Positions 1 through 53,275 of a DNA stretch of 53,275 bases are shown one piece after another. Numbering within the stretch: the stretch's first letter is position 1; the number at the start of each line of letters is the position of its first letter. Below the pieces are notes generated by a model. The model had not been told where the DNA came from and ran no database searches. It saw nothing but the letters and a program-made list of their open reading frames with translations. The DNA is taken from positions 1 to 53,275 of the forward strand of contig JBBQPO010000007.1 in NCBI GenBank assembly GCA_038217285.1. Direction: 5' to 3'. The position numbers and the translations under genes are program-made. The DNA comes from Chthonomonadales bacterium. GTDB taxonomy: Bacteria > Armatimonadota > Chthonomonadetes > Chthonomonadales > Chthonomonadaceae.

Positions 1-50
1 CCTCTTGACGGACAGTCGAGATTAGGGCAAAATGTAGGTTGTGGGTGCAT
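1..50 (-). CDS. Putative transposase, N-terminal 16 codons only (partial)
   Basis: AGGAGG-N5-ATG; MHPQPTFCPNLDCPSR(G); the frame is open to the window edge. Confidence 0.55.
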   Translation of the reverse strand, partial: MHPQPTFCPNLDCPSR

Positions 51-137
51 GGAAACCTCCTAAGTTGGATGTGGTAATCAAACTTACGAAGGACATGCCC
101 CACTTTTCACATTTTCACCGTTTGATGCGGTTCTACC
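1..137 (-). mobile_element. Left end of an insertion sequence (IS1-family-like), continuing off the window
   Basis: The minus strand begins GGTAGAACCGCATCAAA at 137 (IS1-type ends start GGT). AGGAGG precedes ATG at 50 and encodes MHPQPTFCPNLDCPSRG..., a CPNxxC zinc-ribbon start typical of IS1-family transposases. It abuts a 5'-truncated ATPase frame. Confidence 0.6.
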
Positions 138-138
138 T

Positions 139-1278
139 AGAGCGGTCTTTCGCTCTCACAATAGTCTCTATAACGCGCTGACTGCTCCCACTCAATTCTC
201 TAAGAAGTCGAAAATTGCTCTAGCACTGGATTTCGCTGGCATCCTGACAAAGGGATATTATAACGAGTTTAGTTCAGACCTTAATCGCCGCATCATCTCC
301 TTTATGAAGCCCGAAAACAGTTCTATCCTGACAATTACCGCCCTGAACGAAGAGACCCACGAAGCGAACGATCGGCTTCAATATCAGAGTTTGATCGCGA
401 GAGTGGTGACGGCAATCTGCTTCGCTCCGGTCATTCCGAAACCCTTCATCGTCAGTACGGAACGAACAGGAGCCGTGATATTTCAGGCGGCACTCAACAT
501 TGCCAACAGCCGTGTTGTCGAATTAGCAGGAAAAATGCCTACCGGTCAACTTTTGGAACGCCTGTACCCTGTGAGTTATCCTCTGCCGGTACACGACAAT
601 ATAGAATTCGTCAACTCTCTTGCGGGTATGCAAACGCGAGAAAGCGAGCTATTGAAGGCCCATCCCGATATATTGAACGATTTTGAAGATCTCATCGGGG
701 GCAGTTACCAACTCCAAAACAACACCGTCTACTTCTTGCCGAAAGGTACGCGAGGAGTACGCTTGTCGATGAGCGAAAGCTCCAGCGCTGTGCGCTCCCT
801 GGTGATTCTCGGTTTCTATCTCAAGCATATTGCCGTGCCGGGTGAATTACTCATGATCGATGAGCCGGAACTGAATTTGCATCCCGCCAATCAGCGCAAA
901 CTGGCAAGGCTTCTGGTACGTCTGGTCAATGCCGGCATACGTGTCTTTGTCACCACGCACAGTGATTATATCATCAAAGAATTCAATACGTTGATCATGC
1001 GCTTTGCGGGTGGAGAAGGTCCCCATAAGCTGCCAAGAATGGCACGTTATACGGACAAAGACATACTTGATTCACAGAAGGTGCGTGTCTACATGCTCCG
1101 TGAGGATCGAGTACGCAAGAGCGGAAACGTGCGCAGGTCGCTCGTCCCGACACTCTGCGAAGCGGATATTTCCTCAACGCTCGGTATTGCCGTGCCAAGT
1201 TTCGATGAAACTATCGATGACATGAACGCGATTCAAGAGAGTCTCTACTATGGCACGGACTATGTGGAGACTAAGTGA
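139..1278 (+). pseudogene. ABC/AAA-type ATPase (AAA_15/AAA_21-like), 5'-truncated by the IS
   Basis: Signature SESSS, Walker B/D-loop LLMIDEPELNLHP and H-loop VTTHS are present. The frame is open upstream of ATG 304 back through the IS junction, but there is no Walker A. Confidence 0.75.
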
Positions 1279-1281
1279 GGC

Positions 1282-1887
1282 ATGAATCTCCTTGACGCGA
1301 TGCAGGAACTGCTGAGTTGTAAAGCAGACGATGGAAGGACACATGCCCATGCTATTCTTGAAGAGAGCGACCCGTCATCCAAACTCCGCAAAGTGACACT
1401 CTCAAATCTCAAGCCGGGGATGTTGGTTTTGCACATAGATAACGGTAGAAAAGTGTTCGCCGGGCAATCCGGTAAGAAGAAACTGGCCACCGTCTGTATG
1501 TCCCCACTCTTCAGCATGATCAGCGGAAAAGACCATAACTGCAGTTGCGATGCTGTGCTGATACGCATTCCGGATGAGAACGACCCCGCCTGCGAAATCT
1601 TCTATATCGAATTGAAGTCGGATCGTCCTTATGGCTACTCCGGCCAGTTTCGCAGTGCGAAGTGCTTTTTTCGTTATATGCAGATCGTGCTCAAAGAGTT
1701 CTGGGGGATCGATATGAGGATTGCAAAAGAGCGTTATATTGTTCTGCATACCGATACGGAAAATGCCCGTACGAGCCTCGGAAAGCAGCGACCACAATTC
1801 TCCTCGCAAAGCGCCAATCGCCCGGAAAAACCGGAAATGCACATTGTAAAAGACGGAATGACAGTTCGCTGTACCGAACTGTTCTGA
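1282..1887 (+). CDS. Hypothetical protein with a PD-(D/E)xK-like motif, partner of the upstream ATPase
   Basis: 201 aa, starts 3 nt after the ATPase stop; CDAVLI...FYIELKS resembles a D...ExK nuclease core. Confidence 0.6.
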   Translation: MNLLDAMQELLSCKADDGRTHAHAILEESDPSSKLRKVTLSNLKPGMLVLHIDNGRKVFAGQSGKKKLATVCMSPLFSMISGKDHNCSCDAVLIRIPDENDPACEIFYIELKSDRPYGYSGQFRSAKCFFRYMQIVLKEFWGIDMRIAKERYIVLHTDTENARTSLGKQRPQFSSQSANRPEKPEMHIVKDGMTVRCTELF

Positions 1888-1918
1888 CTTGATCCTTTGC
1901 TGGAGATGTATACCGAAA

Positions 1919-2302
1919 ATGCCGACACGCGAAGCAAAAATAGCGCAAGTGGATGCGGCCCTTCGCGCCCGCTTCTTCCCGTTCGTTCCCAAAGTCGAGA
2001 ACGCCAATCGCTCCCATTGGAACACGGCTCAACATGACACGGACAGACTATCTCGCTCACTGGCAGCTTATACGCTGGTAGGCATGTGTTCTCTGGACGA
2101 TGTGGATGCAGTTGAGGCGGTCACGGATGGCGAACAGGATGGAGGGATCGACGCTTTCCATTTTAACCGCGCGACAAATCGCCTCCTCATCGTGCAGGCA
2201 AAGTACAAGACTTCCGGAACCGCGCCCGCTCAGGACGAAGTGCTCAAAACCATCAACGGCATTCGGAAACTGCTGGATCAGGATTTCGACGGCTTCAACG
2301 CC
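1919..2302 (+). pseudogene. AIPR-family protein, N-terminal fragment
   Basis: GGAGA RBS then MPTREAK. The motif VTDGEQDGGIDAFHF...LLIVQAKY is characteristic of AIPR N-termini. Protein-like sequence ends at ~2305. Confidence 0.7.
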
Positions 2303-2303
2303 T

Positions 2304-4211
2304 TTTATCAAAGAGCCTGCCGTCGTCACCCGCAAGGATTTCAGCCCCGTCGGCATCTCGGCCGAGGAGATGGAGCGCCTGAAGCTGGAAGACGGCATCC
2401 GTCTGCACGAGATCATCAAGGTCGAACTGCGCACCTATGCCCGCGAAACCGGGAACCGTGTCGTGAAGCCGTTTCTGCTCGTCATCGCGCGGGACACCTA
2501 CCACGCGACCCAGTTGGTGGGGCGCATCGAGTCGGAACTGTTCGAGGGCCGGTATGTCGGCAAAGTGCTGCAAGTCGATTCCAAACAGACCGGAGCCGAT
2601 GAAGACGCCATGGTCAAGAACCTGCTTGCCGTCGAGGACGTGGACAACGAGATCGAGATCGTCGTCCACGTCAATATGCTCAAAGAGGGCTGGGATGTCA
2701 CCAACCTTTATACCATCGTGCCGCTGCGCGCCGCCAATGCGCGCACACTGATCGAGCAGTCCATCGGGCGCGGCCTGCGTCTGCCCTACGGCAAACGAAC
2801 CGGAGTGGTCGCCGTCGATCGTCTGAACATCGTCGCGCACGATAAATTTCAGGAGATCGTGGACGAAGCCAACCGTCCCGACTCGATCATTCGCCTGAAG
2901 CAAGTGATCCTCGACCCGGCGCAGCTCACGGCAAGTCCTGTCACGGTGATTTCGCAGCCACAGTTGGAGATCCGCCTGGGCATTCCCCCCACGCACCTGC
3001 TTCCCGATATGCAGGTCGCCGAAAGCGACTCTCCGCCCGCTTTCAGCACGCCTCGAGAGCAGGAGATCGCCCAGATCGCCTATCAGGCTATCCGCCGTAT
3101 GGAGAACAGACCGGAGAAGCTTCCCGGCGTTGCATCCCTGCAAAAGCCGGATGTTCAGGCGCAGATACTGCAGGAGGTTCAGGCCCAGTATCGCCCTGTG
3201 CAGATGGAGATGGATGCGCTCATTCCCGCGCCCGACTTTGCCGCCATTGTGGCCGCGACGACGGAACTGGTCATCCAGCAGACCATCGATATACCGCGCA
3301 TTCTGGTCATCCCCAAAGCGGAGGTCAAAACCGGCTTTCGGGACTTTACGCCCGACGTAAGCATCTTCGGATACGACGCTCCTTCCGAAGATATGGTCCT
3401 TCAGCATCTGCGGACGCATCAACAGGAGATACTCACCTTCGGGCGGGGAGGCGTTGACGCAACCCGGCTGGAAGACTATATTGTCTACGAACTCATCGAG
3501 TTCAACGATGTCTCCTACGACGACAACGCTGACCTACTATACGACCTGGCAGGGCAGACCGTCGAACATTTCCGTACCTATCTCACAGAGGATGAGATAC
3601 GTCGCGTTTTGCAGATGCACAAGACCGCAATCGCCAAAAACCTTCATTTGCAGATGCAGCAGCACTACTGGGAAGAGCCTGTCGAGCATGAGACCAAAAT
3701 CAGCAAAGGATTTTCTGCACTCAAACCGAGCGCTTACACCGCGTCCGCCACGGAACCGCCTTTGAACTTCCACGTCTCCCCTCCCGACAAAACCAACATG
3801 GCGAAGTACCTTTTCGGAGGCTTTGCCCACTGCCTCTATTCCGTTCAGAAATTCCACTCCGAAGCCGAACGCATTCTCTCGGTGATCCTGGATAGAGACT
3901 CTCTGAAATGGTTCAAGCCCGCCAGAGGCCAATTTCAGATCTTCTACAAGCAGGGCGCGGATCATCACGAATACGTGCCCGACTTTGTGGCCGAAACCGA
4001 GGATAGGATCTATCTGCTGGAGCCGAAAGCCCTCAATGCAATGGAAGACCCGGTTGTGTTGGCGAAGCGCGCCGTCGCGATCAAATGGTGCGCGGAAGCA
4101 ACAACACACGCCCAGAGTTATGGGGGCAAACCCTGGAAATATCTGCTCATTCCTCATACCGCCCTCAACGAAGGAATGACGATAAGCGGGTTAGCCAGAA
4201 TATATTCCTGA
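2304..4211 (+). pseudogene. Type III restriction Res-like helicase/nuclease, C-terminal two-thirds
   Basis: Begins abruptly at FIKEPAVVTRKDF. Has helicase C-lobe motifs HVNMLKEGWDV and EQSIGRGLR and a C-terminal YVPDFV...LLEPK nuclease motif. Walker A and DExH are missing. Confidence 0.75.
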
Positions 4212-4254
4212 CTCCGGCATACCCTCTGCGGTGTCGAGACCCCTATCCGACTCG

Positions 4255-4725
4255 TTAGTTTTCGGGCCGGATGGCTCCACGGACGAATGTCTCGATAGAC
4301 GCCGCAGGCTGCGCGCCCATCGTGCGGCTTATCTCTTTGCCACCGGAGATCACGACCATGGTGGGGATCGAACGAACCTGATACTTTTCGGAGAGCGCGG
4401 GCAGGTTTTCGGTGTTCACTTTTACGACCAGAAACTTGCCGGCATTATTGGCCGCGACCTTTTCCAGTTCCGGGGCGACACGCAGGCAGGGACCACACCA
4501 CGAGGCCCAGAAATCGACGACGATGGGCAGCGGAGACTCCGCAATCAGCTTCTGAAAATCCGGTTCTGACGACACCTCGACAGGCGCGGCGGGCGGGCTG
4601 ATATCCACTTTGCAGCGGCCGCACTGACCGGTCTTCCCGAGATGCTGGAACGGGATTCTGTTTTTCTGCCCGCAGGCAGAGCAGATCTGAACGACGCCCC
4701 CTGTCTCCATTCGAAGTGTACTCAT
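4255..4725 (-). CDS. trxC: Thioredoxin 2 (zinc-finger thioredoxin)
   Basis: N-terminal CSAC...CGRC zinc site plus the DFWASWCGPC active site. Confidence 0.9.
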   Translation of the reverse strand: MSTLRMETGGVVQICSACGQKNRIPFQHLGKTGQCGRCKVDISPPAAPVEVSSEPDFQKLIAESPLPIVVDFWASWCGPCLRVAPELEKVAANNAGKFLVVKVNTENLPALSEKYQVRSIPTMVVISGGKEISRTMGAQPAASIETFVRGAIRPEN

Positions 4726-4849
4726 TCCCCGTGCTCCCTTCCGGATGTCAATACAACACTACATAGTGAATACGAGCGGTGAATCTCCGAGTTCCGGGCG
4801 AGGTAAACATTGCGGCTGCAACTTAAGGGGCGGCCCGCCCTGTCGTTTC

Positions 4850-4858
4850 TGGTATAAT
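4850..4858 (+). promoter_or_regulatory. Extended -10 promoter element for cysS
   Basis: TGgTATAAT ~45 nt upstream of the cysS ATG. Confidence 0.55.
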
Positions 4859-4902
4859 TTACGCATCTCGAACATCGCTGCTTCGTCAGGAGAGGTCTTG
4901 TC

Positions 4903-6285
4903 ATGCCTTTGTCGCTCTATAATACGCTGTCGCGCCGAAAAGAAGTGTTTGTGCCGCTGGATCCCCCGAATGTGCGGCTCTACTGCTGCGGCCCGACCGT
5001 CTACAACTACGCGCACATCGGCAACCTGCGCACCTACCTCTTCGAGGATTTTCTGCGCCGTACCCTGAAGTTCAATGGCTATACGGTCGAACATGTCATG
5101 AACATCACCGACGTAGGCCACATGACCTCGGATGGCGACGCGGGCGACGATAAGATGGAACTGGCGGCCCGCGAACAGCAGAAATCGCCGTGGGAGATCG
5201 CTCGGTTCTACGAAGAGGCGTTCTTTATCGACACCGACCGCTTAAATATCGAGCGCCCGGAGGTGACACCGCGCGCCACCGAGCACGTCGTCGAGATGAT
5301 CGAGCTGATCCAGCGCCTCGAAGCCAATGGCTATATCTATGTCACCAGCGAAGGCGTCTACTTCGATACCTCGAAATTCCCCGACTACGGCAAGATGGCC
5401 CGCCTCAATCTGACAGGTCAGCAGACCAGTCGCGACGAAGTGGTGACCGACGAGACCAAGCGCAATCCCTCCGACTTCATGCTCTGGTTCCTCAACAAGC
5501 CCACGCATCTCATGCAGTGGCAGAGCCCCTGGGGCCCCGGCTATCCTGGTTGGCATATCGAGTGCTCCGCCATGTCCATGAAGTATCTCGGCGAGACCTT
5601 CGACATCCACTGCGGCGGCGTCGATCACATCACCGTGCATCATACCAACGAGATCGCCCAGTCGGAGTGCGCGACACACCATCCGTTCGTCAAATACTGG
5701 ATGCATGGCGAGTTCCTGTTGATGAAGAAGGACGGCAAAGAGGCCAAGATCTCCAAGTCGGAGGGCGGCTCCAGTAACAGCGTGCAGGCCCTCATTGATG
5801 AGGGTTACGATCCGCTCGCCTACCGCTACTTCTGCCTCCAGGCGCACTACCGTTCGGAGTTGAGTTTCTCGCTCGCCGCGCTCGATGCCGCTACGGCCGG
5901 CCTGCGCAAAGTCTACGCGCTCTGCCCGGACAACGACCCCTTGCGCGATGACGAGACCGCCTACCAGTCCGCCCGACAGCGTGTGCTCGATGCGCTGAAC
6001 GACGATCTGGCGACACCGCAGGCCGTCGGCCTGCTGAACTCTTATGGCAGCTATCGGCTCTGGATCGAGTTCGACGCCGTGCTCGGCCTCGACATCGCCA
6101 AACGCTCTTGCCCTCCGGAAGAGGCGCTTCCCGCCAATGTCCTGGAGTTGATCGAGGCCCGCAACACCGCCCGCAAAGCGAAAGACTGGTCCGCCTCCGA
6201 CAGCCTCCGCAACGACCTTCTTGCGTTCGGCTACGAAGTCGGCGACGGCCCGCAGGGAACCACCGTCAAGAAACGGGCGCTTTAA
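4903..6285 (+). CDS. cysS: Cysteine--tRNA ligase
   Basis: YCCGPTVYNYAHIGN, PGWHIECSAM, DIHCGGVDH...HHTNE and KISKS motifs. Confidence 0.97.
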   Translation: MPLSLYNTLSRRKEVFVPLDPPNVRLYCCGPTVYNYAHIGNLRTYLFEDFLRRTLKFNGYTVEHVMNITDVGHMTSDGDAGDDKMELAAREQQKSPWEIARFYEEAFFIDTDRLNIERPEVTPRATEHVVEMIELIQRLEANGYIYVTSEGVYFDTSKFPDYGKMARLNLTGQQTSRDEVVTDETKRNPSDFMLWFLNKPTHLMQWQSPWGPGYPGWHIECSAMSMKYLGETFDIHCGGVDHITVHHTNEIAQSECATHHPFVKYWMHGEFLLMKKDGKEAKISKSEGGSSNSVQALIDEGYDPLAYRYFCLQAHYRSELSFSLAALDAATAGLRKVYALCPDNDPLRDDETAYQSARQRVLDALNDDLATPQAVGLLNSYGSYRLWIEFDAVLGLDIAKRSCPPEEALPANVLELIEARNTARKAKDWSASDSLRNDLLAFGYEVGDGPQGTTVKKRAL

Positions 6286-6305
6286 GCCATCGAGAGGACA
6301 CGAGA

Positions 6306-7424
6306 ATGAGCGACTATGGGGGGCGGATTGCGCGTTTGCAAGCGGCTATGCAGGCGGAGGGGGCGAGCCTGACGCTGCTGGCGGGAACGGATCAGATGCG
6401 CTATCTGACCGGTTGGCGTGAGGGTGGGCACGAGCGCTTCGTGGGCCTGTTCGTTCCGGCAGAGGGCCTGCCTGCCTTTGTCGTGCCGAAGATGAACGCC
6501 CCGCAGGCCCGCGAAACCCCCGCTGGCATAGCGCAGGTGCTCGGGTGGGAGGACCATACGGGCTGGCAGAGCGAGGTCGAGACGCTGCTGGCAGGATGGG
6601 GAATCGGCATGGAGAGCGCCATCCTGGTCGATGACGAGCTGCTCAGTGTGCATCTGCTCACCCTGCAAGCGCTCTGCCCTGGCACGAGTTTCCGGCCTGC
6701 AGGCGCGATCATGGCCTCGCTCCGGCAGATCAAGACCGACGCCGAGCTTGAGGCGATGCAGCGCGCCGCCGATATGATCGATTCCATCTACATCGAGTCG
6801 CTCTCCTGGCTGCGGGAGGGCATGACCGAGCTGGAGCTTCACGACCTGATCCTCGCCGCCATCAAGCAGGTTGGCTCCCGCCCCTCGTTCAGCCCCCTCG
6901 TCTGTTTTGGCGCGAATGCCGCCCTCCCGCACCACCATACCGGCGAGACACGCCTGCAAAAAGGTGACATGGTGATCATCGACATCGGATGCCTCTGGGA
7001 AAACTACGCCTCGGACATCACCCGCACCGTCGCGTTCGGCGAGCCGACCGACCCGGACGCGAAGCATGTCTATGGCGTCGTCTCGGCAGCGCATCATGCC
7101 GCGCGCGCCTTCGGTCGGCCCGGCGTCAGCGGCGAGGCGACCGATGCCGCCGCGCGCAAGGTCATCACCGAGGCGGGCTACGGCGACTACTTTGTCCACC
7201 GCACGGGACACGGCATCGGCCTCTCGACGCATGAGCCGCCCTACATCGTGCAGGGCAACGCGCAGCCGCTCCAGACAGGGATGTGCTTCTCGGTCGAGCC
7301 GGGCATCTATCTGCCGGGGCGATTCGGGGTCCGTATCGAGAACATCGTCACGGTCATGGCCGACGGGGTGCGCTCCCTCAATGTCGATGCGCCGACAGAA
7401 CTGACGGTCGTCCCGGTCGCGTAA
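6306..7424 (+). CDS. Xaa-Pro peptidase (M24 family)
   Basis: DIGC...YASDITRT, HRTGHGIGLSTHEPP, EPGIY and GVRIEN motifs; GAGG RBS before ATG 6306. Confidence 0.92.
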   Translation: MSDYGGRIARLQAAMQAEGASLTLLAGTDQMRYLTGWREGGHERFVGLFVPAEGLPAFVVPKMNAPQARETPAGIAQVLGWEDHTGWQSEVETLLAGWGIGMESAILVDDELLSVHLLTLQALCPGTSFRPAGAIMASLRQIKTDAELEAMQRAADMIDSIYIESLSWLREGMTELELHDLILAAIKQVGSRPSFSPLVCFGANAALPHHHTGETRLQKGDMVIIDIGCLWENYASDITRTVAFGEPTDPDAKHVYGVVSAAHHAARAFGRPGVSGEATDAAARKVITEAGYGDYFVHRTGHGIGLSTHEPPYIVQGNAQPLQTGMCFSVEPGIYLPGRFGVRIENIVTVMADGVRSLNVDAPTELTVVPVA

Positions 7425-7537
7425 CTTACGCGATTTACGCGACTCGGATAAGGAAAACCCGGCCTTCGCGTCGAAATGAGTTCCGGTTCGCCGCCCGTGC
7501 GCGGACGCCGACTTAACTACGAGGAGAACACTATCCC

Positions 7538-7750
7538 ATGGCGGATGTCACCATCAGTCTTATTGGAAACGGCCCGATCATGATCGAAGGCCCGATCACG
7601 CTGCTCGACGCAGACGATAACCCCATTGCAACCAAAGAGGGCAAAGCGATCTTCCTGTGCCGCTGCGGCCAATCGAGCGAGAAGCCCTTCTGCGACGGCA
7701 CGCACAAACAGTGCGGCTTCATTAGCACCAGCGTTGCGGCCACCCCCTGA
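7538..7750 (+). CDS. CDGSH iron-sulfur domain protein
   Basis: LCRCGQSSEKPFCDGTH; GAGGAG RBS. Confidence 0.9.
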   Translation: MADVTISLIGNGPIMIEGPITLLDADDNPIATKEGKAIFLCRCGQSSEKPFCDGTHKQCGFISTSVAATP

Positions 7751-7772
7751 CGCCTTTGCCTGCCACGTCGCG

Positions 7773-8447
7773 CTACAGACCGGCGAAGCCCAGAGCGGCC
7801 AGCACAGTCAGAGCCAGGACATGATTGCCGACGGCGTTCATATGGACGCCGTCGGTCGTCAGTTGAAACGCGGGATTGGCGGAACGTCCGGCGCGGATCG
7901 CCTGCACGAAATCGTCGTGCGCGGGGGCAACTGCTATCTGGCGCGAGGCCGCCACACGCTGCATGGCGGCGACGTAGTGCGCCAGATTCGCGTTGGCCCG
8001 GTTGTCGGGGCTGTCCACATCTTCGCCGATGACCGTAGGCGTCACCAGAATGATCTCGGCGTCGGTGCCTTCCCGGAGCGTATCCACCATGAGGCCGACA
8101 GTCGCCTCGTACACATCGACCGGAACGCCGTTCGGCCCATCGCCCTCCGGATAGTCGTGGGCGGGCTCCCAGTCGCGAAATCCATGCCAGACATCGTTGA
8201 TGCCCACGTTGATCGTGACCACGTTCGGCCGGTGGGAGATCACATCCCGTTGCAGTCGCGCCAGCATGTCGGGCGCTTTGTGCCCGCCGATCCCGGCGTT
8301 GACCACCCGGACGTTGCGCTCCGGGTAGCCCGCGTGAATCATATTCTCCACGACCTTCACATACCCGTCCTGCGCCTCCGTGATACTGTCGCCCAGACAG
8401 ACCAGCGTCGCGTTCTTCCCCAGCAAAAACCCCTGCTCCGATGCCAT
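7773..8447 (-). CDS. SGNH/GDSL hydrolase
   Basis: GDSIT, NAGIGG, GIND and DGVH blocks. Confidence 0.9.
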   Translation of the reverse strand: MASEQGFLLGKNATLVCLGDSITEAQDGYVKVVENMIHAGYPERNVRVVNAGIGGHKAPDMLARLQRDVISHRPNVVTINVGINDVWHGFRDWEPAHDYPEGDGPNGVPVDVYEATVGLMVDTLREGTDAEIILVTPTVIGEDVDSPDNRANANLAHYVAAMQRVAASRQIAVAPAHDDFVQAIRAGRSANPAFQLTTDGVHMNAVGNHVLALTVLAALGFAGL

Positions 8448-8593
8448 TCTTGTGCTCCTCTCTCGCTTGATCGCTTTGTCGATGAGAATAGTTTACCGCG
8501 AGACAAGGCTGGTTCACCGACGGTTCGTCTATTCTACAGACGAACAGCCCATTCATTCGAAATGTAGTCATCCATAAATCGCTTAGCCAAAAT

Positions 8594-8659
8594 TTGTATT
8601 TTGACTTGAAATCGTCTATAACAGGCCCATTTCAGAGATTTTCTCTCTGAAATGAGCCT
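8594..8659 (+). promoter_or_regulatory. Sigma70-like promoter followed by a 16-5-16 inverted repeat upstream of the RloA-like gene
   Basis: TTGTAT(8594)-17-TATAAC(8617), then AGGCCCATTTCAGAGA-ttttc-TCTCTGAAATGAGCCT (8623-8659, one mismatch). Confidence 0.55.
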
Positions 8660-8717
8660 TTTATATTGGATTTAGGGGTATGATACAAGAGACATCAGAT
8701 CACCAAGGCGGTATGTT

Positions 8718-10145
8718 ATGCTCATTCAATTTACAGTCGAAAACTTCCTTTCCTTTAAGGATAAGACGGTTTTTAGCTTGCTTGCCACAAGCGATGAAGC
8801 CCATCCCGAACACCTAATTCCAAGTGCCTTGAGGAAAAACAGAAATGTGCTTCGCGCCGCCGCTATTTACGGCCCGAATGCTTCCGGCAAATCCAATCTC
8901 ATTAAGGCGATGAAATTCGCCCGCGATTTGATTTTAGAAGGAACCGAGCCTGACAAATATATAGCCGTTACACCTTACAAATTAGGGGCTTACCTGGACC
9001 AGCCCTCTCGTTTCCAGTTTATCTTCACGTATAAGGACATTGAGTATTCCTATGGTTTCAAACTGAACAGTGTTCAAATTATAGAAGAGTTCTTGTATGC
9101 CACTCCCGCTGGGAAAGAGGTCAAATACTTCGAACGTTTCACGTCAGATGAACTCAAAACTGAGGTTACTTTCGGCCCAAGTCTAACAAAGGGAAGCAAG
9201 GAAAGACGACAGTTCCTTAGATACAAAGAAGCGGATACACGCCCTAATCAACTTTTGCTGACAGCTATTTTCGAGGGAAATATGAAGGATACTGTAGAAG
9301 AATTGAAACCGGTAATGAGATGGTTTAAATCCGTGTTGACTATTATTGAAGCCGAGTCAAAATACCGCCATCTTGACATCCGGATCAATAATACGGAGGC
9401 GCTCCAAGATTTCCTCGCCGCATTTTTGCGTACCAGCGATACAGGTATACAAGATGTAATTACAAAGGAAGTACCGTTAGATTGGGATCGTGATTTGCCT
9501 TGGGTTCCGCCGAATGTCCGAGATCAAATAATCAAGCAATTCAAAAATCAAATATCTGACGAAGAGGCTATTCCCAGACGCGTTCAAGGAATCACGATTC
9601 CGGGCATACAGCCCAACAGTTTCACCATACGTGAAGACGAGAATGGTAGGCTAATACTTCTCCAGCTTCTTCTAAGGCATACGGGGGAAGATGGAAATGC
9701 CGTAGATTTTCGCATGAACGAGGAATCCGAAGGAACGCAACGCGTGGTTCATCTGGTGCCTATGCTGTTCGATTTGAGCGAAGGAAGGGATCGAGTCATT
9801 GTTCTCGACGAATTGGACCGGCGTCTGCACCCTCATCTTTCCCGCCTTATCGTACAGGCCGCTCTGCGATGCCATAACAAGAATCAACTTCTCTTCACGA
9901 CCCATGACACTAATCTGCTTGATTTAGAATTGCTGAGAAGGGATGAGATCTGGTTCGTCGAGAAAGATAAGGCTGGACGCTCGGCCCTATATTCCCTGGC
10001 CGAATTCAAGGTCCGGCCAGACCTGCAAATCGAAAAGGGCTATTTGAACGGACGCTTTGGGGCCATTCCTTTCATTGGCGACATCAGCAGTTTAGGATGG
10101 CATGGAGAGGCTGAAGCCGAGCCAAAGGAAGGCGTTCATGCCTAA
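8718..10145 (+). CDS. RloA-like AAA_21/ABC ATPase
   Basis: MLIQFTVENFLSF start, Walker A YGPNASGKSN, ESEGT signature, LDELDRRLHP, QLLFTTHD...LRRDEIWF and YLNGRFGAIP C-terminus; AT-richer than its flanks. Confidence 0.88.
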   Translation: MLIQFTVENFLSFKDKTVFSLLATSDEAHPEHLIPSALRKNRNVLRAAAIYGPNASGKSNLIKAMKFARDLILEGTEPDKYIAVTPYKLGAYLDQPSRFQFIFTYKDIEYSYGFKLNSVQIIEEFLYATPAGKEVKYFERFTSDELKTEVTFGPSLTKGSKERRQFLRYKEADTRPNQLLLTAIFEGNMKDTVEELKPVMRWFKSVLTIIEAESKYRHLDIRINNTEALQDFLAAFLRTSDTGIQDVITKEVPLDWDRDLPWVPPNVRDQIIKQFKNQISDEEAIPRRVQGITIPGIQPNSFTIREDENGRLILLQLLLRHTGEDGNAVDFRMNEESEGTQRVVHLVPMLFDLSEGRDRVIVLDELDRRLHPHLSRLIVQAALRCHNKNQLLFTTHDTNLLDLELLRRDEIWFVEKDKAGRSALYSLAEFKVRPDLQIEKGYLNGRFGAIPFIGDISSLGWHGEAEAEPKEGVHA

Positions 10146-10770
10146 GTCTCACATAAAGATTCAGCGCGATGTACTTCTGCCCCGCATCGAAAGGAACAGA
10201 GATGGCCGAATATGGGTCATTGCTATCGAGGGGGAGAAAACAGAGAAACAGTATTTTAAGAAGTTCGGCAGCACAAAGATCAAAATTGAGATCCTGCCGA
10301 CGCTTTTAGGTGATCCTGCAGAGCCGGAAGACATCATCGAACGTTTAAGAAAATACAAGCGCGAAAACGATCTTTATGAGGACGACGAGTGCTGGCTTGT
10401 TTTTGATGTAGATAATCGCGATGAGGAAAGACTGAAAAAGGTCTGCGTTCAGGCAAGAGAACAACGCTTCCAGGTAGCTATCAGCAATCCCTGCTTTGAG
10501 TTCTGGCTCTTTCTTCACAAATTCGATGCAGGTGAACTACTCCATAGTATTTATCAAGTAGTGCCGGAAAAACGTCCCCGTGAGATGAAGTTGATGCTGA
10601 AGTACGACTACAAGTCCTTGCCCTATAAGGAGTTCCGCAACGACATTGATAAAGCTATCGCGCGTGCAAAGAGTCTGGCAAAATCCAAGAGATCTATGAT
10701 CCCCGGATTTCCTGGCACCGATGTTTACAAGGTTGTTGAAAGCCTCCGCTTAAAACCCGTAGAGGATTGA
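10138..10770 (+). CDS. RloB-like protein
   Basis: IEGEKTEKQYF, WLVFDVD and SNPCFEFWLFLH are RloB hallmarks; the start overlaps the ATPase stop. Confidence 0.85.
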   Translation: MPKSHIKIQRDVLLPRIERNRDGRIWVIAIEGEKTEKQYFKKFGSTKIKIEILPTLLGDPAEPEDIIERLRKYKRENDLYEDDECWLVFDVDNRDEERLKKVCVQAREQRFQVAISNPCFEFWLFLHKFDAGELLHSIYQVVPEKRPREMKLMLKYDYKSLPYKEFRNDIDKAIARAKSLAKSKRSMIPGFPGTDVYKVVESLRLKPVED

Positions 10771-10789
10771 AAAGCCGTGTACGGGCGGC

Positions 10790-10825
10790 AAACAAAGGAC
10801 CCTCTTCACGCGGAGGAAGAGGGTC
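10790..10825 (-). terminator. Intrinsic terminator between convergent genes
   Basis: GACCCTCTTC-8nt-GAAGAGGGTC stem, followed by CTTTGTTT on the minus strand. Confidence 0.6.
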
Positions 10826-10855
10826 TGGAAGCCAGAATGCGCTGTGAGTTGGGCG

Positions 10856-13456
10856 CTATTTTCCGATGAGCGCTTTGAGCTCGGCGGCGGTTAACGTCTC
10901 CTTGCCTTCTTTGCCGATCTGCACGGCGGCGTTCCCGACGCGCACGATGACCTCCTCACCGACGGAGGAGTAGGCGGCGAGAGCGGGCATGGCTTTCAGC
11001 AGGGCGAAGTGGGCGTCGCTGAAGGCCTGTATCTTCGTCACGTTCTGCTTTTTTGAGTCGTAGCTGTGGTCCTGCCAGACGTTGTTGGCCTGAAGGTAGA
11101 ACGTCCGATCATTGACCGCCTGCACCGTGATGGCGTTCCCAGCGTCGGCAAGCTGCATCTTTACAAGCAGCGAACCGTCGTTGGAGAAAGCGAGAAGGCT
11201 CTGGATACCGGTGGGAAGCGCCTGCGCCGCCCCGCCCTTCCCTCCGTTCACACCTCCCAACCCTCCACCGCCATATCGGTAGTTGCCGGGTGCGGCCAGC
11301 CCGGCCGCCGGCGTGGCGGTCGTGCTGCGTGCCGCGTTGTCGAAGTATTGGAGGCTGCCGTTCGCGCCCTGATACCGGGAGGAAAACTGATCCGCTTTCT
11401 TGAAGGCGTTGGCGCGGCCGCTCTGATCGGTGACGCCCTCGCCGCTGATACCGAACTGCACGGCCCGCCGCGCCACTTCCTGCCGCACCTTGTCCTCGCT
11501 ATCGGGCGAGAGTTTACGATCACGCAGGCCGCTCGCACTCAGTACATTGCCGCTGGTATCGCGCAGGCTGAGCCGCCGAATCTCCTGCTCGTCCACCAGG
11601 AACGAGGTGTATTCGGTGATGATGCCGTACTCCCGCGAGAGGCGCACGATCTCATCGATGATCTCCTTCTTGCCCGCCGGGTTGTCCGAGAGGCGCACCT
11701 GATCCACCAGATAGCCCAGCTTGCGCGCCGCCCAGATGCGGGGCAGGAAGTTGTTGCTGCCGTCCGTCTCACCTGCCTTTGCGCCGAGCGCGAAGTTGGA
11801 CTCCGAGCCGCTGGCCAGGCCGCTCAGATGGACGGACCCTGCGCCGCTGCCCCGGAAGCGCCCCGTAATGACCAGTTGCGAACCCTCAAACATGTCCGGC
11901 AAGGTCTTCGGGTAGACATCGTAGACGTCCATGCCATCGAACGCCAGCTTCACGTTGGAGAGGATCGGAGAGGCGACTTTGGCGAAGAACGCGGAGACGG
12001 TCGCTTCGACATCCTCCTCGGGCTTGACGTAGCCCGCATCGCCGCCGCCCAGGTTGGCAAGGCGGTCGAGGAACGGCACGTTGACGTCGTAGCCGAGGCC
12101 GAAGCAGAAGATGCGTGCCGGTTGAGCGCCGACCCGTTCCGCTCTGCTCTTCAAAGCGGTGGTTTTCAGGATAGGCAGGGAATCGTTCTGCGCCGGTGGG
12201 CCGTTCTTCTGTTTGAAATGCGTGAGAATGGTGTTGATGTCGGTCTCGCCGACCGTGGGCAGGCCGTCGGTCAGGAAGACGATCATCTTGGTCCTGCCAG
12301 GCTCGTCTCTGAGCAGGTCGAGCGAGGCGCGCAGGGCGTCGTCGATGTTCGTGCCGCCACTGGCCTCGATATTCTCCACGAAATGCCGCGCCTTTGTCAG
12401 GTTCTCGGCGCTCGCCGGAACAAGGGCATGCGTCAGGACATCCGGGGACTCGTTGAAGGTGATCACGTCGAACCGGTCTTCCGGGCGCAGTCGGCCCAGG
12501 CAGAAGAGCAGCGACTTCCGCGCCTGCTCGATCTTCTTACCGCTCATCGAGCCGGTGCGATCCAGGACGAACACGACCTGCTTGGGCAAGATGCGCTCTT
12601 TCGGCACGGTGACACGCGGGCTGGCCAGCAGCATGAAGTAGCCGTCACGGTCGCCGCTGCGGTAGGTGAGCAGTGAGAGGCCGACATCGTCGGCGCTGGT
12701 ACTGTAGAAGAGAGTCAGGTCGCGGTCGGAGGTGTCGTTGACGCCTTCCCACGAGGCGGTCGCGGTGCGGTCGTCGGGTCGGCGCAGGGAGAGATCGTGC
12801 GAGGGTGAGAAGACGTTTTTTAGCGGCGAGCTCGTCATCAGCTTGATCGAAACCGTGGTCGCGCCCACCGGTCTGGAACTGAAGCGCGAGGTCGAGAGCG
12901 AGTAGGCGTACTTGCGCATACCGCCCTGAGGCTTCAGAACCTCGGTATAGCGCATCTTGATGACGCGCTCGCTCTGGGGCGGAATGGGATAGACCGACAT
13001 CTTGACGAGATTGCGTCCGACATACTCCAGCAGGGCCGGGTCGCGGTAGCGGCGCACATAGCCTTCGTAGATAGTGCGCGCCTCTTCCGCCGTCAGGATG
13101 CGCGGCTCCATCGTCTTCTCACCGATGGTCATGCTGAAGGCCGTGGGCATCGCGCCTTCCGGCAGCGGATAGAGGTACGTTCCCTCCTGCGCCACACTGC
13201 CGCTGTTGACGAAGGTCTGGGAGACGGTCGTCTCGGCGACGGCGTCGTTGATGACGGTGGTGACGCGCAGGTCTTTGACATAGAACGGCTGGACGAAGAT
13301 CGGGGGCAGCGGCAGCGGATGGATGGGGCGCTCCGCCCACGGCCCCGGATCGTGGCCCGGATAGAGGATTCCCTGGGCCGACGCCGTGCCGAGCAGAGCG
13401 ACCAACAGGGCCAGCGTCGTCGCCAGCGTCAAGAACGGTTTGCGAAGGGCTTGCAT
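10856..13456 (-). CDS. Secreted VIT + von Willebrand A domain protein
   Basis: Signal peptide after MQALRKP (AGGAG RBS), VIT-like region (EGTYLYPLPE), vWA MIDAS DRTGSM...GGTNI...FLTDG, and YGIITEYTSFLV. Confidence 0.88.
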   Translation of the reverse strand: MQALRKPFLTLATTLALLVALLGTASAQGILYPGHDPGPWAERPIHPLPLPPIFVQPFYVKDLRVTTVINDAVAETTVSQTFVNSGSVAQEGTYLYPLPEGAMPTAFSMTIGEKTMEPRILTAEEARTIYEGYVRRYRDPALLEYVGRNLVKMSVYPIPPQSERVIKMRYTEVLKPQGGMRKYAYSLSTSRFSSRPVGATTVSIKLMTSSPLKNVFSPSHDLSLRRPDDRTATASWEGVNDTSDRDLTLFYSTSADDVGLSLLTYRSGDRDGYFMLLASPRVTVPKERILPKQVVFVLDRTGSMSGKKIEQARKSLLFCLGRLRPEDRFDVITFNESPDVLTHALVPASAENLTKARHFVENIEASGGTNIDDALRASLDLLRDEPGRTKMIVFLTDGLPTVGETDINTILTHFKQKNGPPAQNDSLPILKTTALKSRAERVGAQPARIFCFGLGYDVNVPFLDRLANLGGGDAGYVKPEEDVEATVSAFFAKVASPILSNVKLAFDGMDVYDVYPKTLPDMFEGSQLVITGRFRGSGAGSVHLSGLASGSESNFALGAKAGETDGSNNFLPRIWAARKLGYLVDQVRLSDNPAGKKEIIDEIVRLSREYGIITEYTSFLVDEQEIRRLSLRDTSGNVLSASGLRDRKLSPDSEDKVRQEVARRAVQFGISGEGVTDQSGRANAFKKADQFSSRYQGANGSLQYFDNAARSTTATPAAGLAAPGNYRYGGGGLGGVNGGKGGAAQALPTGIQSLLAFSNDGSLLVKMQLADAGNAITVQAVNDRTFYLQANNVWQDHSYDSKKQNVTKIQAFSDAHFALLKAMPALAAYSSVGEEVIVRVGNAAVQIGKEGKETLTAAELKALIGK

Positions 13457-13699
13457 CTCTCTACACTCCTTTGCGGTCGGAAAACGGGCATTGTGTTCCC
13501 GGCCTCTGCGGGCAGTCAACGCTAAAAGCGCCATAGCGCGTTATCGAAAAAGGGACGTCTGTGTTCTGGTCTCAAAGCAAGCGGTTTGCTCCGGGGCGTG
13601 CGTCCACGCACCGGGGCCGACCGCTTGAACGAGGGAGACTGTTCGGGCATTAGACGGGCCGCGCGCCCAGAACGTTACACGCTGCGTCACAAGAGAATG

Positions 13700-14575
13700 T
13701 CAGATGTCGCGGTCGGTCTGGGAGGCGCGGAGGAGCTGCTGGGGATCGGTCGTCGTGGGAGTGGCGGCGGTAACGGGATGGAGCAACAGGTCGGTGGAAG
13801 TGGTGTCGGAGGAGGCGCGCAGCAAGGTGCCGGGTGCGCTCTCCAGACGTCGATGCAACTGTGTCAGTGCCTCCTGGGCCGTGACACGGACACGCTGCCG
13901 GGGCAGTGGCCCTCCGCGGTCCCGCGTCATCCGTTCGAGCTGAGAGACAGCCCGCGCGTCTCCGACCTGCGCCACCGCCCCAAGTAGTGCGACCACCAGT
14001 TCCGTCTGATCGTCCGAGGGATGATGCCGCAAGAGGCGGTAGAGGCAGGCGCGTTGGTGGTCATCGAGCAGATCCGTATCTTCCGGTCGCAGGCGGGGCA
14101 ATAGACGGGTGAGCGCCTGCGTCGCGAGGGCGCGGACGCCACTGAACGCCGCCAGGTCCCGCCACTCCAGCGCTTCCAAGAGGGGGCCGACGGTGCGCAC
14201 ATCGTCGAGAGCGGCCAGCACGCGGATCGCTTCGACCTGTACGGGGGTTACCGCGCATAGTCGCGCCAGTCCTACGAAGAGCAGACCCAGCATAGGAATC
14301 AGTCCCCAGGCCAATGGGGTGGTAAGATTGAGTTCAAGGATAATGAAGAAACCCAGGATGGTCGCACCATAGGCGGCCCGAAGCGGGCGCGCCTGTCGCT
14401 TTTTCACGCTCTCGGCACGAAGCATTGTTTTGATGACAGGCAGCACCGCGATGCCGCGCCGCTGCAGCACTTGGCGCGCCCGCACACGCTCTCTGGCGCT
14501 GTGACTGCGCAGTTGCGCGGCCAACACCACAATCTCTTCGGTCTGCTCCTGACTGGGGCCGATAGGCTCAAGCAT
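13700..14575 (-). CDS. Membrane protein with HEAT-like repeats (paralog family member)
   Basis: GGAGGAG RBS before MLEPIGP; two TM helices, DDVRTVGPLLEAL, LTRLLPRL and C-terminal LLRAS repeats. Confidence 0.75.
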   Translation of the reverse strand: MLEPIGPSQEQTEEIVVLAAQLRSHSARERVRARQVLQRRGIAVLPVIKTMLRAESVKKRQARPLRAAYGATILGFFIILELNLTTPLAWGLIPMLGLLFVGLARLCAVTPVQVEAIRVLAALDDVRTVGPLLEALEWRDLAAFSGVRALATQALTRLLPRLRPEDTDLLDDHQRACLYRLLRHHPSDDQTELVVALLGAVAQVGDARAVSQLERMTRDRGGPLPRQRVRVTAQEALTQLHRRLESAPGTLLRASSDTTSTDLLLHPVTAATPTTTDPQQLLRASQTDRDI

Positions 14576-14669
14576 CGACAAACTCCTCCGTTTCCGACTC
14601 GACTCAAAACACGAAAAGGTGTTGTCTCTATTACGCGGTTTCATGCCCTATCGGTTCGCCTGCAGCGAC

Positions 14670-14915
14670 TCAACGCTGCATTTCAGTTCTCGCCCGTGGG
14701 GCGCAGGCCCGCGCCGCTATCGGCACGACCTGTTTATCCGGAAACTCCAACATCTCCGCGAGAGGCCCCACGACCCGCACATCGTCAAAGCGCGAGATGG
14801 CTGCTGCCGCTGCCTGATGTTTCCGAGAGGCCGCCGCACTTCCAATCAGGAGACCGATCAGCCAGAACAGGTAGACGAACAACCGATATAGCGTCTCAAT
14901 CGACATCCCCTGCAC
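14670..14915 (-). pseudogene. Fragment of the same HEAT-like membrane protein family
   Basis: AASRKHQAAAAAISRFDDVRVVGPLAEMLEFPDK aligns by eye with AASQQQKAASMVIARFNDVRAVGPLTEALEFKDK of 17267..18247, then breaks off. Confidence 0.7.
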
Positions 14916-15098
14916 GGCGATCTTATAGGAGATCAGTAAGATAATCAGGGAGGCTAGAATTGCCCGGATCCCAACATTCAGTCTTTTCCATTGGGAACGC
15001 TTCCGACTCTCATTGCGGAGGATGCTGATCGTGAACGCGTATGTATAAAACTAACTGACGAACAGACAAGCATAGGAAAGCGGCCGCCTAGTCAGCAT

Positions 15099-15142
15099 TA
15101 TTCTTCCTGCCTTGTATTGTACGATTCAAGGCAGGAGGAATA
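15099..15142. repeat. 44-bp near-perfect palindrome in an AT-rich intergenic region
   Basis: TATTCTTCCTGCCTTG...CAAGGCAGGAGGAATA with a largely self-complementary centre. Confidence 0.7.
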
Positions 15143-15428
15143 TCTTTACCGCTAATTGCTCTATCCCAAAACTATTTAGGCAAATATTTTCAGAAATTCC
15201 TAAAATATGCGATACATCGCAAAATATATATTATAATAGACTATCAGCTTTGCGCTAATAAGCAGATTTACTTCTGCCGTTGTTAGGCGCTGTGCAGTTC
15301 CAGGCCAAAAAACAGACGTGGCCGCTGCAACGCCTCTGTTTGGCGCACTACCGCTGAGTATCTTCCCTGATGCCACCCTCTAGTCCTGGCAAAATCAACC
15401 GTTTGCACCGTTTGCGAAGGAGAATCCC

Positions 15429-15758
15429 ATGAAGGCATTCCTTTCTTTGGCATTGGCGCGGTATCGTACTCCCCTACTCTGTCTACTGCTCACGGTGGCC
15501 TGTCTCGGCTTCGCCAGGCCATCTCAGGCAGCAACCTGCTCCATTACCCCAGGTGGGTCAGTCTCCAGTAGCAGTCCCTATAGCCAGGATGTTTCTTTGA
15601 ACCCCAACCCACGTCCGACTATCGTGTCCGATGCCCCTCTGAGCGCAGCTACTTACACGTACGTGTACAACGTGAATGCGTACGTGCTAGACAGTAACAA
15701 CAATATTGTTGCAAGCGACAACGTGCGATCCAACGCCAGTGGAAGTTTTACCCTGTAA
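15429..15758 (+). CDS. Small secreted hypothetical protein
   Basis: AAGGAG RBS; signal peptide ending SQA; Ser/Thr/Asn-rich beta-type mature part. Confidence 0.65.
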   Translation: MKAFLSLALARYRTPLLCLLLTVACLGFARPSQAATCSITPGGSVSSSSPYSQDVSLNPNPRPTIVSDAPLSAATYTYVYNVNAYVLDSNNNIVASDNVRSNASGSFTL

Positions 15759-15861
15759 GCATATCTTCGCTATCGGGGTTGGAATGCGCTGAAATCAAAA
15801 CGCCCTCTGTTTCCAACCCTGATCTTCAAGGATTAGTACTTACGAATTAGGAGGAACGAAC

Positions 15862-17124
15862 ATGAAGATGCAAACCTTGCGCCTGCTTTGGCCTCTCGGC
15901 GCGCTGACTGGAATGTTCTCTGTAGGGCATCTTGCCACAGCACAGGGTTCTTTGCCTGGTTCTTCTCTTTCCTCATCGGGCGCTTCCAGTCCTCGCCCTC
16001 TTGGAAAAAACACCCCGGCCAAGGACGTTTTAGACAATCCACGCCTGCTTTTCAGGGCGACGGTCGAGCGCAAGAAGACCACCGTCGAGCAAGCCCTTGC
16101 CAAGTTGAGCGAGTTCACTCCCCTGCATCTGGAGGCCCAGGGAGCCGAACTGCGTACCACAACCCTTTACTTCCACTACACGGTCACGCCTCTTCGGGAC
16201 ATACTCGCTGGCATTGCCGAGACGGGAAATTGGGAGTGGACCAAGAAGAACGAGAACACTCTCGTCCTCAAAGAACGCTATCGTTCTCATGCCCTGGACG
16301 TATACCGCCCCCACAATGAAGCGGACAAGGAAGTGCATGACCGAGGGGTAGAGTTCCTGAACAAACTCGGCAATCTTCCGCCTGATATGCAGGCCGCTCT
16401 AAGCAGCAATACCCCGCCTCAGACCATAGGCGGACTTACCGGAATGCCTTTCACCATGTTGCCCTCGGCCATGCAGGACACCCTAAGTGCCATGTTTGCG
16501 GCGCACACCAAAAGCGCGGCGTCAACAGGTTTGAATGTTCCTCTCACCCCCGCTGACCTTGCTCACAGCTACGTTGTTGTGGGTATCGGAACGCCGCAGG
16601 AAGGCCTTAACTCCTATAGTATAGGATTTTCCACAGATCTGCCTGATGGCACTCGTACAGGCGTAGGCATGCCTGTAATTGTCTTCCAGGATCCTCGCGA
16701 AGGCTATAACGTGGTTCCAAGCGATCAACTTACTGGCGTCGATAACAATAGTGTCGCGCTGGACTCTCTGTCTCGACAAAAGGCGCTTGCTGGCAACCTC
16801 CATCTTCAAGACAAGGTGAGCTTAAAAATGGAGAACGCTTCTCTCTTTCAGGCGTTGAAGGCCCTGAGCGTGAAAGCGAATATCTCCTTTTCGGCACAGT
16901 ATCCGTCCATGACAGCGAAACAGGTGCAGCAATCTTTCACTTTTGCGGCAATGTCCATCGGAGAGATGCTGGACAAACTCACGGCGCTTTACGGCGGCCG
17001 CGACGACAGGGGAAATCGTTATCGCTACACCTGGGGACAACAAGGACAAGAAGCAAGTCAGGTGTTTGTCTTTCATATTTCCCTTGACGACCGCCCCGCA
17101 GAAGAACCGCCACCCACACCATAA
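15862..17124 (+). CDS. Secreted hypothetical protein with STN-like (secretin/TonB N-terminal) segments
   Basis: AGGAGG RBS and signal peptide; TVERKKTTVEQALAKLS and KVSLKMENASLFQALKALSVKANISF resemble STN modules. Confidence 0.6.
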   Translation: MKMQTLRLLWPLGALTGMFSVGHLATAQGSLPGSSLSSSGASSPRPLGKNTPAKDVLDNPRLLFRATVERKKTTVEQALAKLSEFTPLHLEAQGAELRTTTLYFHYTVTPLRDILAGIAETGNWEWTKKNENTLVLKERYRSHALDVYRPHNEADKEVHDRGVEFLNKLGNLPPDMQAALSSNTPPQTIGGLTGMPFTMLPSAMQDTLSAMFAAHTKSAASTGLNVPLTPADLAHSYVVVGIGTPQEGLNSYSIGFSTDLPDGTRTGVGMPVIVFQDPREGYNVVPSDQLTGVDNNSVALDSLSRQKALAGNLHLQDKVSLKMENASLFQALKALSVKANISFSAQYPSMTAKQVQQSFTFAAMSIGEMLDKLTALYGGRDDRGNRYRYTWGQQGQEASQVFVFHISLDDRPAEEPPPTP

Positions 17125-17188
17125 CTGCCATGCTCTCACAGAAGCCAGGTTCTGGCCTCTGTGAGATCCACTCGCACTATAGACCGAG

Positions 17189-17210
17189 AAGCCCCCGCAA
17201 GGGGGCTTTT
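17189..17210 (+). terminator. Intrinsic terminator
   Basis: AAGCCCCC-GCAA-GGGGGCTT-TT between convergent genes. Confidence 0.8.
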
Positions 17211-17266
17211 CGTGTTTCAAAACTCGTCTCTTGCCCTTTGTGTCTCCTGCGCCGGTGTGCACGGGG

Positions 17267-18247
17267 CTATTCCTGTTGCTTGCCGTCAGATTGTGGGACG
17301 TCATCGGTGGGACGCAGAAGCTCGCCCGAGGGCTCCGTTGAGGCGTGCGGCATGGCAGGCCGCAGCAGAACATCGGAGGGGGTCAGATTGCCATCGGAAG
17401 GGCGCAGCAGTTGTGAGCCGATCTGCTGGCGCTCCGCACTCTGCCGAAGGAAGGGCAGGCAGTCTTTGGCTGCTTCGACGACTTTTGAAATCCGTCCGCC
17501 TCGGCCTCGTCCTTCCACTAACTTTTCTACCTCCGAGATCGCGCCAGCGTCTCCGACCTGCTCCCAGGCTTTTAAGATCGCCAGCGTCAACTCGGTGTTC
17601 TTCCCCTGGAGCGCCTTGTTCAGGCTATGGCGGTGCGCAGGACTGAGGAGAGGAGCGTTGCTCGCCTTGAGGCGGGGCAGCAGGCTGATCAGAGCCTTCG
17701 TCGCAATCTGCACGGTGTCTTTATCCTTAAATTCCAACGCCTCTGTGAGCGGTCCCACGGCCCGTACATCGTTGAAGCGTGCGATAACCATGGACGCTGC
17801 TTTCTGTTGCTGAGACGCGGCCGTGCCCATCGCGATAAGGCCGACATAGCTTCCCATCTGGGAGAGCATGAAAACGTTGCGCGTAAAGATCGCGAGGAGA
17901 ACGAAAAGGAGAATAACGCCCAGGAATATGCCGGTGAAGATCTTCTGTCGTTTGACGCGCTGCTGACTTTCCTGACGGAGGACGGTGAGCACATCGTCGA
18001 ACTCCATCTCCAGCAGAGGGACCAGTTCCTTTGCTTTGACGCCCTGCCCGGTGAAGATTAGCCGCGCACGGCCTCGGAACCCACGGTTCGCCGCTTTCGC
18101 TTTCATCGCATAGACAAGCTGGTGGATCTCCGCTTCTGTGGGAGGCTGCGGCGTGGAGATCTCCTCTTCCGTGCTCGCAGGGCGGACCGCATAGCGGACC
18201 GTCTCCGCTTCCGTTTCGTTCTGTGTCTCTAGCTGGTGTTGTGTCAT
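17267..18247 (-). CDS. Membrane protein with HEAT-like repeats (paralog family member)
   Basis: TM pair, FNDVRAVGPLTEALEF, LISLLPRL, AILKAWEQVGD and C-terminal LLRP repeats. Confidence 0.8.
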   Translation of the reverse strand: MTQHQLETQNETEAETVRYAVRPASTEEEISTPQPPTEAEIHQLVYAMKAKAANRGFRGRARLIFTGQGVKAKELVPLLEMEFDDVLTVLRQESQQRVKRQKIFTGIFLGVILLFVLLAIFTRNVFMLSQMGSYVGLIAMGTAASQQQKAASMVIARFNDVRAVGPLTEALEFKDKDTVQIATKALISLLPRLKASNAPLLSPAHRHSLNKALQGKNTELTLAILKAWEQVGDAGAISEVEKLVEGRGRGGRISKVVEAAKDCLPFLRQSAERQQIGSQLLRPSDGNLTPSDVLLRPAMPHASTEPSGELLRPTDDVPQSDGKQQE

Positions 18248-18290
18248 CGCGTTCTCCTGATCTTATCCAGACGGAGAAAATCTCTCTTGC

Positions 18291-20432
18291 CTACTCCGCG
18301 CAGCGCGCAAACTGCACGAGATTGGTGTGGAAGGTCGAACCGCCGCCCATATCCGTCAGGCGATCCGAGGTCAACAGGTTTACGTTACCGCCGTCGGGGC
18401 TGTCGCGGTTCCACCAGAGCGAGGGCGACCAGGCCACACCCGCCTTCACGTTGTCGCTGACGACGGCCCGCAGCTTGACCTCCCCCCGCTTATTCCAGAC
18501 CCGCAGCCAGTCGCCGTCGGCGATCTCGCGCGAAGCGGCGTCCGCCGGATTGACCCAAATACGCGGCTCCTTCTCCCCTTTCTGCAGGGAGGGCAGGTTG
18601 GAAAAGGTGGAGTTGAGGAAGTGGTGCGCGGCGGGACTCAGCAGATTGATAGGGAAGCGCCGCCCCAACTCCGGATCGGCCTCCGCGCTCTCGGCCGCCG
18701 GCTCGTAGTTCGGCAGCGCGTCGAACCCGTCTCGTGCAGCCTTCTGCGAGCGGAACTCCACTTTGCCCGAGAGCGTCTTGAAGCCTCGTGAGTCGGAATC
18801 GGGTGTCGGCGCATAGGGCACGAACGGCTCACTCGGTGTGCGCAGCTTCGCATAGCCATGCTCCAGCAGCGTCTCGTAGGTGATCCCCTGCATCAGCGGA
18901 CTGTCGGACTGCAGCGCGCCCCGAATAATATCCTCGGCGGTCTCGTCGAATACGGAGTCGGTGTAGCCCATCGCCTTCGCCAGCGCGTTCAGCACCTCGA
19001 TATTGGGCCGGGATTCGCCGAGCGGTGGCACAGCGGGCTGACACAGATTCAGATAGAGCTGCCCGTAAGACTTCATCAGGTCGAGGTGCTCCATCTGCGT
19101 GGTGGCGGGGAGGACGATGTCGGCGAGGAGGGCGGTGTCGCTCATCATCTGTTCGTGCACCACGGTGAACAGATCTTCGCGCAGAAGGCCCTGTCGTACC
19201 AGATTCCCGTTGGGCGCGACGGCGGCGGGATTGGAGTTGAAGACGTAGAGGGCGCGGATCGGCGGGTCGGCAGCCTCCAGAAGCGCCTTCCCGATCTCGT
19301 TCATATTGATAGCGCGCGGCACACGCCGTCCCCATTGGACGAGGCTCTCGTCGTCCGGCGAATGCACGAGATCGGGGCGTTTGATATGGCGCTGGTTCAG
19401 CCCAAAATGGGCGCTGGTGGAGAGCAGCATCCCGCTCCCCGGCTTGCCCCAGGCTCCGATGACCGCCGGCAGGCAGGCGATGGCGCGGATCATACCGCCG
19501 CCGTTGCCGGTGCGGGAGAGGCCATAACCGAGGCGAATGGCGGAGGGGGTCTTGGTGGCGTAGGCGCGCGCCAGGCGAGCGATCTCGTCGGCTTCCAGGC
19601 CGGTGATCTCCGCCACGCGTTCGAGCGGATACTCGGCGCACCGCTCCCGGAACTCCTCCCAGCCGACCGTGCTCTGCTCCAGAAACGCCCGGTCGTGCAG
19701 GTTCTCGCTAAAGATCACATGGGCCATGCCGAGCGCGAGGGCGGCGTCGGTGCCGGGCTTCGGCTGAACGAACCAGTCGGCGGCGTTGGCGGTGCGGGTG
19801 CGGTAGGGATCGATCACCACGAAGGTCGCGCCCCGAGACTGCGCCTCTCGTACGATCGGCATCTGATGCACATTGGTGCTGCTGAGATTGATACCCCACG
19901 CGATGATGAAGCGGCTGTTGACGAAGTCCTCCGGGTCCATCCCGCCCGACGAACCGTTCACATAGCCGTATCCGACCTCTGCGGCTGCAGAGCAGATCGT
20001 TCGCAGGAGTTGGCTCGCGCCCATGCGGTTCCAGAGACGGGTATCGCAGGCGCTCATATTCACCACGCCCATGGTGCCCGCATAGGAGTAGGGAAGGATC
20101 GCCTCCGGCCCGCTGGTCGCGATGATCTCCTTCCAGCGCATCGCGATCTCCGCAATCGCCGCCTCCCACGAGATCGGCTCGAAGTGGCCTTCGCCCTTCT
20201 TCCCCACGCGTCGCAGCGGCGTCAGCAGACGATCCGGACTGTAGACGCGCTCCTCGTAGTGTGCCACTTTGCGGCAGAGGTTGCCCCGCGTAAACGGGTT
20301 GTCCGGGTTGCCACTCACCCGGATAAGCTTCCCATTCTCCACCGTTGCCAGCATGGAACAGGTGTCCGGGCAGTCGTGCGGGCAGGCCGTCTTCACCACA
20401 CGAATCGAAGGCGAAATTTCTGTGACAGACAT
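18291..20432 (-). CDS. Molybdopterin oxidoreductase family protein
   Basis: ACPHDCPDTC...LCRK Fe-S motif, ADIVLPATT, and a C-terminal molybdopterin-dinucleotide-binding domain. Confidence 0.92.
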   Translation of the reverse strand: MSVTEISPSIRVVKTACPHDCPDTCSMLATVENGKLIRVSGNPDNPFTRGNLCRKVAHYEERVYSPDRLLTPLRRVGKKGEGHFEPISWEAAIAEIAMRWKEIIATSGPEAILPYSYAGTMGVVNMSACDTRLWNRMGASQLLRTICSAAAEVGYGYVNGSSGGMDPEDFVNSRFIIAWGINLSSTNVHQMPIVREAQSRGATFVVIDPYRTRTANAADWFVQPKPGTDAALALGMAHVIFSENLHDRAFLEQSTVGWEEFRERCAEYPLERVAEITGLEADEIARLARAYATKTPSAIRLGYGLSRTGNGGGMIRAIACLPAVIGAWGKPGSGMLLSTSAHFGLNQRHIKRPDLVHSPDDESLVQWGRRVPRAINMNEIGKALLEAADPPIRALYVFNSNPAAVAPNGNLVRQGLLREDLFTVVHEQMMSDTALLADIVLPATTQMEHLDLMKSYGQLYLNLCQPAVPPLGESRPNIEVLNALAKAMGYTDSVFDETAEDIIRGALQSDSPLMQGITYETLLEHGYAKLRTPSEPFVPYAPTPDSDSRGFKTLSGKVEFRSQKAARDGFDALPNYEPAAESAEADPELGRRFPINLLSPAAHHFLNSTFSNLPSLQKGEKEPRIWVNPADAASREIADGDWLRVWNKRGEVKLRAVVSDNVKAGVAWSPSLWWNRDSPDGGNVNLLTSDRLTDMGGGSTFHTNLVQFARCAE

Positions 20433-20469
20433 GATTTACTCCTGTTCATCTTGCACATCATCTACAAAA

Positions 20470-20536
20470 ACGTACTTTCCGTTCGTGTACATAGAGACAT
20501 CAATTTGCTATGATCCTATTTACGTACTTTCAGTTC
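20470..20536 (+). promoter_or_regulatory. Controller-gene promoter flanked by two C-box-like repeats
   Basis: ACGTACTTTCCGTTC (20470-20484) and ACGTACTTTCAGTTC (20522-20536) flank TGTACA(20486)-17-TATGAT(20509), which has an extended TG. Confidence 0.6.
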
Positions 20537-20553
20537 AGGTTAGGACGAGCAAA

Positions 20554-21374
20554 ATGGATCATTTGGAAGCCCGACAACGCTTCGGCCGACGATTACAGGC
20601 CCGACGAGTTGAACGTGCGCTGACGCAAGAGCAGTTGGGCGAAGCGCTACAGAAAAGCACGGAACACATCAGCTATCTGGAGAGAGGGAACGTTCCCCCT
20701 CCTTTGAGATGCTGTTATCCCTCTCTCATGTACTCGATACGTCTGTTGCAGAGCTTCTCGATGAACAGACGACGTCTACCGATGCGCTCATAGAGGTAGT
20801 TCCTCCCGCTGCTCCACTCCCAGACCTGCCTCAGCGCACCCCGGCAGTTCAGGAACAGCGCCTTTCAGATCTCGAACGCCTCAATGCCTCTATGCAGGGA
20901 CTGCGTGATATGCAACGTCTTGCAGACGAGTATGGCATTAACGATATATTGCAGGACAACGGTGGGAAAGTACTTCAAGTGCTTATTTTGCTCGGCTTAA
21001 AAATATCACCAGGCCGAGAAGGTAATGATGCTGTCGATTCCGAAGGCAAGGAGTACGAGCTAAAAACGGTCAATTTGGCGCTGAATCCTCGGGCAGGTAT
21101 TACCACCCATCATCACCTCAACAAAGCCATTATTCAAAAGTACCGTAACGTTCAGGCCTGGTATATCGCCATCTATTCCGGCATCGAACTGAAAGAGATT
21201 TACCGCGTTCTGCCCTCCGACCTCGAACCTCTGTTTCAGCAGTGGGAACAAAAGATCGAGGCCACCGGCAAAGAGTTGAATAACCCTAAAATTCCTATGC
21301 GTCTCGTTCGAGCAGCGGAACGAATGTATCCGAAGTCGGCAAGTAATCTGCCGCAGACTCCAGCAACTCCGTAA
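20554..21374 (+). pseudogene. Controller (XRE HTH)-PvuII-family restriction endonuclease fusion, frameshifted at ~20686-20688
   Basis: Frame 1 gives MDHLEARQRFGRRLQARRVERALTQEQLGEALQKSTEHISYLERG. The -1 frame continues ERSPSFEMLLSLSHVLDTSVAELL (end of the HTH) into INDILQDNGGKVLQV...PGREGNDAVD...EYELK...THHHLN...NNPKIP, which matches R.PvuII. The REase part alone is an open frame from ATG 20709. Confidence 0.8.
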
Positions 21375-22347
21375 ATCGCCCCTGTTTTGCTTGCGGCAAA
21401 CACAAAGGTTCGGCGCTCGTCATCAACTCCTCGTAGAGCGCTCCCACTTGTTTCGCTCCGATCTCTCGGTCTATAAAACGAAATGAAGAGGCCAGAAGGT
21501 ACGACCTTTCCTGTTCAAACGCTACCCAATTTCGGCCTGCCTCTTCGGCAGCGGCACCGGTTGTATTGGAACCAGCGAAAATGTCCAGAACTTGATCTCC
21601 CGGCTCGGTCAAAAAGTTGATAAAGAAAGCGGGCAGTTTCTGCGGGAAGCGCGCGGGATGTGCGGGCAGGTCCGCAATCTTGCAGCGTTGCAGATAGAGC
21701 GAATTGCTCTCTGTGTTGGCGATCTGAAGCAGGTTCGAAGGAATCGCGCCTTCGTTTATCGTCGCGAAATTACCACCGATATCGTGGCCGGAGGGGCGCT
21801 TCTTTGGCGTATAAAAGGTTGATGGGTCGCTCTGCAGCTTCTTCATGCGCTCCGAATAGGGAACGAGGACGCGACGTACGTCCGCTTTAGGATAGTCGCT
21901 CTTGCTGAGCCACCATACTGTATCCACCGAGTCCTTGGCACGGATCTTTCGTTTATTGACCCACTCGATAGGCGACGGTAACTTGGCGGGATTATGCCAA
22001 AAGAACTCTTCGGCTAGCCGGAAGTTCAGATCGTCGCATAACTTTATCAGAATCCGGTAATTGTAAAGTGAACGCACCGGGCGGCCCTTTTCATAAGCGC
22101 CGCCGAGATCGAGGACAAAACTGCCGTCAGGGGTCAGTACACGGTACACTTTATGGCAAAAGGCCGCGAGCCACTCTACGTAAGCCGATTGATCGACATT
22201 CCCATAACTTTTCTCACGTTGCAAAGCAAACGGGGGCGATGTCAGAACCAACTGCACCGAGTCGCTCTCCATCTCGTCAAGTAGGTCCATAGAATCGCCA
22301 ATATAGGCTGCGCCATGCTGGGTCACATAAAGGGGTTTGGTTCGCAC
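21295..22347 (-). CDS. N4-cytosine DNA methyltransferase, M.PvuII-like (beta class)
   Basis: TSPPFALQREKSYGN, KLPSPIEWVNKRKIR, HPARFPQKLP and DIFAGSNTTG closely match M.PvuII. GTG start with AGGAGG RBS; overlaps the REase 3' end by 80 nt. Confidence 0.92.
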   Translation of the reverse strand: MRTKPLYVTQHGAAYIGDSMDLLDEMESDSVQLVLTSPPFALQREKSYGNVDQSAYVEWLAAFCHKVYRVLTPDGSFVLDLGGAYEKGRPVRSLYNYRILIKLCDDLNFRLAEEFFWHNPAKLPSPIEWVNKRKIRAKDSVDTVWWLSKSDYPKADVRRVLVPYSERMKKLQSDPSTFYTPKKRPSGHDIGGNFATINEGAIPSNLLQIANTESNSLYLQRCKIADLPAHPARFPQKLPAFFINFLTEPGDQVLDIFAGSNTTGAAAEEAGRNWVAFEQERSYLLASSFRFIDREIGAKQVGALYEELMTSAEPLCLPQAKQGRFTELLESAADYLPTSDTFVPLLERDA

Positions 22348-22476
22348 AAATTGCCTCCTGCACAGACTATCAGCTCGCATGACGGCAGAATAGGTAGCAA
22401 GCTCAACCTTCGCTGCCGAAAAGCGAGCTGATCTCTCTTTATTCCCTTTTCAGAGAAACTCCGACCGCGCCTTACT

Positions 22477-23526
22477 TCAGGTGGTGGCGATACGGTACGC
22501 CCAGCGGCACCCAATGAACAGGAAGAGCAGCGTAAATAGGACGTGGCCGGGATTATGGCTGGGATCTCCACCCAAGTAGATAAGGAGTTGACAGGGCAGA
22601 ATGGCCAGGACTGTGAGCACCACGGCCAGGATACCGGCGGCCTGGGTCGGTTGACGCGTTCCCATCTTGACGGCCCAACCGACCATAAATCCGACGCCGA
22701 GCGCCATATAGCCGATGGTCATATTGGTTGCCATGACAATCGCTATGTAGATGCCGCCACCAACGATGGCTGCGAGGAGGCCGAAGACCACGCCGAGGAT
22801 ATAGTTTCCGGGCGTCACAGCGGGCAGTGGGGCCGACAGCGGACGCTGCTGCTGCTGCGCGGCATAGGGATTATGACCCGGATAAGGCTGCGACTGCGTT
22901 CCATACGGAGCCTGCGGGTGAGGATAGCCGGGCTGCTGCGGAGGATACGGTTGCTGCGCCGCGCCGTAGGGATTGTACGCGGGTTGACCGGGCGCAGGCT
23001 GCTGCGGTTGCTGCCCGTACCCTGCCTGTTGCCCGTAGCCCGGTTGCGCCGGAGCGCCATAGGGCGGCGGCGGCGCGCCGTAGGGAGCCTGAGGGTTGTA
23101 AGCTCCGAGCGGCTGGGGCTGCTGCGGATGCTGTTGGGGATAGGCCGGGTTCTGCGGAGCGCCGTATGGCGGCTGAGGAGGATACTGCGAACCGGGCGGG
23201 GGAGCGTAGGCGTTTCCGGACTGACCGACGGCAGGAGCGCCATACTGTGGCGTGACGGGCGGCTGGCCTGGAGGGGCATAGTTAGCGCCGGGTGAGTTGT
23301 AGGGCTGATTCAGGGGCTGGGGCGCCAGCGGCTGCCGATGCGGGGCAGAAGCGGATTCGGAATTCAACTGCGTGGCGACACGGGAGCGGATCGCCGCGAG
23401 GCAGTTTTGACAGACAGGTTTGCCCGCGACAAGCTGCGTACATTCAGGGCAGAGCGTGCGTCCACATTCGGTGCAGAGTGCGGTCGCGGGGCGGTCGGTG
23501 TGCAGCATACAGACAGAGTTGGCCAA
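22477..23526 (-). CDS. B-box-type zinc finger + Pro/Gln/Tyr-rich linker + C-terminal TM domain protein
   Basis: TTG start with GGAGGAG RBS; CxxH...CxxC...CxxC...CxxC, a long low-complexity P/Q/Y/G tract, and about 4 TM helices. Confidence 0.75.
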   Translation of the reverse strand: MANSVCMLHTDRPATALCTECGRTLCPECTQLVAGKPVCQNCLAAIRSRVATQLNSESASAPHRQPLAPQPLNQPYNSPGANYAPPGQPPVTPQYGAPAVGQSGNAYAPPPGSQYPPQPPYGAPQNPAYPQQHPQQPQPLGAYNPQAPYGAPPPPYGAPAQPGYGQQAGYGQQPQQPAPGQPAYNPYGAAQQPYPPQQPGYPHPQAPYGTQSQPYPGHNPYAAQQQQRPLSAPLPAVTPGNYILGVVFGLLAAIVGGGIYIAIVMATNMTIGYMALGVGFMVGWAVKMGTRQPTQAAGILAVVLTVLAILPCQLLIYLGGDPSHNPGHVLFTLLFLFIGCRWAYRIATT

Positions 23527-23576
23527 GACGATTCTCCTCCACAAAAATAAGACCGAGGGCAATGTCACGTGGGAAG

Positions 23577-24671
23577 TTAGAAGTGTCGGGACATACGACG
23601 TAGATCCCATAGCCAGCCCTGCGTGGTCAGGCTGGCAAAACCCAGAAGAAGCACGAGGCCGAAATAGGCCAGGCTGTAGGTCCGTTGATCTTGCTTGCTG
23701 ACCTGAAGAGCTGGGTCGATCCCGAGACGCCACTGCGACGTGATCTGAGGCAGCGCAAACAACACCAGCAGCCAGGAGACCGGACACCGATAGTTGATCA
23801 CCGCCGTCGCGAGCAGGCCGCCCAGAAGTATCTTCGGCGGAATGATCGCGGCGACACGCCCGCCGTCGAGAAACGGGATCGCGCTGAGGTTGAACAGATT
23901 CATGTAGAAGCTGAAGTAGGAGAGCACCAGCCAGATCGGACTGCCGGTCATCCCATACACAGCGCCGCAGGCAAGGCCCGCCAACATCCCTGCCACCGGC
24001 CCCATGATCGCGATCTGCGCCGCCTGCGCGGCGCTGCCCACGGCATCACGCTGCACAAAGGCCCCTAACAGCGGAATGAACACCATGGCCCTGACCTGAT
24101 ATCCCAACTGCTTGATGGCGACGGCATGGCCCGCTTCGTGGGCAAAGATCAGGAGCACGACCCCCGCCCCCAGGTGCCAGCCGTAGAGCGCTGAATAGGC
24201 CAGAACCGACACCATCATGGAGCCAGCCGTGATAAAATATTTGCCGAACGTCAGGAACTTGAGGCCGATCAGCAGACCCTTGAGCGCGCCCCCGAACTTG
24301 GCGAGCGCGATCCCGATGGCTCCCAGACCGCCCAGAACGCCTTTGCGCTGCGTCGATTTGGCGGAGCTGGATTGCGGTGAACCGGGTGGCAGAGAGGGCG
24401 AGGGAGCCTGCTGGGGAGGATAGGGCGGAGGATACGACGCGGACGGATAGTGCGGAGGATACGACGGTGTGGCCGATGGGAAGGGGGGCGGTGGTAAGGC
24501 GTGATAAGACGACCCGGTCGGAAAGAGCGGTGGCGGTGGTTCAAACCCTCCGGAGGCAGGCGCAGGAGGGGCCCCATTCGCCGCATCGGACGACGGCGGG
24601 ATCTGGCCCTGGAGCGCGCGGTCGCGCTCCTCGATCAGTTGGCGGCGGATTTCGGCTTCGATCTCGCTCAT
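23577..24671 (-). CDS. Site-2 protease (M50) with Pro-rich N-terminus
   Basis: HEAGH, IAIMGP and NLFNLSAIPFLDGG motifs; multiple TM segments. Confidence 0.88.
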   Translation of the reverse strand: MSEIEAEIRRQLIEERDRALQGQIPPSSDAANGAPPAPASGGFEPPPPLFPTGSSYHALPPPPFPSATPSYPPHYPSASYPPPYPPQQAPSPSLPPGSPQSSSAKSTQRKGVLGGLGAIGIALAKFGGALKGLLIGLKFLTFGKYFITAGSMMVSVLAYSALYGWHLGAGVVLLIFAHEAGHAVAIKQLGYQVRAMVFIPLLGAFVQRDAVGSAAQAAQIAIMGPVAGMLAGLACGAVYGMTGSPIWLVLSYFSFYMNLFNLSAIPFLDGGRVAAIIPPKILLGGLLATAVINYRCPVSWLLVLFALPQITSQWRLGIDPALQVSKQDQRTYSLAYFGLVLLLGFASLTTQGWLWDLRRMSRHF

Positions 24672-24823
24672 AGTGTGTTTCTCGGCAGGAAGGTCGGAAA
24701 AAACAGCAGGCACACGGCGACAGCAAGAAAGGGAAATCGAGAGGCAGATAGACCGACTGCGCCGCTACTTGAAAACATAACGGCGCAGAAGGGAAAGGAG
24801 TTTCGAGAGGTCGGGCCGTCGGC

Positions 24824-25099
24824 CTACTTCTTGATGTGGTTACGCGACTTCTTGCACAGTTCCTTCGGCAGCGGTTTGACGCCGGTCAGGTAGTCCTGGA
24901 AGTTACGGCTGCTCATCACACTGGTCGTCACCTTGAGGCGAACCCGGCCCTCGGGCGTGTTCACCGTGACGATCTGCAGGTTCGGCAGAAAGGTATGGTT
25001 CTTTTTGGGAGCGCGAAGGTTCCACGCACCGCTATGCGGATGGCGGCGGCGGTGGCCTTTCATCGGGCCAACACCGGACACCTGACAGACTCGGGACAT
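24824..25099 (-). CDS. rpmB: 50S ribosomal protein L28
   Basis: MSRVCQVSG...FLPNLQ...VRLKVTT; basic; AAGGAG RBS. Confidence 0.8.
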   Translation of the reverse strand: MSRVCQVSGVGPMKGHRRRHPHSGAWNLRAPKKNHTFLPNLQIVTVNTPEGRVRLKVTTSVMSSRNFQDYLTGVKPLPKELCKKSRNHIKK

Positions 25100-25180
25100 A
25101 ATGCCGTCTCCTTGGGTTTTGATCGGGTAGAGGCCGCCGGAGACGAGCCTCTCACAACATCGGAAAATAGAGTAGTTACA

Positions 25181-25253
25181 TGGAGCTGAGCGGATTCGAA
25201 CCGCTGACCTCCTCGATGCGAACGAGGCGCTCTCCCAACTGAGCCACAGCCCC
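25181..25253 (-). tRNA. tRNA-Ala (anticodon CGC)
   Basis: GGGGCTGTGGCTCAGTTGGGAGAGCGCCTCGTTCGCATCGAGGAGGTCAGCGGTTCGAATCCGCTCAGCTCCA; G3-U70 identity pair; CCA not encoded. Confidence 0.95.
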
Positions 25254-25378
25254 CTAAAATCGGTCATTTTGATCTTAACATGTTGACCGACAACTTTTGC
25301 CACCGAAATCGACAATCCGTGCTCTCGCAAAGCCTTTGCTTCGACTCTCGATCACAGCAGGTGTGAATGGGACAGCAC

Positions 25379-25407
25379 AGTATACCCTGACGGGTTCCGG
25401 CTGTCAA
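25379..25407 (-). promoter_or_regulatory. Sigma70 promoter for tRNA-Ala/rpmB
   Basis: TTGACA-17-TATACT on the minus strand. Confidence 0.75.
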
Positions 25408-25661
25408 GACAGTGTCGCGTGTCGCCCACCCAGGCGGCTTGCGCCGTTCTTGTTGACCCTGACTTTCGGACTCAACTGGGAACGGTTTCGAGGCAGTACA
25501 CTGTTTGCGTGCAGTATAATTCAAGTATAGCCCTTCCAACCCCAGGGCGACCTCTTGGAGGGGCCGCTTTCGCTTTGAAGAGATCCTATTGAAGAAATGC
25601 TGGGGGTGCGATCCTCGGAAGAGAACCGCATCAGAGCCGACCGGTGCGGAAGGAATAGACA

Positions 25662-26660
25662 TTGACGGAGATGATACCGACACAAAGATCGGATTTTGGG
25701 CGGATATGGAAGGCAGTAGAAGGTTGGCTGCCTGCCGCCTACTCCCACTTCTACCGGGCAGGACTTACGGGCGAAGTGATTCGAGGCTCCGGCCAGGTTC
25801 TGATTGCCAGTGATCTGACCCACCTGCTGATCCCCGGTCTGGCCGCTCTCGGCGTCGAAGCACACCTGATGCCTTTGCCGCCGGAGGACGCGAATCTGGA
25901 GCGTTGTCTGACAGGAAGCGACGCGGCTGTTCTCCTGTTCGGTTTCGGCGCTTCCCTCGAATTTTTACCACCCGAGGAGATCGACGACGCGACGCCGTTG
26001 CCGCTGGATGCCGACCCGGCGATTACGGCGCAGGCTCTCTTTGTGGAATTTACCGCAAACGGTCTCAGCTGGCAGAACGCCGACGGCGCTGTGGAACGCG
26101 CAGAGGCGCCAACGTTGCGCGCCCGCTTCTCCCATGTTCTCTCGCTTGAAAAATCCGGAACGAAAGGCCTGCGCCGCCGCAACAGCCTGCAGGCCGCTTT
26201 GCATCGCTGGCTGGCCTGGCAGGCCGCCTATCCGGAACGCGCTCCACGCGAGGCCGACCTCACCGACCCTGCTTGTGGGCTTGCAGCCGGTTTCCTGGCG
26301 GAGGCCGTCGGTGCTCGCCATGATTTCGTCTCCAACCGTCTGCGTTATGCCGCTCAGTGTTTCGAATCGGCCCAGATCGAACGCGCCTTCGCCTGGCTGC
26401 AAGAGGCCGCTCTTGCTGAATGGCAGTTGCCTGCTGCCACCGCCGAGGCGCTGCTCTCCGCGCCCGATCTTCCCCTTGCCGACGTTCTGCGCCGTGAGTT
26501 GATCTACCTGGCCCGCGCCGGCACGCCCACGCTGAAAACGCTCGCCGCCCGCCGCCTCACGCCCGAATGCCATCACCCGGACGCCCAAAAAACCCTCCAC
26601 CAACTCTGCTTTGATCGCGCCCCCTGGGTTCGCGCCGCCGCCCGCCCCATCTCTGCTTAG
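25662..26660 (+). CDS. Hypothetical protein (helical, possible HEAT-like C-terminus)
   Basis: 332-aa ORF with protein-like composition; its stop overlaps the convergent gene; ends DRAPWVRAAA. Confidence 0.6.
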   Translation: MTEMIPTQRSDFGRIWKAVEGWLPAAYSHFYRAGLTGEVIRGSGQVLIASDLTHLLIPGLAALGVEAHLMPLPPEDANLERCLTGSDAAVLLFGFGASLEFLPPEEIDDATPLPLDADPAITAQALFVEFTANGLSWQNADGAVERAEAPTLRARFSHVLSLEKSGTKGLRRRNSLQAALHRWLAWQAAYPERAPREADLTDPACGLAAGFLAEAVGARHDFVSNRLRYAAQCFESAQIERAFAWLQEAALAEWQLPAATAEALLSAPDLPLADVLRRELIYLARAGTPTLKTLAARRLTPECHHPDAQKTLHQLCFDRAPWVRAAARPISA

Positions 26661-27643
26661 ACGCCTGTAGGCCGCGCGGTGAGAACGAAGGGGTCGGCAT
26701 AGATGTCTTGCATGGAGGCCCCGGCCAGAAAGGCGCGCTTCTTCGCGGACTTTACCATTTCGGGATGACCACAGAGGAAGACGCGCCAGCCCTTCAAGTC
26801 CGGTAGATCGGCCAGCGCAATCTGATCGGCGCGCCCCTGCCGATACTCGGTCGAGAACTCGGCATCCACGCAGGGAATATAGACGAAGTTCGGATGCGCC
26901 GCGCTGAGCCTGCGAAGCTCCTCGACCAGATAGAGACCCTCCGGCTTCCAACTGCCGTGATACAGACGAATCGGCCCGATATGCCCCTGTCGCAACGCGT
27001 CCAGAATAATGCCGTGGAGCGGCGCAAGGCCGGATCCTGTCCCAATCAGCAGCAGCCCCTGCTCGGCCGCGCCCGATGTGTAGAAGCAGTTGCCGAACGG
27101 CCCGACGACTTCGACGGTATCGTCTGTTCTCAGCGTCTCATGGATCCATCCGCTCATCTCCCCTTCTGGCAGGCGACGAATGTGGAACTCTATCACCCCG
27201 TCTTCGCGTGGGAGCGTCGGCAGCGAATAGCTGCGCAACAGGCCGTCGCCACGCACGATATGCGCGAACTGGCCCGCGCGATAGTCGAGCGGTCGGTGAC
27301 AACGCAAGGAGAGGCGCAGGATGTCGGCGTTGAGCGCCTCTTTCGCCACCACCGTCGCCGCCGTTCGCGGCGCGACGTCTTCTCCTGCCAGGGCGACCTC
27401 CATGTCCTCCTGCGGACGGCAGAGGCAGGCCAGAAAGTAGCCCCGCTCCCGCAGCGTCGGCTTCAGGCCGTTTTGCGCCGCAGCCGAAGGAGGCGCGCCG
27501 TGGAGAGCACGCATCAGGCAGGTCTGACAGGCTCCGCTGCGGCAGGAGGAAGGAACTGTTGCGCCCTGCCGTGTCAGGCAGTCCAGCACGGTCTCTCCTG
27601 GCGTACAGGCGTAATCTCGCGTTTGAAAGTGAAGGAGTGGCAT
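26657..27643 (-). CDS. 2Fe-2S ferredoxin / FAD-NAD(P) oxidoreductase
   Basis: SCRSGACQTC...LAC, RSYS, GTGSGLAP and LCGHPEMV motifs. Confidence 0.9.
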   Translation of the reverse strand: MPLLHFQTRDYACTPGETVLDCLTRQGATVPSSCRSGACQTCLMRALHGAPPSAAAQNGLKPTLRERGYFLACLCRPQEDMEVALAGEDVAPRTAATVVAKEALNADILRLSLRCHRPLDYRAGQFAHIVRGDGLLRSYSLPTLPREDGVIEFHIRRLPEGEMSGWIHETLRTDDTVEVVGPFGNCFYTSGAAEQGLLLIGTGSGLAPLHGIILDALRQGHIGPIRLYHGSWKPEGLYLVEELRRLSAAHPNFVYIPCVDAEFSTEYRQGRADQIALADLPDLKGWRVFLCGHPEMVKSAKKRAFLAGASMQDIYADPFVLTARPTGV

Positions 27644-27666
27644 GGGTGAGACCCGGCCTTTCGGAA

Positions 27667-28029
27667 TTAAAGACCCAGAACGTCGTCGTGGGTGCTGGAA
27701 GCAATAGCCATCACCTGAGCGATCAGCTCCGGGGGCGCGCCCAACTCCTGCAAGGTCGATTGCAGATGCCCGGCAACGGCGTTGAAGTGGCTCTCGTTCA
27801 GGCCTTGCAGGACGAGATGGGCGTGCGCCGCCCGCATATCCTTGCCGGAGTAGTGATTCGGCCCGCCGAAAGCGTAGGTCAGAAAGGCTTTCTGTTTGGC
27901 GGCCTGACGCTCCATATCCGTGTCGTCGAAAAAGTGGCTGATGCTGTCATCGGTCAGCACTTTGCGATAAAAGATGTCCACAGCCGCATTGACAGCGGCC
28001 TCCCCACCCAGCGATTCATACAGTGACAT
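27667..28029 (-). CDS. Group I truncated hemoglobin (GlbN-like)
   Basis: SLYESLGG...FYRKV...FLTYAFGGPNHYSGKDMRAAH; GAGGAGG RBS. Confidence 0.92.
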   Translation of the reverse strand: MSLYESLGGEAAVNAAVDIFYRKVLTDDSISHFFDDTDMERQAAKQKAFLTYAFGGPNHYSGKDMRAAHAHLVLQGLNESHFNAVAGHLQSTLQELGAPPELIAQVMAIASSTHDDVLGL

Positions 28030-28085
28030 CGGTATCCTCCTCTGTGAAAACGCCGCGTTCAGCGTCATCGACGATGCGGTAGTGT

Positions 28086-28116
28086 AAACTGGATAAGTAT
28101 ATCCAGTTTTATTATA
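28086..28116 (-). promoter_or_regulatory. Palindromic operator directly downstream of the -10 box of the globin promoter
   Basis: AAACTGGATA-agta-TATCCAGTTT (28086-28109), perfect 10-4-10; TATAAT on the minus strand at 28116-28111. Confidence 0.75.
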
Positions 28117-28232
28117 CCGCGATGGGAGGCGTTGCTTTATCCCCTGAATGGCGGATTGTTCAATTTTTCTGCGAGATGGAATCGGCGGTTGGCGTGCCGG
28201 TCAAGCGAAACGAGGGCGACATGACACGCCGG

Positions 28233-28676
28233 TCAACCTTGAGGCATATCTACGGGGAATGGGCAAAGGGGCTTACTGGTGTTCGGTTCGCGCAGCAGGT
28301 CGGCCATGGTGGAATCCCGAAACGACTGCTCGACCAGGGAGAGGGCGTCGTCCAGGCGACGGTGCAGCGGACACAGATGGGTGCCGTGCGCTTTGAGGCC
28401 GAGCGGGCAGGTCGTGATCCGGCGGAGCGGGTCCACCGCCTGGACCACATCATAGACGGTCAGTGTCTCGGGATCCTTCACCAGGTGAAAGCCGCCATGC
28501 AGCCCGCGCTGCGAACGGATCAGTCCGGCCCGCGCCAGCGCCTGAAGAACCTTGGAGAGGTAAGGCGGCGGGACATGCGTGGTGTCTGCGATCTGCTGCG
28601 TCGTCTGCGCCACAGCGGGTTGACTGGCTAAGTGCGCGATAGCCCGCAACGCATATTCGGCGGTCTGAGAAATCAT
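28233..28676 (-). CDS. Rrf2-family transcriptional regulator
   Basis: SQTAEYALRA, YLSKVLQAL...SQRGLHGGF and CPLG...HLCPLH motifs. Confidence 0.92.
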   Translation of the reverse strand: MISQTAEYALRAIAHLASQPAVAQTTQQIADTTHVPPPYLSKVLQALARAGLIRSQRGLHGGFHLVKDPETLTVYDVVQAVDPLRRITTCPLGLKAHGTHLCPLHRRLDDALSLVEQSFRDSTMADLLREPNTSKPLCPFPVDMPQG

Positions 28677-28705
28677 CTGAGTCTGCTCCTACTCTACTAT
28701 ACGTG

Positions 28706-29758
28706 TCAGGGCTGGATGATGGTTTTCACCGCGCCGTTGGAGCCGTTGAGGAGCGAGGTCAGGACGAAGGGGAGAGAGGTGAGCGGGGCGGTCTGCTGGA
28801 GGAAGGCAGGGGCCGGGACATCGCCGCGCGCGATGAGGTCGAGCGCCTGGCGGAAGGTTTCCGGTGTGTGGTGGAAGGCGCCTACCAGCGTGAGTTCGTC
28901 GTAGTGGACGCGATGGGTGTCGAGGCGGACGAAGGTCTCGGCGGGACAGCCGCCGAACAGGCTGACGGTTCCAGCCTTGCGGACCAGAGCGATGGCCTGC
29001 TCCCAGACTTCCGGCCTGCCGACCGCTTCGATCACTCTATCCGGGCCGCGTTCCCCTTCGGTGCGACTGCGCAGCAGCGGCAGGATGTCGGGCACGGCGG
29101 CGATATCGAAGACTTCGGCAGCACCCAGTCTGGCGGCGAGGGCGAGGCGCTCGGCGCGACGGCCCGCCGCCAGCACCCGCGCTCCCGCCAGCACGCAGAG
29201 CCGCACGAACAGCAGGCCGATCGGCCCCAGGCCCAGCACCACAACGGTTTCGCCGCAATGCACCGGCACGGCCGCCATACCGCGTACCACGCAGGCGAGG
29301 GGCTCGGTCAGCGCGGCCTCCGCGAAGGAGAGGGATTCGGGAATGGCGTAGAGGTTTTTGGCGACGATGCGGGCCGGAATAGTGACGGCTTCGGCGTAAG
29401 CGCCGTTCAGAAATAGCAGGTCTTCGCATAGCTCCGGCGCGGCGCGGCGGCAGTAGAAGCAGTCGCCGCAGGGCGCGGAGTTGGCGGCGACCACACGCTG
29501 ACCGATCTGCCAACTCTCGACGCCTGCGCCGACCGCGTCGATGGCGCCCGCGAACTCATGGCCGAACACGGCAGGCGGACGAATCATGCGGGCGTGGTAG
29601 CCGCGCCGAAACACCTTGACATCGGTGCCGCAGGTGAGCGCCGCCCCGATGCGTACCCGCACCTCTCCCGGCCCGACACCAGGCACCGGAACCCGCTCGA
29701 TACGCACATCCTCCTTGCCATAGAGGACGGCTGCCGTCATCATCGTCGGCTCGCTCAT
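28706..29758 (-). CDS. Zinc-dependent alcohol/polyol dehydrogenase (MDR)
   Basis: CGTD, GHEFAG, CxxCxxC...C and GLGPIG motifs. Confidence 0.92.
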   Translation of the reverse strand: MSEPTMMTAAVLYGKEDVRIERVPVPGVGPGEVRVRIGAALTCGTDVKVFRRGYHARMIRPPAVFGHEFAGAIDAVGAGVESWQIGQRVVAANSAPCGDCFYCRRAAPELCEDLLFLNGAYAEAVTIPARIVAKNLYAIPESLSFAEAALTEPLACVVRGMAAVPVHCGETVVVLGLGPIGLLFVRLCVLAGARVLAAGRRAERLALAARLGAAEVFDIAAVPDILPLLRSRTEGERGPDRVIEAVGRPEVWEQAIALVRKAGTVSLFGGCPAETFVRLDTHRVHYDELTLVGAFHHTPETFRQALDLIARGDVPAPAFLQQTAPLTSLPFVLTSLLNGSNGAVKTIIQP

Positions 29759-30816
29759 GGCATGACCAGCACTTTCAGGGAGTTGTCACGCGGGTGCGAG
29801 GCGAGGTCGAGGGCGTCGGCGATGGCATCGAGGGAGAAACGATGCGTGATGAGGGGACGCACATCCACGCGGCGCGAGAAGAGAAGATCCGCGGCCTCGG
29901 CCTGCAAGGTGATGTCGCTGCTATAGGAGCCGAGCAGCCGCTTCTCCTGCATGCAGATCGCCCCGGCATCCACTTCCAGCGGATCGTTCAGGCGCGTCTG
30001 CGCGAAGAGCAGTACGCTGCCCGCCTGCCGCACCGCCGCGAAAGCGCCCGCCACGACGCCGGTATCCGGCACGGCGACCACGGCGAGGTCGGCCCCTCGC
30101 CCCTCCGAGAGTTCTTGAAGAACGGAGAGCACATTCTCCTTCTCAGGATCGAGCGCGGCGTCCGCCCCAAGCTGTCGGGAGATTTCGCGGCGGGCGGCGA
30201 ATCGGTCGGTGGTCACCACGCGCGCCCCTGACGCCTTTGCCAGCAGCGTAAAGAGCAGCCCTATCGGCCCCTGCCCGATCACAAACACCGTATCGCCCTC
30301 CCGCACTCCCGCCGTGCGAATCCCTTTCAAGCAGGTGTTGAGCGGCTCGACGAAGCTGGCCTCTTCAAAACTCACGTCGTCGGGAATCCGCACCATTCCG
30401 CCCGCCGCGCACCAGTCCATGACACGCACATACTCGGCGAACCCACCGCCTGCCGGCTCGAAGCCCGCCGTCGTCCCGGTCCGCTTGTAGACCGGGCACT
30501 GCGCGAAGGCGCGGCGAGAGCAGAAAAAGCAGTCCGGGCGCAGGCAAGGCACATGATGGTTCAGGACGACGCGCGCGCCGACCTGCCAGTCCGTCACATC
30601 CGCTCCGACGGCCGCAATCGTTCCCGCCGTCTCGTGCCCGAAGATACGGGGAGGAGGCATCAACCCCAGATGAATCTTCTTCAAATCGGTGCCGCAGACG
30701 CCGCAGACGGCCACGCGGACCAGCACCTCGCGCGGCCCGATCGCCGGGATCGGCACCCGCTCCACCTCGACCCGATCCACGCCCCGATAGACTGCCGCTC
30801 GCATCGTCTCCGTCAC
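29755..30816 (-). CDS. Zinc-dependent alcohol/polyol dehydrogenase (MDR)
   Basis: CGTD, GHETAG, structural Zn cysteines and GQGPIG; ATGA overlap with the downstream paralog. Confidence 0.92.
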   Translation of the reverse strand: MTETMRAAVYRGVDRVEVERVPIPAIGPREVLVRVAVCGVCGTDLKKIHLGLMPPPRIFGHETAGTIAAVGADVTDWQVGARVVLNHHVPCLRPDCFFCSRRAFAQCPVYKRTGTTAGFEPAGGGFAEYVRVMDWCAAGGMVRIPDDVSFEEASFVEPLNTCLKGIRTAGVREGDTVFVIGQGPIGLLFTLLAKASGARVVTTDRFAARREISRQLGADAALDPEKENVLSVLQELSEGRGADLAVVAVPDTGVVAGAFAAVRQAGSVLLFAQTRLNDPLEVDAGAICMQEKRLLGSYSSDITLQAEAADLLFSRRVDVRPLITHRFSLDAIADALDLASHPRDNSLKVLVMP

Positions 30817-31130
30817 CGTCGATGTCCCTCCCCAATTTTCTCATTATAGCAGGAGACGGCGAACTTTTCGCCGTCGGCATCGTCCTCATGGTCCGCGCAC
30901 GAAACGGAAAATATCAGGGTTGGGCAATAATAGCCCTATTTTGCGCATTCCGTAGACAATACGCAAAAACCGGCTCATTTTGTAAGGGTGTTGTAAGGCA
31001 AGTAAGGATAATAGGCATATCGGGGCTCAGATCGGTTTTTTCCAGCGATCTGCGCTGCTGTTTCCCGGTGAGCTTATTTCCCTACGGCAGAGGTCATGCC
31101 GCACACTTAGAAAGTTGAGGAAAAGCAACT

Positions 31131-31526
31131 ATGTTTCGTCTTCCCTTCCGCACGCTTCTGGGCTTCGCTGTTCTGGTTCTGCCTATGTCGACTCAGGCCG
31201 ACCTGGTGGTAAATGGCACTTTTGACGTCTTTGTTCCCATCAATGAGACGGGGGGCGGATGGACCAATATAAACACCGATGGGGTTTTCGTGTTCGAAAG
31301 TCCAGGTTTGACGGATAGGCTCTTCCACTCCTTCAACGTCAACTTCGTCGCTCCCGCCGGCAGCGTCACCCTCGCTCTGGCTGCGGAACGAAACGGCACC
31401 GACAGCGACTTTGCAGTCGATAATATCTCGTTGAATGCGGTTTCCGCGCCGGCCACGCCCGAGCCCGGCGCTTACGCCCTGGTCCTGGCAGGCGGACTCT
31501 CCGGAACCGCCGCAAAGGACGGGTAG
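31131..31526 (+). pseudogene. PEP-CTERM-type protein, apparently internally deleted and lacking the basic tail
   Basis: Signal peptide, DLVVNGTF, FAVDNISL, then TPEPGAYALVLAGGLSG ending AAKDG*; only 131 aa. Confidence 0.55.
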
Positions 31527-31645
31527 TAATCTCATATTTGCGCATAATCCGTACCAGACGAGGGCGACCAATGCGTATGCCCTGTTAAGACACTGCTTCG
31601 CAATCTCACGCATTTCCCTCCTTAGAAAGGACCGCTTTGATAATA

Positions 31646-31694
31646 CGCAGACATTTTTGGCCGTAGCTCCGCGCTACGGCCAAAAATGTCTGCG
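31646..31694. repeat. Perfect 22-bp inverted repeat (5-nt loop) between convergent PEP-CTERM genes
   Basis: CGCAGACATTTTTGGCCGTAGC-tccgc-GCTACGGCCAAAAATGTCTGCG. Confidence 0.85.
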
Positions 31695-31758
31695 ACAGAA
31701 CGGACGCTGAATTGTGATTCCTCTCGAAGAGACCACGCCCGTTGACTCTTGGAGTTGA

Positions 31759-32430
31759 TCAGAGAGACTGTTTTTTTGTGCGTCGGCGTCGGATGGCGAG
31801 CAGGCCGAACAGACTGATGCCCGAGGTGCTGAAGAGGGCAAGGCTGCCTGGTTCGGGTGTCGCCGTACCGAACGCGCCGCCTGTCAGCGTGATGTGATCC
31901 AGGCCGATGTAGTTTCCGCTTCCGGAAGCGACGGTTCCTGTGAAGTTAAGGGTGGTCGGGCCGGTGGCCGTAAAACTTGTCGTCTGCTGCAACCAGAAAG
32001 GCCCGGTACCAGCATTGGAGAAGGTGGCGGGGGCGCCGATTCCTGAGACTAGCACACTGGAGGTGCCTCCTCCCGACCCCAGAAAGAAACTGAGGTTATA
32101 GGTCTGACCCGCCAGCGTGTTGATGGTCTGTTGAAGACCGCCATAGGGGGAGGCGTCGTGGTAGCCGGTCAGGTCGAGGTGAATAGTGCCGCTTTGCGCG
32201 GTCAGGCTAAAGCTATTGGCGTTTTTGATAACGGCCAGTTCGGCATTCGTCGTTGTCCATCCCGTGATGTTGGTCGCGCCGGGACTCAGCGAGTCCGCGC
32301 CGTTGCCATCAAAAGTATACGTGCCGGTCTCAAAGTCACCGTTGTTAAGTTGCGCTTCGGCGACCGGGCCGAGCGCGATTCCGGCGAGACAACCCACCAG
32401 AGTGAGTGCATGGATCCTGTGTAAACGCAT
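31759..32430 (-). CDS. PEP-CTERM sorting domain protein (DUF642-like carbohydrate-binding fold)
   Basis: Signal peptide, NGDFE, LDLTG...GGLQQTINTLAGQTYNLSF, then TPEPGSLALF-TM-RRRR. Confidence 0.85.
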   Translation of the reverse strand: MRLHRIHALTLVGCLAGIALGPVAEAQLNNGDFETGTYTFDGNGADSLSPGATNITGWTTTNAELAVIKNANSFSLTAQSGTIHLDLTGYHDASPYGGLQQTINTLAGQTYNLSFFLGSGGGTSSVLVSGIGAPATFSNAGTGPFWLQQTTSFTATGPTTLNFTGTVASGSGNYIGLDHITLTGGAFGTATPEPGSLALFSTSGISLFGLLAIRRRRTKKQSL

Positions 32431-32651
32431 AAGAATTCCTTTCTGAACAACTCCTATAGGGAGTTGTGGGAGGCTACGAGGCGTGAAATGAACACCCTCT
32501 GTGATAACATAAGCCTAATACAGCGGTCAAATAACATATTGGACACGCGAAAGTTTGCTTCCTCCTCTGATTTGCCAAAGGGGTGTGCGCACAGATTAGG
32601 CAACGAGGGCTTGACGCGCCAATCGCCGAAAATTGGGACGCTCTGTGTTGC

Positions 32652-32885
32652 AGACGGCGCAGCGGACCTGGGGGTCTGCCTCCGGTAGCGCCCCGACCGA
32701 ATCCCGCGATGGCCGGTAAGCCCGGACAGCAGGGGATGGGCATGGGAATGGCGCGTGCCGGGAACGATCCCCTGGCGCGTATGGCCGTCATGCGCAACCG
32801 TGTCAGCCCTCCCACCCCGAGGCAGCAGGCCTACGAGGATATGTTCTGGGCGCTGCTCAACTCCAGCGAGTTCGTCTTCAACCCT
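32652..32885 (+). pseudogene. Orphan C-terminal remnant of a DUF1549/DUF1553-type protein
   Basis: ...PPTPRQQAYEDMFWALLNSSEFVFN matches the conserved C-terminal motif of DUF1553 proteins; no credible 5' part and no normal stop. Confidence 0.65.
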
Positions 32886-33864
32886 TCAACGGAGGCAGGT
32901 AGTCGGTGGCGCGGCGGAGTTCCGCGAAGAAGAGGTACTGTTGCGCCCAGCCCGCATACGCGCCGAACCGGGAGTGGTATTCGGCGCGCAGAGCGGCGTA
33001 GACGCGGGGGGTCAGAGAGGCGTCGGCGAGATCGGGCCGGAAGAGGCGCACCGCGATCTGGCGCGTATGGGTGTCTATCGGGGCGACCTCGTCTTTGTCC
33101 AGGGCGAACAGGCTGATGCAGTCGGCGATTTTGGCTCCGATGCCGTGCAGCGCGACCAGTTCCGCGTGGACTTCGGCGGAGGGGCGGGAGCGCAGAGAGA
33201 GCAGCCAGTCGGGGGGCAGGGTCTGAAGATGCCGCGCCAGCGCGATGACACGCGGGGCGCGATATCCCCACAGGTCAGCCCGTAGCGCTTTCTCGTCCGC
33301 CGCCGCCAGGGCGGCGACCGTCGGGAAGGCATGGAACGGCTGGGCAAAAGGGTGTGGCGGATCATCCTGCGGCAGGGGAATAAGAGCGCCGTAGCGCTGC
33401 GCCAGTTTGCGGACGCTGCGCTCTATCTTGGTGACCGTGTTGCAGGTCGCGCACTGAAACCCGAAAAAGCATTCGACTGGCGGCTGCCGAAGGATACGCA
33501 GGCCCCGAAAAGCGGCGATGGCAGCGGCCATCTGCGGTTCCGCCGCGATCCAGTCCGCATAGAGCGCAGGCAGATCGACATCCAGGCGAAAATAGTCGCG
33601 GACGAAGGCGCGGCGATTCGGTTGGGGGAAAGTCTGCCAGAGGAGCGGGCTTCCCGGTTCGCCTTCTGCCTGCCGCGCCGCGATCACCGTCTCCTCCACC
33701 GCCCCCCACCACGTGCCAACCGCATCCCGCTGCCACCGAAAGCTCTGCCCACTCGCCAGGGTCGCCGACAGGTGAAAAGGGTTGCCCCCGCAATCCTCCC
33801 GATTCCAGCCCTCCTCGTCGCTCGGTCTGCTTCTGTCCGGGAACCGGCTGTTCTGATCGATCAT
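32878..33864 (-). CDS. 8-oxoguanine DNA glycosylase (OGG1-like, HhH-GPD)
   Basis: TLASGQSFRW, GLRILRQ, GYRA, LHGIGAKIADCISLF, PIDTH and YAGWAQQYLF motifs. Confidence 0.9.
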   Translation of the reverse strand: MIDQNSRFPDRSRPSDEEGWNREDCGGNPFHLSATLASGQSFRWQRDAVGTWWGAVEETVIAARQAEGEPGSPLLWQTFPQPNRRAFVRDYFRLDVDLPALYADWIAAEPQMAAAIAAFRGLRILRQPPVECFFGFQCATCNTVTKIERSVRKLAQRYGALIPLPQDDPPHPFAQPFHAFPTVAALAAADEKALRADLWGYRAPRVIALARHLQTLPPDWLLSLRSRPSAEVHAELVALHGIGAKIADCISLFALDKDEVAPIDTHTRQIAVRLFRPDLADASLTPRVYAALRAEYHSRFGAYAGWAQQYLFFAELRRATDYLPPLKG

Positions 33865-33914
33865 CGCGAAACCTGTCTCTTCCTGCGCCCAGGCGAACCG
33901 GCGACGTCCGGCAG

Positions 33915-35156
33915 CTATTCGGTCGCGCGGCGATCTACGATCCGCATCTGCGTGGAGAGGGAGTAGGCCGGAATCCCGACAGACGTCAAGTCGATCTCTC
34001 CGAAAGCGGCCAGACAGCCGTCGCTTGGCAGAGGTATCGTTGTCGTCCAGCCTTCGGCGGCCAGAGCCAGCGGACTGGATTCCCAGACGCAGGACCGAAA
34101 GTCCAGCGTCTCGGATCGGGCGAGCCAGACACGGGCCGCAGACGCAGACGCGTCCGTATTCAAGACGAGGTGCAGACCAAAATCGCTCTCCTGGAACTTC
34201 CAGTCGAGCGGTGGCAAGGGAATGTCCGAAGCGACGGAATGAACGAACGCCAGTGTCGTCCGCCAGATTCGCTGCGGATCATTCAGGCCGTGACCCGAAT
34301 TAGGAATGTAGAGGATATGCTTCGGACCGACCAACCCGTCCCAGTAGAGGTTCAGCGCATCGGTGGCCCAGTAGCGGTCGTTGGAGCCGTTCATCATCAG
34401 TTTGGGCAGCGCCAGCCGCTCCCGATAGGTGTAGGGATCGATGATCTGTGCCAGTCGAAAGCCTTCCGGAGTACTCATCCGCGCCTGCAGATCATATTCC
34501 GTATAGTCGCTGATCTGCTCACTGTAGTCGGTCCAGACTTCGCGCTGATGCGGCATCTGCGCGAACAGGTTCAGGTTGTCGTAGACCATGGGAATGATCC
34601 CGGCGACCCGACTGTCTGCGACGGAGGAGAGCCAGGTCGTCCAGCCGCGTTTCGACATCCCGCTGACCACGAATCGCTCCGGCGCAACGCGCCCCGTCTC
34701 ACGCAGCAACGCTTGAACGGCGTCTATGGCCCGCATCGCACTTTTGGTCATCGGCAGTAACAGGGGCCAGTCGGGCTTCCCGGTATCGAGGCACTGCACG
34801 AGCGTATAGGCGATCAGTTCGTCCTCGACTTTACCCTCGAAGAGCGGTTGATTGGGAACGTCGAAGAGGAAGGCGCAGATCAGCCCGGATTCCGTAGAGA
34901 GATCTCCGAGGCCGTTATAGTAGTTCGAATCTCCGAAGTCGCCCCCGACACCAAGCAGAGCCATCTCCGGAAAAGTCGTTCTGTCCGGCACGAACAGATG
35001 CAGTCGATGTTTCCAGACGATGCCCTGCCACACCTGAGAGGTTAGTTCCAGATCGTACAGCTTTCCACCATCGCGCTTCTCTTCCCCCAGAATCGCATAG
35101 CCGTAGGCGGCATCGGGGCGATCTATATAGTCGGACAGTTCCGTCGGCAGGCTCAT
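33915..35156 (-). CDS. PhoPQ-activated pathogenicity-related (PqaA-like) alpha/beta hydrolase
   Basis: LTSQVW, WPLLLPMTKS, GMSKRGWTTW, DPY...LPK and PNSGH motifs. Confidence 0.85.
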   Translation of the reverse strand: MSLPTELSDYIDRPDAAYGYAILGEEKRDGGKLYDLELTSQVWQGIVWKHRLHLFVPDRTTFPEMALLGVGGDFGDSNYYNGLGDLSTESGLICAFLFDVPNQPLFEGKVEDELIAYTLVQCLDTGKPDWPLLLPMTKSAMRAIDAVQALLRETGRVAPERFVVSGMSKRGWTTWLSSVADSRVAGIIPMVYDNLNLFAQMPHQREVWTDYSEQISDYTEYDLQARMSTPEGFRLAQIIDPYTYRERLALPKLMMNGSNDRYWATDALNLYWDGLVGPKHILYIPNSGHGLNDPQRIWRTTLAFVHSVASDIPLPPLDWKFQESDFGLHLVLNTDASASAARVWLARSETLDFRSCVWESSPLALAAEGWTTTIPLPSDGCLAAFGEIDLTSVGIPAYSLSTQMRIVDRRATE

Positions 35157-35242
35157 GTCGGGTCGGCTCCTTCTTCTTCATACACAGAACGTGTCCCTGT
35201 GTTCTGCGAAGGCAGCCCCGACTCCTGCCGGAAGCCGGAACG

Positions 35243-35848
35243 TCACCTCGTGGCTTCCTTCACAAACCGTTCGGCCATCTCATGGACAACCACGTAGGGC
35301 TGCTCGGCCACCCACTCCTCCGGAAACATCCAGGTGGGCACGTTCCAGACGCCCGCCGCATGGGCAGGGTCGTCGTACTCGACGATGCGGTCCCGATATA
35401 CCCGTTCCTCCAATGCTTTGGTGAAAGCAGCAACATCCAGTCCGGTCTTTTCAGCAACGTCCATCAGTACGGCCATATCGGCGATGTCGCGGTCCTCCTC
35501 CCAGTAGGCATGGTAGACAGCCCCCAGATAGGCGTTCGCCTTACCGGTCGCCTTCGCGAACTCCACGCCTTCCAGCGCCCGCCGGGAGCGGGAAAAGGGA
35601 CGGGACCGTTTCGGCACGGTCAGACCTTCGGCCAGCAGAAACAGGTCGAAGCGGCCGGGAATGCGCGGCTTCTTGGGCGCGTCAGGCTCTGGAGCCGACG
35701 GTGTGTACTCCAGTCCCTCGGGCAGCAGTTCGTAGCCGCGCCAGTCCAGTTCCAGCGTGGGAAACTCAGCGGTGAGTTTTTTGGCCTGCTCCCAGGCGAC
35801 CCAGCACCAGGGACAGATGAAATCGTGCGCAACGGTGAGACGGGGCAT
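35243..35848 (-). CDS. DsbA/FrnE-family oxidoreductase
   Basis: HDFICPWCW and GVWNVPT motifs. Confidence 0.85.
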   Translation of the reverse strand: MPRLTVAHDFICPWCWVAWEQAKKLTAEFPTLELDWRGYELLPEGLEYTPSAPEPDAPKKPRIPGRFDLFLLAEGLTVPKRSRPFSRSRRALEGVEFAKATGKANAYLGAVYHAYWEEDRDIADMAVLMDVAEKTGLDVAAFTKALEERVYRDRIVEYDDPAHAAGVWNVPTWMFPEEWVAEQPYVVVHEMAERFVKEATR

Positions 35849-36091
35849 AGTCGAAACCTCTCTTCGTAATTATGGACGGTACGCCGATAGCGGCTCTGCC
35901 TCTTCATACGAACAGAGGAGGCAGACGTTCTGCCTCCGGAAGGGCCTTCCTCCGTCGGCAGAAGGTCGAGGGCCGTTCGTCTCAGGCCCTGGTGTTGCTG
36001 GCAGGCAGGCGAAAAAGAGAACAAAAAAGTTTCCGGCGGCGTCTTTCCCTTCGATTCTATACATCTCTGTTACGGAATGGAAATCGACCCC

Positions 36092-36559
36092 ATGCAAAAG
36101 ACGAGTACTCAGCTTTTTCTACGCACGTTTGGTCTCGGAGTGGTCGCGGGAATGCGCTCGCTGTCGGCTCCGGCACTGCTGCGCGGCTGGATCTCCCGGC
36201 AGCGTCATCTGGCTCCTACACCGCTGGACCATGTGGCGACTCCGACCGTACTGGCCGTGATGGCAGCGGGGGAGATGGTTGCGGACAAATTGCCGTTTAC
36301 GCCGGACAGGACCAGCCCTCCCAGCGTCGCGTTTCGGGCGCTTTCAGGGGCGCTCGTCGGAGGCAGCTTCTGTGCGGCCAACCGGCGCAACCCGGTGGCA
36401 GGCGCCGTTATCGGAGCGGTCGGAGCCGTGGCCGCGACCTACGCCGCCTTTCATCTCCGCCGCTACCTCGTCAAAGAGAGGGGCCTCCCGGATATGGTGG
36501 TCGCCCTGGCGGAGGACGCCGCGACGGCGTCCCTCGGTCGAATCCTTCTCCCCGAGTAG
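36092..36559 (+). CDS. DUF4126-like membrane protein
   Basis: GVVAGMRS, GEMVADKLPFTPDRT and ALAED motifs. Confidence 0.75.
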   Translation: MQKTSTQLFLRTFGLGVVAGMRSLSAPALLRGWISRQRHLAPTPLDHVATPTVLAVMAAGEMVADKLPFTPDRTSPPSVAFRALSGALVGGSFCAANRRNPVAGAVIGAVGAVAATYAAFHLRRYLVKERGLPDMVVALAEDAATASLGRILLPE

Positions 36560-36790
36560 GCCAAACGCGACCAGCCTGCCGGGTCCATGAGAACCAGACG
36601 CGCTCGTTTTGTGTCCCCTCTTCCTGTTCTGGGAGAGGGGTTTTTCTACGGGTTCCACGCGATACGCTCTGCGGAATATCCTGTGCGGGACGCGGCACTT
36701 GTGTTATAATTGCGGTTAGCAGGCGAGGCGGCCCGTCCCCTGGAGGACGGTCGGTTTCGCTGAATCGGCAAGACCTATGGAGAGGTGACA

Positions 36791-39001
36791 ATGCCAGAGA
36801 CCGACGGGGAGTTGATAGTAAGAACCCGACAGGGAGAGAGCGCCGCGTTCGGCGAGTTGTGGGAACGCTATCGCCATAAGGTGCTCCACCTCTGTCGAGG
36901 CTATATTCGCGCCCTGCCGGACGATCCCGCGATCGACGCCGAGGATCTGCTGACGGAGACTTTTATTCGCGTCCTGCACTGCCTGGAGCGCTACGAGGAT
37001 CGGTCGGCAGAGAACACGGGATTCGAAGCTTGGTTGATGGAAGTCGCACGTAACCACTGCCTCAACCATCTGGCGCGCCAGCGAAGACGGACCCGGATCT
37101 GGAGTGAAGGCGTTGCCAGCGGCAATCTGTGTCCGCCTCCCCGCCCTTCAACCGATCGTATTGTGGAAGAGCGTCACCTGCTTCGTCTGGCTGCTCAGGA
37201 GATCAACGGGCTGCCGCCGCTCTACCGGACGCCCTTCAAGCTCTCGCTGGAGGAGCGGTCGCATCAGGAGATTGCCGAGGCGCTCGGCATCAGCGTAGAG
37301 AACGCCTCCAAGCGGATACAGCGGGCCCGGCGGATGCTCCAGCCGCGCATGGCGACGATATTCGCGCTGCCGACCGCAAAAGCGAGCGGTCTGCGCCGAG
37401 GTTCGAAAACTCTTTTACGGAATGTGGAGCGGTGTCTCCTGGTCATCGTCGGGGACTATCGCATCGCTACTATTCCCTTGCCCGGTGGAGGGGAGAAGCA
37501 ACTCTGCCTGCGCACGGAGCGCGCCCACACCGACAGGGAAGAGGAGATCGCCCGGATGCGGGCAACGCTGGAAGGGCGGCCACGCGCCTGGAAGCGTCGG
37601 CTCGAACTGGCGCACATCTGTTACCATTGCGGGCGTTGGAACCAGGCGCGCGAAGAGTACCAGCGGGTGCTGGCGACCAATCCCCGCTGCTTTGAAGCAG
37701 CGCAGAGTCTGGGCGGGATGCTGTTGGAAGAGCACCAGGGACGAGAAGCCGCGCTGGTGTTCGCGACAGCGTTGCGAGGAGAGCCGCCGCCGCCGGTGGC
37801 GGCCCGATTGGAAGCCCATCGACTGGAAGCTCTGGAGCAGTGGGAGGAAGCGGCGGCCACGTATGAAAAAGCGATCCTGCTGGCTCCCGCAGAGAAGGCG
37901 AACTATTATGGCCTGCACCGAACGCTGGCCTGTTTGAGTCGCTATGGAGAGCAACTGGAAAACCTCGCCCGGCTGCGCACGCTCGATCCCCAGGATATAT
38001 TCGCCTTCCACGCGGCCTACACGCCCTGCGCGCGCCTGGAACGTTGGGACGACGCCCGGCGGCTGCTGGAGCAAGCCGTCGCGCTGGACCCGCACTTTCC
38101 AGTCGCGATCAAGCATCTGTTTCAGGTGCGCATGAACCTGGACCTCTACGATGAGGAGACGCTTCGGCTTGCTGAGAAACTGGTGGAGATCGCGCCGGAT
38201 TTCGCGGAGAGCTGGGGGGAACTCGCTTGGTTCTATCGGGCTCGGGGCCAGGCTGCGGAGGGCGTGGCCCTGCTGCATGCCTTTCTCGACAAACATCCCA
38301 CCAACGCCCAGGCGCATGCGTTCCTCGCCTGGGCCTACCACTACGACCGGCGGGACGATTATGAAACCAGGGTGAGAGAGCATGCGCGTCAGGCCTACGC
38401 CCTGTCCCCCGGCGACTGGTATGTCTGCTGGACCATGCTGATGGCGCTGGGAGACCCGACGGACACAAGCAGGCGCGAGGAGTCTTGTCGGGTGGCCGAC
38501 GAGATTGCGGCGCGATTCCCCAGAGACGCCTTTTTGCTGGATCGCGTGGCCGCCGTCGATGCGCTGTGGGGCCGGTCGGAGCAGGCGATCGAACGGGCGC
38601 TCCTTGGCGCAAGCCTGGATCCGGACTCACCGATCGCAATGGGGGCTCTCGGAGACATCTACCTGCGCCTGGAACGCTGGGCCGAGGCCGCAGAGGTCTA
38701 CCGACGCGTTATTCAGCTACCCGGCGGCGAGACCGCCCTCCTACTCGCACACTTCGGCCTCGCGCTCAGCCACTGCGACCCACCGGAAGCTGAAAGGGTC
38801 TGTGCTCGGGCATGGGACCAGGCAGCCTCCTCCAGCGATCTTCTCCGCCTGGCCCTGGTTCTTGAGAAGACAGATCGATGCGAGCAAGCCCTCCGCGCCT
38901 ACCGCAAGTGCCTCGCCAATCCAGTACTGTCGGCACACACACGCGAGAAGGCTGAAGAGGGCCTCGGCCGTCTGGCTACTGTAGAAACTGGGGGAGATTG
39001 A
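36791..39001 (+). CDS. ECF sigma factor with a long C-terminal TPR array
   Basis: Region 2 (AFGELWERY...DAEDLLTETF...FEAWLMEVARNHCLN) and region 4 (LPPLYR...SHQEIAEALGIS), then ~500 aa of TPR-like repeats; TGtTATAAT at 36702-36710 upstream. Confidence 0.85.
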   Translation: MPETDGELIVRTRQGESAAFGELWERYRHKVLHLCRGYIRALPDDPAIDAEDLLTETFIRVLHCLERYEDRSAENTGFEAWLMEVARNHCLNHLARQRRRTRIWSEGVASGNLCPPPRPSTDRIVEERHLLRLAAQEINGLPPLYRTPFKLSLEERSHQEIAEALGISVENASKRIQRARRMLQPRMATIFALPTAKASGLRRGSKTLLRNVERCLLVIVGDYRIATIPLPGGGEKQLCLRTERAHTDREEEIARMRATLEGRPRAWKRRLELAHICYHCGRWNQAREEYQRVLATNPRCFEAAQSLGGMLLEEHQGREAALVFATALRGEPPPPVAARLEAHRLEALEQWEEAAATYEKAILLAPAEKANYYGLHRTLACLSRYGEQLENLARLRTLDPQDIFAFHAAYTPCARLERWDDARRLLEQAVALDPHFPVAIKHLFQVRMNLDLYDEETLRLAEKLVEIAPDFAESWGELAWFYRARGQAAEGVALLHAFLDKHPTNAQAHAFLAWAYHYDRRDDYETRVREHARQAYALSPGDWYVCWTMLMALGDPTDTSRREESCRVADEIAARFPRDAFLLDRVAAVDALWGRSEQAIERALLGASLDPDSPIAMGALGDIYLRLERWAEAAEVYRRVIQLPGGETALLLAHFGLALSHCDPPEAERVCARAWDQAASSSDLLRLALVLEKTDRCEQALRAYRKCLANPVLSAHTREKAEEGLGRLATVETGGD

Positions 39002-39356
39002 AGCGTAGAAAGTTGATGAGGTAGAGACCGACGTAGAGCAGGATGCCGAGGCGAAGCGCGGAGCGAACGAAGGGCTCGTTGCGTTTGCGCGCCCACTCCG
39101 CGAGCGTCAATGGCCCGCCGAGCAGCAGGGCCTTGAACGCGATGAAGCCTATCGGGCCGAAAGCATGGAGGATGCCGTCGAAGAGCGGATTGGCCTCGCG
39201 CGCCTGCCCGGTCGCGAGGAAGAAGATCGTGGTGAGCATATCGAGGAGGCCGAGGACCATGAGCAGGATCGTCTCCGGCAGGACATAACGGGAGGACGCG
39301 CCGTTCGACGCGTCCTCTTTGGCTCCGGGTGATAAGGGCGGAAAAGAGTTCCCCAT
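38976..39356 (-). CDS. DUF5658-like small membrane protein
   Basis: LDMLTT...EANPL...FIAFK motif; three TM helices. Confidence 0.7.
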   Translation of the reverse strand: MGNSFPPLSPGAKEDASNGASSRYVLPETILLMVLGLLDMLTTIFFLATGQAREANPLFDGILHAFGPIGFIAFKALLLGGPLTLAEWARKRNEPFVRSALRLGILLYVGLYLINFLRFNLPQFLQ

Positions 39357-39371
39357 CAGGCCCCTTCGACG

Positions 39372-40634
39372 CTACTTGACGGCAAGCGGAATGCCGATGG
39401 TGATGCGGTCGTTGAACGCGGTGGGGGAGGCGAGGGGGACGTAGCCGAGCGGCGGCTCTTCCCAGCGGCCATCGGACTTGATAAGCGCGATCAGCTCCTC
39501 CACACCGCGCTCCTGCGGCAGGCCGGACTTGACCTCCTGATGGCCGCGATAGAGCGAGATCTTGCCGCCCGCCTTGCCCACATAGCCGTAGTCGGCGTCG
39601 GCCATCTCGCCGGGTCCGTTCACGATACAGCCCATCACCGCCACATTCAGCCCCGCCAGATGCCCGGTGGCCGATTTTACCTGCGCCAGTACCGTCGGAA
39701 GGTCGAACTTGGTGCGCCCGCAGGAGGGGCAGGCGATGAACTCGGTCTTGGTGCGGCGCAGGCCGAGCGCCTGCAGAATGTCGTAGCAGACCGGAAGCTC
39801 ATTGATCGGATCTTCCGAGAGCGAGACGCGAATGGTGTCTCCGATCCCCTCCGCCAGCAGTGTGCCGATGCCCGTCGTGCTCTTAATGCGCGCATACTGA
39901 CCGTCGCCCGCTTCCGTCACGCCCAGATGCAGCGGGTAGTCCATGCCGAGTTCCGCCATACGGTGCGCCATAAGCCGGTTGGCCTGCAGCATCACCGCCA
40001 CACGGGAGGCTTTCAGCGAAATCACGATGTCTTGGAAGCCGTGCCGCTCGCAGATCTGAATATACTCGACGGCGCTCTGCACCATGCCCTCCGGCGTATC
40101 GCCGTACATCACGGTGAGCCGCTCGGCCAGCGAGCCGTGGTTCACGCCGATGCGCATGGCGCGGCCATACCGCTTGCAGGCTTCGATCACCGGCAGCAGT
40201 TCGCTCTCGATGGCGGCCTGCTCCTCCTGCACCTCGATCTCGGAGTAGTCGATGGTCCGCTGCACCCGCTTGCGAAACACGAACAGCCCTGGATTGATGC
40301 GGATCTTATCGACATACTTCGCCACTTCTACCGCGATGTCGCTGCCCTGATGATGCACATCGGCGACCAGCGGAACGTCGCGATACTGGCGTTTCAACTC
40401 CGATTTGATCTCGGCCAGACACTTCGCCTCCGCCATATTGGGAGTCGTGACGCGTACGATCTCGGAACCGGCCTTGTGCATGGCGATGATCTGTGCCACC
40501 GCGCCCGGCACATTGTGCGTCTCCTCGGTGATCATAGACTGCACGACGACGGGGTTATTGGCCCCGATGACGATGTTGCCGACACGCACGGCGCGGGTCG
40601 GGCGGCGGCTATAAGAGACATCCGGTAGGGACAT
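39372..40634 (-). CDS. ispG: 4-hydroxy-3-methylbut-2-en-1-yl diphosphate synthase
   Basis: [44 protein letters not shown] and [10 protein letters not shown] motifs. Confidence 0.96.
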
Positions 40635-40871
40635 GGAAAGGTCACTCCTGAACGACAAAAAATGGAAACCCGTACATAAGGATTACTGCTTCATTATAGC
40701 ATACGTATTGTGCAGCGAAGCCTGCGCCCTGACCTGCCGGAAATCGGTATCGTCCCTCTCTTTACATAAAGGACATAGGTTCCAATGGCCCTGACAGCAG
40801 GGCTTTCGGCCCCTTTTGTGGAACCGTCTGTCAGCAACAACCCCCGGAATGCAGGAGACAGGAAGAGATCG

Positions 40872-42110
40872 ATGCGAACAGAGGCAGGACAGATCGAGCG
40901 GGTCATCATCGTCGTGCTGGACGGCGTGGGAGCGGGCGAGTTGCCGGATGCGGATCGTTACGGCGATGTCGGCAGCAATACGCTGGCGCACACGGCGGAA
41001 GCGGTGGGAGGGCTCTCTCTGCCGAACATGGCGCGCCTCGGGCTCGGCAACATCATCCCTATCCGGGGCGTACCACCAGCGGAGACGCCGCTTGGCGGCT
41101 ACGGCAAGATGCGCGAAGCCTCACCAGGCAAAGATACGATCACGGGCCATTGGGAGATGGCAGGCGTGGTGTTGGAGACGCCTTTCCCGACCTATCCGCG
41201 CGGCTTTCCCCTGGAGATCATCGCCGCGTTCGAGCAGGCCATCGGCATGAAGACGCTGGGCAACATCGCGGCGTCCGGCACTGTCATTATCGAGCAGTTA
41301 GGCGCAGAGCATGTGCGCACCGGCTTCCCCATCGTCTACACCTCCGCCGACAGCGTCTTTCAGATCGCTATGCATGAGGAGATCCTGCCCATCGCACGGC
41401 AGTACGAAATCTGCGAAATCGCGCGGGCGCTGCTGGTCGGGGAGCACGCGGTCGGACGCGTTATCTGTCGCCCGTTCCTCGGAGATGGCGGCCTCGGCGC
41501 AAGGGCCTTGCCTGCGGACGCGAAGCCGCTGAAGCCCGGCCCCTTCACCCGCACGGAGCGCCGCAAAGACTTCCCCCTCGACCCGCCCCCGACCGTTCTG
41601 GACGCGCTCGCCACCGCCGGCTATCCGGTTCACGCCATCGGCAAGATCTTCGAGATCTTCAACGGGCGCGGCATCGCCACCTGGGCGCATACCACGAACA
41701 ACGCCGCCCATATCGCCGCCCTTCAGACCGCCGTCGAATCCGACGCGAGCCCCCTTATCTTTGCCAACCTCGAAGACTTCGACATGCTCTTCGGGCATCG
41801 CAACAATCCCCAGGGAATGGCGCAGGCGCTGGAAAAATGGGATGTCGGCCTCGCCGAACTGCTGCCAAAGCTGCGCCCAACGGACCTGCTTCTCCTCACT
41901 GCCGACCACGGCAACGACCCCACGACGGCCTCCACCGACCACTCCCGCGAGTATCCGTTTCTGCTCGCCTATGGCCCGGCCCTCCAGCCTGCCGTCGATC
42001 TCGGCATCCGTGCAACCTACGCCGATATCGCCGCCACTCTGCGCGAGATCTTCGCCCTCTCCGAAGGACTGGTAGGGTCCAGTTTCCTTCAAGCCCTTCT
42101 TTCGCCCTGA
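40872..42110 (+). CDS. deoB: Phosphopentomutase
   Basis: VLDGVGAGELPDA, GKDTITGHWE, YTSADSVFQIA, GHRN and TADHGNDPT...TDHSRE motifs. Confidence 0.95.
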   Translation: MRTEAGQIERVIIVVLDGVGAGELPDADRYGDVGSNTLAHTAEAVGGLSLPNMARLGLGNIIPIRGVPPAETPLGGYGKMREASPGKDTITGHWEMAGVVLETPFPTYPRGFPLEIIAAFEQAIGMKTLGNIAASGTVIIEQLGAEHVRTGFPIVYTSADSVFQIAMHEEILPIARQYEICEIARALLVGEHAVGRVICRPFLGDGGLGARALPADAKPLKPGPFTRTERRKDFPLDPPPTVLDALATAGYPVHAIGKIFEIFNGRGIATWAHTTNNAAHIAALQTAVESDASPLIFANLEDFDMLFGHRNNPQGMAQALEKWDVGLAELLPKLRPTDLLLLTADHGNDPTTASTDHSREYPFLLAYGPALQPAVDLGIRATYADIAATLREIFALSEGLVGSSFLQALLSP

Positions 42111-42224
42111 TAGAATAGAGGAGACAAGCGAGCGGGCTGCTTAACCCCCGGCCCTTTCCCAAGACGGCTTATCTTGTCCCTTAGATTTGTCGTGTCGAGC
42201 AACCTCCTCTTTGCGCTTTACTGC

Positions 42225-42542
42225 CCGCCCCTCAAGGAGCGGTCTGAGGCGGTAAGCCCCATAAATGGGGCTGGATTCGACGCGAGCGGAGGCGAATGCG
42301 CAAGGAAACAGGGTGTTAGTCTTACAACGACGCGTTTCTTACGCCCATCTCGAACAGTGGCCGTTGATGCCTGTTTCGAGACCGTCGAGGATAGTTACCC
42401 AATCTCGACAGAATGACTGCTTGCTGTAAGCCGTCGTTGTAAGATTAGCTATGCCTCGTGGAGAGATTTGCTCTCCATTTCAGCCTTCCCAGGCCCATTT
42501 ATGGGCCTTAACCTTCCCAACAGGCCGCTCCTTGAGGGGCGG
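42225..42542 (+). other. ~320-nt nested fold-back element (candidate structured ncRNA or REPIN/MITE)
   Basis: Nested complementary pairs: 42225-42246/42521-42542, 42251-42274/42489-42512, 42288-42297/42466-42476 and 42316-42332/42432-42448, with two small hairpins in the centre. Confidence 0.65.
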
Positions 42543-42546
42543 CGGC

Positions 42547-43641
42547 TTACACCCTCTGCGCTTGCGGCAAGGCGCTCTTTCCCAGGTCGGTTTCCGAGCG
42601 CCTGAAGGTGGCGGCGGCGTTCTGCGGTATTTCCAACTGCTTTTCGGCGGCGGCGACGACTTCCGCTACGGTGACAAGACGCATACAGCGGCGGTCGTCA
42701 CGGCAGTCGTATTTGGTGCAGTTGGGGCAGGCGGTGACGTTGCGGAGCACGATGTTGCCGGGCACGTAGCCCGGGCCGGATTCATGGGGAACAGCGGGGC
42801 CGAATATCGCGACAATCGGGGTTCGGGCTGCGCAGGCGAGGTGCATCGGGCCGGTGTCGTTGGTGATCATCACAGCGCAGCGGCGCAGGGTTTCCGCGAG
42901 TTGCAGAACGGAGAGCTGTCCGGTCAGGACGACGGGAGGGAGTTGCATTCCGCGCATCACCTCCGCCGCGAGCGGCAGGTCGTCGGCGCTGCCGAGCAGC
43001 AAAATGCGCGCTCCGGGGCGCTGCGCCAGCAGGTCGCCTACCTCCGCAAACCGCTCCGGCAGCCAGCGGTTTGCCGGAGCGGACGCGCCCGGATTCAAGG
43101 CGATCAGCGTGTCGTCCGGTCGCAAGCCGTGCTCCGCGAACAGGGCGTCTACGGCGGAAATGTCCTGGGCGGAGGGGAAGACCTCCGGCTGCGGGTCGGA
43201 GACATCGGCGCCCAAGAGCCCGACGACATTGCGGAAATTGTCGATCATCTCATGCTGCTTCGGGTCGAAGGCGATACGATCCGTCAGGAGGTTGGCAAAA
43301 CGTTTTTTGCGAACCAGCCCGACCCGTTGCGTCACCCCCCCAAGGCGCAAATAGAGGATCATGTCCGCGCTGTTGTCCAGTATCAGACCGAGGTCGAAGC
43401 GACGCCGACGCAGGAGACGAATAAACTGCGCTTTGCCGGGCAGCCCCTGGTGATGCGGGCGCAGGATGATTTCGTCCACATGCGGGTTGTTTTCCAGCAC
43501 GCAGGCGGCGCGCTCGCCCACTTCCACCACGATATGCGCTTCGGGATAGAGACGACGCAGGCTGCGCAGGGCAGGGGTCGTGCAGACAAGGTCGCCAATA
43601 TGTTCGCGGGTCAGCACCAGGATGGAACGGGGCAAAGACAT
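42547..43641 (-). CDS. Glycosyltransferase family 9 (heptosyltransferase-like)
   Basis: HIGDLV, NPGAS...RW and NDTGPMHLACA...AIFGP motifs. Confidence 0.9.
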   Translation of the reverse strand: MSLPRSILVLTREHIGDLVCTTPALRSLRRLYPEAHIVVEVGERAACVLENNPHVDEIILRPHHQGLPGKAQFIRLLRRRRFDLGLILDNSADMILYLRLGGVTQRVGLVRKKRFANLLTDRIAFDPKQHEMIDNFRNVVGLLGADVSDPQPEVFPSAQDISAVDALFAEHGLRPDDTLIALNPGASAPANRWLPERFAEVGDLLAQRPGARILLLGSADDLPLAAEVMRGMQLPPVVLTGQLSVLQLAETLRRCAVMITNDTGPMHLACAARTPIVAIFGPAVPHESGPGYVPGNIVLRNVTACPNCTKYDCRDDRRCMRLVTVAEVVAAAEKQLEIPQNAAATFRRSETDLGKSALPQAQRV

Positions 43642-43766
43642 CGGGCTATTTCCTATATTGCGTACGCAAGTGACAACGGCGGACTCAGCAAAGGCTGCAC
43701 CCCGGTTGCGGCGCGAGTGTGAGTGCATTCCTTGACGCAGAGCGCTCGGAAATGTTCAGGCTCGCA

Positions 43767-43795
43767 TTGACGCTTCGGACGCTACACGCTATAAT
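43767..43795 (+). promoter_or_regulatory. Sigma70 promoter for tRNA-Leu
   Basis: TTGACG-17-TATAAT. Confidence 0.8.
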
Positions 43796-43830
43796 AAGAC
43801 GACGGAAAGGCGCGACCGTACTGCAAAAAT

Positions 43831-43903
43831 GGGGGCGTAGTCCAACGGCAGAGACAGCAGACTTAAAATCTGTACAGTGCGGGTTCGAATCCCGCCGCCC
43901 CTA
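43831..43903 (+). tRNA. tRNA-Leu (anticodon TAA), short variable loop
   Basis: GGGGGCGTAGTCCAACGGCAGAGACAGCAGACTTAAAATCTGTACAGTGCGGGTTCGAATCCCGCCGCCCCTA; anticodon arm GCAGA-CTTAAAA-TCTGT; discriminator A. Confidence 0.88.
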
Positions 43904-43910
43904 TCGCAGC

Positions 43911-43942
43911 AGAAAGCCAGCGTCCGACGCCGCTGGCTTTCT
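43911..43942. terminator. Bidirectional terminator between tRNA-Leu and pheA
   Basis: AGAAAGCCAGCG-8nt-CGCTGGCTTTCT. Confidence 0.75.
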
Positions 43943-43960
43943 GCATCCCAGGTCATGGGA

Positions 43961-45025
43961 TCAGGTGGCCTCGGGATAGGAGCCCAGAACGCGTACAAAG
44001 AGCGAATGCTCGTTCAGCAGATGGATCGCTTTCGTCACGGAGGCGTCCCGAGTATGCCCCTGAACATCGATATAGAAGACATACTGCCACGCCTCCGTTT
44101 TGGTCGGACGCGACTCGATCATGGTCAGGTTGACGTCGTACTTCTCGAAGGCGTTGAGCGCATGCACCAGTTCCCCGGCGCGATTATGCACCGAGAACAT
44201 CAGCGAGGTCTTGTCCTTTCCGGTCGGCTCCGGCTCGTTGTAGCCCAGGACGAGGAAGCGGGTGCGGTTGGAGGGGTTGTCCTCGATATGTTCGCAGAGG
44301 ATCGGCAGGCTGTTCCGCTCCGCCGCCAGAGCGGTGGCGATGGCAGCGCTCTCGGGGTCGGCGGCCGCCAGTTCCGCCGCTTTCGCCGTGCTGGACGCTT
44401 CGATCTTCTCGACGCCGGGCAGGTGATTGTTCAGCCATTGCCGACACTGCGCGAGCGGCTGGAAATGCGTGTAGAGGCGTTTGACGCCCTCCAACTGTTC
44501 GCAGTGGCTGAGCAGGTTGTGGGTGATCGGCTGGTAGATCTCCGAAACCACGCGCAAATTGGAGTTCATAAAGGTGTCGAGGGTCTCCGGAACCACACCC
44601 GCCCAGGAGTTCTCCACCGGCACGATGCCGTAGTCGGCGGTGTTGCGCTCTACCGCCGCAAACACATCGGCGATGCTCTCGGTCGGGACGAAATGAGACG
44701 AGGTGCCGAACCGCCCGATGCTGGCCAGGTGGCTGAACGTGCCTTCCGGACCCAGGAAGGCGACGCTGAGCGGCTTCTCCAGCGCCCGGCAGGCCGAGAT
44801 GATCTCGCGATAGACCGCGCGTATCGCCATGCCGTCCAGAGGGCCTGAATTCAGGGCCAACAGGCGTTTGAATACGTTCTGCTCGCGTTCGGGGGTAAAA
44901 TAGTGGGAGCGAGTGTGGGACTTCGCGAGTCCGATCTGCTGCGCGAGCTCCGCACGCCGGTTCAGGAGCGCGACCACCTCGGCATCTATCTGATCAATCT
45001 CTTTACGCCACTCGGGCAAACTCAT
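43961..45025 (-). CDS. pheA: Chorismate mutase / prephenate dehydratase (P-protein)
   Basis: N-terminal CM domain (RKEIDQID...LNRRA), LGPEGTFS, VPVENS, NRTRF and ACT-domain NLTMIESRP. Confidence 0.95.
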   Translation of the reverse strand: MSLPEWRKEIDQIDAEVVALLNRRAELAQQIGLAKSHTRSHYFTPEREQNVFKRLLALNSGPLDGMAIRAVYREIISACRALEKPLSVAFLGPEGTFSHLASIGRFGTSSHFVPTESIADVFAAVERNTADYGIVPVENSWAGVVPETLDTFMNSNLRVVSEIYQPITHNLLSHCEQLEGVKRLYTHFQPLAQCRQWLNNHLPGVEKIEASSTAKAAELAAADPESAAIATALAAERNSLPILCEHIEDNPSNRTRFLVLGYNEPEPTGKDKTSLMFSVHNRAGELVHALNAFEKYDVNLTMIESRPTKTEAWQYVFYIDVQGHTRDASVTKAIHLLNEHSLFVRVLGSYPEAT

Positions 45026-45146
45026 CGTCGTGCCTGTCCTTCACTCAATATTGCAACGCCTGTTCCCAGGCTTTTGCCGACGATAAGTTTCCCTGCCCGC
45101 AGGCGTTTTTCCTGCGTCTCTGCATCGAAAAGGAAGTAGAACTCTT

Positions 45147-46007
45147 ATGAGTCGTGGCAGTTGGTTTAAGCGGCCGGAACGGCAGGGAGGCAAACAGGCG
45201 ATCGTTCCTGACGGCCTCTGGAGCAAATGCCCCCGCTGCAGCGAGATTTCGTTCGCGCGCGATGTGGAGCAGAATCTGCAGGTCTGCCCGAAGTGCGACT
45301 ATCATCATGCGCTGCGGGTGGCCCAGCGCCTCGCGCTGACCGTGGACGAGGAGAGCTTCGTCGAGATGGACGCGCAGGTGCATTCGGTGGACCCGCTCGG
45401 CTTCCCGGAGTATAAAGAGAAGCTGATCAGCGACCACGCGAAGACTGGCCTCAACGACGGAATCGTGACGGGCACCGCGCGCATCGAGGAGACGCTGTGC
45501 GTCCTCGGGATCGCCGACTTCGCGTTCCGGGGCGGCACCATGGGCAGCGTGGCGGGCGAGAAGCTGGTGCGGGCCATGGAGTACGCCGAGCGCGAACGCC
45601 TGCCGGTGGTGCTCTTTACGGCTTCGGGCGGAGCGCGCATGCAGGAGGGGCTGCTGTCACTCATGCAGATGGCAAAGACCAGCGCCGCCGTCGCCCGTCT
45701 TGACCGCGCCGGTATCCCCTATATCGTCGTGCTCACGCATCCGACGACCGCCGGCGTCTATGCCTCCTACGCTTCCCTCGGCGATATCATTCTGGCGGAG
45801 CCGGGGGCGATCATCGGGTTCGCCGGGCTGCGCGTCGGCAACCAGGGCCAGGGCGTGAAACTGCCCGACGACTTCCAGACATCGGAGTTCCAGATGCGCT
45901 GCGGGATGGTAGACCAGATCGTCCCCCGTAAGGAGATGCGAAACACGCTTGGCAAAATGCTCGGTTTTTTCGCGGAGGAGAGGGTGAATGCTCATCAACC
46001 CGCTTGA
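45147..46007 (+). CDS. accD: Acetyl-CoA carboxylase carboxyltransferase beta subunit
   Basis: LWSKCPRC...CPKC zinc finger, GGTMGS and SGGARMQEGLLSLMQMAK. Confidence 0.96.
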   Translation: MSRGSWFKRPERQGGKQAIVPDGLWSKCPRCSEISFARDVEQNLQVCPKCDYHHALRVAQRLALTVDEESFVEMDAQVHSVDPLGFPEYKEKLISDHAKTGLNDGIVTGTARIEETLCVLGIADFAFRGGTMGSVAGEKLVRAMEYAERERLPVVLFTASGGARMQEGLLSLMQMAKTSAAVARLDRAGIPYIVVLTHPTTAGVYASYASLGDIILAEPGAIIGFAGLRVGNQGQGVKLPDDFQTSEFQMRCGMVDQIVPRKEMRNTLGKMLGFFAEERVNAHQPA

Positions 46008-46989
46008 TTTTGAGAAGCCTATCGCCGAGCTCGACGACCTGATCGCCGAACTCCGGCGGATAGACCACAATGAGGGCGCGCACGCCGATGCACTGGTGCG
46101 GGGAATAGACATAGAGGCCGAAATCGCCAAAGTCGAGGCGCAGAAGCAGGAGCTCATGCGAAACATGTACTCTCACCTGTCACCATGGAATGAAGTCCAG
46201 ATGGCGCGGCACCCACAGCGTCCTTACACGCTCGACTACATCCGCCTGCTCTGCGAAGATTTCATGGAGCTGCACGGCGACCGCACCAACAGCGACGACC
46301 CGGCGATCGTCGGCGGACTGGCGACGCTGGATGGCAAACCGGTCGTGGTGCTCGGACACCAGAAGGGCCGCGATCTCAAGGAGCGCCAACTGCGTAACTT
46401 CGGCAGCGCGCGGCCGGCCGGATTCCGCAAGGCTCTGCGCCTGATGAAGCTCGCGGAGAAGTTCAAGAGGCCGCTGATCGTTTTCGTAGACACGCCCGCC
46501 GCCGAAGCCAACCTGATGGCCGAGGAGGACGGCATCAGCCGCACCATCGCCGTCTGCCTGCGCGAGATGATCCTGCTTCAGACCCCGATCATCGTCAGCA
46601 TCGTCGGCGAAGGTGGCAGCGGCGGCGCGCTCGGCATCGCCGTCGGGGACCGTATCCTGATGATGGAGCACGCCGTCTACTCCGTGATCCCGCCCGAAGG
46701 CTGCGCCGCCATTCTCTGGAACGACCGCAACCGCGCTCCCGAAGCGGCGGAGGCTCTGAAAGTGACCTCGCACAGCGCCCGACAGTTCGGCCTGGTGGAC
46801 GAGGTGCTGGAGGAGCCGCTCGGCGGCGCGCACCGTGATCCCGCCGCCGCAGCCGCCACCCTCAAAACGGCCATCCTCTGCCATATGGCGGCTCTGAGCA
46901 GTCTATCGCCCGAAGCCCTCCTTGAGGGCCGCTACAACAAGTTCCGAAACATGGGCCGCTGGGAAGAAGACCTCCTCGTGCTGGAGTAG
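45988..46989 (+). CDS. accA: Acetyl-CoA carboxylase carboxyltransferase alpha subunit
   Basis: LDFEKPI, ARHPQRP, ELHGDR, GEGGSGGAL, EGCAAIL and EPLGGAHRD motifs. Confidence 0.96.
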   Translation: MLINPLDFEKPIAELDDLIAELRRIDHNEGAHADALVRGIDIEAEIAKVEAQKQELMRNMYSHLSPWNEVQMARHPQRPYTLDYIRLLCEDFMELHGDRTNSDDPAIVGGLATLDGKPVVVLGHQKGRDLKERQLRNFGSARPAGFRKALRLMKLAEKFKRPLIVFVDTPAAEANLMAEEDGISRTIAVCLREMILLQTPIIVSIVGEGGSGGALGIAVGDRILMMEHAVYSVIPPEGCAAILWNDRNRAPEAAEALKVTSHSARQFGLVDEVLEEPLGGAHRDPAAAAATLKTAILCHMAALSSLSPEALLEGRYNKFRNMGRWEEDLLVLE

Positions 46990-47119
46990 GTCGTTTCACC
47001 TCGTGTGATCCGTTCCGGGAAGAGGAAACGTGTGTCCTACGCGCCTTACAAACCGCAAGCGACATCTGTTTCCTCTTGTTCTATTTTTCTATCCTCACGA
47101 ACCTATCGGGGAGGTCTTC

Positions 47120-48271
47120 ATGCGGCGCAAACAGTGGTTAGGGTTGATCCTGGTGGTCCTCATGGGCGCGATAGGTTGGAGCGGTTATCGCGCCGTGCAT
47201 CAGGCTGCGCTGAACCATGAACTCATCGTGTCCGCGACGGCCGGGGAGCCGGAGCCGGTGCGCCGCCTGCTCGATCAGGGCGCAGACCCGAATACATCGG
47301 AAGAATCTATCGTGGGACATGACGCGTACAATGACCAGACAGACTGGCGCTTCCTGATCCGTCAATGGGTGCCGCGCCCCCTCTACGGCGTTCCGCTCAG
47401 CCCACTCCGTCGGGCGCTCATTTTCGGGCATCTCGACGCGAACCGACTGGCGACCGTGCAGGTACTACTCGAACATCATGCCGACCCCAATACGCTCTGG
47501 AAGTCCAGTACGCCGCTTCCCCTGCGCGCTCTCGAGGATGTGCCCAACGGCAGGCTGCTCACCCTCTTCCTGGAGCACGGCGCAAACCCCAACACCGTCG
47601 ATGGGTCCGGAACCTCCATGCTGATGTACGCGGTCGATGCACGTAACGAATCGTGGGTACGCGCCGTTCTGGATCATGGCGCAAAGGTCGAGGCGGCGAA
47701 CCGCGAGGGGAATACCGCGCTGATGTGGGCTGCCTATTACCACGATACCGGTATCCTGAAGATCCTGCTCGCCCACGGCGCCCACGTCAACCATCAGGAC
47801 CGACATGGAACCACGGCGCTGACGTATGCCTTGATCGATTCAGGCCCGAAACAGCCAGAGGCGATCACTCTGCTGCTTGCCGCAGGAGTCGCTGTGAACC
47901 TGCCCGACAAAGGCGGGTTCAGCCCCTTTCTCTTTGCCCTCACCAGACAGAGTCCCGAAAGCGGCCAACTGCTGGCCCAGGGCGGAGAAGTACATACGGC
48001 GATGCCCGCACGCACCTGGTGGGGTAGAGTAGAAGTGACAGTCGGCACCTCTATGCGTATATCCAATATGCCTTTGTCGTCTCCCGGCACGACGCCGTTG
48101 ATGTTCGCGGTTCTCTCGGGGAACGTCAACCTGGTGCGCGCCATCCTGGCAAAGGGACCCGACGTCAACGCGCGGGACGCGCAGGGTAAAACCGCGCTCT
48201 ATTACTGCTACTCTACGCGGAAAGGCTCGAAGGCCCGTGATCTGGTGAAAGCTGCGGGAGCGCACCTCTAA
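47120..48271 (+). CDS. Ankyrin repeat protein with N-terminal membrane anchor
   Basis: Repeated GxTALMxA...LLxHGAxVN units; N-terminal hydrophobic helix; GGAGG RBS. Confidence 0.9.
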   Translation: MRRKQWLGLILVVLMGAIGWSGYRAVHQAALNHELIVSATAGEPEPVRRLLDQGADPNTSEESIVGHDAYNDQTDWRFLIRQWVPRPLYGVPLSPLRRALIFGHLDANRLATVQVLLEHHADPNTLWKSSTPLPLRALEDVPNGRLLTLFLEHGANPNTVDGSGTSMLMYAVDARNESWVRAVLDHGAKVEAANREGNTALMWAAYYHDTGILKILLAHGAHVNHQDRHGTTALTYALIDSGPKQPEAITLLLAAGVAVNLPDKGGFSPFLFALTRQSPESGQLLAQGGEVHTAMPARTWWGRVEVTVGTSMRISNMPLSSPGTTPLMFAVLSGNVNLVRAILAKGPDVNARDAQGKTALYYCYSTRKGSKARDLVKAAGAHL

Positions 48272-48276
48272 ACATA

Positions 48277-48317
48277 GATGCGGGGAGCCCCCTCCGCCTG
48301 AAGGGACTCCCCGCGTC
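48277..48317 (+). terminator. GC-rich hairpin after the ankyrin gene
   Basis: GATGCGGGGAG...CTCCCCGCGTC stem; weak U-tract. Confidence 0.45.
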
Positions 48318-48627
48318 GTGTCGTTTCCGGTGATGGCGTCAGCGCCCCCGTCGTCATCCCGGTGAACGTCACGATTTATGGAAGGGGCCGTCTTGCCGCC
48401 CCGGGTATGCATGTCCCTTCCACGTCGTCGTTGTAAGGTTGCTATTTCATGCGGTTGCGAAAAGGAGAGCGACTGATCGAGCCTATCTCTCCGGAACACC
48501 TGAGCCGAAGCCAGGGCTGCAGCTTTCGTGTATCCCTTCCGCTGTTTGCCCGCACTCTCAACAAAACGCATCCTGCCCGGCGACGTGACAGAGCCACAAG
48601 AATAAATTTTTTGGGCCGCAGAAATAG

Positions 48628-48663
48628 AGAGGAGCGAACAGCAACTACGCTGTTCGCTCCTCT
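48628..48663 (-). terminator. Hairpin after 48693..49160
   Basis: Perfect 15-bp stem AGAGGAGCGAACAGC-aactac-GCTGTTCGCTCCTCT. Confidence 0.6.
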
Positions 48664-48692
48664 TCTCTAACAGTTACCGACGGACCGGAACC

Positions 48693-49160
48693 TTACCGGG
48701 GATAGATAACCCGCGGCACAGGCTGCGGCAGATCGTAGGTCGAGCGCGCTGGCTCGATAATCGACGGCATCGATGGGTTCGGCTCCTCGATGATTCCGGC
48801 GCGCTCGTTGCGGAACTGCTGCGTGAGCAGCTTCGGAGCCAGATGCGGCAGCAACAGCGCTGCGACTCCCACCGTGCCGATCAGGGCCTCCAGACCGTCC
48901 GTCACGAAATCCGCCACAAGACCGATTACGGGCAGCACAACCGCCAGAAACGACTCCAGAGGAAACTCCAGCGCGATGAGCAGGGCGATCAGTCCGGCGC
49001 CCAGGCCGAGCGCCATCAGTTTGGACCGAAACGGAACTCGCCCGTCCTTGAGCATGGAGAAACCGAGTTTAATATCCAGAAAGCCTCCCTTATGGGAGTT
49101 CTTTGCAAGCGTTTTATGGGCAACGCGCTCTCCGAGAAGGCGCAGTACAGAAATTGTCAT
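48693..49160 (-). CDS. Hypothetical membrane protein (DUF1232/YkvA-like region)
   Basis: AGGAGG RBS; LKDGRVPFRSK followed by hydrophobic helices. Confidence 0.65.
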   Translation of the reverse strand: MTISVLRLLGERVAHKTLAKNSHKGGFLDIKLGFSMLKDGRVPFRSKLMALGLGAGLIALLIALEFPLESFLAVVLPVIGLVADFVTDGLEALIGTVGVAALLLPHLAPKLLTQQFRNERAGIIEEPNPSMPSIIEPARSTYDLPQPVPRVIYPR

Positions 49161-49217
49161 GAGTTGGGATGACCCTCCTTCACTCTATTGGACGGCCTGA
49201 AACTCCGCAGGGTTTCA

Positions 49218-49950
49218 TCATCTCACTTTGCGGCGGCGTGGGCGCAAGCCTCCCAGCATCGCGGCAGCCAGAGTCACCGCCAGCAGGAAGCCGGCAGGCT
49301 CCGGTGTGACCGTCGAGGGTCGCCCCAGTCCGTTAAAAAGGGTACTCTCGGCACCAGGCAGGATCAAGACGCTGGGGATGGCGGCGCGCTCGGCTATGGC
49401 GTCGGCTGCCAGGACGCTGGGGGGGGTCGAGCGGCTCCGAGGGGTCGAAATCCGGAATGTCCGCCCGCCGACGCTTCTTCGTGAACGGGCTGACGATCGA
49501 CCGCTTCCCTCGTCTGTTGAGACCCGCCAGTTTGTGCAGGGGGTTTCCGCAAACCTGCGCCAGCACCGGAGTCCCGTTCGGCAGCGAGAAGACGACCGTT
49601 CCTTTCCGGACGCGCCGCACCTTTACTCCGATCCTCTCTCCAGGGTGAACGTAGCAAACTTCCATGATGATGTCGCGTTTTAGTCGAGTCAGATGCAGGT
49701 GCGCGAAGTTGGCGCGCACAATGGCAGGGGAAAGATGCAGTTTATGGCTGTAGCGCGAAACCGCGACGCTGTCCTCGCGCAATTCGCGGCTGAGCGCATC
49801 GACATCGGACACGGGGTTGCGTAGGAACGCTCCGGGCGGCATCGTGGAGTCCGCGCGTGTGGAAGCACCGGACAGAAGCCCCCCTAGAAGAAAGCTTATC
49901 AGCAGTAAGGAAGCAAATCGTGTCACGATTCGCCCGTCAGAGGGGGACAT
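49218..49950 (-). pseudogene. Secreted protein with a PEP-CTERM tail, frameshifted in a C8 run (plus-strand G8 at 49419-49426)
   Basis: As sequenced the ORF stops at 49333. Removing one C gives DPPSVLAADAIAERAAIPSVLILPGAESTLFNGLGRPSTVTPEPAGFLLAVTLAAAMLGGLRPRRRKVR* ending at 49218. Upstream domain motif KGTVVFSLPNGTPVLAQVCGNPL. Confidence 0.8.
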
Positions 49951-50259
49951 TGTTTTCGGTCTTTCGGCGAATTCGACCGCCCGGTGGAAGCGTACGGACA
50001 GGAATGTGCTCGGCTGCAAGAAGTAAGACTCGAACCACAGTCAGAATGCCATAGACGGCTGCCATTGCACATTGCGGTAAAACCGTATTCTTCCGTGCAA
50101 TCGCCCTTATTTTTCAGCGTACTTGCCCTTAGTTGTGGTTACCTTCTTCCATATTCACCGCCTACTCTGGTACGTATAACACGGATTGCCCCCTGCTACG
50201 CTCTCCACAGCCTGGCAGGGGTCGATCCGATTGCGTTGTCGCAGCAGCCACCCGGAAGG

Positions 50260-50946
50260 TCAGAAACGCGCGAAACGGAACTTGATCAGCGTCCAAATCG
50301 CCTCGATGCCGTCGGTCCAACGAATCTTTTTGCCGTCGGCGATGCTGCGCGCCTCATAGCGTATAGGAACCTCGACGATCCGGAAGCCGCGCCGGATCGC
50401 CTTGGCGGTTACCTCCGGGCAGAACTCGAAGCGACGACAGGTGAGCGGCAGGCTCTGCAGCGCCTCCGTGCGAAACGCCTTGTAGCAGGTGGCTTCATCC
50501 GTCATGGGAGTGCGAAACAGGACGCGCACCATGCCGGCCAGCAGGAGATTGACCAGGCGGTTCGGCAGCTTCATGGACGGCGGGCCGTTGAGAAATCGGG
50601 AGCCATAGACGGCATCGGCCTTCTCCGTCTCGAACGCCTGCAAAATCGGGATATAGTCCTCTGGCCAGTACTCCAGATCGCCATCCTGCACGATGCAGAA
50701 CTCGCCGCGCGCGCAGGGGATGGCGGTGCGGATAGCGGCACCCTTGCCCCGGTTCTGCGGATGATAGAAGATCCGTACCTCGGGAAATTTGCCTTCCACT
50801 TCCGTCCGGAGCAGGTCGCTGGTTCCATCGGTCGAGCCGTCATCGACGATCAGGATCTCTTTGTCGATCGGCACGGCGCGTATTCGCTCCAGAAGCGGCA
50901 ACAGGGTGTGCCGTTCGTCGTAGACCGGCATGAGCACGCTCAGCAT
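50260..50946 (-). CDS. Glycosyltransferase family 2 (DPM1-like)
   Basis: SVLMPVYDE, VDDGSTDGT, NRGKGAA, QDGDLEY and VYGSRF motifs. Confidence 0.92.
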   Translation of the reverse strand: MLSVLMPVYDERHTLLPLLERIRAVPIDKEILIVDDGSTDGTSDLLRTEVEGKFPEVRIFYHPQNRGKGAAIRTAIPCARGEFCIVQDGDLEYWPEDYIPILQAFETEKADAVYGSRFLNGPPSMKLPNRLVNLLLAGMVRVLFRTPMTDEATCYKAFRTEALQSLPLTCRRFEFCPEVTAKAIRRGFRIVEVPIRYEARSIADGKKIRWTDGIEAIWTLIKFRFARF

Positions 50947-51584
50947 AGGGGGGTTCCTGTTCGGTTTAGCGCCTCTTCCAGCCGTTTCTGCGAGAGCGTC
51001 AGCGTCAAGTCGCCGCGGGTGCGCTCCAGCACGGCCCGCAGCGAATCGGTGGTGCGCCGCAGGCCGCCCGTGATGGCGTCTGGAAAGTCGAAGGTGATGA
51101 GCTCATAGTAGATGTCGTCCATTACCTTCAGTACGGCTTCCGCGCGATCCATGTCTCCGATTCGCAGGCGGTCGAGCACATAGCGGCGACTCTCGCTGGC
51201 CGCCTCGGCGATCCCATTCAGGTAGGCGGCAGGCTCGACGCCCAGCGCGTCCGGGTCCGGCAGCGGCAGTTCGCCAACGATAGCCAGCATGCTCTCCGCC
51301 TCGACATACTCCTTCTGCGCGTCATGGACATAGCCTGCGTGAAACAGCTCCGGGTGCGCGGCCAGAATGCGGCCGACGGCGTCTACCCGGAGGCGCGCCT
51401 CATCGGCCTGCGCCCGTGCCGCCGTCATCTCGCCGCGATGCACGGCGCGAATGGTGCGCGAAGCGAACTGGATGATCTCCCGGCAGGCGCGTAACGCCTC
51501 CTCACGAGCGCGGTTGGACGCCTCGAAGCGCCCTCGCAGGGCGGCAGTAATGGGTTCCAGGGCGCGTGTCTCGCTCGTCGGCAT
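50940..51584 (-). CDS. Translin-family protein
   Basis: REEAL...R.II, AQKEYVEA, AYLNGIAEAASESRR and FDFPDAITGGLRRTTD match prokaryotic translin/C3PO-like proteins. Confidence 0.75.
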   Translation of the reverse strand: MPTSETRALEPITAALRGRFEASNRAREEALRACREIIQFASRTIRAVHRGEMTAARAQADEARLRVDAVGRILAAHPELFHAGYVHDAQKEYVEAESMLAIVGELPLPDPDALGVEPAAYLNGIAEAASESRRYVLDRLRIGDMDRAEAVLKVMDDIYYELITFDFPDAITGGLRRTTDSLRAVLERTRGDLTLTLSQKRLEEALNRTGTPLC

Positions 51585-51808
51585 CGGGGCTCTCCTTCAG
51601 GCAGGCAAATCTAGGCGTCATTTCCACACAGTGCAGGCGTTTCCCTGCGACGGAAAGGGCTTTTGCGCTCGTATGGGAACAGAGGGACGCGCGGTCGTGT
51701 TATAAACCATGCAGGCAGGAGTTCGGCCGCTCCTTCGCGAACTGAGACGGCAGAAGGCTGTCGTTCCGCTTACGGAGCCAGCCCATTTAGGGAAGGAGTC
51801 ACGCTAGG

Positions 51809-52354
51809 ATGAGACAACCATTTTCGCGGCGGGCAGGAGTGCTCGCCCTCACGCTTTTAACCTTTACCGCCCTGACAGGACGGGCGCAGGCGCAGTTCAA
51901 AGCGCCGAAATTTCTCACCGCGACCGCTGTCGCGCCTAAAAACGTGACGCCGGGGAAGCCGTTCAATGTCGCCGTCACGCTGACCGTCGACCAGCCCTAC
52001 CATATCCAGGCCAATCCCGCAACCGGCGACTACATCCCGACCGTGGTGAAAGTGGGAGCGGTCAAGGGCCTGGTCGCGGGCCGGACGGTCTATCCCCAGG
52101 GCATGGATACTACCAGCAGCGGGGAAAAACTGTCTGTCTACGAGGGAGCCGTCAAAGTGGTGGTAACCATCACGCCGGATAGAGCCCTGAAACCGGGCAA
52201 AATCACGCTGCCGCTGACCGTCCACTATCAGGGCTGTAACGAGAAGGCCTGCTATCCACCGACCGACCTGCAGACGACGGTTGTCTTTATGGTCGGTAAG
52301 TCCGCCGGGGCGCCGCCGAAGCATGCGGGATCGAAAAAGACGACGTCCCTATAG
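51809..52354 (+). CDS. DsbD N-terminal (Ig-like) domain protein, secreted
   Basis: Signal peptide; YHIQANP, VYEG and YQGCNEKACYPP motifs. Confidence 0.8.
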   Translation: MRQPFSRRAGVLALTLLTFTALTGRAQAQFKAPKFLTATAVAPKNVTPGKPFNVAVTLTVDQPYHIQANPATGDYIPTVVKVGAVKGLVAGRTVYPQGMDTTSSGEKLSVYEGAVKVVVTITPDRALKPGKITLPLTVHYQGCNEKACYPPTDLQTTVVFMVGKSAGAPPKHAGSKKTTSL

Positions 52355-52443
52355 CACTAAGGACCGGAAACCTGCCCGCGCCTGCTCCTCAGAGAGGGTG
52401 ATTCGGCCTCCGGCGGCGGTCCAGATTCGAGGAAGAAGTTTTG

Positions 52444-53275
52444 ATGAGAACTATGCGAACTCTGCTCACACTGCTGTTGCTGCTGGCGCTGACCGTACCG
52501 GTCCTCGCGGCGCCCGGTGACGTGACGTGGACAGCGAAACTGTCGCCGGAAGATGTCCGGGCAGGCGAAGGCGCGCAGATCGTACTGACCGCGCAGATCG
52601 AGGGCGACTACCACCTCTACTCCCTGACGAAGCGCGACACAGGCCCGACCGTCACGACACTGACGCTCGAATCCGGCAACGCCCTCGAGGTCGGCGGCGC
52701 AGGTGTGCAGCCAGTGCCGCATACCGAGCTTGATCCCGGTTTCCATATCGACGTCGAGAGCTACACGGGCGGCGTGGCCTTCGCCCTGCCGGTGACGCTC
52801 AAAGCTGGACTGACAGGAGCGCAGAAGGCGGTCGTGAAGGTGCGTTATCAGGTCTGCCGCAAGGGCATGTGCCTGCTGCCGAAGATGGTGGACGTACCGG
52901 TCACTTTCTCCGCCGCTGCAGGCGCTCCACGGCCCGACCATCTAGCCGCGCTGACCGCCATTCCCCCGCAGCCGGCGTCCGCGACGACGGTTCCGACGCC
53001 CTCGGTAGCGCCGGGAGGCAGCGCGGCCCCGCCCGTTAAAAGCGCCGCGCCTACCGACGAGACGATCAAGAGTATTCAGCGTGCCCAGAGCAATGGGTTG
53101 CTCTCCTTTATCCTGCTCTCTGTCGGGGCAGGGTTCCTGGCGCTGCTGACGCCCTGCGTCTTTCCGATGGTGCCGATCACGGTCAGCTTCTTCGCCAAAC
53201 GCCGGGAGCAGTCGAGCGGTAAAGGGGTGCACGATGCGCTGGCCTACTGTGCCGGTATCGTCGGCACGTTTACCG
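52444..53275 (+). CDS. dsbD: Protein-disulfide reductase DsbD (partial, runs off the window)
   Basis: Absent from the ORF track because there is no stop. Manual translation: signal peptide MRTMRTLLTLLLLLAL, YHLYS, YQVCRKGMCLLP, then GFLALLTPCVFPMVPITVSFF. Confidence 0.88.
   Translation, partial: MRTMRTLLTLLLLLALTVPVLAAPGDVTWTAKLSPEDVRAGEGAQIVLTAQIEGDYHLYSLTKRDTGPTVTTLTLESGNALEVGGAGVQPVPHTELDPGFHIDVESYTGGVAFALPVTLKAGLTGAQKAVVKVRYQVCRKGMCLLPKMVDVPVTFSAAAGAPRPDHLAALTAIPPQPASATTVPTPSVAPGGSAAPPVKSAAPTDETIKSIQRAQSNGLLSFILLSVGAGFLALLTPCVFPMVPITVSFFAKRREQSSGKGVHDALAYCAGIVGTFT

Follow-up and report, generated by a model that had tools for sequence, protein, structure and literature searches.

A frameshifted PvuII-family controller-endonuclease fusion gene, probably a recent pseudogene, next to a whole methylase gene in a Chthonomonadales bacterium

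In the window, which is the 53,275-nt stretch of Chthonomonadales DNA analysed here, a gene of the type that codes for a fusion of a helix-turn-helix (HTH) controller with a PvuII-type restriction endonuclease (C-REase fusion) is interrupted after codon 45 by the lack of a single base, beside a whole gene for an M.PvuII-type methylase. Judging from its reading frames, the window copy is a pseudogene of a C-REase fusion of the PvuII family. We consider it probable that the missing base corresponds to a real, recent one-base deletion, with which both the controller and the nuclease were lost and a methylase-only locus was left. The event appears to be recent, because the frameshift is the sole lesion and because the nuclease domain is identical, at the protein level, to that of an intact allele.

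Frame 1, read from ATG 20554, yields MDHLEARQRFGRRLQARRVERALTQEQLGEALQKSTEHISYLERG (MDHLEARQ...STEHISYLERG), followed by 34 out-of-frame residues that are unlike any sequence of the family, and it ends at a TAG stop (20791-20793), which gives a truncated product of 79 residues. In the frame one base back, no stop occurs from a point before the break as far as 21374. This frame reads ERSPSFEMLLSLSHVL... and harbours, in this order, ERSPSFEMLLSLSHVLDTSVAELL, a Pro-rich stretch and the nuclease domain. In Pfam searches, the N-terminal piece covered no more than profile positions 1-43 of 64 in HTH_31 (1.4e-8) and reached profile position 36 of 55 in HTH_3 (1.2e-5), and these early ends of both matches indicate that the HTH is cut by the break. 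The C-terminal piece matched Endonuc-PvuII at 1.6e-63, over residues 60-209 of the piece. An HTH and an R.PvuII domain in one uninterrupted frame are absent from the window, where the frame changes after codon 45, and its products have 79 and at most 221 residues. The public gene calls at the locus are a 160-residue 'nuclease' (P0122) and a small HTH protein. The original prediction had proposed this layout, an HTH-linker-R.PvuII fusion with a one-base frameshift inside the HTH, and it is borne out by the frames and the Pfam matches. It had also described the methylase gene as convergent and overlapping the nuclease gene by 80 nt, in agreement with the methylase ORF, which shares 21295-21374 with the fusion. 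All features are collected in Table 1.

Table 1. Features of the window and lesions of five damaged related loci (positions for L072 are those of that locus)
Feature	Position	Strand	Basis or remark
Left neighbour, molybdopterin-type oxidoreductase gene	18291-20432	-	
Whole R-M cassette, ~2.04-kb insertion	20433..22476	.	Empty site in congener, GC
Putative distal C-box ACGTACTTTCCGTTC, then GTGTAC	20470..20491	+	Like PvuII operator GACT-N3-AGTC-N4-GACT, as given in PMC2175313
Promoter-like site: TGTACA, 17-nt spacer, TATGAT, TG before the -10 hexamer	20486..20514	+	
Putative proximal C-box ACGTACTTTCAGTTC, past the -10 hexamer and 52 nt downstream of the distal box	20522..20536	+	
First 45 codons of the fusion gene, HTH helices through the recognition helix (…STEHISYLERG)	20554..20688	+	43/45 residues identical to P0121 1-45
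Break site AGA GGG AAC, one base missing relative to intact alleles	20683..20690	+	Contig comparison
Out-of-frame tail, 34 codons and TAG stop (79-residue product, P0126)	20689..20793	+	
Rest of the fusion, frame one base back	20688..21374	+	224/228 residues identical to P0121 46-273
HTH helices 4-5, ERSPSFEMLLSLSHVLDTSVAELL	within 20688..21374, frame one base back	+	
Longest ORF with a start codon after the break, 221 residues	20709-21374	+	
Pro/Glu/Thr-rich linker	about 20760-20864	+	
R.PvuII domain, then C-terminal tail	about 20865-21314	+	PF09225
M.PvuII-type N4-cytosine methyltransferase gene, whole	21295..22380	-	1boo_A, N6_N4_Mtase
Right neighbour, Pro-rich membrane protein gene	22477-23787	-	
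L072 (Coleofasciculus culture assembly), 4-nt tandem duplication at about codon 42	2615-2641		
L073, residues 1-38 missing			
L074, R and M both cut			
L075, ends at about residue 220			
L076, ends at about residue 215			

An intact fusion of 273 residues from another data set, P0121, is ~98% identical to the window copy. The two window pieces meet exactly at its residues 45|46, with no residue lost or gained, and show no difference from it past residue 94. Since the pieces join in this manner, the break is no chance look-alike. The 90%-identity cluster of the 221-residue ORF holds three sequences, namely the ORF itself (P0001, from a 4049-nt Logan contig), P0122 and P0121. In an alignment of 23 fusions, E43, R44, E46, R47, P49, S50, F51 and E52 are invariant. 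These residues belong to the motif ERGERSPSFE, the most highly conserved part of the HTH, and it is this motif that the break divides.

The break site was checked on Logan contigs of sequencing runs aligned to 19800-22400. Intact alleles were compared at the base level through the difference tables of the contigs from runs X2 and X3, and P0121 was compared as a protein. Run X1, which probably represents the source sample, yielded a 4049-nt contig with a depth of about 7 that shows 0 differences and 0 gaps over 20509-22400, and the inserted base was found at the site in 0 of a depth of 7.18. Runs X2 and X3, from other samples and studies, yielded a 2467-nt contig (depth 6.4, 56 differences over 19800-21215), which includes the same left-flank gene as the window, and a 186-nt contig (depth 3.8), respectively. 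Both are about 96% identical to the window and are in frame at the site, where they read ERGER: an A>G change at 20685 is accompanied by an extra A behind 20687, and the frame is restored. The remaining X2 differences that could be placed correspond to R12S, V19I, T63M, T73A, I80V and Q94R of P0121 or fall on third codon positions. Among the contigs of these three runs, the broken allele is found in the source sample only and the intact allele in sister populations.

In the closest intact relatives, the Gly codon GGA is followed by GAA, and losing that A or a G yields the identical window sequence; the lost base may be either, the two events being indistinguishable. The claim of the original prediction that a base is missing holds, but this base need not be a fourth G, given the A>G change and the inserted A of X2 and X3. 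Among the three explanations offered there, an inactivating mutation that leaves the methylase is the one favoured by the near-identical intact alleles and by the in-frame family.

A word index of 5.8 billion proteins was queried with the second piece and gave 948 matches; 116 among the best 120 of them harbour the HTH and PvuII domains in one protein, mostly of 265-280 residues. From species-representative genomes, 300 loci were found and 80 kept, to which 6 more distant metagenome loci were added, and the resulting 86 loci were searched by tblastn with P0121 and the window's methylase. Bacteroidota-type loci (L079-L098) are about 41-43% identical. The fusion gene is whole or cut only by a contig end in 76 of the 86 loci. 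The methylase gene diverges from the fusion gene in 43 loci and converges with it in 34, and in the other 9 it is out of reach. In undamaged convergent loci, the 3' ends range from a 41-nt gap to a 65-nt overlap, setting aside the truncated L075 (+113) and one distant, weak methylase match. The 80-nt overlap of the window lies at the upper end of the convergent range and is not different in kind.

Damage beyond contig ends was detected, at the contig level, in five of the 86 loci (L072 to L076, Table 1), and the methylase is full length in four of these five. In L072 the break arose independently, lies three codons upstream of that in the window and splits the gene into ORFs of 46 and 148 residues, with a whole methylase gene. 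Two short N-terminal products run out of frame after about residue 62 (P0127, 771-nt contig) and about residue 83 (P0129), and the 1247-nt contig of P0129 also yields a nuclease piece, P0123. As read from these contigs, decay of the fusion gene appears to be recurrent and not tied to one site. We considered a mutation hotspot, given the proximity of codon 45 in the window and codon ~42 in L072, and discarded it: other copies are hit at ~38, 62, 83, 206, 215 and 220, by different lesions.

Several further loci deserve mention. P0034 is a 154-residue nuclease call, 88% identical, from a MAG labelled Chthonomonadaceae, and it hints at another disrupted copy. L081, L087, L089 and L091 (about 2400-3050), in MAGs labelled Thermomicrobiales, Ktedonobacteraceae and Chloroflexia, harbour PvuII-type nuclease ORFs of 172-184 residues without an HTH, overlapped over 15-19 nt by a convergent methylase gene; L091 has a separate HTH gene beyond the methylase gene, on the other strand. 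In L092 (Microscillaceae MAG, 1454-2406), the methylase matches in two frames (residues 9-234 and 238-324) and the fusion nuclease looks whole, a combination of broken methylase and whole nuclease that should be lethal if both readings are true.

Upstream of the fusion gene, the control region, composed of two putative C-boxes and a promoter-like site, is intact as far as its sequence indicates. The 15-mer ACGTACTTTCNGTTC occurs only at 20470 and 20522 in the whole 6.2-Mb genome. In a promoter scan, the promoter-like site scored 9 of 12 and is the sole such site in 20380-22560 (shuffled sequences gave a mean of 1.5, so that the scan has no significance by itself); in relatives, too, the site lies between the two boxes. 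Of 36 related loci, 29 have the strict box ACTNNNAGT, for which the chance expectation is about 0.04 per 170 nt, at about -69 to -89, and 18 have it, as does the window, at -28 to -36. The PvuII operator GACT-N3-AGTC-N4-GACT is described as having a CGTG-type spacer and a half-box that overlaps the -35 hexamer (PMC2175313). By analogy, we infer that the distal site would mediate activation and the proximal site repression, and that neither would operate without a working HTH.

A comparison with structures in the PDB aligned residues 106-253 of P0121 with residues 5-150 of R.PvuII (E 4e-44). The NDAVD…EYELK, THHH and NNPKIP stretches are aligned between the window nuclease and R.PvuII, and presumably include the catalytic and recognition residues of the latter. 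The methylase aligned with M.PvuII (1boo_A) at 2.5e-129, over residues 14-321 versus 6-313 of 323, and its ORF matched Pfam N6_N4_Mtase at 6e-38; NCBIfam gave nothing above cut-offs for the fusion or the methylase. The start codon of the methylase is likely to be GTG 22347 rather than the first ATG at 22380, on account of an AGGAGG six bases before it (22345-22359, minus strand) and of its fit to the N-terminus of M.PvuII in the structure alignment. The locus is composed of a whole methylase gene and a frame-broken nuclease gene in which the nuclease domain ORF is undamaged.

An artefact of sequencing or assembly could also account for the missing base, the organism then truly having an intact 273-codon gene. 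The depth at the site is low, at about 7, and the break falls in a short G run after a GA repeat. Support from the source sample consists of two assemblies, probably made from the same reads at ~7x; this is contig-level evidence, with which a mixed population or a systematic error would be compatible, as contigs drop rare variants. Against an artefact, two different assemblers agree exactly over 20509-22400, a de Bruijn contig is made solely of words present in the reads, and none of the X1 contigs shows an inserted base. The 151-nt contigs in sister runs suggest that the data, possibly including those of X1, are short reads, in which single-base deletions are rare, and the neighbouring 713-residue gene aligns over its full length with three congeners without a frame break. 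As the second assembler reproduces the deletion from the probable source sample, we regard a sequencing error as quite unlikely. If the deletion is real, the fusion might still be produced by programmed -1 recoding, with some ribosomes slipping back one base at GGG to make a small, throttled amount of the full-length protein. Indeed, the -1 frame has no stop before its end and gives back a perfect sequence of the family, and Liang and Blumenthal weighed frameshifting in a C-REase fusion, at the junction and as a means to release free C, but in the account given there saw no free-C frameshift product (PMC3850674). In our data the shift is not kept: alleles 96-98% identical to the window are in frame, as are 116 among the best 120 homologues, which answers the question raised in the original prediction of whether orthologues share it. 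The sequence A GGG AAC at the shift does not fit the X XXY YYZ slippery heptamer, and the 102 nt downstream have a minimum free energy of -19.9 kcal/mol versus a shuffle mean of -18.2 (z -0.62, with pseudoknot-free folding). An Rfam search of 20300-22600 returned no element, and the other broken alleles have different lesions at different positions. Of the two observations that the original prediction had set against recoding, intact orthologues and the lack of a trans-frame product, the former was made. Programmed recoding is disfavoured by these sequence comparisons, to the point of being very improbable. A phase-variable R-M gene was also considered and rejected, in view of the lack of a long homopolymer or repeat in the window, where there is only GGG after GAGAGA; intact relatives have GGGGA at the site and no long tract.

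A further possibility accepts the deletion as real and supposes continued synthesis of the nuclease from an internal start (ATG 20709 or those in MQGLRDMQ), driven by a promoter devoid of both activation and repression, which would give a low-level, controller-less PvuII-type system. The nuclease ORF is untouched and identical past residue 94 to a functional-looking allele, and the 221-residue ORF or the 160-residue P0122 could in principle still be translated. The promoter-like site has a TG before the -10 hexamer (extended -10), and the repressor would be lost as well, so that basal transcription may not be negligible. Controller-less PvuII-type systems are on record (PMC3850674), and the four related loci with R-only ORFs of 172-184 residues and a convergent methylase gene (L081, L087, L089 and L091) would be of this kind. 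Several points argue against such residual expression, however. ATG 20709 is not preceded by a Shine-Dalgarno-like sequence, the bases before it being CCTCCTTTGAG, and the Met at this position is not conserved, the family usually having T, V or L. The upstream ORF stops 84 nt beyond this ATG, which makes translational coupling unlikely, and the 160-residue form lacks the first dozen residues aligned to R.PvuII. In addition, C-dependent promoters are described as requiring C for substantial REase expression (PMC3850674). On balance we find a nuclease still made from an internal start unlikely. It is likewise improbable that the locus shows a fission caught in the act, which would illustrate the origin of the controller-less R-only loci above and would be tolerated because of a CAGCTG-poor genome.

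We thus return to a real deletion that inactivated the fusion, and propose the following course. In its intact form, the system would comprise one gene encoding an N-terminal controller HTH, a flexible Pro-rich linker and an R.PvuII nuclease, and a convergent gene encoding an M.PvuII-like m4C methylase. The intact fusion would bind the two C-boxes that flank its own promoter, so that its synthesis would be turned on first and limited later. Loss of a base just past the recognition helix would result in a 79-residue product devoid of HTH helices 4-5, linker and nuclease, and with the activator gone the promoter would stay basal. The net state would be R-minus, C-minus and M-plus, with a freshly pseudogenised nuclease beside an intact methylase: activation and restriction would be lost, and methylation would continue at the locus. 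The nuclease gene is very probably dead, and its loss beside a whole methylase gene would be nothing unusual for a defence system of this type at the start of its decay. Solitary methylases are described as rarely arising by in situ decay, and total loss as frequent (Oliveira et al. 2014, PMC4176335). Following the fates described there, total loss would be likelier in the long term than a domesticated orphan, and the locus would represent a snapshot of early decay.

The cassette itself appears to be a small, horizontally acquired insertion, as indicated by the lack of a PvuII domain in relatives, an empty site in one congener and a low GC content. In congener G001 (L103, 1470-1500), both flanking genes are 30 nt apart, with no cassette between them; the 1-1.5 kb examined in G002-G004 did not include the right-hand neighbour. 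The GC content is 0.48-0.55 inside the cassette and 0.60-0.70 in the flanks, and inspection of the cassette edges by eye revealed no clear target duplication. No PvuII domain was detected in 60 related genomes (4 of the genus, 32 of the family and 24 of the order), which gave 9 HTH-only matches at 32-38% identity, and the four congeners have no M.PvuII orthologue, the best match being 27% identical (in G002). The right-hand neighbour encodes a protein of 436 residues, for which NCBIfam returned no match; its N-terminal part is Cys-rich, its long middle is rich in Pro, Gln and Tyr, and its C-terminal part is of membrane type.

Regarding the target sequence, no other of the 64 six-base palindromes is avoided as strongly as CAGCTG in the genome of the window (G000), where 160 sites were seen versus 1052 expected (ratio 0.15); one CAGCTG site of the window is at 26066. 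G001 and G002, in which no PvuII-type R or M was found with these queries, are equally CAGCTG-poor (138 and 157 sites in 5.7 Mb), whereas G003 and G004 are not depleted (2567 sites in 4.5 Mb and 838 in 3.7 Mb, respectively). The sharing of this depletion by the cassette-free G001 and G002, but not by G003 and G004, suggests that CAGCTG restriction has long been present in part of the genus, a point with no direct bearing on the frameshift.

Both the fusion type and the convergent layout have been published before (PMC3850674). In 2013, Liang and Blumenthal reported five C-REase fusions belonging to the PvuII family (PMC3850674), in keeping with the statement of the original prediction that natural fusions of this kind had been reported. 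According to that description, such fusions act as both nuclease and activator. Three of the five are cyanobacterial; their C-box lies unusually far off, and their linker of ~25 residues is rich in Glu, Thr and Pro. Among these three, the Asp90I and Gsp7428I fusions have a convergent methylase gene (PMC3850674). The window resembles the published CR.Asp90I and CR.Gsp7428I in its HTH, its Glu/Thr/Pro linker, its R.PvuII orthologue and its convergent methylase gene; it differs from them in that its copy is frame-broken after codon 45 and lies in a non-cyanobacterial sediment genome. CR.NsoJS138I from Niabella soli, of the same family and the only fusion with bench data, showed PvuII-like cutting in vitro and a 23-fold activation of its own promoter in vivo (PMC3850674). 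This intact, active fusion has a short linker and a divergent methylase gene, whereas the window has the linker type and a convergent one. Compared with the PvuII R-M system (CAGCTG), the window has a nuclease similar to R.PvuII, a methylase similar to M.PvuII and an operator resembling GACT-N3-AGTC-N4-GACT. PvuII, however, has separate C and R proteins, a divergent M and adjacent operators, as opposed to one ORF, a convergent M and boxes 52 nt apart in the window.

The result is mainly of use for annotation: the locus would best be treated as a single disrupted gene of a fused type already known, and the strain recorded as having the methylase alone for CAGCTG. Our survey extends the five fusions of the 2013 paper to hundreds of in-frame ones, with both gene orientations and a conserved two-box promoter layout. 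Within this family, the window would add a dated case in which a complete type II system decays in situ while sister populations retain the intact allele, a route to solitary methylases judged uncommon in the pan-genome survey as reported (PMC4176335).
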